Of a DNA stretch of 64,000 bases, positions 1-64,000 are shown in pieces. Where the stretch lies: contig CM119372.1 in NCBI GenBank assembly GCA_051294905.1, positions 27,344,001 to 27,408,000 of the forward strand, read 5' to 3'. Position numbers and translations under genes: made by a program. This DNA comes from Botryllus schlosseri (lineage: Eukaryota). Every line of letters begins with the position of its first letter. Position 1 is the stretch's first letter. The notes under the pieces were generated by a model, which did no database searches, had not been told where the DNA came from, and worked only from the letters and a program-made list of their open reading frames with translations.

Positions 1-48
1 TTATGTGCTGGATGCCAATCTGCATTATGGGATTCTTTATATTGGCAG
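1..48 (+). CDS. LGR/GRL101-like rhodopsin-class GPCR, penultimate exon (TM6), truncated by window start
   Basis: Frame from nt 3 reads MCWMPICIMGFFILA(G), containing the TM6 CWxP motif. It ends at a phase-1 donor GCAG|GTATAA (GT at 49), phase-compatible with the acceptor at 2360. Confidence 0.8.
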
Positions 49-756
49 GTATAATTGTTTGGGATGATGGGATATGATAATGAATGATACGATAATAAGA
101 AAACCAAATATTGTATGCTGCATGTTCAATTCGTAAATCGAACGAAACGGTATAAAGGCTGGCCGTTAACATAACATTGACGCCCTATATGAGTATTCGC
201 ATACGTCCACAGAGCAGGACCGTAACTGCCGCTCCCCAAACCCGCAATTGTCGAGGTCGAAGGGAACCCAAAATTATTTCGTAATTTAACATAAATGATG
301 GAGTATTTTATATATTTTTAGAACTTAGTCAAATTTTCTTCGCGATTCGCGCGATTTATTTTTGCTAGATGTCATGATATCAATATCGATACCCCCTCAG
401 AACACGCATTATTTTTTAGAGAAAAGCATTTCGGCGTCGGTCATTACCGCGCCACGACACACCAAGACGTTGACAATGATGTTTCGGCTAACATACGAAT
501 GTGAAGTGTATGCTTCCAAAAAGCTTGCCGGCGAGGAATCCTTGACCCAAACATAACCGCCTCATGTTTACGGAAACCGATATATCCATGTCGAATTTTC
601 CCTTGTCAATAGGCGCCTAAATGGATGGCCTTTCCATTGCCTTGTCGTGGCAATCCGAGCCCCCACTTTACAAATGCCACCCGTAGAGAAAAATAATGCG
701 CCCGGTGAAGAAATGCCTGTTTGAGTTGTGTGCGTCGCATGGCAGAAGTTATTTAG

Positions 757-1753
757 TAGGGATGGTGTGAACCTCTGAAAGGTTCAGGTTCGTGTGAACG
801 CGAACCTTTTTGAAAGGTTCTGTGTGAACGCGAACGTGAACCTCATGACGTCATGTGACGTCATATTTCTAATTCCAACGCTACATTTCAGTTAAGTGAT
901 AGCCTATAGTAATGTACACAATACCTAGCGATGACTCGGGCCACATAATGACACAATGCTTAAATACATATTGGCGTTTGAAACCTAGCTAAATGCATCA
1001 AATGAGGCAGTCAAATGATATGATTTTCCCATAAAATCAATATCATCCGTCGCTTTGCCGACAATTTCGACGAGGAGTTGCCAGTGAATATAAGCTTACG
1101 CCTTAACAGTCTTCGCCAGACCGGACAATGTATTCGGCGTCTGACTATTGCTACATTGATATTGGGCAGAGCGTAGAACATGTTTCCATATTTGGTGCCG
1201 ATAATAGGCTACCCCACAAGTGATACAGCTGTAGCCAACACCTCAATCGCACGGATTTGGTTTTAATGATACAGTAAACATATGAAGTCAAGATTGACTG
1301 CTAAATTTATTACGTCAAAAGGCATTATCAATCTCATTGATTGGTTGAATAATGAATAAGCATCATTCGCTGACTACAGGTACTGCATGTCGCTCGTGAA
1401 GTTGTGTGATTGCTGGTCAAGCTCACAGCAGAGAGTCACTAAATATTCACAAACGGGATGCTAGATATTTCGTGCCAACTTTTGTAACAAAGCAAGTAAA
1501 ATCTTTGAGATTGTTAAAGTGCATGCTAGTTTTGTGTTGATTTTTATGCTGCCAGCGTCACGCATAGAGTGGCCCGCAGGTGAAATGCAATAAATTCGAA
1601 CCGAAAATATCATATTGAAGTGAAAAATGTAATATATATGAAAAAGGTTCACAGTGCAGAACCTACCAAAGTTCTGCTGTGAACGCGAACCTCTAAATTT
1701 CCGCGGTTCGCACACAGAACGCGAACGTGAACCTCAAGTTCACACCATCCCTA
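757..1753. mobile_element. Non-autonomous hAT-like element, family A (TAGGGATGGTGTGAAC TIR), copy 1, inside the GPCR intron
   Basis: TIRs TAGGGATGGTGTGAAC...GTTCACACCATCCCTA with subterminal GTGAAC/GCGAAC repeats. ATTTAG flanks both ends (partial TSD). Highly similar to 35781..36766 and 60464..63583. Confidence 0.9.
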
Positions 1754-2360
1754 ATTTAGGTCTGATACGTATCAGCGATTACGAAATATTTTGCCTATAT
1801 AGCAGACGGACGGTCAAGAAATATAAACATCGACACACTACCAAGTAATTGATAACAACGCGCCCGCTCGAAGATCCATAAGTATGAAATAAGGGCGCTA
1901 CATTGACAAACACACCAATGCCGTCCATACTAACGGTATAGATCTCAGCACATGGGCTATTAGTTGAAAATTCGACAGTAATATATGCAGTTCCAATTTC
2001 ATTTATCGAATTCAGCTATGTATTCGATTCTTCCCAGAAGTTTGATTTATTAGCCTATGGGGGCAAGATGGTGACAAAGTGCTGTTACTGTCCTCACACA
2101 GAGTATATGTTTATAGCGAGATTGCGTAATGGTAGGAAGCCCATCTTGGTGCTTGGTAGATCGTGGCTACAACCAACTTCCAGCAGGTCGAAGCCAATAC
2201 TTGATCGTAAAACTTGGATTGTGTGGAGAGGGAAGCAGTGGTACTGACTCGATACCCCTTCTGTTCTGTCGCATCTCCAAACAGATCGTTGGTGCACACG
2301 GAAATAAACTATCTTCCTTCTATTCGGCATTTCGTATCATATTCTTCCATATCATTTCAG

Positions 2361-2686
2361 GTGTAGACATCCCGACTGACGCGTATCTTCCATCGGGACG
2401 TCTAATTTTTCCAATAAACAGCGCTCTTAATCCATTCCTGTACTCTGATCTTCCTGACGTCATTTCAAATCGAGGACGAGGAATGGTGATCTGGCTGTGG
2501 CAATCATTTCGTAGATTGAGTAGTGCGCGAGGTCTGCAGGCGAAAGCGTATATCTATGAATACTGCCTTAATTATTTTATGTCAACAGAGTCGACGATAG
2601 CAAATTTACCTCGAGTGCAAACGGTGGAAATGGCTGTAAGCGAAGCGAAAGGACACCATATTCAAGGATTGTCGGGACTATGGTGA
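2361..2686 (+). CDS. LGR/GRL101-like GPCR, last coding exon (ECL3, TM7, C-tail)
   Basis: Acceptor CATTTCAG|GT, phase 1. Reads GVDIPTDAYLPSGRLIFPINSALNPFLYS..., where PINSALNPxLY is the LGR/relaxin-receptor/GRL101 TM7 signature. Stop TGA ends at 2686. Confidence 0.82.
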
Positions 2687-3288
2687 AATTTCATCCTGGA
2701 TGAGAGCCATATTCTTGACAGTAGATGCACCCAGCGGCATTAAATATGTCTAATAAATTTAGTCGAGGTTATTTCCGCCCAAAATGTACAACTGATGCTC
2801 TCTTTGTAAAGTGGGTTAACACTATAGGGCAGTGGTTCTTAACCTTTTTTCCTCCAGCGCCCCCTTTCAAAGATTATCGTGCTCCAGCGCCCCTCAACCT
2901 CATATTGTAAGGAATGTAACAAAGACATTGAGTAAGAGGAAGGGGCGTAACAGCACTTCATCAACCCCCTTAAAAATGACTGGCTTGCGCACCCATAGCG
3001 TGATAAACCAAACTTCTGAGGGCTTCGCCCCAAGAACCCCGTAGCGTGATTTCGATGGTCAGTAAAGTTTGTGTGGCCTAGACCTGGACGCCCCAGGTGC
3101 CAAAATATTCTATAATGCATGAATGAATAGGTGGTAATAACATATGTCGCTACAAACTTTTTATCCTCTCAGCCCACGTAATCAGATTTACCAGTAGCGC
3201 TGAGTGAGCTGTTGTATTGAAAAATAAAGGGCAGGTAATTAATATTAAACATATTCGGGCGTGCCCGTAGGTACAATTAATTCGTTAC

Positions 3289-4520
3289 CAGGGCCGTAAC
3301 AGCACTTCGTCAGCCTCCTAAAAAACGTTGGTCTTGGGCCCCCCGTAGGATGATAAATCAAACTTCCGGGGGGCTTCGCCCCCAGACCCCCCTTCGGCTA
3401 TCCGCTATTTGTTGATACTAGTCATCTACATTGGGTGTGCATATACTGAGCCAGCTATTCTCGCCTAGATGCGCGAAGTGCGAAAAATTTCAATAATTAT
3501 TGATTGAATTGGTCAATATGATCGGGAACTGCATATATATTGATATCAATTTTTATCCTCTCTCTGCTCACGCAAACAGATTTACCGGTAGAGCTGAGTG
3601 ATGTGTGATTGAAAAGAAAGGACCCCTCAATAATAATTATACATCTCAGGGCGTATTCCCGTTGGCACGAACGAAACGACACTTCGTCACGCCCACCGAA
3701 AAAACTTGGGTGTTGGGCTCCCTAAGGGTGATAAACCGACCGCCCCCCATCACGTTGTTCGCTTTTGCCACGAAATCAGCTGTACTGTTTAGCGAGCCAG
3801 TGCGAAGCGCGAAATTTTTCGATAATTCATGATAAAAATCGGTCAATAAGATCGGGAATTGCATATATATTGCTTTCAATTTCTTGTCCTCTCTGCTCAC
3901 GTTACCAGATTTACCGGTAGAGCTGAGTGAGGTGCAATGTTCCCTCTAAGCTGCGCACGTGCGCAGTGCCGACACGGTCTCTGCGCACAGAAAATCTACG
4001 TTGCGCACAACAAATCGGAAGTTATGACCTTTTTTTAGTCGTTACGCACTGTTGTTCAAGGGTCTGCGCAGTGAGTTTGTGAGTGTGCGCAGACTCGTCA
4101 AAACGTAGAGGGAACATTGTGAGGTGTCTTGGAAACTGTAGGGCCCGTAAGTAATAATTAAACATAGTCGGGCGGGCGGACCCGTTGATATGACTTCGTA
4201 GCATGATGTTATTTCGTGACCTCCTGTCTGCTATATCAGAAAAAATATAGAATCGCCCAACCGGGATATCGCCCAACGGGGATATCTAGTTCTATATATC
4301 CCTGTCGTCCAATCGTACTAAACTAAAAGACGCACACGATTTCAAATTGGTATTTCTTCACTGGCATATTATTTTTCCCTGCCAGATGGAATTCGTCTTC
4401 TGGGGTTCAGATTGCCAAGACAGGAACAGTCGGTGCCAGTCATTTAGGCGCCTATGGACAATTAAAGCTATATGTCTTTTGTAGGCTATATATAACGATA
4501 TTTTCGGTGTTAATTCGCTC
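3289..4520 (-). mobile_element. Family-B element fragment (CAGGGCCGTAAC TIR)
   Basis: Begins CAGGGCCGTAACAGCACTTCGTCAG and is collinear with the reverse complement of 57469..58794. The right boundary is approximate. Confidence 0.75.
3935..4119. mobile_element. Small hAT-like MITE inserted in a family-B element
   Basis: TIR CAATGTTCCCTCTA / TAGAGGGAACATTG. TGAGGTG is duplicated on both sides. The insertion is absent at the equivalent site in the copies near 17620 and 58155. Confidence 0.85.
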
Positions 4521-7500
4521 TGAATACTCATTAAGGATATGTCCTACTACCACATCATCTGCTGCGAAGCCATTTTACTCCAGCACCCCCCCATACCGCC
4601 CCCCTGAGCCCAGCGTCCCCCATATCGCCCCCTGAGCGTTTCCGCCCCCTTCAAATTCGTCAGCGCCCCTTGGGGGGCGCTGGAGGCAAGGTTGAGAACC
4701 ACTGCTATATGGTAACCATATTTTGGAATTAGGAAAGGATGACACTTTTTCAAAATTTTCAGACTTGAATACTGGAGTAAAATCCGAAAAAAATAATAAA
4801 TTTTCCCAACATTTTGGTTGGTTGACTAGAAAAAGGTAAACTTTCCGCCTCAACTCCCGAAGAACAGTTTCTCTTTCACACTTTACGTTGGTTGACTTAA
4901 AAAAATTGTCACTTTCGTTCGAACCACGAATTTCCTATTTAGCGTCATTTATGATCATTTCACTCGAATCTATCCACTATCTTAGCTCTAACAGCTGTAA
5001 AGGAGAACGAATTGCCAAAAAGGTGGACATTTTGGCGTCCTTGGAGGACATTTTAAAAAACTTGAAAAAGGAGGACGCATCATACCATGTAGTCAGCACC
5101 TTCATCTCATGTATGGCTATCTGAAATCCGATCCTTCTAAAACGGAGTGTTGGTTGACTATATAAGATGCATTGTATGTGACTCTATCTATGCCTGATCG
5201 TTGTGGCTCTTTAGCTGATATTTCAATTTCAGTTTTTTTATGTGATTGTCCAATGTATATGAGGCTGATCTTTGTACTAACATAAAAACAAATATGGACC
5301 TTCGGCTTTGACAGATGTCTGCCTTTTCTGATTTATTGGAATCGCGGTGTAATGGCATTCGGGATTGCATTGTATTATTTATTCAATGACACTTCGTGAA
5401 ATATGTGACAACATCGTTGATCTTAATCCATTGAATTTAAACATTCTGTCAGTTGCTGCATCGCAGGGAGCAGGAAAGACCACTCTAAACAAGATAATGA
5501 TAGATTTCTCGATATAGAGAGATATCATGAAGCTGTGTTATAACGCAGTAACAGAGTAACCCAATGCGACTATCATATCCGAATCTACATAGTCGAAAAC
5601 AATATAGCTATTCACTAGAAGAGTGAAATTGCATTTCGAAATATGAATTGGACATTTGTCTGCGTCTGCAGATCTATGCAAAGCGACAGTTGCATTCAGC
5701 ACTTTCAGTATCGAATTTTAGTATGGAGCAGTTGACCGACATTTGCCCTGCGATACAATGAAAAACTAATGTTGAGCAAGCAGCACTTTAGCATATGAGC
5801 TTAAAACCCTGAAACTAAATTTAACTCAAATGCTTAAGAGTTAATGCTTGCTTTTGTTGTGCATGCTCACATCTTCAAGAACAGCTGAGCCATGGAATGA
5901 AATGCGAAGGTATGGATCATGATAGCACATTGTACAAATAAGATGTGAATATATTCCATAAGGACATTCTTTTCCTGCTTTCGTAGATAACTGTAGTCAG
6001 TGATATCCGCGTTCATGCGACCGAAAAGTTTTATTTATTGGCGGATCAAGTCATATACAAACCGGTGATCGTGCTACACATCCGTTTACTTTACCTTATT
6101 AGAGTATAGGAAAATTTTGTGCTGTTGAAGTTGCACGTGATTTGTGTGAGGATTTAGCATCCCACGATTCAAGGAATCAAAGAATAGTCATGTCCTGCAG
6201 AATATTGGATTCGAATTCACAGTGATTATATTCGACGGGTGATCTCGTTATATGTTACCAACAGTGACACAACTGTGGGCGCGCGAATATTCGGTGTCGC
6301 CATTTTGGTTCCTCTTCACGTTCGATGCTCGCATTAAAATATAGTAATTGAGCTGTTACGATCGCTGAAAGGATCCGCGATTACCCTATTCTAAATTTAT
6401 TTTTGTGCGTCATTAACTTAACTTTATGCATAAGGATTTAATGACTAGATGTGTCTGAAATCGGAATCTATTCGGTCATGTTGACTAGAAGCATATACCA
6501 GACTTAACTGTTGGGATATTCAATAGAATTTTCAATTTACATTTTCCAATATGTCATTAATTCACGTTTGGCCGTAATGACAGATAAAGAAGCATAGTGT
6601 CCTAATGGCATATATGTAATACTTTCGATCTGGCCAAATACAATTTTACGACCTTTTAGACCGGCTTGCCGAGCATAGAGTTTGATAAAACGGGTATCAA
6701 TGGAAAGCGGCTGTGTACTGATTACGAAAATATCAATATTATTCTGTCTTGTAGGCCTACCTATTGAATTTGCGATGTCAGAGCATTAAGTCCAATGATA
6801 CAATCAATTCATCTTACTCTTACATTATGTGCAATGACTTCATGGTCGGACATTTCAGATTGACTCCAAAATTTATGTGCTACGCTAAATCCTCAATCCA
6901 TTACGATTCATTGCGGTAGTGCCGTATATTTTCACAGGAAGTTGATAATTGATAATAAATTGCAATTGTGACCATTTTTATGTTACAATAACACAACGGC
7001 CTGCCGACGTAGGCCTACCATAAATCTACATCAAATGCACTTCAGTCAGAGTTTAATGCACACCATTTTCAAAGGCATACTACGCATGACACTGCCGGAA
7101 TATATGGTTAGCCTACTTTAGCATAACTTCCAGTTATTATATAATCGAAATTATTTTCGTTGCTGTTGGACGTAGATTGTCATAGCTGGTGTTACTTCAG
7201 CGTCAACTTCCGGTTATTATATATAATTGAAATTATTATCGTTGCTATTGGTCGTAGGTTGGTATAGCTGGGGGACAAAAGCCGCCGTTCCCCCTCCCAT
7301 TTCGACTTGTACATTGTGAATCCATACGTGTCACTACATATCATCAGAGTCGGATGAAATCTTTTATATATAGCTTACATATTATTCGATAATATGAATA
7401 TATTTTCGAATATATAAACAAAACAAATATAAATAAACTTTCAATAATTGTACAATTTTCTGAAGAGCTCTGTGGCCCACCTCAAATTACTCCTTTGGTT

Positions 7501-7677
7501 CGCCAGTGGGCCATAGCCCACCCTTTGAGAACCCCTGCACTAATGCTTACAATTCCTATACGTGCTTTTACCTTTGAATTCCAATATCTCTATATATAGT
7601 GACAATTGCTGCTGGCAGCGTAAGGGAACGCGAGAAAAGTGGTATTTGGCGACGAGTTAACGACAGCCTCCATTGAA

Positions 7678-8580
7678 ATGAATGCAACGAATGTGTCACA
7701 ATACCCATCAGCGGGCACCTTTCCAACTGAAGAACTGGAGGAAATAAATTTGATCCTTTTGGTAGCGACATTTTGGATAATATCAAACTTGTTGGCCTAC
7801 GGGAGAGCTAAAAGAAAATTTAAGACGAATACGAACGACGGCAGATTGTACATGCTATGCAGTTTCACTATGATTTTGGGTTCGATTCAGCTTTTCGTGG
7901 ACATTGCCATGTTTCACGTCCAGCTTAATCCTGAAACTTGTGAATTGATGGCGGATGTGAGCACTGTATTCACAGGATTGGCATTATTTCCGGTTTACAC
8001 TTTTTTGTGGTTTCGTCAACATGTTATCTATTCCAACCCGATTTTACGGCCACTCGTACCTAAGTTTATTAGGTACCTTAGCTATTTCGTACTATTGAAT
8101 ATGATAGTCTCCGTCTCCATATTATTTTACATGGCCGTGATCCCTTTTTCAAACACGGTTGTTCCTTGGTATGGTTGTTCCGAAATATCGCAGTACGAAA
8201 ATTCATCTGAACGAACAGTTCAGATATTCCCTATCGTCACTGGCGTATTCCTATTATGTGGACAATGTTTTCTGTTATTTCTCTTCCTCTACCCAATTTA
8301 TATCATAAAAAAGATACGTGTCCCTGCCCGAATGGCAAGTGACGACGTGGCGATTTCGAAGAAGGTCAGAAGATGCGTCATCTGTTTCGATGTTGTAATA
8401 ATGACTGACTTCATGTCAATTGCCTTAACGATGCCGTCATGGTATCCTCCGTCATATGTATTTTTACACAGCATAACGAACACTGATGTTTGTATGAATC
8501 AGACAACAATGTTAGCAACGTTCGAATACTTCGGAGAGTTGATGTGCTACCTAGCTTACCGTCGTGGAAGTGCAAATTAA
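7678..8580 (+). CDS. Intronless orphan 7-transmembrane (GPCR-like) protein, ~300 aa
   Basis: The first ATG of the 313-codon ORF is at 7678. N-terminal N-glycosylation sequons NAT and NVS. Seven hydrophobic segments. Cys at the top of TM3 (ETCEL) and Cys in the ECL2 position (WYGCSE). TM3 ends in FLWFRQxxxYxxP instead of DRY. Confidence 0.85.
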   Translation: MNATNVSQYPSAGTFPTEELEEINLILLVATFWIISNLLAYGRAKRKFKTNTNDGRLYMLCSFTMILGSIQLFVDIAMFHVQLNPETCELMADVSTVFTGLALFPVYTFLWFRQHVIYSNPILRPLVPKFIRYLSYFVLLNMIVSVSILFYMAVIPFSNTVVPWYGCSEISQYENSSERTVQIFPIVTGVFLLCGQCFLLFLFLYPIYIIKKIRVPARMASDDVAISKKVRRCVICFDVVIMTDFMSIALTMPSWYPPSYVFLHSITNTDVCMNQTTMLATFEYFGELMCYLAYRRGSAN

Positions 8581-8890
8581 CAGGGGTAGTTTGTGTTATA
8601 TAGGGAAACTTGAGCATTGCTCCCAAGTATAATTCTGTGCTATACAAATATTAACTGAAGTTCTTTTATATAGACAACGAGCAATGAAAGTAACGAAATT
8701 GCGGCAAATATCGCTGTAGTTTCTGTGTCTTTGCTTGTAACTACCTCGACAGGGCATCCGTGCTCTTGTCCCGATAGCGCTTCACACCAAAGCTCTACTT
8801 ATCTATGCCACAAAAACTGCTCGCAATGAGGAAATCCACGATTTAGTTACTTCATTTATTTTGGTTGGCTAAATTAGTGATCACTTAGGG

Positions 8891-9526
8891 CAGTGATTTC
8901 CAAGCTGTTTGTCAACACGGCCCATTACTGTGCCGCCACAGACTCCCCGGTGTGCCACGAATATTTTGGGAAAGAACTGTATAAATATTTCTAAAGGGAC
9001 TGAAGACTAGTACACGCGACTTATCGGCGCTCGAACTTCTTCAACAGCAGATAAATAAGCAAATCCTTCAATGAAAGCAATTAGGGCATCGTAATAAATA
9101 AATAAATCTTTCAACAAAAGAACTGGCTAATAATGTTCGAAAATGCCTATTATTTTTAAAGAGAAGTCGATTTTCACAAAATAAATGGGATGCTTCTGGG
9201 CTCTCTTCTTCCAAATCTTATCCCATGATCGGTGCAAAAACAATAAAAATTTTGGTAACATCAGCATCCTCATGACAATATGACCAATAACCATGACTTT
9301 TCTTTATTGAATGAAATTAGAAGCTGTAAAACGAGAGGTAATACTTGGAATTAATGACGACATCCCGGTATGTTTGGCAGCAATGCAGCCTCGTTTCTGT
9401 TGTATATGTTCTGTTAATATAAGGAGGCACATTCATCGTTTTTATAGCAATATTTCTCTGCCTGTGCCGTGAGATTTTTATAATTTTTCTAGTGGGCCAC
9501 CAGCTGAAAATGTTGGGAAGCCACTG
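8891..9526. mobile_element. Decayed hAT (Charlie/Buster-like) non-autonomous element
   Basis: Ends CAGTGATTTCCAA / TTGGGAAGCCACTG. TSD ACTTAGGG/ACTTTTGG (6/8). Confidence 0.6.
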
Positions 9527-11000
9527 ACTTTTGGCAAGTTCTGATTTTTACTAGCTCGTTGTAGTTATATCTGTTATCTGAACTATATGTCGTCAGAGTA
9601 TATGTGTCCGCCGTGCGACGTCGACCGTTTCTGTAATTTTAAAGCCTGTGTACACAGGAGTTGTCGGAACTGTTGCCGACAAAATAGAAAAATCGTAGAT
9701 GTGTGATGCACACCAACATCGTCGATCGTCGCAAATTTGGCTTTGGTCGATTATATGGAAATACGGATAATTCGTGCCAGTACTAGGCATTACTTTTCGT
9801 GAGTCCGTTAAGTGTAGGCCTGCGGTGCGCTGCATCGGTCAACTCAAAACAGGGCTGGGCAACGATATGTAATGCCACAAATCGACTGCACCCGAGTACC
9901 AACGAATGTGGGTGTGGGACTGCTGCAATGCGCATGACCGTTTGGATATCGTATATGCATGCCGCGGTGTACTGTGTACTCCAGTTCGGTGCTTTTCAAC
10001 CATTCTCGAAATGGTACACCCGATTATGCATCGTTTGCTCAAAACTTATGCGACATAGCGCAATACACCGACAAAAATCGGAATAAAGATGAGCAACGCT
10101 GTGAGATATTGGAAATGCGGAGATTGTATTTATTCAAATACGAAACCTAATCGGTAAATTATTATTGAGAAGAATATTGAGAAGCGACATCTAAAATTTC
10201 GTATAGTTTTTAAACTGATCAATAACATCACCGGTTAGGTAGCGTAAGTTTAATTTCTTCTTCGCAAACTGCTTCACGACCGACAATAGAAAATTAAGAT
10301 CCAAATAATCGTAGTCAGGGAAATGAACTTCAACATTTTGCTGTAGAACATCGAGATATTCCTTTACGGCCGATTTACCTTTTGTTTCAATACTATGGTT
10401 TTCGATCTGTCAATTAAGATTTTGATAAAGTTTTTCAAGAGTTCAAATTCTCAAATAAAACATTTTCGTTATACATTCAGTATTAACCTAACTTACAACG
10501 GTATTTTTGTATATTGCACTATTTATAATCGCAAGTCGTGAACCTGCGATACAAGTTGAGGTATTTTATACTGGCTTTCTTCTAGTAAGTAACGCAGCGT
10601 TAGTACGTCGCTGAGGTTGCGATGAACACAAGATATGTAGCTGTAAACGAGTGCTCTTCCAATCTGCCTCATGAATAAATCACTGATCGGCTTCTCACGG
10701 ATACGATTGTAGGCCATGGCATGAAAAAATGGTGAACCACCGCAGTGAGAGATGTGAAGAAATGTTTTCTCCACATAAATTTTTCGTGAAATCCCAGGAA
10801 AGCATATCTGCGGTTTCTACCCTGTCAGTAGTTGGTGTCGATGCCACAGACTTGCCATCGTAACGAGAGTGAAAACGCAGCATTATTGTTGGAGGAAGGT
10901 TATCACGTCGCATCAAAATTTTGCGCGTCCTGTAGTCACAAATGATGAACTTTTGTGTCCTGATTTCAAAATTTTGAAAGACTGTAAAGACTGTTTAAAC

Positions 11001-12692
11001 CAGTTTTTTTCAACCTGGTGCGCGCGGGAGGCTGTCAGGGGGGGGCGAGAAATTCACAAAGTCTTTATAAATCGTGACTTAAATTGTGTTTCACAATCAT
11101 GCTGAATAGACGATTGTTGAAGATGGAACTTATTTCGTATTCAAGAAAGTTTGCCTAATTCGAACTCCAGCTGTCTGAGTATAGGCTAATTTCAACTTTG
11201 TTAGAGCAAATATTTTATATTCTTTGAAGATATAGAGCAATTCTCACGTGTAAGTCATTCATTACTTCATAGTTTTGGCAGTAGCGTGAAGCTCGGTGCG
11301 CTAGATAGCTGTTGTTAATAGCCGGCGAACTGCACTGCCTAAGACAGACTTAGATGCAATATTGGTTGCCCGGTTTCGCCATCAATTAGGCTACCCTAAA
11401 TCAACACAATTTTATTCAATTCCAAAACTGATCACATTTAGCATGGCTGGACAGAACGACGCCGTGCTCTCTGTAGTCACTACCAGCATTAGGATTATAG
11501 TCTCATTGCAACCTACCTTGAAATAAATTGATGTCCTGTTGTCAATGTTTTTTGTTATTTTCAAACAAGTTCGGGTAAATTTGTCAGAAATGTAAAAGAC
11601 TCAACAACTGGAATGCGGATTCAAACTTGGCGCAGGATATACCATATGTAGACTATTTGATCAGGGGTGGGAAACTTGCGGCCGTACGGCCGAATGCTGT
11701 CGTAGAGGGGAATTTGTGCGGCCGTCGACACCTAATTCAATTAGTATGTGGTGGCGGCCGTCGACATGCAAATTGAAATTACGAATTCACTCCCGAATTT
11801 TTGAGAGATTTTAATTATTCTTGAAACTTTCTTCGCGCTCCGCGCAATTTAACACGACTTTATTTTCGATTTTAGTATAGGAGCGCCCTTCTCAATCCAA
11901 GCCGGACTCGGAATCGTGTGCTCCTCATGAAAAATATTGTTTATGGTACTTTTGGGCAATTTCAATATATTTCCACTACCGATACAATCGACAATCCCGA
12001 TGGGCGGGGGCGGGGGGATGGTCAAGAAATAAAAGCATTCAACAAAGGGACTAATACCAATTGGCCCAGTCGGCACTCCCTACATCAGCGCTACCGCTGA
12101 ATCTGATCACATGGGCTGAGAAAGGATAAATATTTGATAGTAATATGTGATACTGCTACTTTCAATTACGGAATTCATTCGTGAATCTGAAAAATTTTCG
12201 CGACGATATGCTATCCCAGCAACCATTCACAGTATTGCCATTCACGATCTCGGTACGTACAATAGGTTGTTGTGAAAAGCGGAATGGTCCGTAGTTCACC
12301 GGGAATGAATATGGACAGTTAAACATAGGTTATTATTATTATTATTATTGACATTTCTACAATGGCGCTTCTCGCCATTTCCAGGCTATGTGCGTGCACC
12401 ACGACACGAATTTTTGTAATGTTCATAAATCTTCGTCTTTGGTAATGTTGTGGACGACTTCTTCATTCTCTCACTCATTCTCTCTCGCACCCGTGCGTCC
12501 CAGTCTTGGTCTTTGCTGCCGACTTGTAGCACGGCTCACTTTCGGTCTGGGTATTTCAATGCACTGCAACCGCAGTGAGGTCGGCAATGAGGAGCCCAGA
12601 GAAACCTCCGACACATAGGGGTCAGGGCAGGGGGCGCAATTGTTTTGTCCATCGCCAAGGGGGCGCATGTCCAAAAAGGTTGAGAACCGCTG
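11001..12692. mobile_element. hAT (Charlie-like) non-autonomous element
   Basis: Ends CAGTTTTTTTTCAACCT / AGGTTGAGAACCGCTG. Perfect 8-bp TSD GTTTAAAC. A second hAT left end (CAGGGGTGGGAAAC) lies inside at 11662. Confidence 0.8.
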
Positions 12693-13089
12693 GTTTAAAC
12701 AAAAACCTCCCGCACAAAATTTTTTCCAGTTATCACCGTATGAACGATAGGCTTTCTTTTGTAGATACAGACTATATAATATGTATATCGACTGATTCGA
12801 ATTTTACTAATTTTACTAACACAATTCCAATTGCGAAGATGTAGAATAGTATTCTGGTAAATGGCGATTGCTCAGATTGAATTAATCCTATTGTGTTCTT
12901 GTTTACAGTCAGAATTAAATAATTATTAAATAATTATTGATTTCGATTTTAGATGTAGATTGTAGCCTATCTATCGTATAATTTCCATTTGTCTGACACA
13001 AATCAAACTGGGTGCTCCATAAGGCCAAAGTAGATCAACTCAAGATATATTCAGCGGTCTAGAAAACCGATTAGAGGAATATGATGTAT

Positions 13090-14280
13090 AGGAAAATTTG
13101 AAAATGTCATATATCATATGTGACACAGCATCTGTTGATACTGAACGGCGGAATGGCGTTGTTTCGAAACTGCAAAATACAATGATAAGCAAGGGTTTTC
13201 ATAAACCACAGTATCTTGGTTGCCAACATCATATTATCGATTCTTTAAGCATATATCAGAGTTCTTCAATCCAACGTCTTCATCAAATCCAACTCTCAGC
13301 TACAAATTTAGAGATGATGCGGTAAAACACTACGAAAACTTGGTACAATCCACCAGGCCAGAATTTCAGATGAAAATATTAGAAAACCGAGGATGGAGGG
13401 GTGGTTTTAAGTTTATCTATGAGTTGTGCAGAGCATGCCGTTCTTTCGAAGAAAATAATAGATTACCACTAATCAATTGGCATAAACTTTCATCTCTTCG
13501 CAATGCGAGATGGAACTCATAAGGGCCATGATTGCGTACTTCAAAATCCCCAGATGGAGAGTAACTCTGAAGATATCATGCTTATTCATCGCAAATGCGT
13601 GTCAGGAAGCCTGGTATTCCAACCAGATGCCTAAAGAAGAAATATACTAGAGCCCAACCGATTATCGGTTCGCCGATAATATCGAGACGATATCATACTT
13701 TGAAAGAATTATTGGTATCCGCCATTGGAGGTGAAAAATCATCTGCAATTTTTGTGACGTCACAACATGGCGGCCGGAAGTCAGAAAACTATAATCTTTG
13801 ACCGATAGACTGAGAATATTGTTAAACTTCATATATAGCTTACACTTTACAGGTGTCCAGATGGAGTCTTTCTAGATTATTTCTCGTTCAAGTATAACAA
13901 TGGCTGTAAAGATTTTCAAATAAATACTCTGGAGCTTTGAAAATGTGCTTACGTATATCCAACTTCTTTTGAATATCGACTGAATGTATTGGGGATATCG
14001 GTCAAAGTGTGAGATATCGGTTTTATCGGTATCGACCCCAAAATCCAATATCGGTCGGGCTCTAGAATATTTCAAAGATTATTTGCTGCTATATTTGCGC
14101 TCGAATGTCCTGCAGCGACAAAGTGCCTTAAAACCCCATTGGAAGTCGGATGTGTCCGTCGTAGATGTCCGTGGCACTAACATAATAACAGAACGGGAAG
14201 TCAAACTGATTGATGAACTTTACCAGAAGTGCAAAAGGACCGATATTTGAAGATTAAATTTGCAGCAAAGAATACCGTTG
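13090..14280 (+). pseudogene. Frameshifted hAT-related (hATm-like) transposase remnant
   Basis: Collinear motifs across frames: ICDTASVDT..NGVV (DTTxxNTG-like), YLGCQHH (CxHH), ARWNS (RW motif), TNIITEREVKLI (NxxxERxVKL). The subfamily assignment is from memory of motifs. Confidence 0.65.
13648..14064. mobile_element. MITE with TAGAGCCC TIR and CCGATA/TATCGG subterminal repeats, interrupting the transposase remnant
   Basis: TAGAGCCCAACCGAT / ATCGGTCGGGCTCTA ends. A related reverse copy lies at about 31360..31917. The TSD is degenerate. Confidence 0.75.
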
Positions 14281-15150
14281 AATTGTAAATTTTTTCTATA
14301 TTTGGACCAGTGTCGAAAATTAAAGTGAGTTTATGCGGGACTTTTTTTCGATTTGAACAAAATGATTATAATTCTATTAATTTATACCAAAATGTTCATT
14401 AATTCCTGCTACAGGGAATTTTTTTTTCAAGTCATAACCCCAATGAGCAAGTTCGATATTTGGTGTCATAAGGGATGATTTGCGAGGAAATATCCATGAC
14501 TTCCCCGCTTGGCGCTCATGGATTACTGGCATAGCATGGACGGGTGGTGCAAGACTTAGAAAACCGTACAAGGCTATATCTGTAGGCTATACCTTCCTTG
14601 TCCAGCGGCATATGCACATCATGCACTCATGGTATGCATATGCACAGATCGTGTATATGTCTATCATGAGTCGGTGTATAAGCCGCAAAAACATCAAGGA
14701 CAAAAATAAGCTACGTCGTTTCCTTTCCTTCCTTTAATAAAAAGCTCTACATTTGATAGAAATGTGTTGGATATTACAAGGAGCTTGTAATTTATTCAGC
14801 ATTGCTCGAAGGCCGGATCGGGATCCCGGGCCAATCTTAATAAAGTCCGCCCATATCAGCTCAGAACATGTTGAGAGATCCAAGCATAACAGAAAGTAAG
14901 ACGCACTCGTACCTTTTCGCCAGCGCATTATGATAAAATGAATGGCTGGGTATAGCGAGGATGAAGAGGCTTTGTTTAGTCTTTACTGACTTATATTATA
15001 CATCGTATATGCCAGTGTTGGGATCAAGTCACTACTTTCGAGTCACAAGTCATTTCGAGTCACTGCAGATTTTGAGTCTAGTCAGGTCAAGGCAATCGAT
15101 TTCTGAAGGTGACTCGAGTCAAGTCAAGTCACTCGATTTTTGGAGGTGAC

Positions 15151-15310
15151 TCGAGTCAAGTCAAGTCAAGTCAAGTCAAGTCAAGTCAAGTCAAGTCAAG
15201 TCAAGTCGAGTCGAGTCGAGTCGAGTCGAGTCGAGTCGAGTCAAGTCAAGTCAAGTCAAGTCAAGTCAAGTCAAGTCAAGTCACGAGTCAAGTCACAATT
15301 CAAGTCAAGT
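15151..15310. repeat. (TCAAG)n/(TCGAG)n pentanucleotide microsatellite grown from MITE subterminal motifs
   Basis: About 30 tandem 5-mers are visible directly. Confidence 0.95.
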
Positions 15311-15809
15311 TGCCTTTTCGAAGTATGAGGAATGATAACGTCATCGCATTTTGCTGGCTGTTTGAAATTCAGATTGAGTGGTCATTGATTTTGAACCGGT
15401 GAGCGAATATAGAGTTCCTAAATATGCACGCAAGAAGGCGTTTGTATCGCTCACACATACAAAGAACTGTTAAACTACGTAAGTAATTGCATAGCCTCAG
15501 TTTCTACTTACGAGCAAAAATATAGAATACGGAATGGAGAAACGAATTAATAAGATCCAATACAATACCAACCTACATATTTACGTGATACATTCGAGCC
15601 TAGACCAATGTCTGACGAGTATCTAGACCAGTGGTTCCCAAACTTTTTCGGTGTGAGGGCCAAATTTGGAATTTCATAGTACGGTCGGGGCCGCATGAAT
15701 ACTACGGCTATGAAACGGACCCAAACAGTCATCATGGCTATTTCGGAGTAGTTTTATTGCCCTGGCGAGATTTCAAAACTGTACACTGTTTACCGCTACT
15801 TATTTGCAG

Positions 15810-18314
15810 CATTGGGTGTCCGTTGAGTGAATCAGCTTTTCTTGCCTAAACGCGCAAAGCGCGAGAAATTTTTTTAGTTTCATGACTGAATCGGTCAATT
15901 TGATTGGGAATTGCATGTATTGCTATCAATTTTCATCCTGTCTCTGTTCACGTAATCTGATTTACCGGTAGAGCTGAGTGAGGTGTGTTTGAAAAGGTAT
16001 AGCCCCCTCAGTAGTAATTAAACATCTCCGGGGGTATACCCGTTGGCAGGAACGTAACAGCACTTCGTCAGGACCCGGGCTCCCATAGGGTGATAAACTG
16101 ACCCCGCATCACGTTGTTCGCTTTTACCACGAAATTAAAGTTGTACTCTCTAGTGCAGTGGTCGGGAACTTTTTTCACCCGAAGAGCCATATTGACCCTA
16201 TATTTCCCATTTCAACTCCCAAAGAGCCATACATGTCAATCAACTCTTACGTCACAATTGAAAAATGGTGACGTAAGGGTAGCGCAAATTCGAAATACCT
16301 ACGTGGGATTCGTCATTTGCAACGTATTTTCTCTGTAAAAACTCGGACTTATCATGCTAGTTGCCTTATATGAGTAATGAGTATACGAAACTTGATTTAC
16401 ATGGATATTTTGCAAGTTATATATTTTAAATTATATTGCACTTAGAGGCATATGATATTTTTGAAGCTTAAGACAATCAACATTTAGATTTCCAACAGAC
16501 GTAGACACCAGTAAAAGTAACAATCTACTTTTTACACGTTTTTTACAGGTAATGCGTCTTTTGGTGGTGTTACATGGTATTCCTGATGGTTTTGTAGTCT
16601 GCTTGTAGATAATTGTTGAGGTTAAGCTTCATACAAAATTTGAGAGTTTCATCAGTGATACGAGATCGTAGGTTCGTCTTGATACTATCCGTAAATGCGA
16701 GGCCCCGTGACAACATACGCGGGTGGATCCAAACATGGTCACCATAACAGCAGTATACATACCCACTGTAATGCGTGATGCGTCCGTGAGGTGGGGTCAG
16801 GGGAGGCACGTAGGGCAGTGCATCCCCTGTCTACTAGATTTTGAACATTTTTCCTACCAAAATCACGCATTTTGCCAATTTATTGTTCGAAAATAAAGCG
16901 TGACAGGGGAGGTGAGGCACGGCCGGACCATACCTAACCTGTGATAGCGCAATTAATCGTAAATATCATAGAATTTATATTAACTGATTATAATCGAATG
17001 TAATTGTCGCACTCATTCCGATTCGACTTTTCAATTCTCAAAATATTCTGCGGTAACATAATGTTGAGCCACACGCCTACATTTTAACAGCGACTACAGA
17101 GCTACGTTATCAATCAAGAACGTGGATAGCTATGCCGTTGTTGGTAATTTGAATTTGTAATTGTGAACTTCCACGGCAGTTCATTTCTCGCCGCCGCGTT
17201 GTGCAATCCAAGATTTCATGGCAGGTACATCGAATTCGGGAATGATATTGGTCGCCGGCGCAACATCAACTGGAATTTGAGAATTTTGAAAAGGGGATCT
17301 GTGCCCCTAACTCTGAATACGCCACTGAATTAACCTCTCAAAGACATGTTTAAATTGTCACAAGAATAATTATACAGATTTAATAACAAGTTACTGTAAT
17401 ATTCATAAATTAGGCACAAAAATTAAAATTTCACAAAGAGCCATATCTTATGCCCAAAAGAGCCATATATGGCTCGCGAGCCATAGGTTCCCGACCACTG
17501 CTCTAGTGAGACAGCGCGACGCGCGAATATTTCGATAATTCATGATAAAATCGGTGAATAAGATCGGGAATTGCATGGTTGTCATCTTTGCCCACGTAAT
17601 CAGATTTACCGGTAGAGCTGAGTGAGAGGTGTCTTTGAAACTGCAGACCCCGTAAAATTAAACATCTTCGGGCGGGCGGACCCCTAGGTATGACTTCTTT
17701 ACATGATGTTATTTCGTGACCTCCTGTCTGCTATATCAAAAAATTTAGAATTGCCCAAACCTACTAAACTGAAAGATCACACGATTTCATATTGGTATTT
17801 CTTCACTGGCATATAATTTTCTTTCCTGCGGGATGGTATTTGTCTTGTGAGGTTCAGATTGCAAAGACAAGAACATTCGATGCCAGTCATTTAGGCGCCT
17901 TTATGGACAATTAAACCTATATGTATTTTGTATATATAACGAAGTTTTTGGTCAGCATAGAAGCGTCCTTTACGGCCAAGGCTTTCTCGCTGCCGATCGT
18001 TCTGACACACTTCTTGGAGTCACATGTTACATGGCCTAAAACTTTATATGTCTTGGTGCGTTGTTGTGCGGTCATGACCAACGCTGATATGCCCATTTCT
18101 ATATATCTTGCGTATTTTTTCTGGGGGAAGAGCACCCAATAATCAAGATATGTGGCGAATTGAAATCGCGACTTGCGCGAAAAATTTTTGAAAAAGTTGC
18201 ATAAGTTTTCCAAAAATACTCTATAATTTATGCTAATTCACGAAATATTATTGGGCACCTTCGAGCTCGGCCCCCCTCAATTGGGGGGTTCATGGTGCGG
18301 CAGCTACGGCCCTG
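15810..18314 (-). mobile_element. Family-B element, split by the 16156..17500 insertion
   Basis: Collinear with the reverse complement of 57469..58794 on both sides of the insertion. Ends GCAGCTACGGCCCTG. The left boundary is approximate. Confidence 0.8.
16156..17500 (-). mobile_element. hAT Charlie/Buster deletion derivative with a transposase C-terminal remnant
   Basis: TIR CAGTGGTCGGGAAC / GTTCCCGACCACTG. Perfect TSD CTCTAGTG. The minus strand at about 16570-16690 reads IKTNLRSRITDETLKFCMKL, resembling the hAT dimerization tail. Confidence 0.9.
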
Positions 18315-19512
18315 ACTATAGGACTACCAATTATGCTGCTTTTAGCTGGCTAAGCAGTATGCATCTCAGCGTATTCAACCGTGAGTCAAGTGTTGCACAT
18401 CTAGTTATCATAGGGTTACCATACGTCCTCTTTTAAGATGATTTGTCCTCTTTTTTGATTTTTTTTAAAGTGACCTCGGAGGACGCCCAAATGTCTTCTT
18501 ATTTAAAATTTTGTCTTCTTTTCTGAGGATTTTAGTTACATATAGCGCCGAATTCGACTGATATACATTAAGTCAGCTCTGTAGGAACGCAACGGCGGCT
18601 ATTTCGGAAGCTGGGCCGGAAAGTTCACCTTTTTTCAGTCAACCACCTGTTAATGTGAAAGAAAAACTGTATTTTCCGGGAGTTGAGTCTCTTTTTCTTT
18701 TTTAGTAAAAAATTTACCATTTTTGCAGGATTTTCCTCCGGTTTTGAAAGTTATCAATACCTATTTATATCTATAGCTACTGCTTGTTCAACTGGAAAGT
18801 TAGGGCACATTGCATTGAAACAGCAGTGAGGTGATGTTAGCAGTCTATACTCACAACTTTCCCGCAATTCTATAATTAAAAACTACAGAGGCCAAGCCAA
18901 GCAAGAGTATTTTATATATATAAATTTTATTTTTTGTCGTAAATCGATTTCTTAATATATTTTTTGGGGCCGCAAGAAGGTTATCTGGGGCCGCATGCGG
19001 CCCTCGGGGCCGCGATTGGGAATCACTGATATAGACTATATTCGAATTCGATTTAAATAAAACAAAGGGACTGGTTAAAATAAGAACAGAGAACGGAGCT
19101 ATATATTTGTTATTAAGATACTTTATTAGCAGTTTACGACAACTAAACCTGTAAGCTCCCATCACTTCGTTTCTGGTCAAAATATTTGTGATGAAGCATA
19201 TAGGCTCAGTGAAATGCATGGTCATTCAATGGTTGATCGCTCTCACGTGTTACACCAGCGTTTCGCGAACAATTCGAACATATGCAAGATACAGTGATTT
19301 TTATCGAGGCCGATTACTTGAATTTGACTCGTAAATTTTCATTGATTCGTCAATCCACATTTCTGATACGCCGAGTCAAGTCAAGTCATTTCTGCAAAGT
19401 GACTCGAGTCAAGTCAAGTCATACGAAAAAGGGGACTCGAGTCTGACTCGAGTCGAGCCGTGACTTGAGTCATCCCAACACTGGTATAAGGGCCCAAGCA
19501 GTGAGCCTAGTG

Positions 19513-20564
19513 TAGGGTTGCCATACGTCCGGAATTTCCCGGACATGTCCGGAATTTCACTGAAAAATCTGCGTCCGGGAGGAATTTCTAAAATATGCCT
19601 AAATGTCCGGAATTTTGAAGGCTTGAAGCAGGCTCAAAAGTTTTTCGTAAATCAACATAAACAATATTATATTTTCAAGCAGATTTATGCTATTCAAAAT
19701 TGTTCTTCGCCGCGCGCGAGTTAATGCAACGTGTAATGATATTAGTATGGGCAGCAGGCACCCCCCTCTCCAAAAAATGCAATCAAAAGTGATATAAATA
19801 ACCATCATTTACTGAAATAAGTCTGATTGTAATCGCAATGATAAGCTAATGGTATATTCCTAGAGCTGGTTAAGGCCGATTGGATGCTTCAATCACAGAT
19901 AGTGGTTCCAAATCTTGGTGTCGTTCGCCTTTATCTGGGGATCGCGATGATGTTGAGCTTTGCCACGGAACATTTTCAAGTGGGAAATGAGGTCGCGACC
20001 ATAGAATGCTGGAAATCACCGGATGTGCAACCTGCTGGTGCATTTTATAGTAGCCTAATATATGGAAGAATCAATATTATTGGCAGAATTCATACATAAA
20101 ATTTAACAGCCAAATGTATATAGTAAGTGCCCAACAAGTTACATCGACTATCCTATGGTGGGCCCAAGATCAGTGCTTTTTTGGGCGGAAGGGGGTGGGG
20201 AGAAAAATGTTGTTTCAGATCTGATTAAAACACATATACAGATAGCCCACCGACCTAACAGTATAGCAGGACTGCCAAACACAATCCTGGCAGGCCAGAC
20301 ACGGCCCTCCAGATGATTTCATCCGGCGCGTGGAGGAATCTACTGCAGACCCTAGCAAGTAGCACTCACCAGAGCTCACATTACAGATGGCCCAATTCAT
20401 GACCTATGTTCCACTCCATTCCTGTATAGTGTATACAGTCGATGAACAATGCTTTTCCAGTGTGACGTCATATTGACGGTCAATGAGTTACAACTCATTT
20501 TAAAATCCGCTAGTGGGCGCTAAAGAGGGTCCGGAATTTGCTTCACAAAAATATGGTAACCCTA
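19513..20564. mobile_element. hAT-like MITE (TAGGGTTGCCATA TIR)
   Basis: TAGGGTTGCCATA / TATGGTAACCCTA. Perfect TSD GCCTAGTG. TCCGGA subterminal repeats. Confidence 0.9.
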
Positions 20565-23301
20565 GCCTAGTGGTTTAAACAAAACATGGTATCACAATCT
20601 GAAGCATCCAGCAGAGCTCGGGAAAGCACATCCAAATATTCCAAGTGCACACTGTACGCGGAATGCATGTTGCCACCGAGTACAATCGCTTCTGCATAGT
20701 GAATATCATGTCAAAGGGCAACGCATTCCATTCCTTATTCGTCTGCCTGCACAATGAGCATTGCGAATAAAAATCAGCATGTTGTGTTTCTGGTGACTAA
20801 CACATTTAAATTTATTATATGTCATGAAATGTCCCTCCCCGGCCACGATGAGAAGGAAAGTTCTCTCAGTAATGGATATATTGGGATTTGAATGATTACA
20901 AGGCTTCAGGCTTCATTTGATAGAAAGTTGAGCGCCATGTCCAGTGTCCACACCTCAACAGTAGCGATAGAAATACTCACCACCACGAAGTTATATTCTC
21001 AAAATTGCTTTAATACGCAATTGAGACAAAAAAATTGCTCGTTCCCTCGGGAGCGGAGTTGTATATTACACCCGGCCTTGTAAACGATCAACCATTGAAA
21101 ACACTGGTCTACCCGAAGTTTGCACCAGGACTTCTTTGGGTCAATAATACCTAATTTTGGGGCGGTGAATTCGGATCTGACGTTATTTTTGCTCTGTCAC
21201 ATCACATTGTAGAGATATGATATATGTTTAATATTTCGACTTTTTCGTAGTAATCAAGTAGATTTGGGCTACTTGCAGTACTTACTGAAGTGGTAACGTT
21301 TTGCAGCTACTTCTACATCTACCTGAACAGTATTCTGGATGAACTAATTACATTTGCAACTCGGTTTTTCTAAAGTAGAAAGTAGTTCGGGACAATATTC
21401 CACCAATATCTTGAGGTAAATTGTCATAAGAAACGCATGAAATAGCCTTTGCATCATGGTAATTGAATATATTTTTCTGAGATTTTACTCATGGGTGGTC
21501 TCATCATTATATCGCTACATTGATGCATCTTGCGATTTCGTATGTAGCCACCTACGACTATAGGTGTTGAATGTATGCGACCACCGACCAAATATACTTA
21601 TATATTTACTGACTTCCTCAAACCTTTCATTTCGTATTCCATTTGAAATAGTTTTCAGATGTCTTGGAAATTATTACTTCCACTTGTAATTAGGTAGAAG
21701 TGAAAGGTGTTACTTATGCTACTTGAGTAGCAACGCCGATGCCTTCGACCAACTCCAGTTCATAGTAACTCATCGGCAAATCAGAAACCTCCAAAAATGA
21801 AAGCTGTTTGTATGGAGAACTGGCATTTATTCCGGCAAAACACTAGGGAAAAGCCTCGAAACCATATGGAAACATCACTAGAAATTAACCAATGCTCATC
21901 TCTGGCTCTCTTCCAGCATAGGACACATGGTATTTGGTGGAGGCCTAGGTCACAAAATGTCCTATGTCGAGACGGATTGACTGTCCGAGAACCAGGGCAT
22001 GGTATGGTATGGAAAGAAATTTCGGTAAGGAATATGGAAGAGTGCTAGTATGGTATGGAATGTTATTTCCATACTTCCATACTTTTTCCATACTTTGGCA
22101 GTTTTGCCAGAATCATGACAATGATCCTACTTTCGATTTGTCAAACTGATTGCATACCTCAGAAAATCGCTCACTGTCTATGTTCATATATCAAATTGCG
22201 ATTTATCACTCACTCATCCCGGTCAACATCTATTTGAAGACAACAAGGTAGCGCTACGGGCATATGAAGGGAATTAATATTAATAATAAACAATCAAATC
22301 AAATCAAATTTATATACCATAAAAACGAATGATATTCGACCGCTGTTGCGTTACAACTTGCATTTCGCTCATCGTAACCAGACACGGGGTGATTACTTCA
22401 TGAATGTAATCGATTGCGATTACGATTACTTCTGAATCACACGATTACGATTACGATTACGATTACAGCAAAATCAGGAAGTAGTCGATTACGATTACGA
22501 TTACATTGGAAAAGTGATCACGATTACTCACGATTACATTTATTATGCTTCTTAGAACTATAATCTTACAAGATATATTGAAGACAATATAAGGATTGCG
22601 TCGAAAAGGCCTAATGAGATAACAACAACTTCCTCAATAACTGATGCGCTACTTGCTTGTTACGTCATAATGTACCCATTGCCCAACTTAATAAGAGACG
22701 ATTTATCGCATCCAACAATTTGCATTCTTGCCAGGTCCGTAACTGCCGCACCCCAAACTCCCCAATAGGGTGGTCAGAGCGCTCGAAGGGGACTCAGAAG
22801 TAATTGGTAAAACCAACATAAAATATAGAGAATTTTGTTAAGATGTGATTAACTTGAACATTTTTTTCGGGCTTCGCCGAACCTACAAAGGTTCGTTTGT
22901 GAACGCGAACCTCTAAATTTCTGAGGTTCAACACACACAGAACGCGAACGTGAACCTCGCGTTCACACCATCCTTGGTACGTACTGCATAGGCCTGCTGC
23001 TCGCCAAACACCAACAGACAAATTGCGTTTAACTATAAGCATAACCTTTAACCAAACATCAATATATAAGTTACCATTTGCAACTAGGCAGAATGGTGAT
23101 TATTATCCTGCTGCGAGGTAGTGGCGTCTGGAGTGTTGCGATCAGGGCTTTGGAGCAGCCGTAAATTTAAACTGCTCCAGCTCCGGCTCCGGAGCTTTCT
23201 TCTATCATACATTAGCTTCGGCTCCTGCTCCGGAGCCGAATTATTACCACTGCTCCGACTCCAGCTCCGGCTCTGAAATTATCGAATGGGCCTCTCTATA
23301 T

Positions 23302-23974
23302 CAGGGGTGGCCAACCTGCGGGCCAAATGTGGGTTTTGCGTGGAGGGTTTTGCGTGGCCCGCGAGGTAATTTCCTATTATATTATCGAAAATGAATTTCT
23401 CAGATAGTGAATTTGCAATGCTAACCAAAAATTATAAGTATGGCTCACTTGTGATGTTGATGACTAAAATATCAGTACCGACGCATTGGCAGATCCATGG
23501 TACATTACATTTTCAGTAAATCGTCGTACATTACAATAAACTACAATAGTAATGAATTTTTTCTTCACGCTTCGCGTGTTTAATTGTCACACGATTTCTT
23601 GCTTGGTAGCCTACCGCCTACCGAAAATGAAAAAAGCGCCTAATTTACCCGATTGAGTCTAACTGTATTCGCAATTACGGGAGAAAGTCTTTTCGCGTTT
23701 GCGCTCGCATAAAGATCGTGGACAGGCTCAAAATCATTGTCGCATGCTATCGGAGACCTTCGATATCGATGTGGCCAGACGCCGAATAGTCGTGTCCTCA
23801 AACTGAGCCCAGCGGGCGGTATAGAGTAGACCCGCAATATACTCAAGTAATAATATTATTGACCTAGTTTATTTATAAACTTTGAAAATTTTACCTTCTT
23901 GGCGCGGCTAGTGGACCACGCACTCGTTCGTCAATTGCATGTGCCCCTTTAGCCGAAAAGGTTGGCCATTTCTG
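23302..23974. mobile_element. hAT (Charlie-like) non-autonomous element
   Basis: CAGGGGTGGCCAACCT / AGGTTGGCCATTTCTG. TSD CTCTATAT/GTCTATAT (7/8). Confidence 0.85.
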
Positions 23975-24151
23975 GTCTATATAGATTACTAGCCTAGTTG
24001 TCTATAGTAATCAAGAGTTTGTCAACCGACAGTAACATCCGATGTAGCAACGAAGACATAGGTGCCGCCGTTCTGGCCTGTGACATCATCATGAATACTT
24101 GTCAATGGTCGATAACATCATAGTTGCACTAGAACGCACTTTACTATATGC

Positions 24152-25741
24152 CAGGGGTCGGCAACCTTTTGCTAGTCGCGGGCCAAATTTCGGGTGTACA
24201 ACTTTTTGGCGGGCCGGAATTTTTCTTAGTACTATATTTTACGCTCACTTCGGTATATTATCCTACATTGCTGCAATCTCAATCATACCAATCAGAAGAC
24301 ACATGTATTTACACTTCAACAACACAGAATAAATGTGACAATTGACGCAGCTTGCTTTGTGAAAGGTTTTCAACTTATGGTAACAAGTCAGATGAAACAA
24401 GAATCAGACCCTATATTCAAAATGGGCTTCCGAAATACGTGATCTTAGCTTGCTGGTGGTGAGTTTGCTTGCGTGAATTTCATTGTTCAAAATTATTGTT
24501 CACATGCGTACGTGCTTCCAAAAATCGATGCAATTTCTTTTGCATTGTTGGTCAAGCTGGGATAAAGACCAATTTCAAGAACGTACTCTTTGTCAAAGTC
24601 ATGCAGCGATATGCTCTTTGTATGAAATTTGTCATTCAATTCAACTGCATCGCATTTCAGAAAGGTCCACTTGAAATTTTCAGGCAAAGGTATTGGCGTC
24701 CACATTAAACGGAGTACTGAATAGTCAGAACTCATTTTGTAGAGAAGGAATGTCGGAAAAGCGGGTGAATATTCAGTAGTTAAATTTCGTATCACAGTTA
24801 CAAATGTAGTGTTGGTACTAGGTTTTCTCTCCTCCAGTATAGGAAAGTGAGCATAATTTTCTTTGTACTGTTGACATTTCCAGAGTCACAGATTTGTTTT
24901 GAATGCGCCTCAACATCTCATGTATTTAGTTGTTTTCCCCCTGAAGTTGCAAATTCAATTTGTTCAGATGTGACGTTAAATGTACCAGGAAAGCAAGATG
25001 AGATACCCATTTTCGATTACAAGATTATGAGTCGGCGATATTTGTGTTTTCGAGGAAAGTTGCTATTTCATTTCTCAGTTCATACACTCGTGTAAGCATA
25101 GCTGTTCGACTTAATGCGCGAAGCCGCGAACGTGACAGATATAGGCCTCCATGACATCGCCATATTGATTCTCTGCTTCTAGTAATATCTGGCGTAACTG
25201 ATTCAGTTAATGAGACGAAAATCATCTTAACAGTTTTCACCATTGTGGCCAAAACACTATTCAGGTTTGTTGTCTTGGCACACAATGCATTCTGGAAAAT
25301 TTAACTATAGATAGGCTAACTTACATACGGAGGCTAGTTATCTATAATTGAACAGTTTGAGATTCCGTCATTGCGTCTGAGAAGTTCCAAGCGTTTTTGA
25401 AGCAAAGGAAGAACGCCTTTATTGCCACACCCAATTAGAGTGGTAAACCCTTTAAAAAAGTATGGAACACCTTCGGTTGCGAGATACACCCGATCGATAA
25501 GCACTGATCCAGTCTAGTCTATCTCCATCTCCTACTTCAACCACTTGCGTTTTATGGCGTAACAATAGACTAATACGTTGTAGGCTACTATTATATCGTA
25601 GCAATGCCGCATTTTTTCATGCAGTGCTGCACTGCAGATTGAAACTCATTATGAAACGGCGGGCCGTATTCTTGTGATAACTAATTATTATGTAGCGGGC
25701 CGGACGATTTCGCTTGGCGGGCCGTACGTTGCCGACCCTTG
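24152..25741 (-). mobile_element. hAT Buster/Charlie element with a decayed GTF2IRD2/EPM2AIP1-type transposase
   Basis: TIR CAGGGGTCGGCAAC / GTTGCCGACCCTTG. Perfect TSD CTATATGC. Minus-strand remnants LCAKTTNLNSVLATMVKTV, ELRNEIATFLE and YPSLTNNAKEIASIFGSTYACEQ. Confidence 0.9.
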
Positions 25742-26979
25742 CTATATGCCATTGCTGTACACAGCAATATAATTCAGGCCTGCTGTTCAATTATGATAAA
25801 TCAGCAGATGTGGTTGTTGCATAACTAATAGCATCTTATGAAATACGTCGGAGCCGGAGCTACTCCTCAAATAACGGGCTCCAGCTCCGGCTCCGGCTCC
25901 GGCTCCAGCTGAATTTTATGTAGAGCTCCAGCTCCGGCTCCAGCTCCTAGTATAGTATACTAATTTAATAGCAAAATGTATATCTCTGTTCTTACTTTAA
26001 CCAAACCTCTTTGTTTTATTGAAATTGAATTCGAATATAGTTTACATAGTCCTCAACCATTGGCGCAGGCTCGAATTGTATCATATCAATTTGTAAATGG
26101 TCAATATATTGCCTCTTATCAATTCGTTTCTCTATTCTTTATTTTGGCTATGCAATCACTTACGTAGTTTTGCAGTTCTACTATATGTGAGCTAAACAGC
26201 GACCTATTGCATATATATTTAACTCTATATTCGTTCATTGCTTCAGAATCAATCACCACTCACTTTGTATTTCAGATAGCTAGCAAAATACAGTGACGTA
26301 ATCATGCCTCATGCCTCGAAAAGGCAACTTGACTTGAATTCTGACTTGACTTGACTTGACTCGACTTGACTCGAGTCACCTCCAAAACTCGAGTGACTTG
26401 ACTTGACTCGAGTAACTTTTGAAAATCGATTGACTTGACTTGACTCGAGTCAAAATGTGCAATGACTCGAAATGACTCGTGACTCGAAGGTAGTGACTTG
26501 ATCCCAACACTGGCTTGTTCTATCATTACCCTGGTATAATGTATTTTCCTTGTTCGCGAATGTTGCGTATATGTCATAGTCCTTGTACAAATAAAAAGTA
26601 ATCGCTCTTTCACAAAGAAATCGATTAGATATGGGAAGTAGTCGATTACGATTACGATTACTTCGTAATTTTTTCGAATGTAATCGATTGCGATTACGAA
26701 TACTTGAAAATGCTGTAATCGTCGTAATCGATTACGATTACTAATCGCGATTACCCCATGTCTGATCGTAACTTCTACTCCATAAACTGCCAAGCGAGTT
26801 TTGAAATCGTAGATCCTGATAATGTAAAAGTTACATGCATATTTTAATCAATTTGTGGAACTTGGAAATCATTTTCTGTGCTTTGGTAGGATGATCATCA
26901 CGTAATATCTATATTTGACATAACCATCATCGTAATTCAAAAATATGTAGCTTGTCTTGGAGCGACGTTACGATATGCC

Positions 26980-27425
26980 TAAGGTTGCATTTAAAACAAA
27001 AATCAATTTAGATAAACATGTTTAAAACAAGGCCCTAATTTAAAACATGTTTTTTGTTGTTTTCGATGTTTTTTCACAAAGTCATGACGTCACTGATATT
27101 CGATTGTGACGTCATAGTGGATTGACATTGACAATTGAAAATATAGGGTAAAATAGCTCCTCTGGCGAAATATATATACTATTGCTGGTGAACCGACTAT
27201 TTTGAGGGTTCCAACCATCCCATATCGATATACGTCCGCTAAATCGAGTCGTAATTGTCCGTAAGCTCATGCAACATGTTGTTTGTAAAGTATTTACACA
27301 ATTATGGCATAATTTTACAACTTAAAAAGCACAATTTTTTTTAAACACGCCTATTTTTAAACACTGTTTAAAACATGTTTTAAACAAATAGTTTTAAAAC
27401 ACTGTTTGTTTAAAATGCAACCCAA
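26980..27425. mobile_element. hAT-like MITE with TTTAAAACA repeats
   Basis: TAAGGTTGCATTT / AAATGCAACCCAA. Perfect TSD GATATGCC. Confidence 0.85.
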
Positions 27426-29558
27426 GATATGCCGGCCTTCAACACGCATTAAATTTCATGAAATTTATAGACGCGCTGATCTTCGCTAATGAACCTAATG
27501 TGTAGACCACAGATTGGCGGGGGAAATGGACATTTGATCCGCTGTACCAAAATAATTGTAGTGATGTAAATTTAATTCTAATATATAAATTCTAATGCAG
27601 TGGTTTCGAACTGGTGGGACATTCAGGGGTTTCTTGTCGGGTATAGACTCACTTGTAACAAATATCACATTAGTAACCTCGTTTATTGAACGTCTGTACG
27701 AAATACCGATCGTATCTCTAATTATTAGGCATACTAGCTCATTTGCAATTCAGCAATTTGTATTATCAGTGCCTCCACTAAGCGAGAATCCACTGGAAAT
27801 CGGCACGCGATCTCCCGTATATACGTTGTTATTCAGTCGCATGCGAAATGGTGTGATTGGAATCACCTGATTCGTTATAATAAGAGTTCACATGTATGTA
27901 AATATGTATTCAGGTAGATCGCGGACTAGCTAATTGATAGCATAGCCGGACTCGTTCCAGATGAAATGACATATTTATTTTCGAGTTATGCAGCTTGCGA
28001 AAGTGTAGCTTATGACGGCTTATATCTAACAGCAGGAAGTTTATCAGGCCCATGCATTATTTGGCATTTACACATGTAAATTGATGCTACCTAGCTACAT
28101 ATGGAAATATTTCAAACCCTTCCTATTTTTCTGTCGGCTTACACATACATTTGACGGAGGCGCAACATTGCGTTTACGGTTCATTCATTTCCTTGCGTAC
28201 TGTTCAATTCTGTGGGTCTTAACTTCCACCAATAGCAAGTCTTTACAAAACAAAGTATCACCAAATTTTATTGGAGGGAGCAATTTTAAAGGGCGGAAAT
28301 ATAGATTTCAGGTTGTGGGGAATAAATAAAAAAAAGGGTTGGGTCCAATCTTCTAATTTCACAATACCTTTGGTTCGTGTAATTTTGTAGATGATGTTAC
28401 TGCTAGCAGTCCGTTACCAGCTTACCACACTAGATTTACATGTCATGAGATTCTTTTGTGATTTCCAAATAATCCGGTGTGTAGGCCTATATATTATACG
28501 TTCTTTCTTCGATGATTAGGCAACATACATTGCTGACGAAATATGATATAAAAAAACTTGTGATATCATTGGTTCATCAGGGCTGTTTAAATGGATAATT
28601 CCATCCAAAATAATTAGAATAAAAACGCCGCAACATTTCCACATATCAAAAATAGAATATCACTTGAGAGGTTGGGCAAGTTGCGAAGGTATGGAAAAGT
28701 ATCAAATATGGTATGGGAGGATGTTGCTATGGTATGGAAAATGTTCAAGTACGGTATGGAACGATTGGGCGGGTATGGAGTATGGCAAATTCCCATTTCA
28801 TTCCATACTATACCATGCCCTGCCTAGAACCGATGCATATTTATTTAAACTGTGAAGTAACACGCACTTCTGGTTTCGTGTTGAGCTGTTAGTAAGCAAT
28901 CCCCATTCATCTGGTTGTCTATAATAGACAATGCAAAAGAAGCCCTTTATACTATGACAATGTACCAAAAGAAATAAAGCGTCCGGAAACAGATTTCCTC
29001 GTTTCCGATAAAATGCAACAGAATATGAAAACTGCGTGAGACGAATTAGCATGATAAGTACAGGCGTAGATTAATAATGATAAATTCTTTCAAGATATCA
29101 TGATGGGCCCTTTTATCTTTGGAAAAGCAGACATCCTGTTTTTTCTAATGTTTCAAAACAAGCTCAATAGGAATCATATTTATGTCCTGTACCGGAGTGA
29201 ACAATTCCCTTCTACATAATATACCAACATTACATAATTGCTGTTTGCAAACTTTTACGATTTACGAAAGAGCAGTGTGATGTCACAAAATGCATTGACC
29301 GATTAAATCTGCAGGACAGATGTATAAAAATAGATAACGTAGGGAGCTAACTTAGGTACGGAACTACTAATCACAATCTTTAAGTGAAGAGTGGTATACA
29401 AGTATGATGATTGCTACCGAGTAAAGATAGTTTCATCCACGTATGAATGTATTGGTCGAAAAGAGGTCTTCATCGAAAGAAGATAGAGAACCACTACTAT
29501 GTTCACCGAATAATGAGTTATTCTGTGGTACAACAATCCAGGTTTTGTCATTATATAT

Positions 29559-30127
29559 GATTTCAATAACAATATTTGATTTGTTGCAGTTATACGCTCA
29601 CCGTCATGTCACAAACGAAAGCCGAAATTTGATGAATTTATTATAATGAGAAAAATACATACCGAAAACAAATTTGACGTGATAGAGAAATTCTGGGCAC
29701 AGCATCGGATTCAGCAACCTAGTATTAGCCTGAATCAATCATAAAATTTGTTCGGTCAAAGTTTTTTTGAAATTTGGACATCAGTGTACTTTATGAGTCG
29801 AAAAGAGCTGCTAATTGAAGGAAGTTGTGGAATCACTGGATTCAAGTTCCTCGAAAACTCACTCATTCTGTACCACAACAACCCAGGTTTAATGATAGAT
29901 GATTTTGATAACAATATTTGATCTGTTACTGTTGTATGCTAACCGCGATGTCACTAACAAAAGCCTGAATTTGAATAATTTACGAATATGGGGAAAATTC
30001 ATACTGAAGAAAAGTGACGTGATAGAAAAATTATGAGCACAGAATCGGATTCAGCAACATTAAATTAGCCTAAATAAATGATTAGAATTCTTGGCGCCAA
30101 TTTTTTTTTCGAAATTTGTAGACCAGC
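29559..30127 (+). repeat. Diverged direct duplication (period ~342 bp) of a DNA-transposon-like end
   Basis: 29559..29788 aligns with 29901..30127 (shared ATAACAATATTTGAT, GACGTGATAGA, TCGGATTCAGCAAC, GAAATTTG). Confidence 0.75.
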
Positions 30128-32729
30128 GAAATCAATAACTCATAACATTGAACTGTGAATTGAAGACACAATTTCCAACAACGACAAATGGCATTTCACC
30201 ATCACATTTAAAATTATTGGAAAGATGTGAAAAGAAGGTGATATAGTCACTCCGATCAGATACGGTACATGCCTAGACCTTTCTTTCGATATCTGAATGG
30301 TGTTATGTACAGTGTGTATGCTATTGAATAATGAATAAAGCGAAACTACTTCCATTGACTAATGGGCTGAATTTGTGTCATAATTTCTGTATATTACAAA
30401 TACCATATCCCAATTGACATCAAGTCCAAATAACGTGCTAATCCAAATCGATTCAAAGTAATCTAATCGTTTTTTAACATTTAAGCCAAACCCCCGCTAA
30501 TTTTTGTCGAGTAGCAGTAATTTGAATAATCTGACAGGAAAAGCGGAGTTACTGCCGGTCACGGGTCACTTCTACCCGCTGTTGGACAATTCTATTTAAT
30601 GTCATGCTCGCTGAATAGCACGATTCGTAACAACGTTATCAAATCATTGGACGTCAGTGGAATGTGTGTAAACAATATACATCAGCATAAGGAAATATCG
30701 CCCACATCGAACATACGGATATAGTGATTCTCCCGCAGTTGTTTGCTGCTGCATCAAATCGTAATAGAGCTATGCCGCATCCATGGAATACTGCAACCAC
30801 GTTGTATTGATAGGAAGGAATTGTATCCTACCAAAATACAATCCATTACTGCTATAGGTTTTTAGCGCCGAGCAAGTTGCTATTTCTATAGCGTGATGAG
30901 TCAGCAGAAAGTGTGTTACTGCGTTCAATATCTCATTTCTTTGCTCGATTTCTTCCATTGATGTTACGCGAAGCGTATACTTTTAGTCATAATTCAAGTG
31001 TATAGGTTACCGTTCTCCGTGCTCGGTTACATTTTCAACGAGACCGGCTCAGAAAATTCGCTGTCTTGTGTCGTGGCCTTCATACAGATAAAATGTTTTT
31101 GCACTATTTTAGGACATGTTCAGGTCAGAAATATGTCGAACTAAAATTGAAGATATGACCAGATGAAGTTGACCGATGCCACCAGGGCCCTAAGATTTTA
31201 AAGAGATTAATAAAATGCATTAGCAAGTGAAGTATACTAATTTCTGTAGCGTCGATCGGTTACTTGTAAAATCCGAGGACGCTCAGAAGAGTTTGCAGCG
31301 GGGATTCAAATTGGTATTTTTTGAGATTTCGTAATTGGTACATAAAGTAGCTTACTGTCTGAAAGAACGATTAAGTGATGGTAACTATAACTATACATGA
31401 GTCCGGACGATATCGGATTGTTGAGCCGATACCGATGAAATCGATAGCTAGAACCTTTAATGATAAGACCGATAAATTCAGTTGGCACCTATAGCATAAG
31501 CGGCATTCCCAAAACGTTTCTTGAAGTAAGCTATAGAAAGCCTTCATATGTACCACCTTTAAGCAGAGGTGGTACTTAGTAGGTTTGGCCTACTTTCACT
31601 AATTACTCAAGTGGCTATGATTTTAGACTACTTCTACATACACAGTTTTCAGTTTTTAGGCACAACTATAGGTAAGAATACCATTTTTTTTTCTTACTTG
31701 GAATTCACAATTTCTACTGCTGCAAGAGATATATCAATATTCGCAGTCTAGCAATCGCCTATATTAATAGTTATCTGAATCCCTGTACTACCAGACTGTG
31801 ACGTAACAAAAATTGCCGTATTTTTCCCTCTAAAGGCTGATACCGATATGTCTTCTAAAATTTGATATCGGCTCGATATATTTACGGCGAACCGATAATA
31901 ATAGGTTATGGGCTCTATAATTATCATCCACGATGCTTCGCATACATTCAATGCGGTATGTAGAAATTCATGACTACAAGTATCAAAATAATACCGTGTA
32001 CACAGGATTTATCATGAGTGCTCTGTGTGAAATTTGATCCTCTGCACAAAACCATGGAATCGTGAAAACTATCTTCAAGTAACCAGTTTTGCTAATCTAC
32101 TTGCCGAATCCGTGTACTACATATTTATCGCGATCGGATATCCGCGCAAGTGTCGAAAATACGACTTATAATAACAATGAGTAGCATCAACTACGAAAGA
32201 CGCAATTACGCATTTGAGAACTTAAATTAATTTCACAATTTGCGGGTTGAAGTTTCAGATTTAAGTGTTTTGATGGTAGCAAGATGACAGAACGCTGATT
32301 TACGAAACATGTTACGGTTTTGACCGAGAAAAACCGAGTACCCTTTGATTCAATTTTGAGTCGGCTTGGAATCTATTTTAGTCGAGTCAAGTATTCGAGT
32401 AGGCTACTACTCATTGTGACATTATACCACTAAGCGTGTATTTAAGTGTACATGTGCCTACTTTTTATGTAACTACAACGTCAATAAAACCAGTTGCACA
32501 TATTTATATAAATTATTTCAAAGCTGCTGACAGTAACATGTCATTTCAATCCGATACAATACTGCAGTTGAGTATCCTAGCCGTCAAGAATGGTATATCC
32601 TTCTGCTGCAGATATTGAATGATACGTGATTAAGTATCGAGGTTTCATGGATCCCGAGGTGACAAGAAAGTATCGCAACCACCAGTGGCGGCTCGTCCTA
32701 TAGGGCAATTGGGGCATTGCGCCACCTAA

Positions 32730-34900
32730 AGTTAATGTTCAATAACAATGATTTACCATTTATAGACGCTCAGCAATCAATATATACCGAAATCACGGCG
32801 AAAATCGCATTCTTTTTGTGCTTTCGCTTGTAAATGCCCATATATAGCGAAGTCTCTACGAAAATCGAACATCTTCTGTGTTATCGCTTTGTAAATGCCT
32901 AGCCGGAGCTTGCTCCGGTAGTGCTCATAACAAGCTTTCACTGTTTGTTCTCTCAAAGCCGTACACAATAAAGAAACGGTGAGCTACTCTCTCGTATTCA
33001 TTAAATTACCGAGCAACCGGGGAAACTTGGCGAGTCGCTATGCCAGTGTGACGTAGAAAGGGTGCATATATACCCAGGGTTGCCATACCGTCCTTATTTC
33101 TAAGATTTGTCCTTATTTTGAAGGGCCACGTCTTAGAAAACTCAATTGTCCTTACTTCTAAGAAATGTCCTTCTTTTTGACTTGCGTCCTTATTTTGTCT
33201 TATTTTCAACAACTTTGATCGTTTTATTCCGGTAGCCTATCTGTGTTGCAATATCTGCCATTGTGACATTAACCTGGAGGCCATATGAAATATAGCTATT
33301 TCAACATATATTGATACCCCAAAACACAGGAAGTGTGTCATTGAGTAATTCGAGCCAGTCGTCACAAGTCGGTCAGCACCAACGACCACAGACTACAAGG
33401 CCGCTGCTGCTAAGGGTATATGGGCATTCCATACAGTCAAACACCAGCAATCAGACCTCACCAACGATTGCACATCGCAATTGTTAAAAGAAACATTCCC
33501 CGGCTCAAACATCGCAAAGAATTTTGCTTTGGCCAGGACCAAGATTACAAGCATTGTGACTGGAGTTCTTGCTCCATACGCTCAAAAATGATTTTGTATA
33601 AACTTGGTGTAGAGCCTTTTTAGGAGTTTGGTTTATCATCCTATGGGGGGCCCAAGACCAAATTTTTTTTTGGGGGGGGGGGGACTGACGAAATGCTGTT
33701 TCGGCCCCGAATAAAGGTAAACCTACACTTGAACTGTCGTGAGATCCATGAAGCACTTTCTAATAGCAAGGAGTTGCTGGAGTAGATTGTTTCTGTCAAA
33801 AAACTATGGAAAATGATATGCCACGGCTCGTATGAATACAAAGTATATGGACAAAAACGCTTTTTAATGCCAATCTAATTTTTTCGACTGTCCTTATTTT
33901 TGGGTCAATGTCGATGCCAACCCGGTATATACCTGAACTCTGTAAGGGTCTGTAACCGTCCTATGGGTTTAGTCGACATTTGCTGGTATAAGTCGATTTT
34001 GACGGTGTTTGGCAACATGATAATTCTTGAAACTTGGTATGTTATGTCGTGACGATAGTATTTAACAACAAGTTTCAGGGTTGCTAGTTAAAGCTTAGGG
34101 TAGTAATTTCGTTTCCAAAGTTGACTGGGTGCTGATCCGTAATGTATCGTAAACATATCTTACTCAAAAGCGGGTATTGGTTTTTATTGATTTTGATGAT
34201 GATCCATGCCGAGATCGGTCATGACTTTTGATATAGTTAGTCTTAATGTTAGTATCGAACGCTGTACCAAGTTTTGAGTTTATCACTGAACTATGTGGGT
34301 AGTAATTTCGTTTCTTAAGTCGAGTGAGAGCTGACTCGCCATTTATCGCTAACAGATTTTACGCAAAACCGGAATTGGTCTCTATTGATTATTACGATGC
34401 TCCATACTTAGATAGGTCATGAGCTGTTGGACGATATGTCTTGATTTTAGTATCGAACGCTGTCCCAAGTCGCGAGGTTGACGCTCAGTGATTAGGCAGT
34501 AATTTCGTTATCGAGGTCGAGTATTGTAAAGATGTGCGCTGATCTAACAGATAGATAGGCCTAACTACCGCATTGCGGATTTCACGCAAAAGCCGGTTTT
34601 GGAATGCGCTAATTTTAACTGTGTTTCATACTGAGATAGGTGATGGGATGATGGTCTCATGAAACAGTTTACTAAGATTCTCGGTTCGCATTCAAATATT
34701 TCTCTATCTTATATATTCTTCAATGTTAATTTCACCGTAAAATTGTGGCCTTCAAGCCATTTGCTTACAATCACCAGCCAAGCGCGATAGCTAGTTCGTT
34801 TTCGACGACGGCTATCAGCTTATCACTTGATCAGGCTATTCTCAATATATTTTACGCAAAATCCGATGTTTTTACGCAAGACTCGGCCCTTATCAGCCTG
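32730..34900 (+). mobile_element. Dispersed repeat with internal ~199-bp tandem units (possibly Helitron/Helentron-derived), copy 1
   Basis: Collinear with the reverse complement of about 51550..52850. Units start GTAGTAATTTCGTT at about 34100, 34299 and 34497. Boundaries are approximate and the class is uncertain. Confidence 0.7.
33075..33925. mobile_element. hAT-like MITE (CAGGGTTGCCAT TIR, GTCCTTATTT repeats)
   Basis: Perfect TSD TATATACC. Absent from the paralogous copy near 52505. Confidence 0.85.
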
Positions 34901-35461
34901 GAAATTGTCAATTGATGCAATCGTACGCGGGAGGAAAGCGCACCCTTACCTTCTTCCAACGTAGTTCGATAAAAATGAATGTCTGACGTATAAGCGTGGA
35001 TAAGGACGCCTTGTTATACACTTTTACACTGCTGGTGCCAGGGGCAGTGTCTCTATAGTTCGACCGAAATTGGGTATCGTGATCTGAAGCATGTGGTCTA
35101 CTGCCAATGGTGTCTCGATATTACCAGATGGTCGACATTGCTCGGCTCGAGTAGACTTGTTATTTTTCAATACATCTTTCCGAAGTAGTAACCACTAGTG
35201 AACTTTTATAATTCCTATAGTTAAAAAATCGCTTCCTATCGACTTGGCTGCAGTAATTAGGCCCGATGCGCTAGATGTGCTCACGATTAGGGCTTAGCAA
35301 AATCAAGTACATGAGTGATTGGATTCTGAATCACGTATTACGCTTCGAGTCGAGTAATCGAGGATCACTCATTATGACGTCACAACAGAATGTAATATGT
35401 CAAATCCAAATATGTAGGCTACCTTTTATGTCACCACAAACGGCATAGTGCCTGTTATCCG

Positions 35462-35589
35462 CAGGGCTGTGGCCGAAGTCGGCACGTTCAAAGACTCAGG
35501 AGTCGGAGTCGGAGTCGGTATATTGAAAATGTGTGGAGTTGAAGTCGGAGCCGGAGTCGGTGGTAAAATTTACCGACTCCACAGCCCTG
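35462..35589. mobile_element. 128-bp MITE with GGAGTC repeats
   Basis: TIR CAGGGCTGTGG / CCACAGCCCTG. Perfect TSD GTTATCCG. Confidence 0.9.
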
Positions 35590-35780
35590 GTTATCCGTCA
35601 CATTAAAGATACTGTGGTATTTTTTGACCATACCGATTTCATTGCCCTACTTGACAATGTTGTGGGATGATGATGACTTCGGAAATGTGTTATTTCCAGT
35701 AACGTTCATAGCTTTGTACTATGTCTCGTATGTTGCGACACGGCCAATCAAGGTTTCAAGATTTCCTCAGTGGAAAATAG

Positions 35781-36766
35781 TAGGGATGGTGTGAACCTCT
35801 GAAAGGTTCAGGTTCGTGTGAACGTGAACCTTTTTGAAAGGTTCTGTGTGAACGCGAACGTGAACCTCATGACGTCACGTGACGTAATATTGCTAATTCC
35901 AACCCTCTCTTTCAATGAAGTGATAGCCTATATTAATGTACAGTTGTACAGGATACCTAGCGACGACTCGGGTCAAATAATGCAACAATGCTGATGCGTT
36001 TTAAACGTCGCTAAATGTATCAACTGGGGCAATCAATTGATATAATACTCCCATAAAATCAATATCTTCCGTCGCTTTGCCAACAATTTCGACAAGGACT
36101 TATCAGGGAATATACACTTACCCCTTAACGGTCTAGGCCAGACCGGACAATGTATTCGGCGTCTGGGTATTGCTACATTGATATTGAGCAGAGTGTATAA
36201 TGGGTTTCAATACTTGCTACCAATATCACCCCATTAGGAAGTTACACTGCAGTAGTCAACCCCTCAATCGCACGGATTTGGTTTTAATGATGTAGTAAAG
36301 ATATTGAGTCATGATTGACCCCGTATGCCTTCTCGAATTTTTACATCAGAAAACGATATCAATCTTATTGATTGGTTGAATAAGCATCATTCGCTGACTA
36401 CGTATTTCGCTCGTAATGTTTTGTGATTGCGGGTCAAGCTCACAGCAGAGAGTCACTAAATATTCACAAACGGAAAGCTGGATACTTCGAGCAAACTTTT
36501 GTATCAAAGCAAGTAAAACTTTTGAGATTGTCAAGGTGCATGCTCGTTTAGTGTTGATTTTTAATGCTGCCAGCGCCATGCATAGAGTGGGCCGCAGTTG
36601 AAATGCAATAATTTTGAACCAAAGATGTTATAATGTTATAATTGTAATATATGAAAAAGGTTCACAGTGCAGAACCTACCAAGGTTCTGTTGTGAACGCG
36701 AACCTCTAAATTTCCGAGGTTCACACACAGAACGCGAACGTGAACCTCAAGTTCACACCATCCCTA
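35781..36766. mobile_element. Family A hAT-like non-autonomous element, copy 2
   Basis: Same TIRs as 757..1753. Perfect 8-bp TSD GAAAATAG. Confidence 0.93.
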
Positions 36767-36971
36767 GAAAATAGTATCAAAACTACAATTATCGTTAGTA
36801 AATTAACTTTCAGTTGCGAGGAGCGTATAATTTCGGTACACGAAAAAATCGTATTTTTCTATTCGATTTCAATCATTAAAATTAATACTAGATTCAAATT
36901 CGAGTACCCGAATCATTGTGCCCAGCCCTACTCACGATTCTCAACGTTCTCATTCTGGGTATACTAGATTT

Positions 36972-39434
36972 CAGACATCGGGTGATTACTTCATGAATGT
37001 AATCGATTGCGATTACGATTACTTGTGAATCCCGCGATTACGATTACGATTACGATTACAGCAAAATCAGGAAGTAGTCGATTACGATTACGATTACATT
37101 TCAAATGTAATCACGATTACTGACAATTACATTTGTTTTCCATCTTATGTAGAACTAATTTCGGAAGACATATTGGAAGACAATATAAGGCTTGCGATGA
37201 AAAGGTCTAATGAGATAACAACTTTCTTTATATATCATACGTCATTTGCTTGTTACGTCATAGTGTACCCATTGCCCAACTCTATGCAGGACTATTCGTC
37301 GCACCCAACGATTTGCATTCTTGCCAGGTCCGTAACTGCAACACCCCAAACTCCCCAATAGGACCGGAAGCGAGCTCTAAGGGGACTCAAAAGTATTTCG
37401 TAAATTATCATAGAGTATTTTCAAGAGAGTTTTTTAACTTGAAAATCTTCTTCGAGCTTCGGGAATTAATGTCTCTAAATGGCTTGATTTTGAAATGCAT
37501 ACCTCTCCCCCTCAAGAAAAAAGCATGCATAATTTATAGGAATAGGCATTTCGGTGTCAGTAGCCGCGCTCTGTGGGCGTAACGAATAGTCCGGTCCTTC
37601 CAATCTGAGCCCAACAATGCAAATGCCACCCACAGAGAAGTCAATACATGAGAATTTGTGTGTGCATCTCACGAAAGTTTTTTTTTAAATCTGCTACGTT
37701 TGGGCGACTACAGTATCTTTTGATTATGTAAAAGACGGGAGGTCACGAATTAACAACATACAATAAAGTAATTATAACAACATACCAGATGCTATAGCCT
37801 AGTTATGAATTAGGTGACCCAGCTCTACGGGTAAATCTGAATGAATAGCAATATGCTGCAATTACCGATATTATTGACGAAATTAAGTCATCAACTTGAA
37901 AACTGACACCCTATGAGCCCCCAATACCCAGGGTTGTAATGACTCGAGTCGTGACTCAACTCTCGAGTCCGACTCGAGTCGCGATTTTTCGGTGACTAGA
38001 CTTGACTCAAGTCATATTTTCAAATGCGTAAAGTTACTCGTTTTGAGTCAATTTTTGTATTGACTCGACATGTACTCGATTCATTTTGCATGACTCGAAC
38101 CAAGTCATATGACTCGAGACTAGAACGGCCAAGACAGACATTCTATGTAACTTTGAAAAATAGTAAAGTTACTACATTATTTGTATTTCGTCTATCAGTT
38201 CTGATACTTGGAAATAGGGCCGTAAACTGTGAAAACTGATTTAGATAACTATATAATGAATACAAGCCATTCTATATCACTCGAGCAGAGTTGGAAAAAG
38301 TGGGTTAAATCGGATTGACCTGAAAACTGATCCGTGAAAATAACGACTTGGACTCGTACTCGAGTCAAACACTATGACTCGGACTCGACCCTGTGCTAGT
38401 TGACTTGGACTCGGACTTCACTCGGGGATGAATTGAAAATGACTTGACTTGACTCGAGTCAAAACTATAAAAGTGAGATTGACATTGTGACTTGGTTACA
38501 ACCCTACCAATACCAACGTTTGAAGTGGAGGACGAATTACTGTTTTGGTCCTGATTGTACCTACAACCCACGCTAACATGGTCTATAACTGGATGGCTGT
38601 GGCGACATGTATAAATGTCGAGTGAAGAATTGTGAAATAATGATTGGCACCCGTTTCAAGTCGAGTCATATGAGAATAAAATAAAGTGAACTTAAAATTC
38701 TACCTTCCACTTAATACAGATACTGCAAGCTGCCGTTACGAGAAACGGCAAAGAACGTCTCGGTTATGATATACATATCAGCAGCTGCTGATTTTAACCA
38801 TCGTAATGTTTTATTTGACGAGTACAAAGTTCAAATCTTTGTCCGGTGTGCGTACAATATATACGTATATTACATGGATAGGCCTACTGCTCGCCAAGCA
38901 GCAACGGTCAAACTGCGTTTATAACTAGGCATAACCAAACAGCAATACATAAGTTACTATTTGAAACTAGGCAGAGTGGTGATTAGATTATTATCTTGCG
39001 GCGAGGTAGTGGCGTCTGGTGTGTGTTGATATCCTGATATAGAGCATGGCTTACACTGATCTAACAATCACAAAACAATGTACATCGCATATATATTTAC
39101 TACGTGTGGATACTTCTTACGCAAGGACGAGCAAAGCTAATACTTCTGACGTAATATTGAGCAGTGGCGTTTGCAAAACAACCGCTTGCACTATCAACAA
39201 CCTGGTATAATATCTCTTCCTTGTTCACGAATGTTCGGTTATGTCATTTTCATTGAACAAATAAAAAGTAATCGTTTTCTCACAAAGAAATCGATTAGAT
39301 ATGTGAAGTAGTCGATGACGATTACGATTACTTTGGATTTTTTTCGAATGTAATCGATTGCGATTACGATTACTGGAACATGCTGTAATCGTCGTAATCG
39401 ATTACGATTACTAATCGCGATTACCCCATGTCTG
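36972..39434 (+). mobile_element. GATTAC-repeat hAT-like composite element, copy 2
   Basis: CAGACATCGGGT / ACCCCATGTCTG. Perfect TSD CTAGATTT. Shares internal blocks with 22379..26764. Confidence 0.9.
37929..38506. mobile_element. hAT-like MITE with GACTCG/GACTTG repeats
   Basis: CAGGGTTGTAA / TTACAACCCTA. Perfect TSD CCAATACC. Confidence 0.9.
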
Positions 39435-41465
39435 CTAGATTTCAATGAACTCGTCATTGAACATTTTGCTACTATGTAATCACGTCGCGCCCGACTGATA
39501 CAAACGTTAAAATATGCAGGTATGAACTACTGTACTTGATATTTTCTTCCGAATAATTTAAAATACGTAAGCCTTATTAACCATGCTGAATGTCTATACC
39601 CAATACAAACCGTATTTGACCACCACGAAGTCACATTTTCACGTGGGAATACACTATTGTGACGTATTTTGTACAATTAAAATCGCGTGCACCCCTGCCC
39701 CACCACCCGATATTGTCACGAGCCGTCACTCATGTCAACCACATTTTCCGTACATAAAATAATAACGAGCATATATAAATTCGAGACTTGACAACACCGG
39801 ATCTGACGCTGTCTACGGAAATCGTGTATTTCGACTAATTTCACGGTAGCACATTCGGAATGTAAATTAGGTGTAAGCTGCACTTTGTGGTACAAAATCT
39901 GGCGTGCAAACCTATTTCAGTGATGAATTGTACAGAATCCTCGCAGCAGTTGGGAACCTCTGCCATAGTGCGTTGTTTTATTGCGCTGAGATGGTATAAG
40001 TTTGTTTGACAACATTCGACATTGGAGATTAGTTCGTGTGGTTAATTTCACTGTGCGTAACAAAGCCATAACAAATTCCTAGGTTATTGTAATGGGGTTT
40101 CGGGGCTCTATCGCTATTGTCATTTGGATTTTTGGAATCATTGCGACAATAACCATTTGATTGATGCCAGTTATTACAAATCTTGAGATCGAGTCACTAT
40201 TGCAGGTGAAGATTGGCTCGTATCTGCCTCACCTGTCGTTTCGCCTAATTTGAGAAGCAAAAATATGCGCGTTGCGTAAGTTCGATTGAAAAAATGTTCA
40301 AAATTATTCATTCATAAGCATCACTAGATCAGTACCAATACCACTATTGACAGTTTTCACTATTTTCTTTTACTTACCCAGACGACAGGTGAGGCACTGC
40401 AGCAATGCGACCTACACTTAGTCCAAGTTGGACCCCGAACCCTATGTTATGGCACCATGCAGAAAATACGTTCCAAATAAATAAAATTAATCGTTTTATT
40501 TGTCCAACTTATGGCAAGCGTCTAGCATTCTGCATTTTAGGATTAACTATATGCAGTTATTGTTTAGCGTAATCTTAAAATTGAGATAGAACATTGTAGT
40601 ATATTAGCGTCAGTTGTTATCGTAGGGCCCGTGTTATCCAAAAACATTCATTACCCTATAAGCTCATTCAACGCCAATTTAGTAAATTTATTTTATTATT
40701 TATTAAAATTGGTAAATGAAAGTAAAATCCCTATCCATACAACTTGGTGGCGATGAGTTCCGTCGATCGATCTCTGTTGTTTCGACGTTTCGATACCAAT
40801 TTCGATTAAAAGTGACCGATATCGGCGCAGATTGCTACGCTTTGTTTCACTCTGTCACACTTCGCGGTAACCCGATATCGCACCACCGACAGGCGATCTT
40901 TGAACTTTTTGCGATGCGATTTTGTCCATTCTCTCGTTTTGTAAACTATATGTGAATGCCAACTTGAAGTTCCTCTCCTGGTATCGGCACATCGATTATA
41001 TCGGCTCAACCTGAAAATATTTGGTGACTCGAAACCGACTCGAAATCAGAAATTTGCTTGACTTGATTTGACTCGGGTGAAATTGAAAATTAGAGTATCT
41101 TGACTCGCGTCTGATCTTGCAAAACGTTTGAAGTCACTCATTTGAGCACTACAAATATCATGTTGTCTCAAATTGAAGTTGGACGTTTGAGAAAACATTT
41201 TGGCATTTTCTCAGAAAGCACCGCGTTCGGACTGCAGCGAAGGAATCTTGGGTTGTTGTCAGCCGATATTAATAAGGAACTGTGTTAAAATGGTTCGTTT
41301 TTCTTTGTCGTGGGAGCAACCACCAACCTAAATAACTATCTGCGCTTGCTCTTTACCATCCAATATATAACATTTATAAGAAATATTTGTTATAGATTTT
41401 CAACATGTTTGTATTGCTTAATATTTCTCTTGCCTGGGTGCAGATGAGTTCGTGAATCAGTATTC

Positions 41466-41520
41466 ATGGCGGAAGGAAGTCACTCCTCACCTGCAACAGC
41501 TCAGGAATTCTTACTCACCG
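41466..41520 (+). CDS. NLR coding exon 1 (MAEGSHSSPATAQEFLLT)
   Basis: ATGG start with an upstream in-frame stop. Strong phase-1 donor G|GTAAGA. Confidence 0.6.
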
Positions 41521-42336
41521 GTAAGATGGATTATATTTATATAAAATACAAGCACTGAATCGTAGCGCTGCTCATATCTACCAATACCAGCAATATAGAG
41601 TAGTATGGTTCCGAGCACGCATGGTACCCGTCAATGGGAGTCGGTAATGGATATTTTGGAGAGCTTCCGATACGGTTCTCGAATATCACCATTTGCCATT
41701 CGGATTCGAGCAATCACAGCAAAATACTATTGCTGGGATGGGATATTGAATAACCATCAAATTATAACATACTTACTATATATAAATATGAATCGCATCA
41801 AAGAACCCTTACGCCTGGATGTGAATGTTAAATATTCATAGATGGTGTTTGCGAATCCGCCGACCACCCATAGATCGAGCAACTTTTAGCAAATTTATTC
41901 GAAAGCAAATAAAATAGATATTCCAAAATTCACTATATCGTAACTATAGTCGGAGTCAAGAGTTGTGAATTTTATTATTATATTATTCGAATCTCATAGA
42001 AATATGTACGACTTCCTAATCCTGCTCATGACTGTATGCATTTACGCGTATCTTTTGGCGAACTGATTAGGTACAGATACGGGAATCTATTCTTTATTGG
42101 CTTATTGGTTATGTCAAATATAATTTATTGGTTGTGAAGTAGAGTACCCATATCTCAACAGGATTGGTGTATATATGCAGGAATCTGACTTGCCAAATAT
42201 ATTCCTAATATATTCAGAACCAGGTCATTTAGTGTCTGGCGTGTCCTCATTAATTAATGAACGGGGATTCCACAAAGATTCAAATTTTCTGAATTGCGCC
42301 AGATAATAATATATCCCTCGTTTCTTCCGATTACAG

Positions 42337-42453
42337 AAGCATCTACAATGTTGGCACAGGGTGGAATAAACAATCAAAACTTCACAAATTGCACCTTTCA
42401 ACTTTCTGCTCGGGACCACATTAATGAAGACTGGGATAACGACAAACTAATAG
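42337..42453 (+). CDS. NLR exon 2 carrying the N/Q-rich motif (EASTMLAQGGINNQNFTNCTFQLSARDHINEDWDNDKLI)
   Basis: Pyrimidine tract plus TTACAG acceptor and G|GTAATT donor. 117 nt, phase 1-1, open frame. Confidence 0.72.
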
Positions 42454-43194
42454 GTAATTATTATCGACTCAGACTGCAACTTGTCAAGTGAAGCCGACAA
42501 TATACTCTGTCGGAATAAAATTTTGGAGTATAGTTTTGTTGAAATATCTAGAAGCAAATCGGGGAATGGCCTAAAATAAATCATACATAAAGCTAACAAT
42601 CCGTTTCATGATTAAACCCTGGTGTCTTGAAGTAAATTATTGTGACGTGGTTCGATGTATGAGAAATATCAATTGCTTCTCGACTCGTATGGTGGTTAAA
42701 TCGTCGAATCAAATTAGAGTCCGTACGTCTAACATACTACTTTGCGCAGCATTCCGAACCATTTCGCGATACAGAAATTATACACCGACCATATTATTAT
42801 CATTCGGTCATATAATTACTATAGTTACTTCTATCTACTAATGAGACAAACGGAATACACATTTGGAAAATTTAGTTTGTTGCTTTGCATTTCTCTCATA
42901 AAACATGAGAAAAGTGGTTAGTCCATGGGTATCTCCCCCTCAAGGAGTTTTCGATTGTAAAACCATCAGAATTTCCAAGCAACTATAAAGAATCATACTC
43001 TAATGTGGAATGCCACCATTCCAAGGCTCGAAACCACTGACTAAACGTGAATCGTTTGAAGTTTAGAGGTACTGAATTCCCTATCATAAAAATGAACATA
43101 AAATTGTGTGGGCCTAAATATGCTGATATGGAAGATAGTTGTTGTAGTTGGGATATATGTTATTTCTATATTTCACCATATTAACATTCTACAG

Positions 43195-44630
43195 AGCAAT
43201 GTGAAGAGCTAGTAAACGTTGTCAACGAAAAAAACATTGCAGAAAATCTCTCGTAATGTTTTTGGTGATTTTAAACATGAAGATCTCAAAGAACCTGACT
43301 TTTGTGTCTATCCGTTACTACAAAAAATTACAGGGAAGGATTATTTTAAAGGAAGGCGTGAGAAAGTCGAAGAGAAAACGATTGAAACAAAAGTATCCCG
43401 AATTTTTGGTAGGTCATCATCAAAAATCGTGAAATGTGAAATGAGGAATGAGATAGGATTCAACGCCAGAAAATTACGCAGAACAGAATTCGTTTCATTC
43501 GAAGGAGTACTGAAGTTACTTTTGGAGCGCAAAAACTTCACTCCGTCCGATAAGAATCCAGTCACTGCTGTCGTAGCCTCGGCGGGGTCCGGCAAAACAA
43601 CTCTAATGCGAAGAATGGCGACAAAATGTCTGAGTGAATTTGGTCGACAACACGGGAAGGAATTGATCCATTATATAGAATTGAAAGACGTGAAGTTTGA
43701 GCGACGTATCAGACCATTCGAATTTTTATTTAGCGGACTCTACAACAGCGAGCAAAAGATGAAACAAACCTATCAATGGCTTTTAGACAACCAAGCAAAA
43801 GCGATTTTGTATTTCGATGGGTTTGATCAAGCGGCCTGGAGGGATCAACCAAACGATCGGAAAATATCAGATTATGATGAGGCCGATGAATCAACGATTA
43901 TGTTCAATATTCTCTCCCGAAATATACTTTCCCACGTTAAAATTGTGATATCGTCACGCGAATTCCGAGTTTCAGATCTACCTCTGGACGCGCAACCTGA
44001 TGATATAATTACACTTTCCGGATTAAAGTTGGAAGATGCGGAAAGGCTTTTCGTGCATATCATTGAAAAGAATGGAGCTAAAGCATGGGGAAATATTTGC
44101 GTATTGTCACCGAGACTGCTTAGTATCATATCTGTCCCAGTGTTTCTGATACTAACCGCTATGTTAGTGAATCATGACTCTTCAAGAATTCCCAGAACAG
44201 TTGCCGAATTGTACAATGAAATTATATACAACTTTGTGCGCGTGAAAAATATTGAAAACCAGGAGCACATCTTTGAAGTGATCGATAAACTGAAAGGTAT
44301 GGCGTTTGAGGGTATGCAGGAAGGACGAGTTGCATTTAAATACAAAGATCTCGAAAAACATAATCTTTCGTCATCTGATGCAAGCGATCTTATCTTGAAA
44401 GTTCCTGGGCAACTCCCGCGCTGCTGGCCGTCTACTGCAGGGTGACTTCAATTTTTTCTTCTGCCACCAGAGTATACACGAGTATCTTGCAGCAATCTAC
44501 GTGACGGAAATGAAACTAAGTTAAGTCACGGAGTTTAACGACGACTTTCTACACGAGAACAGATGGCGCGTGGTTCGCAGATTTGTCTACGGCTTAGTTT
44601 TCGAGGACAAGCTGTACGAAGTACATCAAG
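43195..44630 (+). CDS. NLR exon 3: NACHT NTPase with HD1/winged helix (frameshifted)
   Basis: Walker A ASAGSGKTT (43576-43602), Walker B ILYFDGFDQ, sensor-1 IVISSR and PVFL motif. After the frameshift: FFFCHQSIHEYLAA (WHD FxHxSxxEYLAA) and RWRVVRRFVYGL. Acceptor CTACAG, donor G|GTTAGC. Confidence 0.92.
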
Positions 44631-45431
44631 GTTAGCATTTCTACTATGATGGTAGATGTGAAATTCGCACGATATTGTTCACCAAATTGTACGCGGCTCG
44701 GATGCCGCCTCTATGCCGGTTGCCGATACATGCATACGGAATCGAAACCTTCGTCGTATTTCTTCAATATTCACTAGCAGTGGTTCTCAACCTTTTTGAC
44801 CCGCGGACTCAAGCTTTATATTAACGAAAAGTAGGTTTTTTGATATCTATCCTAGAGAGTGTAATACGGTATCAACAAAACAGGCAGGCACTGTTTTTCA
44901 CTCAACCCACACTTAATGAGAGCCTTGTCCTTGATTTTACTTGACAAGTTTATCGAATTCCGGAATTATGGTTGTCAATGTAGGCCTACATCTGATGTCA
45001 CGTTACGGTTGAAGTCTATTGCTATATCATACTTCTTTTGTTCACCGTCAGAGTTGAAACGCCAGATTCACACAGGTACAGGTATGTGGCCGGAAATAGC
45101 AAAAGAGTTGTTGCAGCTTGCTCCCAAAGATCTGAAAGACTATATGCTCCATCGACTGCACATTTGGCCAAATTGAGTCAAGGAAGCTTTTGTAAATATG
45201 TCTTTCCACATCTATCGGCTTGCAATTCAAGCAACTGTTCAGTAATGCCGTCCATATCTCGAGTTCTACTGATGATAGACAACTATAGATTGTTTCTGTG
45301 ATTAGCGCATGTCCCTACGATTTATAAATATCCAAATAACGTCTGTAAGGGAACAAGTCGCAATAATCAATCAACAATACTCAGCGTATATCGCGCCGGA
45401 AACGTGTGCAACTGTGCAATGTGCCTACGTG

Positions 45432-45961
45432 CAGGACCGTAACAGCACTTCGTCAGCCCCCCAAAAAACGTTGGTCTTGGGCCCCCACAGGGTTATAAAT
45501 CTAACTTCTGGGGGGCTTCGCCCCCAAACGCTCCTCTTCCAATACCTTTTTACCGCTGCTTCTCAGCGAAATATTTGTACTGTTTAGTTAGCCGGCTTGT
45601 TTCGAATGAACCAAGCGAAGCGCGAAAATATTCTATATTTCATGATTGAATCGGTCAGCATGATCGGGAATTGCATATATATTGCTGTAAACTTTTTATC
45701 ATGTCTCTGCTCGTGTAATCAGATTTACTGGTAGAGCTGAGTGAGGCGTTTTGGAAAATGATATAACTCATGCGTATTTTTTCTTGGGGGAAGGGTACCC
45801 AATAATCAAGAAAGTCGACACCATTAAATCGCGCACGGCGCGAATTTTTTTTAAAAGTTGCATAAATTTCCAAAAAAATACTCTACAATTTATGTTAATT
45901 CACGAAATAGTTTTGGCCCCCCTTCGAGCTCGGGGTTTGGGGTGAAGCAGTTACGGTCCTG
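45432..45961 (-). mobile_element. Short family-B element nested in the Buster relic
   Basis: TIR CAGGACCGTAAC / GTTACGGTCCTG. TSD CCTACGTG/CATACGAG (6/8). Confidence 0.85.
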
Positions 45962-46970
45962 CATACGAGTGTATGAAGAGCTGTCCTGGGGATTTATACC
46001 TGGCATATTCGGTATGTGAATTGTGAATAGTGAATACTCAGCATTAAATTCCGAGTCCATTCGCACTTAATTCAAGTCAATCCGACCAAAATTGTAGAGT
46101 TTATGACCATTATGACAATTTTAACAATAGGCTACCTCGGACATAAATGTGAGGCATTTTGAAAAATTCCAGTTGGCGATAACAGGGGTTTATACCTGGC
46201 ATGTTTGGTATCAAACCAGGAAGATGCTGCAGATGTGCAAAGCATACCCGTTTTGCCTGTGATACTTGCAACCAACTGGTTTGCCCAAGACACAGAAAAT
46301 CTCAGAAGAACTAATATTGCTTGCAATGTTGATCAATTCGTTGTAGCCTAGTGCTGTTTCGTTGTTCTTGCGTTTGAAATATACGTGGCGAAACATCGCT
46401 TATTGAGGTATCTCTAATATTGCTTTCAAAACTATGGTCACTGCAGTATAATTTATTAACTTGAAGGCATTTCGTATGCCCCTTATCAACAAGAGTTAAC
46501 GGCACAATAAGAAGCATATAGAAAAAGATTCAAACGAAATCCAAATTGGCAAAATTTGACGTAACAATGCAGCAATAAAAAGGAACGGTAGCTGTCCAAA
46601 GTCAGCTGTACCGGTACTACGGTAGTCATAATAAAGGGATAAGAGAGAATCAAATTATACAATGCACAGAAAACGTTACACAGACTTTTAGCGGTATATA
46701 TTAATGGAATATTTGTATACAAACTCTTTCTCCTTCTTATGGTGCCGTTAATTCTTGACAAGGGAAACCCGAAAAGCCACCGAGGTAATAAATTCTACTG
46801 CAATGAATGTAGTTCTGAAAGCACTATTCAAGTTGAGTACCGCCAGTCACATATTTGAGGTATCTATGCATTTTTATGACAGCTATTAAGGTTACTAACA
46901 TTTCAAAATGGGTATTTTGCGAATCCCTCAGCCCAATTCGCAAATCGGAATTTGACGAAACCGGACAAGG

Positions 46971-47054
46971 ACGGGGCTCATTCACTTTCGGACCAAAAAG
47001 CGATTTTCTCCGTAAGGCTGCAATGACTTTGGTCCGAAAGTGAACGAGCCCCGT
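46971..47054. repeat. 84-bp hairpin / micro-MITE
   Basis: About 27-bp arms, ACGGGGCTCATTCACTTTCGGACCAAA / TTTGGTCCGAAAGTGAACGAGCCCCGT (1 mismatch). AGG on both flanks. Confidence 0.8.
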
Positions 47055-47710
47055 AGGTCTGTCAATTACATGTTCCGAAATCATATCGGAAGTGAAAAAA
47101 AATTGGAAATTTTGACATTTCCGTGGATTTTCGACTTCTCAATCTAAAACTAAGTCCGTAGACCCTTAAATTAGGATCCATGGTCGTTTCTTAAGGTTTT
47201 ATCGCTATAAAATTATCTAAAATAATAAATTCACCATCAGACTGGCGTCTTTCCATTGAAAAACACGAGGAAATACCAGGAGGACAATCTGTCAAGGTGT
47301 GTGCCGATTAAGTTACTTAAAATTGAGTCCGCGGACTCGGGGTTGAGAAACACTGCACTAGGTAGACATAAACCGGAGTGCTCATTGTCTCATTCGTGAC
47401 GAGGTAGGAGTCTTGAGACGCTTTTCCGGGGCAGCATTGGATAAAACGAATTAACCAAGCCTTTATACCTTGGAATAAGAGTTGTGTCAAAATTTCGCTC
47501 CTGTATGAGTGTATGGCAGTGGACAAAGGTCGACAAAGTAGTGACTTTATATTGGCTGATAAAGTACTCAATTAGGGTGCCAATCGGTTAGAATCGCACT
47601 ACGCAAAGTTAAATTAAGACAACACAGGCGTGACCCGCCAGCATTGCGTTCGACCACAGTAATGATTTTGAAATTTGTGACAAAACACTGATATTTCTTT
47701 TAAACGACAG

Positions 47711-48027
47711 TGTCAAATCGGGCGGAAAAACGAGGGATCCCTGCTCGATCTATTCGTTCGCAGCTCAAGAAAAACGAGGGTCTGAAGGATAACCATAGTC
47801 GCATGGAAGTATACACAGCAATGTATGAGTCAAAAGACGACGGTTTGATAAAACTTCTTTCGTTAATCGATGTGACGGAAATTGCGTTAAGTCATGATGA
47901 AGTTCATATCGTTGGATCACTGGTTGCAAAGAGTGGTGGTCTGAATGAATTGAGTCTTGCAGAGTGTACAATCGAAGAAGAACAGTTGAGAATCATAACA
48001 AGAAATCTGGCTGATCAACAAGTTCAT
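47711..48027 (+). CDS. NLR exon 4 (HD2 and first LRR-like repeats)
   Basis: Phase-1 acceptor. Reads ...MEVYTAMYESKD...LNELSLAECTIEEEQLRII. Donor CAT|GTGAGT. Confidence 0.85.
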
Positions 48028-48525
48028 GTGAGTCTTACATAAAACGTATAGTTACGTTCAATCCAACAAGACATGTTGGTCATGAAGTATTCGCCAGGCA
48101 AGTCATTTCTTGAAACAGGCGATAAGTTTAACACCATATGACGCCATCACGGCCACCTGTTTAGTAAGTCAGACTGGGCCTCGGTGGTGTGGCACTACCA
48201 GCAGAGTCCCAAATAGATACGCATGTTTAAACGCCGTACAATTTCAAGTCCACGGTATTGAAGCGCTATTTATGTCCCTTGCATAGGAAATATTTCTCTG
48301 TCAATGGTGTGATGATAATAATAATCTTCAATTTTGACATGGTTTGATAATCAGCCCAGTCAAGTAACATTACATTGTAAGTATGACCAAGTAGACTATA
48401 CGACCTGCACAAATAACATATCAACGTGCGGTGTTTATTACTAGTAATCCAACAGTATAGAAGTGGATCACTTCCCAAAATCTTTCTCTGATGTCATCCA
48501 GTAATTGTGACCATATTCAATCCAG

Positions 48526-48627
48526 ATTGACGTGTTGGATTTCCGTTGCAACTTCTCCGCAAGAGCATTGCAATCACTTCTCCAATGTCTACGAGATCTG
48601 ACGCGACGTGGGCATTTTCGATGGAAG
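48526..48627 (+). CDS. NLR exon 5 (LRR-like, IDVLDFRCNFSARALQSLLQCL...)
   Basis: TCCAG acceptor and AAG|GTTTGT donor. 102 nt, phase 0-0. Confidence 0.75.
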
Positions 48628-48823
48628 GTTTGTTTTAGTGTATGCTGTGTTCAAGGATTTTGCGATTCTCGTCACTCGAATATGTTAGAAACAAATAATC
48701 TCATTGCTGCTACAGTAACGATCTAAATTATACGTTACCACATTCCAATAGGACTGCTATTGAAATAATTAGAATATGTATTTTTCTTATTTCGCATTAT
48801 ATATGACGGATCACTATTACCAG

Positions 48824-48931
48824 GTTATTAAACTACAAGTAGGAAGTAATCAAATCAAGTTGAAGGACAAAGCCGGGCTCACCACCATAAAAGGCTGGCT
48901 TAAAGAGGTTAAAGGAAGTTTCGATAAGACG
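48824..48931 (+). CDS. NLR exon 6 (LRR-like, VIKLQVGSNQIKL...)
   Basis: ACCAG acceptor and ACG|GTGAGA donor. 108 nt, phase 0-0. Confidence 0.75.
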
Positions 48932-49016
48932 GTGAGAATAATGAAACGAATGAAAATAAAAATAGAACGAAATTCTTACTTTCGTGTAAATTGTCTTATC
49001 ACTAATGTAAAACCCT

Positions 49017-49048
<32 letters not shown>

Positions 49049-50004
49049 ACCCTACCCTACATTGTAACAACAACACTACAGTTAACAGTGATCAGCAGAA
49101 ATACTTTACTATGCTCAGACAACAAAGCTCATGTTCAAAACCGTCACTTGTCTTGATGAGGTGGTGTATTGCGGAATACTTTTCGAGCCTACGGTGATCA
49201 AGATACCGAACCTACAGCTTTATGCCAAACAAGACGATTTGCGGGAAACCTCAAATTTCGAGTTTAAGAACGTCAGTGAAAAATAATTTCCATTCGAAAA
49301 ATGTTTTAAAATACCTTGATTTGAACTTCAAATGCACGATGAGGGTTGACTATTTCAGGGATGACATCGATCATGTGAACTACGAAATAAGGGCAGAAGA
49401 AAATTAAGTTTTAATATAAAGCGAAACAAACGTTCTTCAAGATACATCCGTATACACTCAAGCCATGAATAGTCAAATGCTCTTTTTGTCAGAAGCAGTC
49501 AATGTATCATTAACTGTCCCTCACATGAATTCACCGAACGTTGTGTTCATGCTCCTATGAACATATTCTTTCGCATCGTTGGCCTACCAACAAAACTCAA
49601 CCTTTCGAAACAACGTGGTAGATTCCTTGCTGAGCAAGAACCGTTTTATTTGAGTTCATTAAGAGTGATTACTCTCATGTTGCACAACACATAACGGTGA
49701 TCTGATAGGTGTCACTCTTTTTCATTCCCCTATATAATGATATTATTAAAGAATATAATAGAAACCACAGTTTCATGTACATCTGTAGTAGAAATGAGGA
49801 GAAAATACGAGGTACCTCTATTTGGATTTTTGAATTACCTCAATTCTGTGTATTCATTGAGTAATCATATGAATTAAAAAGCGTGTAAGATTACTTCACC
49901 TGAACCAAAGGTTATAGCAGTATGTTGCAAGGAAGTAACAAATTTCATTGTCTTGGTAAGATTATCTTATAATTCTAATCTAATGCACCATGTTGTACTT
50001 CCAG

Positions 50005-50085
50005 CTCAGTAAAATTTTGCTTGATTGCACCAAAGAGATGAGAATTGATTGGTCACTGATTGCAACTTCTGTCAAAAATAATCAG
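50005..50085 (+). CDS. NLR exon 7 (LSKILLDCTKEMRIDWSLIATSVKNNQ)
   Basis: CTTCCAG acceptor and CAG|GTAAAG donor. 81 nt, phase 0-0. Confidence 0.72.
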
Positions 50086-50148
50086 GTAAAGAAGTCTTGG
50101 TTAACGATTACGTCATATGTAGCCTGTGCTATTTCATTTTGATTCTAG

Positions 50149-50364
50149 ATTGAGCACTTGGATATTGTGGTGGATGGAGATACTTCAGCTAATGATTACA
50201 AAGTGATTATAAAACGTTTGAATGAAGTTTGTGCGCCGGGTGTTGAAATCAATATCCATTGGATGCAGTCGCGGCTCGTGACAATATCGGGTGGTGGGGC
50301 AAGGGCTGCGAGCGACTTTTATCAAGATGACGTCACAATGGCGTTTTCCAACGTAAAAAAGTAA
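50149..50364 (+). CDS. NLR terminal exon (IEHLDIVVDG...NVKK*)
   Basis: TTCTAG acceptor after a 63-nt intron. Open frame to TAA. Confidence 0.75.
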   Translation: MEHLDIVVDGDTSANDYKVIIKRLNEVCAPGVEINIHWMQSRLVTISGGGARAASDFYQDDVTMAFSNVKK

Positions 50365-50693
50365 CTTTATGATGGTCACATGAATTTCCCGACAACAGTG
50401 ATTTTAACGTAGGTGCCGCGAGAGGTTTGCCGGTGAGCCGTGACTTGAAGTGTGGTAACAAATGTTTTATTCATTTATTTTTAATCAAAGGATTATTTTA
50501 CAAAATGAACGTGAACTAAGAATCGCCCTATGCCACGAATCAAGTATCAGGTCATCCTTAGTAGCATGCGTTATGATTTCATGGTAGAGTTGGAGATTAC
50601 GCAAATCGATTGACCCTAAATTTTCTAAGCCCGTCCGAAAGTGTTTCGTACACGATCCTGGTGTGTTACGACCACTGAGCTGGTGGTTACGAC

Positions 50694-50967
50694 CAGAGAT
50701 GGGCGGATTCCAAAATTTCTGGATCCGAATCTATCCGGATCCGGCTTGCAATTGGAAATTCAGAGTCCAAAGAAATCCGGCTGGTGAATGTCCAGTTCGG
50801 AATCCGAAAAAATCCTGCCAGAACAATGCTAATTAATCATATCACAGCAAAAAAATCCGGCTAAAATCCAACCGTCACCCCAAATTCAAAATCCGGATCC
50901 AGTCCGGCCAGGTAAAAAAACATTGAAATCCTGCTCCGGCTCCAGAACCGGACTGCGGCCATCTCTG
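50694..50967. mobile_element. hAT-like MITE with ATCCGG repeats
   Basis: CAGAGATGG / CCATCTCTG. Perfect TSD GTTACGAC. Confidence 0.88.
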
Positions 50968-51549
50968 GTTACGACCAGGTGATAATAGGCAACCAAAGCG
51001 GAGGCACCCGGCGTACGATTGGATCAATAGACTGGACAGTGGACAACTTCTATACCTCTCATTTTCGCTCTAAAACTGCGTAAACTACGTACGGAGCAAA
51101 GATTCGATACGATTCATGTTCGCGCTTGACTTGACCTGACTAATTCCAATGACTAGAACTCGAGAGATTGCGTAAGCCTAACTGGAAAGGTCAACGAGTT
51201 CTGACACATACGCAATTGTTATCTCATAGATTGGGCCTGTCATATTGAATCAAGAACATCAATTTGAATGGTCTTTGAAGAACTAAGGACAGCAGCCTCG
51301 GAACTTCGGTCTCGGAACAACATAGGACATTTTGGCCTTGAAACTGGAGACTGTGACACAACACATACGGCTTACTGTCTATAAGTCTGCTGCGAAATCG
51401 CCGTTGGAAAATATATTAATCAATAAATACATGAATAAAAGCCGTAAACTTAGTATACTGTTACAAGAAATCATCGAGAAGTAGCATACGCAATCTCATA
51501 ACCCATTCCGGTATGGTACACTGCCAAAATCAATACAAACAGACGAACA

Positions 51550-52850
51550 CCGAACTTTGACTAAAATAGATCGAGGAATAGGCTGATCGAATGATCAGCT
51601 GTTAGCCGACATCGAAAATGAAATAGCTATCGCATTTGACAGAAGATTGTAAGCAAATGGTTTGAAGGCCACAATTTCACAGTGAAATGGACATTGGCGA
51701 ACATAAAATTATGTGAATATTTGAATGCAAACCGAGAATCTTGGTTAGCTGTTTCATGCGATCATCGAGATATACCATTGGAAATATCATCACCGATCTC
51801 GTTATGGGAACGCAGACTATAGATTAGCACAGACCGACACCGGCTTTTGCGTGAGATCCGCAATGACGTAGGTAGGCTAAGTATCAGATCAGCGCGCATC
51901 TCTACCATACTCGACCTCGAAAACGAAATAACTGCCTCAATCATTGAGTGTCAACTTTAAGACTTGGCACCGCGTTCGATACTAAAATCAAGACATACCG
52001 TGCAAAAGCTCATGACAGATCTAGGTATGGAACATCGTTAAAATCAATAGAGACCAATAACGGCTTTTGCGTAAATTTGTTAGCGATAAATGAAGAGTCA
52101 GCTCGTACTCGACTTTGGAAACGAAATTACCACCCACATAGTTCAGTGACAAACTTAAAACTTGTTACAGCGGTCGATACTAACACTTACCGTGCCAAAT
52201 GTCATGACCGATCTCGGTATAGAACATCGTCAAAATCAATGGAGACCAATACTGGCTTTTGAGTAAAATCTGTTTGCTGTGCTATGTACAATTGTACATG
52301 ATAGATCAGCACACACTGAACTTCGGAAACGGAATTACTACCCTTATCTTTAAGTAGCAAGCCTGAAACTTGGAGCAGTGTTAAATACTACCTTCACGAC
52401 ATATCATACCAAGTTTCAAGAATTATCATGGTGCGAAACACAGTCAAAATCGACCTATACCAGCAAAGGTCGACTCAACGCATAATACGGTAACCGAGTT
52501 CAGATATAGATACGATTGTTACATCACACCTTAGGGGCGACAGGCATATTTGCCCCGGTTGCTCGGCCATTTTCCGAATAGGAGAGAGTAAATCACCGTT
52601 TCTTTATAGTGCGCGGCTTTGAGAGAATAGATAGTGAAAGCTTGTTATGAGCGCTACCGGGGCAAGCCCCGGCTAGGCATTCTCAAAGCGAAAACACAGA
52701 AGAGAATTCGATTTTCGCAGAGACTTCGCTATGTATGGGCATTTGCAAGCGAAAGCACAAGAAGAACGCGGGTTTCGCTGTGATCTCGGTATGTATTGAT
52801 TGCTGTGCGTCTATAAATGGTTAAATTGTTATTGAACAGAATTTTAGGTG
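51550..52850 (-). mobile_element. Dispersed repeat with ~199-bp tandem units, copy 2 (inverted relative to 32730..34900)
   Basis: Extensive reverse-complement similarity, e.g. CATACCAAGTTTCAAGAATTATCATG. Boundaries are approximate. Confidence 0.7.
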
Positions 52851-55800
52851 AAGCCAGTCAATACTCTTGAATTTGCACCACCTCGTATTTATTGAAGTTC
52901 TAGTGCTGGCCTGTACAAGCAATCTAGTATAGAAAGTATCCCAGGAACTTGATGGTTCGGTGTCCCTTATCTATTGTCTATACTTGTTCCCACTTTGGCC
53001 ATGACATCTAGATATCAGTAAGTACCATAACTTATTTGCACCTCTGAAGCTCTACGTCTGGCATGACTTGACATGACATAATGGAAGTATTGTCAAATAG
53101 TTCAGTGTTGCTTAGCCCGTTAATTTACAAGTTTGTTCTTCAATCTTGGCCTCTATGCTATACATTCAGGTATATGTGCAAGATTTGTAAATTTCGTTTA
53201 ATGTCTACAAGTGCATTTTTTTGATAACATGTTTTCTTGAAAGCATGCACATCACTTGTTTCGTTTATAGTAAAATGTTCATATATTGCTGGTTTCGAAC
53301 AGGATGAGTCGTCGAGTACGCCAGATTATTTATTAATCCATATCAAGCCGTAGCACAGCTCAGATAGCGCTTGAATCATGAAGCACTATATATATAGCAC
53401 ATAAATCTTAAATCACAATATACACAGCATCAAGCACATTTTATTGTGATATCTTTTTGAACATGAAACGTGATATCTTTTATGCTTTTAAAGACACTAA
53501 AATATTTACAGATAGTAGGTGATAATTTGCAAAACAGCTTCATTTTGCAACAGTAACTAACTAACCAACCAACCAACCAACCAAGCAACTAATTATCATT
53601 TGCCACATCTCGATGGTAGCAACAAGTAGAATTTAAGAAAAAATATTGATTCACAATTTAATTGCATCAATGTATAATGCCTTTTGAGAATATTGCTTGA
53701 TTTATCACGCTATTCTGATCGTGAATGATAAAACGGTAATTCCGTCATTGCTACATGCTTGGCCTATGCATGTATCTCCGCACAATGGCAAAATTCAAAG
53801 TGACCGGCTCATTTTAGATAGGTTAGGGTTCCCGTTCGTGTTCACGGACAACCTTTCGAAAAAGTCCGTCCTCAAACAAACCAGAGCCTTTCAAGGGTTC
53901 CCATCATCGCTTCAAATTGTGACTTGAATTCTGCATGTATTACTTGCCTGGTTAATGAGTTGATACCGGAGATGAAACTACAGAGCATGTTGGGGTTTGC
54001 GCCCCCCTAACAATCTTCTTCCAATCGCCCGATAAGGATGCAGTCTGTTGAAAAAATATTGGTTATTCCAGTGGGAGCAGCTGACACTACTACTATCCGG
54101 TATAAAACGGGTAATAATCATTTTGTCCTCCCATCAAAGGAAGCACTCGAAAATATATTTAGTAGGAATACATAATAACTTGATTTTATATTTTTTCAGA
54201 TCGTGATCAAGCGGTTATATGGCGTATACTCATCGACGAATATACAAGCCACAAGGCATTGGGGGACGTTATAGGCGAGGTCATGGGATAGGTGCAACGA
54301 ATTACCAACGAAATAAGAATTGATTGGTGTTGTACTTCAAATTGCAGCACTGATTTATCGTTCCTCGAGAAATTTATACACCGATGATACTTTCTTGTCT
54401 GCTTGTTTTTTTTTGTTGTTGTTGCGTTAAGTTGTTGACTCGTTGAAATGCAGGACACAGCAGGCCTGAAATGAAATTTTGATATGGATCATAGAAATGG
54501 AAGGATATGGGGTCAATAGAAAATTTCCGTACTTGACAACTTTTGCCGCTACTACCATGAATATGCTACTGAAAATTAGGATTTTGTGGATCTTCGTTAT
54601 GTTCTGTTTCACGCTCACATACACTCAATTTATGTTTTTGGATTTAGTAGATTTATCTTTATTTCACGTAGGATGGCTGAACATTTTTTTGTAGAGTTGT
54701 GGTTTTTATAGGCTCCAGAAACCCCAAGGACAAATTGAATTTTCAAGTGGGCGGAACCGCTCAGGGGCCGATATAGGGGGCACTGGGCTAAAAATGCGGT
54801 AATGTGGGCGCTGAAGATAAAATGGAGTCGTCGAAGACGGTGTAGTAGGGACATTTGATTGTTACATAGCCGTACAATAGTTTTACATGTCCCTCAGTTC
54901 TCATTGCAACTTAACATTCGAAATAATTTGACCAATCTCGACATTTTTCGTCACGCTCCGTGCGAAATACATACCAGTGATGTTTGCACCATTTTTCCAT
55001 GAGTGCAGTGGTTGATTATAATCAATGTAAAACCAATTGCGCGTACTTTTAGATAGCCAGTTCCCCGTAAAAACACTCCAGTCACGCTAGCTAATGGTAT
55101 TTTTCACAAAATTTTTCGAACTATAGGCATTGTATTCAGCAGCGCACAGCATGTCGAAATTAAAGAAATAGACACTGTGCCACTTTTATAAGTGAGAGTC
55201 CGTTGTACACTAAATATGGTTTGAAGAAAACCGTCAGAATATTTCTCCATCGCATCATAAAGGATGATACTATTTAGTGTTGTGGCCCGAAACCTCACAT
55301 GAACGTTATGTAACATGGGTTGCTTTGCTTGGAATACATTCATGAAAAAGTTAATAACTGGGTGCACTACTAAATTAAGATAGTAGAAGATCTTACCCTA
55401 CGGTTATTATGTTAACCTTGATTTTATCCCTAATATAGCACTTACAATTGTTATGTCATTAATTAGTCGCTTGGTCCTCGGGCACGATTCCAAAATTCCA
55501 ACTCGAAACGACCAATCAGATATCGATCTCTTACCCATTGTTTATTTACAACATTCCTAAAAATGGGGGGTCAGGCTTATGTGGAATTTTTGAAAATTGG
55601 CGCTAGAGGAAAAATGGGTAAGAGCAACTGTGAATATTTTTCTTGTAGTATTTAAAATCTTATTTGCAAAATTCTGTCAACATGCACATTTATTCATGTT
55701 GTATACTGATATAATGGCTTTCTGTAAAAGCGGGATCAAAGCATCGCTCTTTGTTGTACACAACTTCAAAATTCCATTGATGAGAATGTGATTCGAAGCT

Positions 55801-56044
55801 AATGCATCACTTTTTTTTCCTTGCGAATTTTGACAATGCTCAAATAAATTTTATCAAAATATCTATCACCTTGCCGAGTAGGGTGGAGATCAGACTTGCA
55901 CAAACTACCGATCAAGTTACTTGACGGCCAACTATCTACCCGGATTTTAAGTAGGTTTAAGTCTTGTTCTAGTTGAGGACTTTTGAAGATTTAGGTATGT
56001 TTCTTTAGGCAACCTTACGTTTGAATTTTATTACTGGTTTAATA

Positions 56045-56334
56045 TAGGGTTACCATACGCCCTCTTTCAAGAGGATTTGTCCTCTTTTTTGACCTTTTTG
56101 AAAGTGTCCTCGGAGGACGCCAAAATGTCCTCTTTTTTGAGATTTTGTCTTCTTCTTTGAAAATTCTGGTTAAATATTGGGCAAATCGACTAAGATACAG
56201 TAAATCAGCACAGAAGTAACGCTCCATCGAGGTGGAAAAAATTTACCATTTTTCAGGATTTGCCTCCTGTATTGCAAGTCTGAAAATTTTGAAGAAGTGT
56301 CCTTTTTTCAATTTTCCAAAATATGGTAACCCTA
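56045..56334. mobile_element. hAT-like MITE (TAGGGTTACCATA TIR, GTCCT repeats)
   Basis: Perfect TIRs. TSD GTTTAATA/GTTTATTA (7/8). Related fragments at about 18411-18750 and 4707-5095. Confidence 0.88.
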
Positions 56335-56684
56335 GTTTATTATAATCGTAAAAGATACACATGAAATTACCAAGAACGACCATATGGATTTTCGACGCAT
56401 AGCAATTTTTGTAATGCGATAATCGACAATTTGGTCTATTAGAGTTAGACAAAGGTTATCTCTCTCTTAAACGTACAGAGGGCTCTCGTAACAACATGAT
56501 GTTTAGTCAACGTCAGTCCTCGTCCAACTCCGTTTGCAACAGCCTGCGTAATTGCGGGCAGTCCGTCTTCTCATTTCAGAGTCATATCAAGTGCCACTAA
56601 ATACTGAGATATAGATATTATGTCTGACGCACGGTGTATAACGATTAAAATGTGTAGCTACACGAACTTGCCCTTGCTCTATTC

Positions 56685-57436
56685 CAGGGGTAGGCAAATT
56701 ATATATAATTGGGATACTAAGCCCAGGTTCAATATTGGTATTTGATTGCGTAGTGACCGACGACATGTATATGATGGAAATGTATTTGTATATTTAGAAC
56801 AAACCAAACATTGATTTGATGGTAACGTATATATAAACACGTCAGAAACATTAACGAAAATTTATAAGCTGGTCGTCCTCATGTTCAAAGTTAGCGATGA
56901 AAGTCTGTTGTCCCTATTTTTAGAACTGGATGTAAATTTGAGTGTGTAAGCAGCGATCTGATAATAGATTTGTTGATTGTACTTGTGGTCTAACTCCAGG
57001 ACACACAATGCCGCGAGCTTCATAGCCATGTTACCTTCAAATACGCTTCTACAATATATAGATATATTAAATATAAATACTTCTACACATGCAAAGAACG
57101 AATCTATCTAACACACTCGCGAAGCACTTTTTCCAAGTACATCACTGAAAGTAATATTCTGGCTCGTGTTACCAATCTAAAATCACACTGGTGGTCCGAA
57201 TTAAGTCAGTTATGTTGCACTTTCTGCCATGTTCAAAATGCACGGACCTCGAGGTCGGGCTATCGCGCCATCAGTGAAAGAAAAAAGTACTATAAGAAGA
57301 ATATAACTCATTATTGTCATGCTTAAATATATTAAGAAAAAGTTTAATCAAGTGCATATACAGTAATTTGATTTTTAGTAGGCCTTTTATCCAATTTTTT
57401 ACAACGCTTCTTGTGGCCGTAGTTTGCTCACCCCTG
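56685..57436. mobile_element. hAT (Charlie-like) non-autonomous element
   Basis: CAGGGGTAGGCAAA / TTTGCTCACCCCTG. TSD CTCTATTC/CTCTAGTC (7/8). Confidence 0.82.
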
Positions 57437-57468
57437 CTCTAGTCTGTGTAATATATCTTGGGTGTGCC

Positions 57469-58794
57469 CAGGGCCGTAACTGCCGCACCCCATACCCCCA
57501 ATTGGGGGGGGGCGAGCTCGAAGGGGGCTCAAAATTATTTCGTGAATTAGCATAAATTATGAACTGTTTTCTGAAAATTGTTGCGACTTTTTCACAATTT
57601 TTTCATGCTTTACGCGATTTCAAGTTGCCAAATATCTTGATTATTGGGTACTCTTCCCCCAAGAAAAAATACGCAGGATTTATAGAAATGGGCATATCGG
57701 GGCTGAAAATTATCGCGCCACAACGCACAGAGACATATAAAGTTTAAAGCCATGTAACATGCGACTCCAAGAAGTGAGCCAGAACGATCAGCAGCGAGTT
57801 AATCTTGACCGAAAAGGAGTGCCTTTATACTGACCGAAAACTTCGATATATATACAAAATACATATAGGTTTAATTGTCCATCGGCACCTAAATGACTGG
57901 CGCGGAATGTTCCTGTCTTGGCAATCTGAACCTCACAAGACAAATACCATCCCACAGGGAAAAATTATACGCCAGTGAAGAAATACCAATTTGAAATCCT
58001 GTGATCTTTTAGTTTAGTACGTTTGGGCGATTCTATATTTTTTGATATAGCAGACAAGAGTTCACGAAATAACATTATGTAACGAAGTCATACCAACGGG
58101 TCCGCCCGCCCAAAGATGTTTAAATATTATTTAGGCTATACAGTTTCAAAGACACCCCACTCAGCTCTAACGGTAAATCTGATTACGTGAGCAGAGAGGA
58201 CAAGAAAGTGATAGCAATATATATGCAATTCCCGATCTTATTGACCGATTTTATCATGAATTATCGAAAATGTTCGCGCTGGATCACTAAACAGTACAAC
58301 TATAATTTCGTTGCAAAAGCGAACAACGTGATGGCGGGTCGGTTTATCTCCCTATAGGAGCCCAAGACTCCATTTTTGGGGGCCTGACGAGGTGTTGTTT
58401 CGTTCCTGCCAACGGGTATACACCCGGAGATGTTTAATTATTATTGAGCGGTCCTACCTTTTCAAACACACCTCACTCAGCTGTACAGGTATATCAGATT
58501 ACGCGAGCAGAGAGAGGATAAAAATTGATAGCAATGTATATGCATTTCCCGATCATATTGACCGATTCAGTCATGAAATATGGAAATCTTTCGCGCTTCG
58601 CGCGTTTAAGCGAGAAAGGCTGACTAACTAAACGGCCCCGAATGTAGATGGTAGTAAGTATCGGTAAACAGCGTATAGCCTGAGTGGGGTCTGGGGGGCG
58701 AATCCCCCTAGAAGTTGGGTTTATCACCCTATGTGGGGCCCAAGATCAACGTTTTTTCTTGGGGGGGGGCTGACGAAGTGCTGTTACGACCCTG
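57469..58794 (+). mobile_element. Family-B non-autonomous TIR element, intact reference copy
   Basis: TIR CAGGGCCGTAAC / GTTACGACCCTG. Perfect 8-bp TSD GGTGTGCC. Internal ~316-bp direct duplication. Confidence 0.92.
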
Positions 58795-61131
58795 GGTGTG
58801 CCTTATGTTTATCATACGCGTTCAACAAACAGCTTTTTGGAAATCATTAATTTTCTACGATTCGACGCAAAGAGGGAAAGAAGACGTCAACTACTGGAAG
58901 TTAAATTTTCATCTTACCCCTTGTTTGTGGAACTGCTTCATTGAGAAATGTCAAAAGTTTTGTGTTCCGAAATTGCACAAAAAATTGCACGGAAATCTTT
59001 AGGGAGAATCTACTAAAGCCAGGAAGAAGTTTTCACAACTGAACATAAATATAATAAATGGTTGTATCAGGTGTAGAGCTAAGTCTCAATATAGGATCAT
59101 GATTTCGATCCAGCTCATTTCCTGACCGAACCCGTAGTGCTGGCGGATGCAAGTCATTTTATTAACCGCAAACAGAAGAACTTGATGTATTGAATAAAAG
59201 TCTCGAAATTCAAGACAATTTTCGATTATTCTTTGTGCAGAATTTTTCTTTTTCACTGCCACAGCGACACAGCGAAGTTGAAATTCAAAGATTTTCTATC
59301 ATAGTTGCTGAGATTATATATCGAAACTTTTTCAGTCAACTAAAAGGTTCAAATGATGATGTTCGTTAGGGTCATTTGTAATGTTCGAACGCCAAGTTCT
59401 GATTTATTGAGGTTCACATGCAAACACGAACGTTCTCTGAACGTTCGCACCATCCCAAGCATGGGATAATGAATGTTTAGTTTATACATTGTCAGTGAGC
59501 GTAAATACAGGTCGTCGCAAAGAACCATAGTAGAGCGTGACGTGCTTACAAAGAATATCTAGCCGTGATTTTATTTTCTCAACACGAGCAAAGCTTATGC
59601 ATGGCAGACTAACTTTCTTCCACGTGGCATATGCCACATTTATTGTAGCGATTCTAGCATCGTAACCGATATCTATCCAAATACACTGTGCGTAAATTCT
59701 ACAGTCCGTATATCTTATCAAGTTGAGCAATATAGCTGTGAGGACGCCGTAGCAACAGGTGGCTCCTAGTATGGTTGACTAAGCAGACTGCACATATCTC
59801 AGAAAAACCGGCTCCGGATGATATCGAATTTATAGCAAGTAGGTCGATGTGCTTTTTTCGCAAATATTCTTGCAGATCTCCAGTAGAAATATATAATAAT
59901 TTATTCCCAATATTTATTTTCGAGCTTTTCATGATAACTGCTGTGGAAATATTCTTTAGATAGAGGCATTATTATTACATTTACTTCGATAACAAAATTT
60001 AGCCTTTGGACAGGATTATCCATTTACGGCAGTGGTGAGGTGTATTGTATCTGTTTTCCAAGCGTTTTCGGCAGACCGTAACATGACGTTTTGGAAATTG
60101 TCAGGCGATTGCACATTATGAGCACAGCTGAAATTGCACACCTTGCGCGAAATTGGCTCGCCATTTGGCAGCGACATACTATCATTTCATAGTTCACATA
60201 ACGTTTCATTATCACTCATGGAACGACATCAATGTACGCATAATCGTGATTGAATATCATGGGTATACGTGAGTTGCATTTACCCAATCTGAAACATGAA
60301 GACGAAATGTGAGGTGCACATGGGCATATATTTTATCAACAGCATTGGCTTGATCGGTAGTCTCATGCAGTCCACAATATTCATACATATAAGCAGGCCT
60401 AGTATCGTTTGTAAGAAATTGCGCAAAAGCTAAGGCTTGGTCTGAATCAGCGATAGTATATATTAGGGATGGTGTGAACCTCTGAAAGGTTCAGGTTCGT
60501 GTGAACGCGAACCTTTTTGAAAGGTTCTGTGTGAACACGAACGTGAACCTCATGACGTCACGTGACGTCATATTGCTAATTCCAACCCTCTCTTTCAATG
60601 AAGTGATAGCCTACTAATGTACACGATACCTAGTGACGACTCGGGCCACATAATGCCACAATGCCGAAGTACATATTGGTGTTTTAAACGTCGCTGAGGG
60701 CGGAGATAATTAAGTTAGCTGATCCGGGAGAATGCTAATCTGTGATTAAATACTGCTAATCGCGACGCATGAAGGTGAAGAGAGTTACGTGCGATGGTTA
60801 GTCGCGGTGTCCCGAGTTTTTAATCAAGTGGCGTTATCTGTTGCATCATAATGCGAAAATGCGTTATATATTGGCTGCTAGTTGGTGAATAAAACTAGAG
60901 ATCCCACAATCTCCATAATGAAACAGCAGCCTGCTGACGACGATACAGCCACTGTAATAGGTAGAATTATCACCATCGCGAAATGAAAGTCGTGTCCAAT
61001 TCGTACGGTACAGCTAAGAAACGGATATCGCTTTGCAATGGCGGGTAGTCCTACATAATTCGGTGATTGTTGTTTAGTGAAGCCATAACCTAAGAGACAA
61101 TCGGCACGGTCATTATTTGGAATAATTAGAC

Positions 61132-62640
61132 CAGAGGTCTCAAACTCAAATGTGCTCGCGGGCCAATTTCCTATTTTTGATGGCGTCGCGGGCCGCAACA
61201 CCAATAATAGGGGAATTCAATGTATTTCAAAGTAGGCCTTATTTCCGGGTTTCGAGCATAGCTCTACTCCTGATAACTAGGCTATATTGACATGTCATTA
61301 CGAAAGTCAAATAGAATCAGCGTTTGATTTTACCTTCGAATGTTGGAACAGATCAATAACAACTTGAACATAATGGATCAGTGCAATAACAATAGAAATG
61401 TGCAATCTCCGAAGAATCCGTTGGTGTTACAGCTGTGAAGCGTAGGCTACGACAAGTTAATACTCGCCACATTAAATTGGCGATAATAACCTATATAAAG
61501 ATACCCAAGATGACACGGGATGTAACCAACTATACATCAAAGGGGCGACATAATGCCAATGTCGGTTGCCATACCTACATGCTTTGATATCTAAATAAGC
61601 TACGCAACTCAAGCTACGACCTTTTGATATTTTACTATTCTCCTATCAGTTTGATAGTTTGTTCAGAGTGTCCTATATGGTGTGGACACAAGCAAATCTC
61701 ACGGCTCAGTGAAATTGGTCTTTGTCACACTTTCCATTTGGTCAGGCAATTTGACATTAGTTTTTGATCAATGGAAAGCTACCGCGGTACTGATTGCGAA
61801 AATATAAATTTTATTCTGTTCGTGGCCCTGGAACTCGCCAAAATAAGCCTCAAATGTTGCATTGTAAGTGAGTTTGGTATTGTGACGCAGCCATGCCGTC
61901 TGAGCAGATCAGAAGCAAATGCGCACGAGAGTGAGAGTGCTCAATCGCTTGCGTAACAATGGCCAATACGCTTGCATCATGCGGTGCTCCTCGCCTGCTC
62001 CCAGACGTCATTGCTGCATCACAATACCAATGTCACATACAATGCAACACTCGAGGCTTATTCTGGGGAGTTCCGGGACCACGAACAGAATAAATTTATA
62101 TTTTCGCAATCAGTACCGGGTAGCTTTCGATTGATACTCGTTTTATGAAATTTAGGCTAATACACGACAAGCCGGACAAAAATTACCGTCAAATAGCCTT
62201 CGACCAAATGGAAAGTATGACGTACACCAATTTCACTGAGCCGTGAGATTTGCGTGGTTGTACCAAACCACGGCATTCCGAGTCACAAAAGTCCTTCTCT
62301 GATTATAACGTTTGACGTGACGAGTACGAGTAATTCTACAGAGGGTCGCGTCCAAGACCAAATCACAATTTTCAGTCACGAATCATCAACGGGTCATGTT
62401 TTACTATATTAAACAAGTAATGTCACGTAATAGTTGATCTTCCACTTTGAAACTGATGTATTAGTGAAGTTTGATGAGTAGTTTCAGGCTTCTGGAGTAG
62501 TTTTAGAGCGAATTTTAAGTCCTCAAAAACTGGTAGTAAAATATTGTCGAATACTTCGAAATCCAAAATGCCGTCGCGGGCCGCACAAAATGGTCTAGCG
62601 GGCCGCATGCGGCCCGCGGGCCGCGTGTTTGAGACCTCTG
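61132..62640. mobile_element. hAT (Charlie-like) element nested in the Harbinger element
   Basis: Perfect TIR CAGAGGTCTCAAAC. Perfect TSD AATTAGAC. GCGGGCC subterminal repeats. Confidence 0.92.
61678..62270. mobile_element. Foldback-type element with ~90-100-bp imperfect inverted arms
   Basis: GCAAATCTCACGGCTCAGTGAAATTGGT (61692-61719) is perfectly inverted at 62226-62253, and similarity extends on both sides. The TSD is not resolved. Confidence 0.7.
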
Positions 62641-63915
62641 AATTAGACGTAGGAATGGTATGCAGTTTCTATACATAACTAGAAATCTATAGTTGTTCCA
62701 GTTTGTTAAATCATGACATTAACACTAACTTTATGCGCCGCGATCAACCGGTTTCCTTAATCCTGGGTTAATGAATCCTGACGAACGCGCTAATCGACTT
62801 TATTGCTAATCCAACTTTATTATCTTCGCCCTAAATGTATCAACTGAGGCAATTAAAGGATATAATACTCCCATAAAATCAATATTTTCCGTCGCTTTGC
62901 CAACAATTTCGACGAGGACTTACCAGGGAACATAAACTTACGCCTTTTAACGGTCGAGACCAGACCGGACAATGTATTCGGCGTCTGAGTATCGCTACAT
63001 TGATATTGAGCTGAGTGTAAAATAGGTTTTTATACTTGCTGCAAATATTACCCCATTAAGAAGTTATACACTATTCAGCAGTGGCCAACACTTCAATCGA
63101 ACGGATTTGGTTTTAATGATGCAGTAAAGATACGAAGTCAAGATTGACCCCGTACGCCTGCTAGATTTTTTCATCAGAAAATGATATCAATTTCATTGAT
63201 TGGTTGAATAAGCATCATTCGCTGACTACGTATTTTGCTCGTGATGTTTTTGATTGCGGGTCAAACTCACAACAGAGTCACAAACGGAAACCTGGATATT
63301 TCCAGCAAACGTTTGTAACAAAGCAAGTAAAACATTTGAGATTGTCAAGGTGCATGCTCGTTTAATGTTGATTTTTAGTGCTGCCAGCGCCATGCATGGA
63401 GTGGCCCGCAGTTGAAATGCAATAAATATGAACTAAAGATGTTGTAATGAAGTGAAAATTGTAATATATGAAAAAGGTTCACACTGTAGAACCTACCAAG
63501 GTTCTGTTGTGAACGCGAACCTCTTAATTTCCGAGGTTCACACACAGAACGCGAACGTGAACCTCGCGTTCACATCATCCCTAGTATATATGTAATCTCA
63601 ACATGTCAGAAATATATCTCGTGTTTGCTGGGCTGAAACGGTTGTGATTCATCCGATGCAAGACCAATTAACATCCAGAGTTTTCATTCTAGCATACAAA
63701 TTCAATGGATCTATTCCTAAAGCACAACGGATAAAAAGTATTACTTGTGTTGTTGCGTTATCATCTTCAAAATATCACACACAATACAAATGCTGTATTC
63801 TGTGAAACACGCTATTGATTTGAGTCACACCATAGATTCAAAGAAAATTTTACTCACTCGTTGCGTAACGGATATTGATATCCGTATGCATTGTTTTTCT
63901 AGATACAAATTATGT

Positions 63916-63975
63916 TAGTGTAGCAGAAAACAATTCAGTACAGCAGAAAACAATTTAGTGCAGCAGAAAACAATT
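63916..63975. repeat. 20-bp minisatellite, 3 copies
   Basis: TAGTGTAGCAGAAAACAATT / CAGTACAGCAGAAAACAATT / TAGTGCAGCAGAAAACAATT. Confidence 0.9.
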
Positions 63976-64000
63976 TTCACTCGCTTGGATTTTGTAACCG

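What the first reader, a model, noticed from the sequence alone, without database searches (positions are those of the whole stretch)
42337..42453. Animal NLR with no death-fold domain and a candidate amyloid (RHIM-like) signalling motif on a dedicated symmetric exon
Seen in sequence: the spliced N-terminus before the NACHT exon is only ~57 aa, with no room for a CARD, PYD, DD or DED. It contains GGINNQNFTNCTFQL (42360-42404), rich in G/N/Q with periodic hydrophobics, on a 117-nt phase 1-1 exon. Established knowledge: fungal NLRs (NWD2/HET-s) and bacterial NLRs signal through short N-terminal amyloid motifs. The segment before the RIPK3 RHIM core reads VNIYNCSGVQVG, and QNFTNCT resembles its first half. 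Inference: this may be an amyloid-motif-NACHT-LRR receptor, i.e. a prion-like immune signalling system in an invertebrate, with the motif gained by exon shuffling. The IQIG/VQVG core is missing, so it would be a distinct motif class. No partner effector is visible in this window.
Basis: partly seen in the sequence, partly recalled or inferred. Interest (0 to 1): 0.8.

Follow-up and report, generated by a model that had tools for sequence, protein, structure and literature searches.

The report
Shared motif on NLRs and kinases
The small exon is a worn copy, on a broken gene, of a short conserved peptide that sits in front of over a hundred immune-receptor (NLR) genes and several IRE1-like kinase genes in this sea-squirt-like genome; it may link receptor to kinase by amyloid-like stacking, which is untested.

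Summary
The 117-nt phase 1-1 exon is real. As assembled, the gene is broken: two frameshifts and a stop in the NACHT exon end the spliced product at 77 aa. The exon is the most divergent of 47 examined copies of a ~24-aa family motif (L-A-E-G-E-N-V-x-Q-x-F-x-N-S-x-V-N-V-V-A-G-D-Q). 123 of 159 motif hits lie upstream of a NACHT exon, against a random mean of 4.9. The motif has a cRHIM-like VxxG core in 37 of 46 copies but is not a Pfam RHIM. Other agents of this scan already reported the NLR motif on other DNA of this genome. All five kinase loci fetched are in compatible phase. NLR- and kinase-side motifs are about 55% identical, with synonymous sites saturated. Best reading: a homotypic, probably amyloid-type, NLR-to-kinase signalling motif. 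Splicing, binding and fibril formation are not shown.

The parts
41466..41520 (+). Predicted first coding exon (ATG, 18 codons, phase-1 GT donor)
   Evidence: no RNA support
42337..42453 (+). Motif exon, 117 nt, phase 1-1; alternative in-frame acceptor at 42340 is the family position
42351..42422 (+). 24-codon core of the family motif, degenerate here (5 of 15 highly conserved positions kept; median 13)
43195..44630 (+). NACHT-WH exon of an ascidian-type NLR (PF05729 58 bits; up to 50% identity to paralogs), broken at three places
43228..43256 (+). First lesion: frameshift at an A7 run; the exon-2 frame ends at TAA 43254-43256
44399..44412 (+). Second lesion: paralog alignments switch from frame +1 to +2
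44522..44524 (+). Third lesion: in-frame TAA in the winged-helix/HD region
47711..48027 (+). Predicted downstream exon homologous to the post-NACHT region of S. clava NLRs; one LRR-like stretch by eye, no Pfam LRR; boundaries read by eye

Best explanation
The exon is a divergent copy, on a probably pseudogenised NLR gene, of a genome-wide ~24-30 aa signalling module on its own phase 1-1 exon. SHOWN: the module precedes NACHT exons of three distant subfamilies, and also single-exon IRE1-like kinase domains and a TPR-like helical exon. It is conserved as protein. INFERRED: splicing puts it N-terminal to each domain, in the place of a death fold. A ligand-triggered NACHT oligomer clusters several copies. 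These nucleate a beta-arch (cRHIM-like, amyloid-type) stack that recruits the matching motif on the kinases, which are switched on by clustering as IRE1 and RNase L are (activation by assembly is my recalled knowledge; one search shows only a cited title on high-order Ire1 assembly). This would be a tunicate counterpart of RHIM-coupled RIPK signalling and of fungal or bacterial NLR amyloid signalling, built from a different motif and a different kinase family.
For: Family and position: 150 hits with one paralog exon. 123 of 159 hits lie <60 kb upstream, same strand, of one of 176 NACHT loci; random mean 4.9, max 11 in 200 draws; 3 near an opposite-strand NACHT. Subfamily coverage is A 69/105, B 21/30, C 8/14, other 8/27, and representatives of A, B and C are only 22-31% identical in NACHT. 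Exon identity: phase-1 acceptor in 46 of 47 copies, other-phase YAG in 1 of 47. Kinase link: 6 of 36 orphans lie within 6 kb upstream of a kinase exon; random mean 0.05, local-shift mean 0.26, max 3 in 2000. 5 of 5 fetched kinase exons are stop-free, 801-828 nt, phase 1-1, from three subclades 31-41% identical; 4 keep HRDLKPxN. The best PDB match is the IRE1 kinase, E 1e-24. NLR versus kinase motif profiles: probability 99%, E 6e-18; identity 0.53-0.55, pS 0.72-0.89, pN 0.26-0.31. Cross-seeding BASS pairs are 43-56% identical (bioRxiv 2020.01.06.895854). Pattern: conserved Asn/Gln, Val, Gly turns, Pro in 0.5% of core residues, VxxG in 37 of 46; no compact monomer fold, pLDDT 59, pTM 0.25. 17 NACHT loci have two or more copies.
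Against: No fibril, binding or splicing data. No RHIM match: 0 of 34 and 0 of 6 peptides, none over cut-off in the genome, and the G-phi-Q-phi-G signature pattern [VI]Q[VILC]G in 0 of 46. Three conserved acidic columns (87%, 93%, 85% charged) would repel in an in-register stack unless they face outward (criterion from Kajava 2014). In fungi and bacteria the effector motif is usually C-terminal and the genes adjacent; here it is upstream of the kinase and the genes are dispersed. Only 6 of 71 kinase loci have a detected copy within 6 kb. Copies were found by protein similarity, which biases pN/pS downward. A link to S. clava N-terminal motifs is not significant: score 11.9, 2 of 150 shuffles higher.
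Confidence: 0.5

Rival explanations
1. The module is a non-amyloid short docking motif. It binds, by beta-strand addition, one common globular adaptor, chaperone, trafficking or degradation factor, so NLRs, kinases and TPR proteins are parallel clients rather than a receptor-effector chain.
For: The motif has the same upstream position in all three gene classes. A single consensus is shared by about 160 loci, whereas fungal and bacterial systems diversify their motifs. Conserved acidic residues. No RHIM score.
Against: 24-30 conserved columns is long for a linear motif (my judgement). It has a Val/Asn/Gly, Pro-poor pattern, a VxxG core and tandem copies.
Confidence: 0.3
2. The kinase- and TPR-linked copies are passengers or decoys. 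An NLR 5' cassette (promoter plus first exons) was recruited onto other phase-1 exons, and the motif there is functionless or a dominant-negative regulator.
For: All modules are phase 1-1 exons and so shuffle easily. Kinase-side motifs do not form one clade in a weak 72-nt tree. One of five linked kinases has lost the catalytic Asp, and one unfetched linked kinase locus has an internal TAG.
Against: Kinase-side copies keep the conserved core although synonymous sites are saturated against NLR copies. Three divergent kinase subclades carry it.
Confidence: 0.12
3. The window's own gene is functional. Either the lesions are assembly errors or a null allele, or the 77-aa product is a motif-only regulator (like Pirk or CARD-only proteins), and its odd motif is a separate specificity class.
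For: One lesion lies in a homopolymer run. A 409-codon stretch is still open, so loss looks recent, yet 10 of 15 conserved motif positions differ, several conservatively; much of that divergence probably predates the lesions (inference). The peptide finds no close relative in the genome.
Against: Three independent lesions. Loss of the VxxG glycine. An early stop far upstream of later introns should trigger nonsense-mediated decay (established knowledge).
Confidence: 0.08

Closest known systems
RHIM (PF12721) and amphioxus RHIM-NACHT-repeat proteins (Kajava et al. 2014, PMC4262963; parts 1-2 of 4 read)
   Same: Short non-globular motif at the position of a death fold, on NACHT proteins and on kinases; Gly-Asp after a Val-rich strand (GVQVGD there, VVAGD here); tandem copies.
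   Different: No Gln in the tetrad and no Pfam RHIM score. The partner kinase is IRE1-like rather than RIPK, and the motif lies upstream of it. [quoted passage not shown]
Insect and crustacean cRHIM (PGRP-LC/Imd; PMC13506858 and PMC9387487, passages)
   Same: VxxG core in 37 of 46 copies; shared by putative receptors and downstream proteins.
   Different: On cytosolic NLRs and kinases, not PGRP/Imd. No profile comparison with cRHIM was possible; VxxG alone is a weak signature.
Fungal NWD2/HET-S, PP and bacterial BASS/Bell amyloid signalling (bioRxiv 2020.01.06.895854, PMC7889193, PMC12881547; passages)
   Same: N-terminal motif on an NLR with a ~50% identical copy on a non-NLR protein.
   Different: Animal; partner genes not adjacent; no HeLo, Bell or MLKL-like partner found; no Pfam hit to those motif families.
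IRE1 / RNase L kinase-KEN proteins (PMC10400998, passages; PDB)
   Same: The partner kinase domain is closest to IRE1. At one locus an IRE1-type kinase plus KEN RNase follows 4 kb downstream on the same strand.
   Different: Single-exon kinase, expanded to at least 71 loci. No luminal, transmembrane or ankyrin sensor was seen in the fetched stretches. A KEN hit lies near only 1 of the 6 linked kinases.
Styela clava NLRs (RefSeq models)
   Same: Closest named proteins (27-38% identity). Several have domain-less, beta-prone N-termini and some have a Death domain there instead, so the two kinds of N-terminus alternate.
   Different: Their N-terminal motifs are not significantly similar to this one.

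Membership tests
RHIM (PF12721) | Score above the Pfam RHIM cut-off | tested here: not met
   0 of 34 and 0 of 6 peptides; best genome hit 17.7 bits against a cut-off of 20, not at a motif exon
RHIM (PF12721) | (I/V)Q(I/V/L/C)G tetrad | tested here: not met
   0 of 46 family copies; the window copy lacks it too
cRHIM | VxxG core | tested here: met
   37 of 46 family copies, 41 of 46 with V/I/L; absent from the window copy
cRHIM | Profile-level homology to insect cRHIMs | not testable with these tools
   No cRHIM alignment or model was available
NLR amyloid signalling motif (HRAM/PP/BASS type) | Motif N-terminal to the NACHT/NB-ARC domain | tested here: met
   Genomic order and phase; transcript-level joining not shown
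NLR amyloid signalling motif (HRAM/PP/BASS type) | Matching motif on a non-NLR effector | tested here: met
   6 kinase and 2 TPR-like loci; that they act as effectors is inferred
NLR amyloid signalling motif (HRAM/PP/BASS type) | Effector motif C-terminal, gene adjacent to the NLR | tested here: not met
   The motif is upstream of the kinase exon in 5 of 5 fetched loci; no NACHT in those stretches
NLR amyloid signalling motif (HRAM/PP/BASS type) | Cross-beta fibrils and templated seeding | not testable with these tools
Animal NLR (NACHT-LRR) | NACHT domain with WH | tested here: met
   PF05729 58.1 bits, PF17779 23.4 bits
Animal NLR (NACHT-LRR) | Intact reading frame at this locus | tested here: not met
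   Two frameshifts and one stop
Animal NLR (NACHT-LRR) | C-terminal LRRs | tested here: inconclusive
   No Pfam LRR; homology to the post-NACHT region of S. clava NLRs
IRE1/RNase L kinase-RNase (partner genes) | KEN RNase in the same protein as the motif-linked kinase | tested here: inconclusive
   KEN exons over cut-off 8-9 kb downstream at 1 of 6 loci, but behind a second kinase; one transcript not shown

The most novel reading that the evidence does not exclude
Ascidians of this lineage run a second animal amyloid-signalling system besides RHIM/cRHIM. More than 100 NLR sensors template a shared motif onto an expanded family of cytosolic IRE1/RNase L-type kinases, including at least one motif-kinase-kinase-KEN ribonuclease, so that NLR activation triggers phosphorylation or RNA destruction by seeded polymerisation.
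Probability: 0.3. Interest if true: 0.9.

Novelty: new variant of a known kind. Interest (0 to 1): 0.7.

Why it matters
Ascidian NLRs are described as lacking an N-terminal signalling domain (PMC11508797, passages), and tunicates as lacking RHIMs (PMC4262963). [quoted passage not shown] A conserved motif shared by more than 100 NLR loci and by IRE1-like kinases supplies both the missing signalling end and a named candidate partner. That makes the question testable with two synthetic peptides. An NLR coupled to an IRE1/RNase L-type kinase would be a new wiring of innate immunity in the sister group of vertebrates. The window's own copy is a poor test object.

Tried and rejected
RNA: no listed run held half of the stretch's words and no holder is on record as RNA. 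The lay of four runs showed no exon joint and no raw-read depth on exons 1-3; I treat this as uninformative. Complex prediction of NLR-side with kinase-side motifs was not available, so there is no verdict. AlphaFold of the motif alignment gave pLDDT 59 and no assigned secondary structure. AlphaFold of the TPR-like exon gave an all-helical model at pLDDT 52, with no Foldseek match at E<=0.001; the Atlas and Pfam suggest TPR only. The Atlas search with the motif gave a top score of 0.82, below use. The PDB sequence search with the motif profile gave 3 chance-level hits. The protein search with the motif alignment found none among 8000 candidates, which is weak evidence. A weak EAD10 hit (2 of 34 members, E 0.0098) was rejected as chance after passages of PMC8195603. 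Apparent motif hits were discarded because minus-strand loci had not been reoriented (redone). The S. clava motif resemblance was not significant. The 72-nt motif tree has low support and was not used for order of events. Of the 36 orphans, 8 were assigned to kinase or TPR-like exons. Five more (L076, L078, L081, L082 and part of the neighbourhood of C3:97441) or their surroundings were looked at without finding a partner domain, and the rest were not examined. The NACHT list is a lower bound (105 of 208 candidates scored), so many orphans are probably NLRs. The motif could not be searched in metagenome contigs. Seven literature searches listed no paper on this motif; subscription journals are not covered and no supplements were read.

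Full report
Setting. The window lies in a 495-Mb, 219-contig genome. The closest named relatives of its NACHT exon are Styela clava NLRs at 27-30% identity, so an ascidian is inferred. The exon has 105 scored paralogous loci (of 208 candidates) at 42-50% identity. Further NACHT searches gave 176 distinct loci in total.

The observation. The exon at 42337-42453 is as described: 117 nt, AG/GT, phase 1-1, open. With an ATG exon at 41466-41520 there are 57 codons before the NACHT exon. No death-fold family was found in 65 of 65 upstream segments scanned. The frame entering exon 3 at 43195 matches paralogs for about 12 codons, shifts at the A7 run (43228-43234) and stops at 43254, giving 77 aa. A second frameshift lies near 44405-44410 and an in-frame TAA at 44522. 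Of 29 paralogs read over the same span, 25 have no internal stop. RNA data did not settle splicing.

The motif family. The window peptide finds only itself in the genome. A similar exon upstream of paralog L015 finds 150 places; two more queries added a few. Of 159 hits, 123 lie within 60 kb upstream, on the same strand, of a NACHT exon; random placement gives 4.9 (max 11 of 200 draws), and 3 lie near an opposite-strand NACHT. I examined 46 of these copies plus the window's. The consensus is L-A-E-G-E-N-V-x-Q-x-F-x-N-S-x-V-N-V-V-A-G-D-Q. 46 of 47 have a phase-1 acceptor just upstream, 40 at the same offset, and 42 of 47 have a strong phase-1 donor. An HMM built without the window copy ranks it first of 2215 window segments, so it belongs to the family. 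It is the most divergent member: 5 of 15 highly conserved positions are kept (median 13), and the VNVVAG stretch is replaced. Because the gene still has a 409-codon open stretch, most of this divergence probably arose while it was alive (inference). The motif sits on three NACHT subfamilies whose representatives are 22-31% identical, while their motifs are 54-60% identical with pS 0.63-0.80. That points to long-standing protein-level constraint rather than recent copying. The pN/pS ratios (0.3-0.5) are biased by how the copies were found.

Is it a RHIM? Not by test: no Pfam RHIM in 34 plus 6 peptides, none over cut-off in the genome, and no (I/V)Q(I/V/L/C)G in 46 copies. It has VxxG in 37 of 46, the cRHIM core as given in PMC13506858 (passages), followed by Asp as in the GVQVGD of RIPK3 quoted by Kajava et al.. 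So it resembles RHIM/cRHIM in pattern and position but is not filed as a member.

Partners. 36 hits had no listed NACHT downstream. Fetching around some of them showed a kinase exon (L079) and a helical TPR-like exon (L080) 2-3 kb downstream. Genome searches gave 71 related kinase loci and 18 TPR-like loci. 6 of the 36 orphans lie 1.1-5.1 kb upstream of a kinase exon (random mean 0.05; local-shift mean 0.26, max 3 in 2000) and 2 lie upstream of a TPR-like exon. I fetched 5 of the 6 kinase loci. In all five the kinase is one stop-free exon of 801-828 nt with phase-1 ends, compatible with the phase-1 motif donor; three of the five kinase acceptors are weak by my crude score. They fall into three subclades 31-41% identical; four keep HRDLKPxN and one has lost the catalytic Asp. 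The best solved relative is the IRE1 kinase (E 1e-24). NLR-side and kinase-side profiles align at 99% probability (the kinase-side alignment included L078, whose link to a kinase is not shown), at 53-55% identity with saturated synonymous sites. At G000:C3:46-58 kb the order on the minus strand is motif, single-exon kinase, two small phase 1-1 exon candidates, a second multi-exon IRE1-type kinase, then KEN RNase exons over cut-off. The second kinase's first exon candidate starts in phase 1 but also holds a Met, so one gene or two is undecided. No KEN hit lies near the other five linked kinases.

Mechanism. Shown: exon structure, family, positional association, protein-level conservation, and presence on non-NLR genes. 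Inferred: splicing, N-terminal position in the proteins, homotypic binding, amyloid state, kinase activation by clustering. A motif shared by an NLR and a non-NLR protein is the criterion used to define fungal and bacterial amyloid signalling motifs, and cross-seeding pairs there are 43-56% identical (bioRxiv 2020.01.06.895854, passages). Against this: conserved acidic columns, a motif upstream rather than downstream of the effector domain, dispersed genes, and only 6 of 71 kinases with a detected copy. I put amyloid-type NLR-to-kinase coupling at 0.5, a non-amyloid shared docking motif at 0.3, passenger or decoy copies at 0.12, and a functional window gene at 0.08.

Prior knowledge. RHIM-NACHT proteins are known in amphioxus, and tunicates were said to lack RHIMs (PMC4262963, parts 1-2 of 4). 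Ascidian NLRs are described as lacking the N-terminal domain (PMC11508797, passages). Seven searches listed nothing on this motif. Within this scan, eight earlier notes describe an N-terminal motif on NLRs in this genome; I had found the family before looking. The lines shown do not mention kinase or TPR partners, and look-ups for that found none. Other notes report IRE1-type kinase-KEN modules fused to immune sensors in this genome; I did not test them.

Verdict. The locus itself is a probable pseudogene with an atypical motif. The family it points to is a strong candidate for a new variant of NLR amyloid signalling in an animal, now with named candidate partners. Interest 0.7.

Noticed in passing
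window 7624-8580 (+): A 318-aa stop-free, hydrophobic, multi-pass-looking ORF with no Pfam family at E<=1.
   Followed up: partly
window 2117-2686 (+): A 189-aa segment that by eye resembles the last helices of a G-protein-coupled receptor (recalled pattern); no Pfam family.
   Followed up: partly
window 24938-25099 (-): Fragment matching the transposase-like N-terminus of P0023 (tblastn E 3e-6).
   Followed up: no
L076:4700-5640 (G000:C8:3.87 Mb): NHL-repeat exons with very short introns 3.7 kb downstream of an orphan motif exon; four motif copies lie about 35-56 kb apart on C8 with no listed NACHT. A nested gene or a further partner type.
   Followed up: partly
L088:6556-6819 (G000:C3:65355-65618, -): A strong phase 1-1 exon candidate of 87 codons, 7.4 kb upstream of the motif-kinase locus; ubiquitin-like by eye, no Pfam hit.
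   Followed up: partly
G000:C3:38.10 Mb, C3:20.74 Mb, C10:10.11 Mb: IRE1-like kinase exons followed within 2.5-8.6 kb by the TPR-like exon, which suggests a phase-1 exon toolkit of motif, kinase, TPR-like and NACHT modules.
   Followed up: no
G000 genome-wide: 28 matches to the KEN RNase family over cut-off, many in long single open frames, with a cluster at C3:13.0-13.8 Mb.
   Followed up: no
L077:803-1165 (G000:C12:3.10 Mb): A degenerate second motif copy by eye, just upstream of the scored one in the same open frame.
   Followed up: no
P0017, P0021, P0025, P0045 (two named S. clava), P0068 (Phallusia): NLR N-termini made of tandem Ile/Val/Asn/His-rich repeats that look like beta-solenoid or amyloid-type units, different from this motif.
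   Followed up: partly
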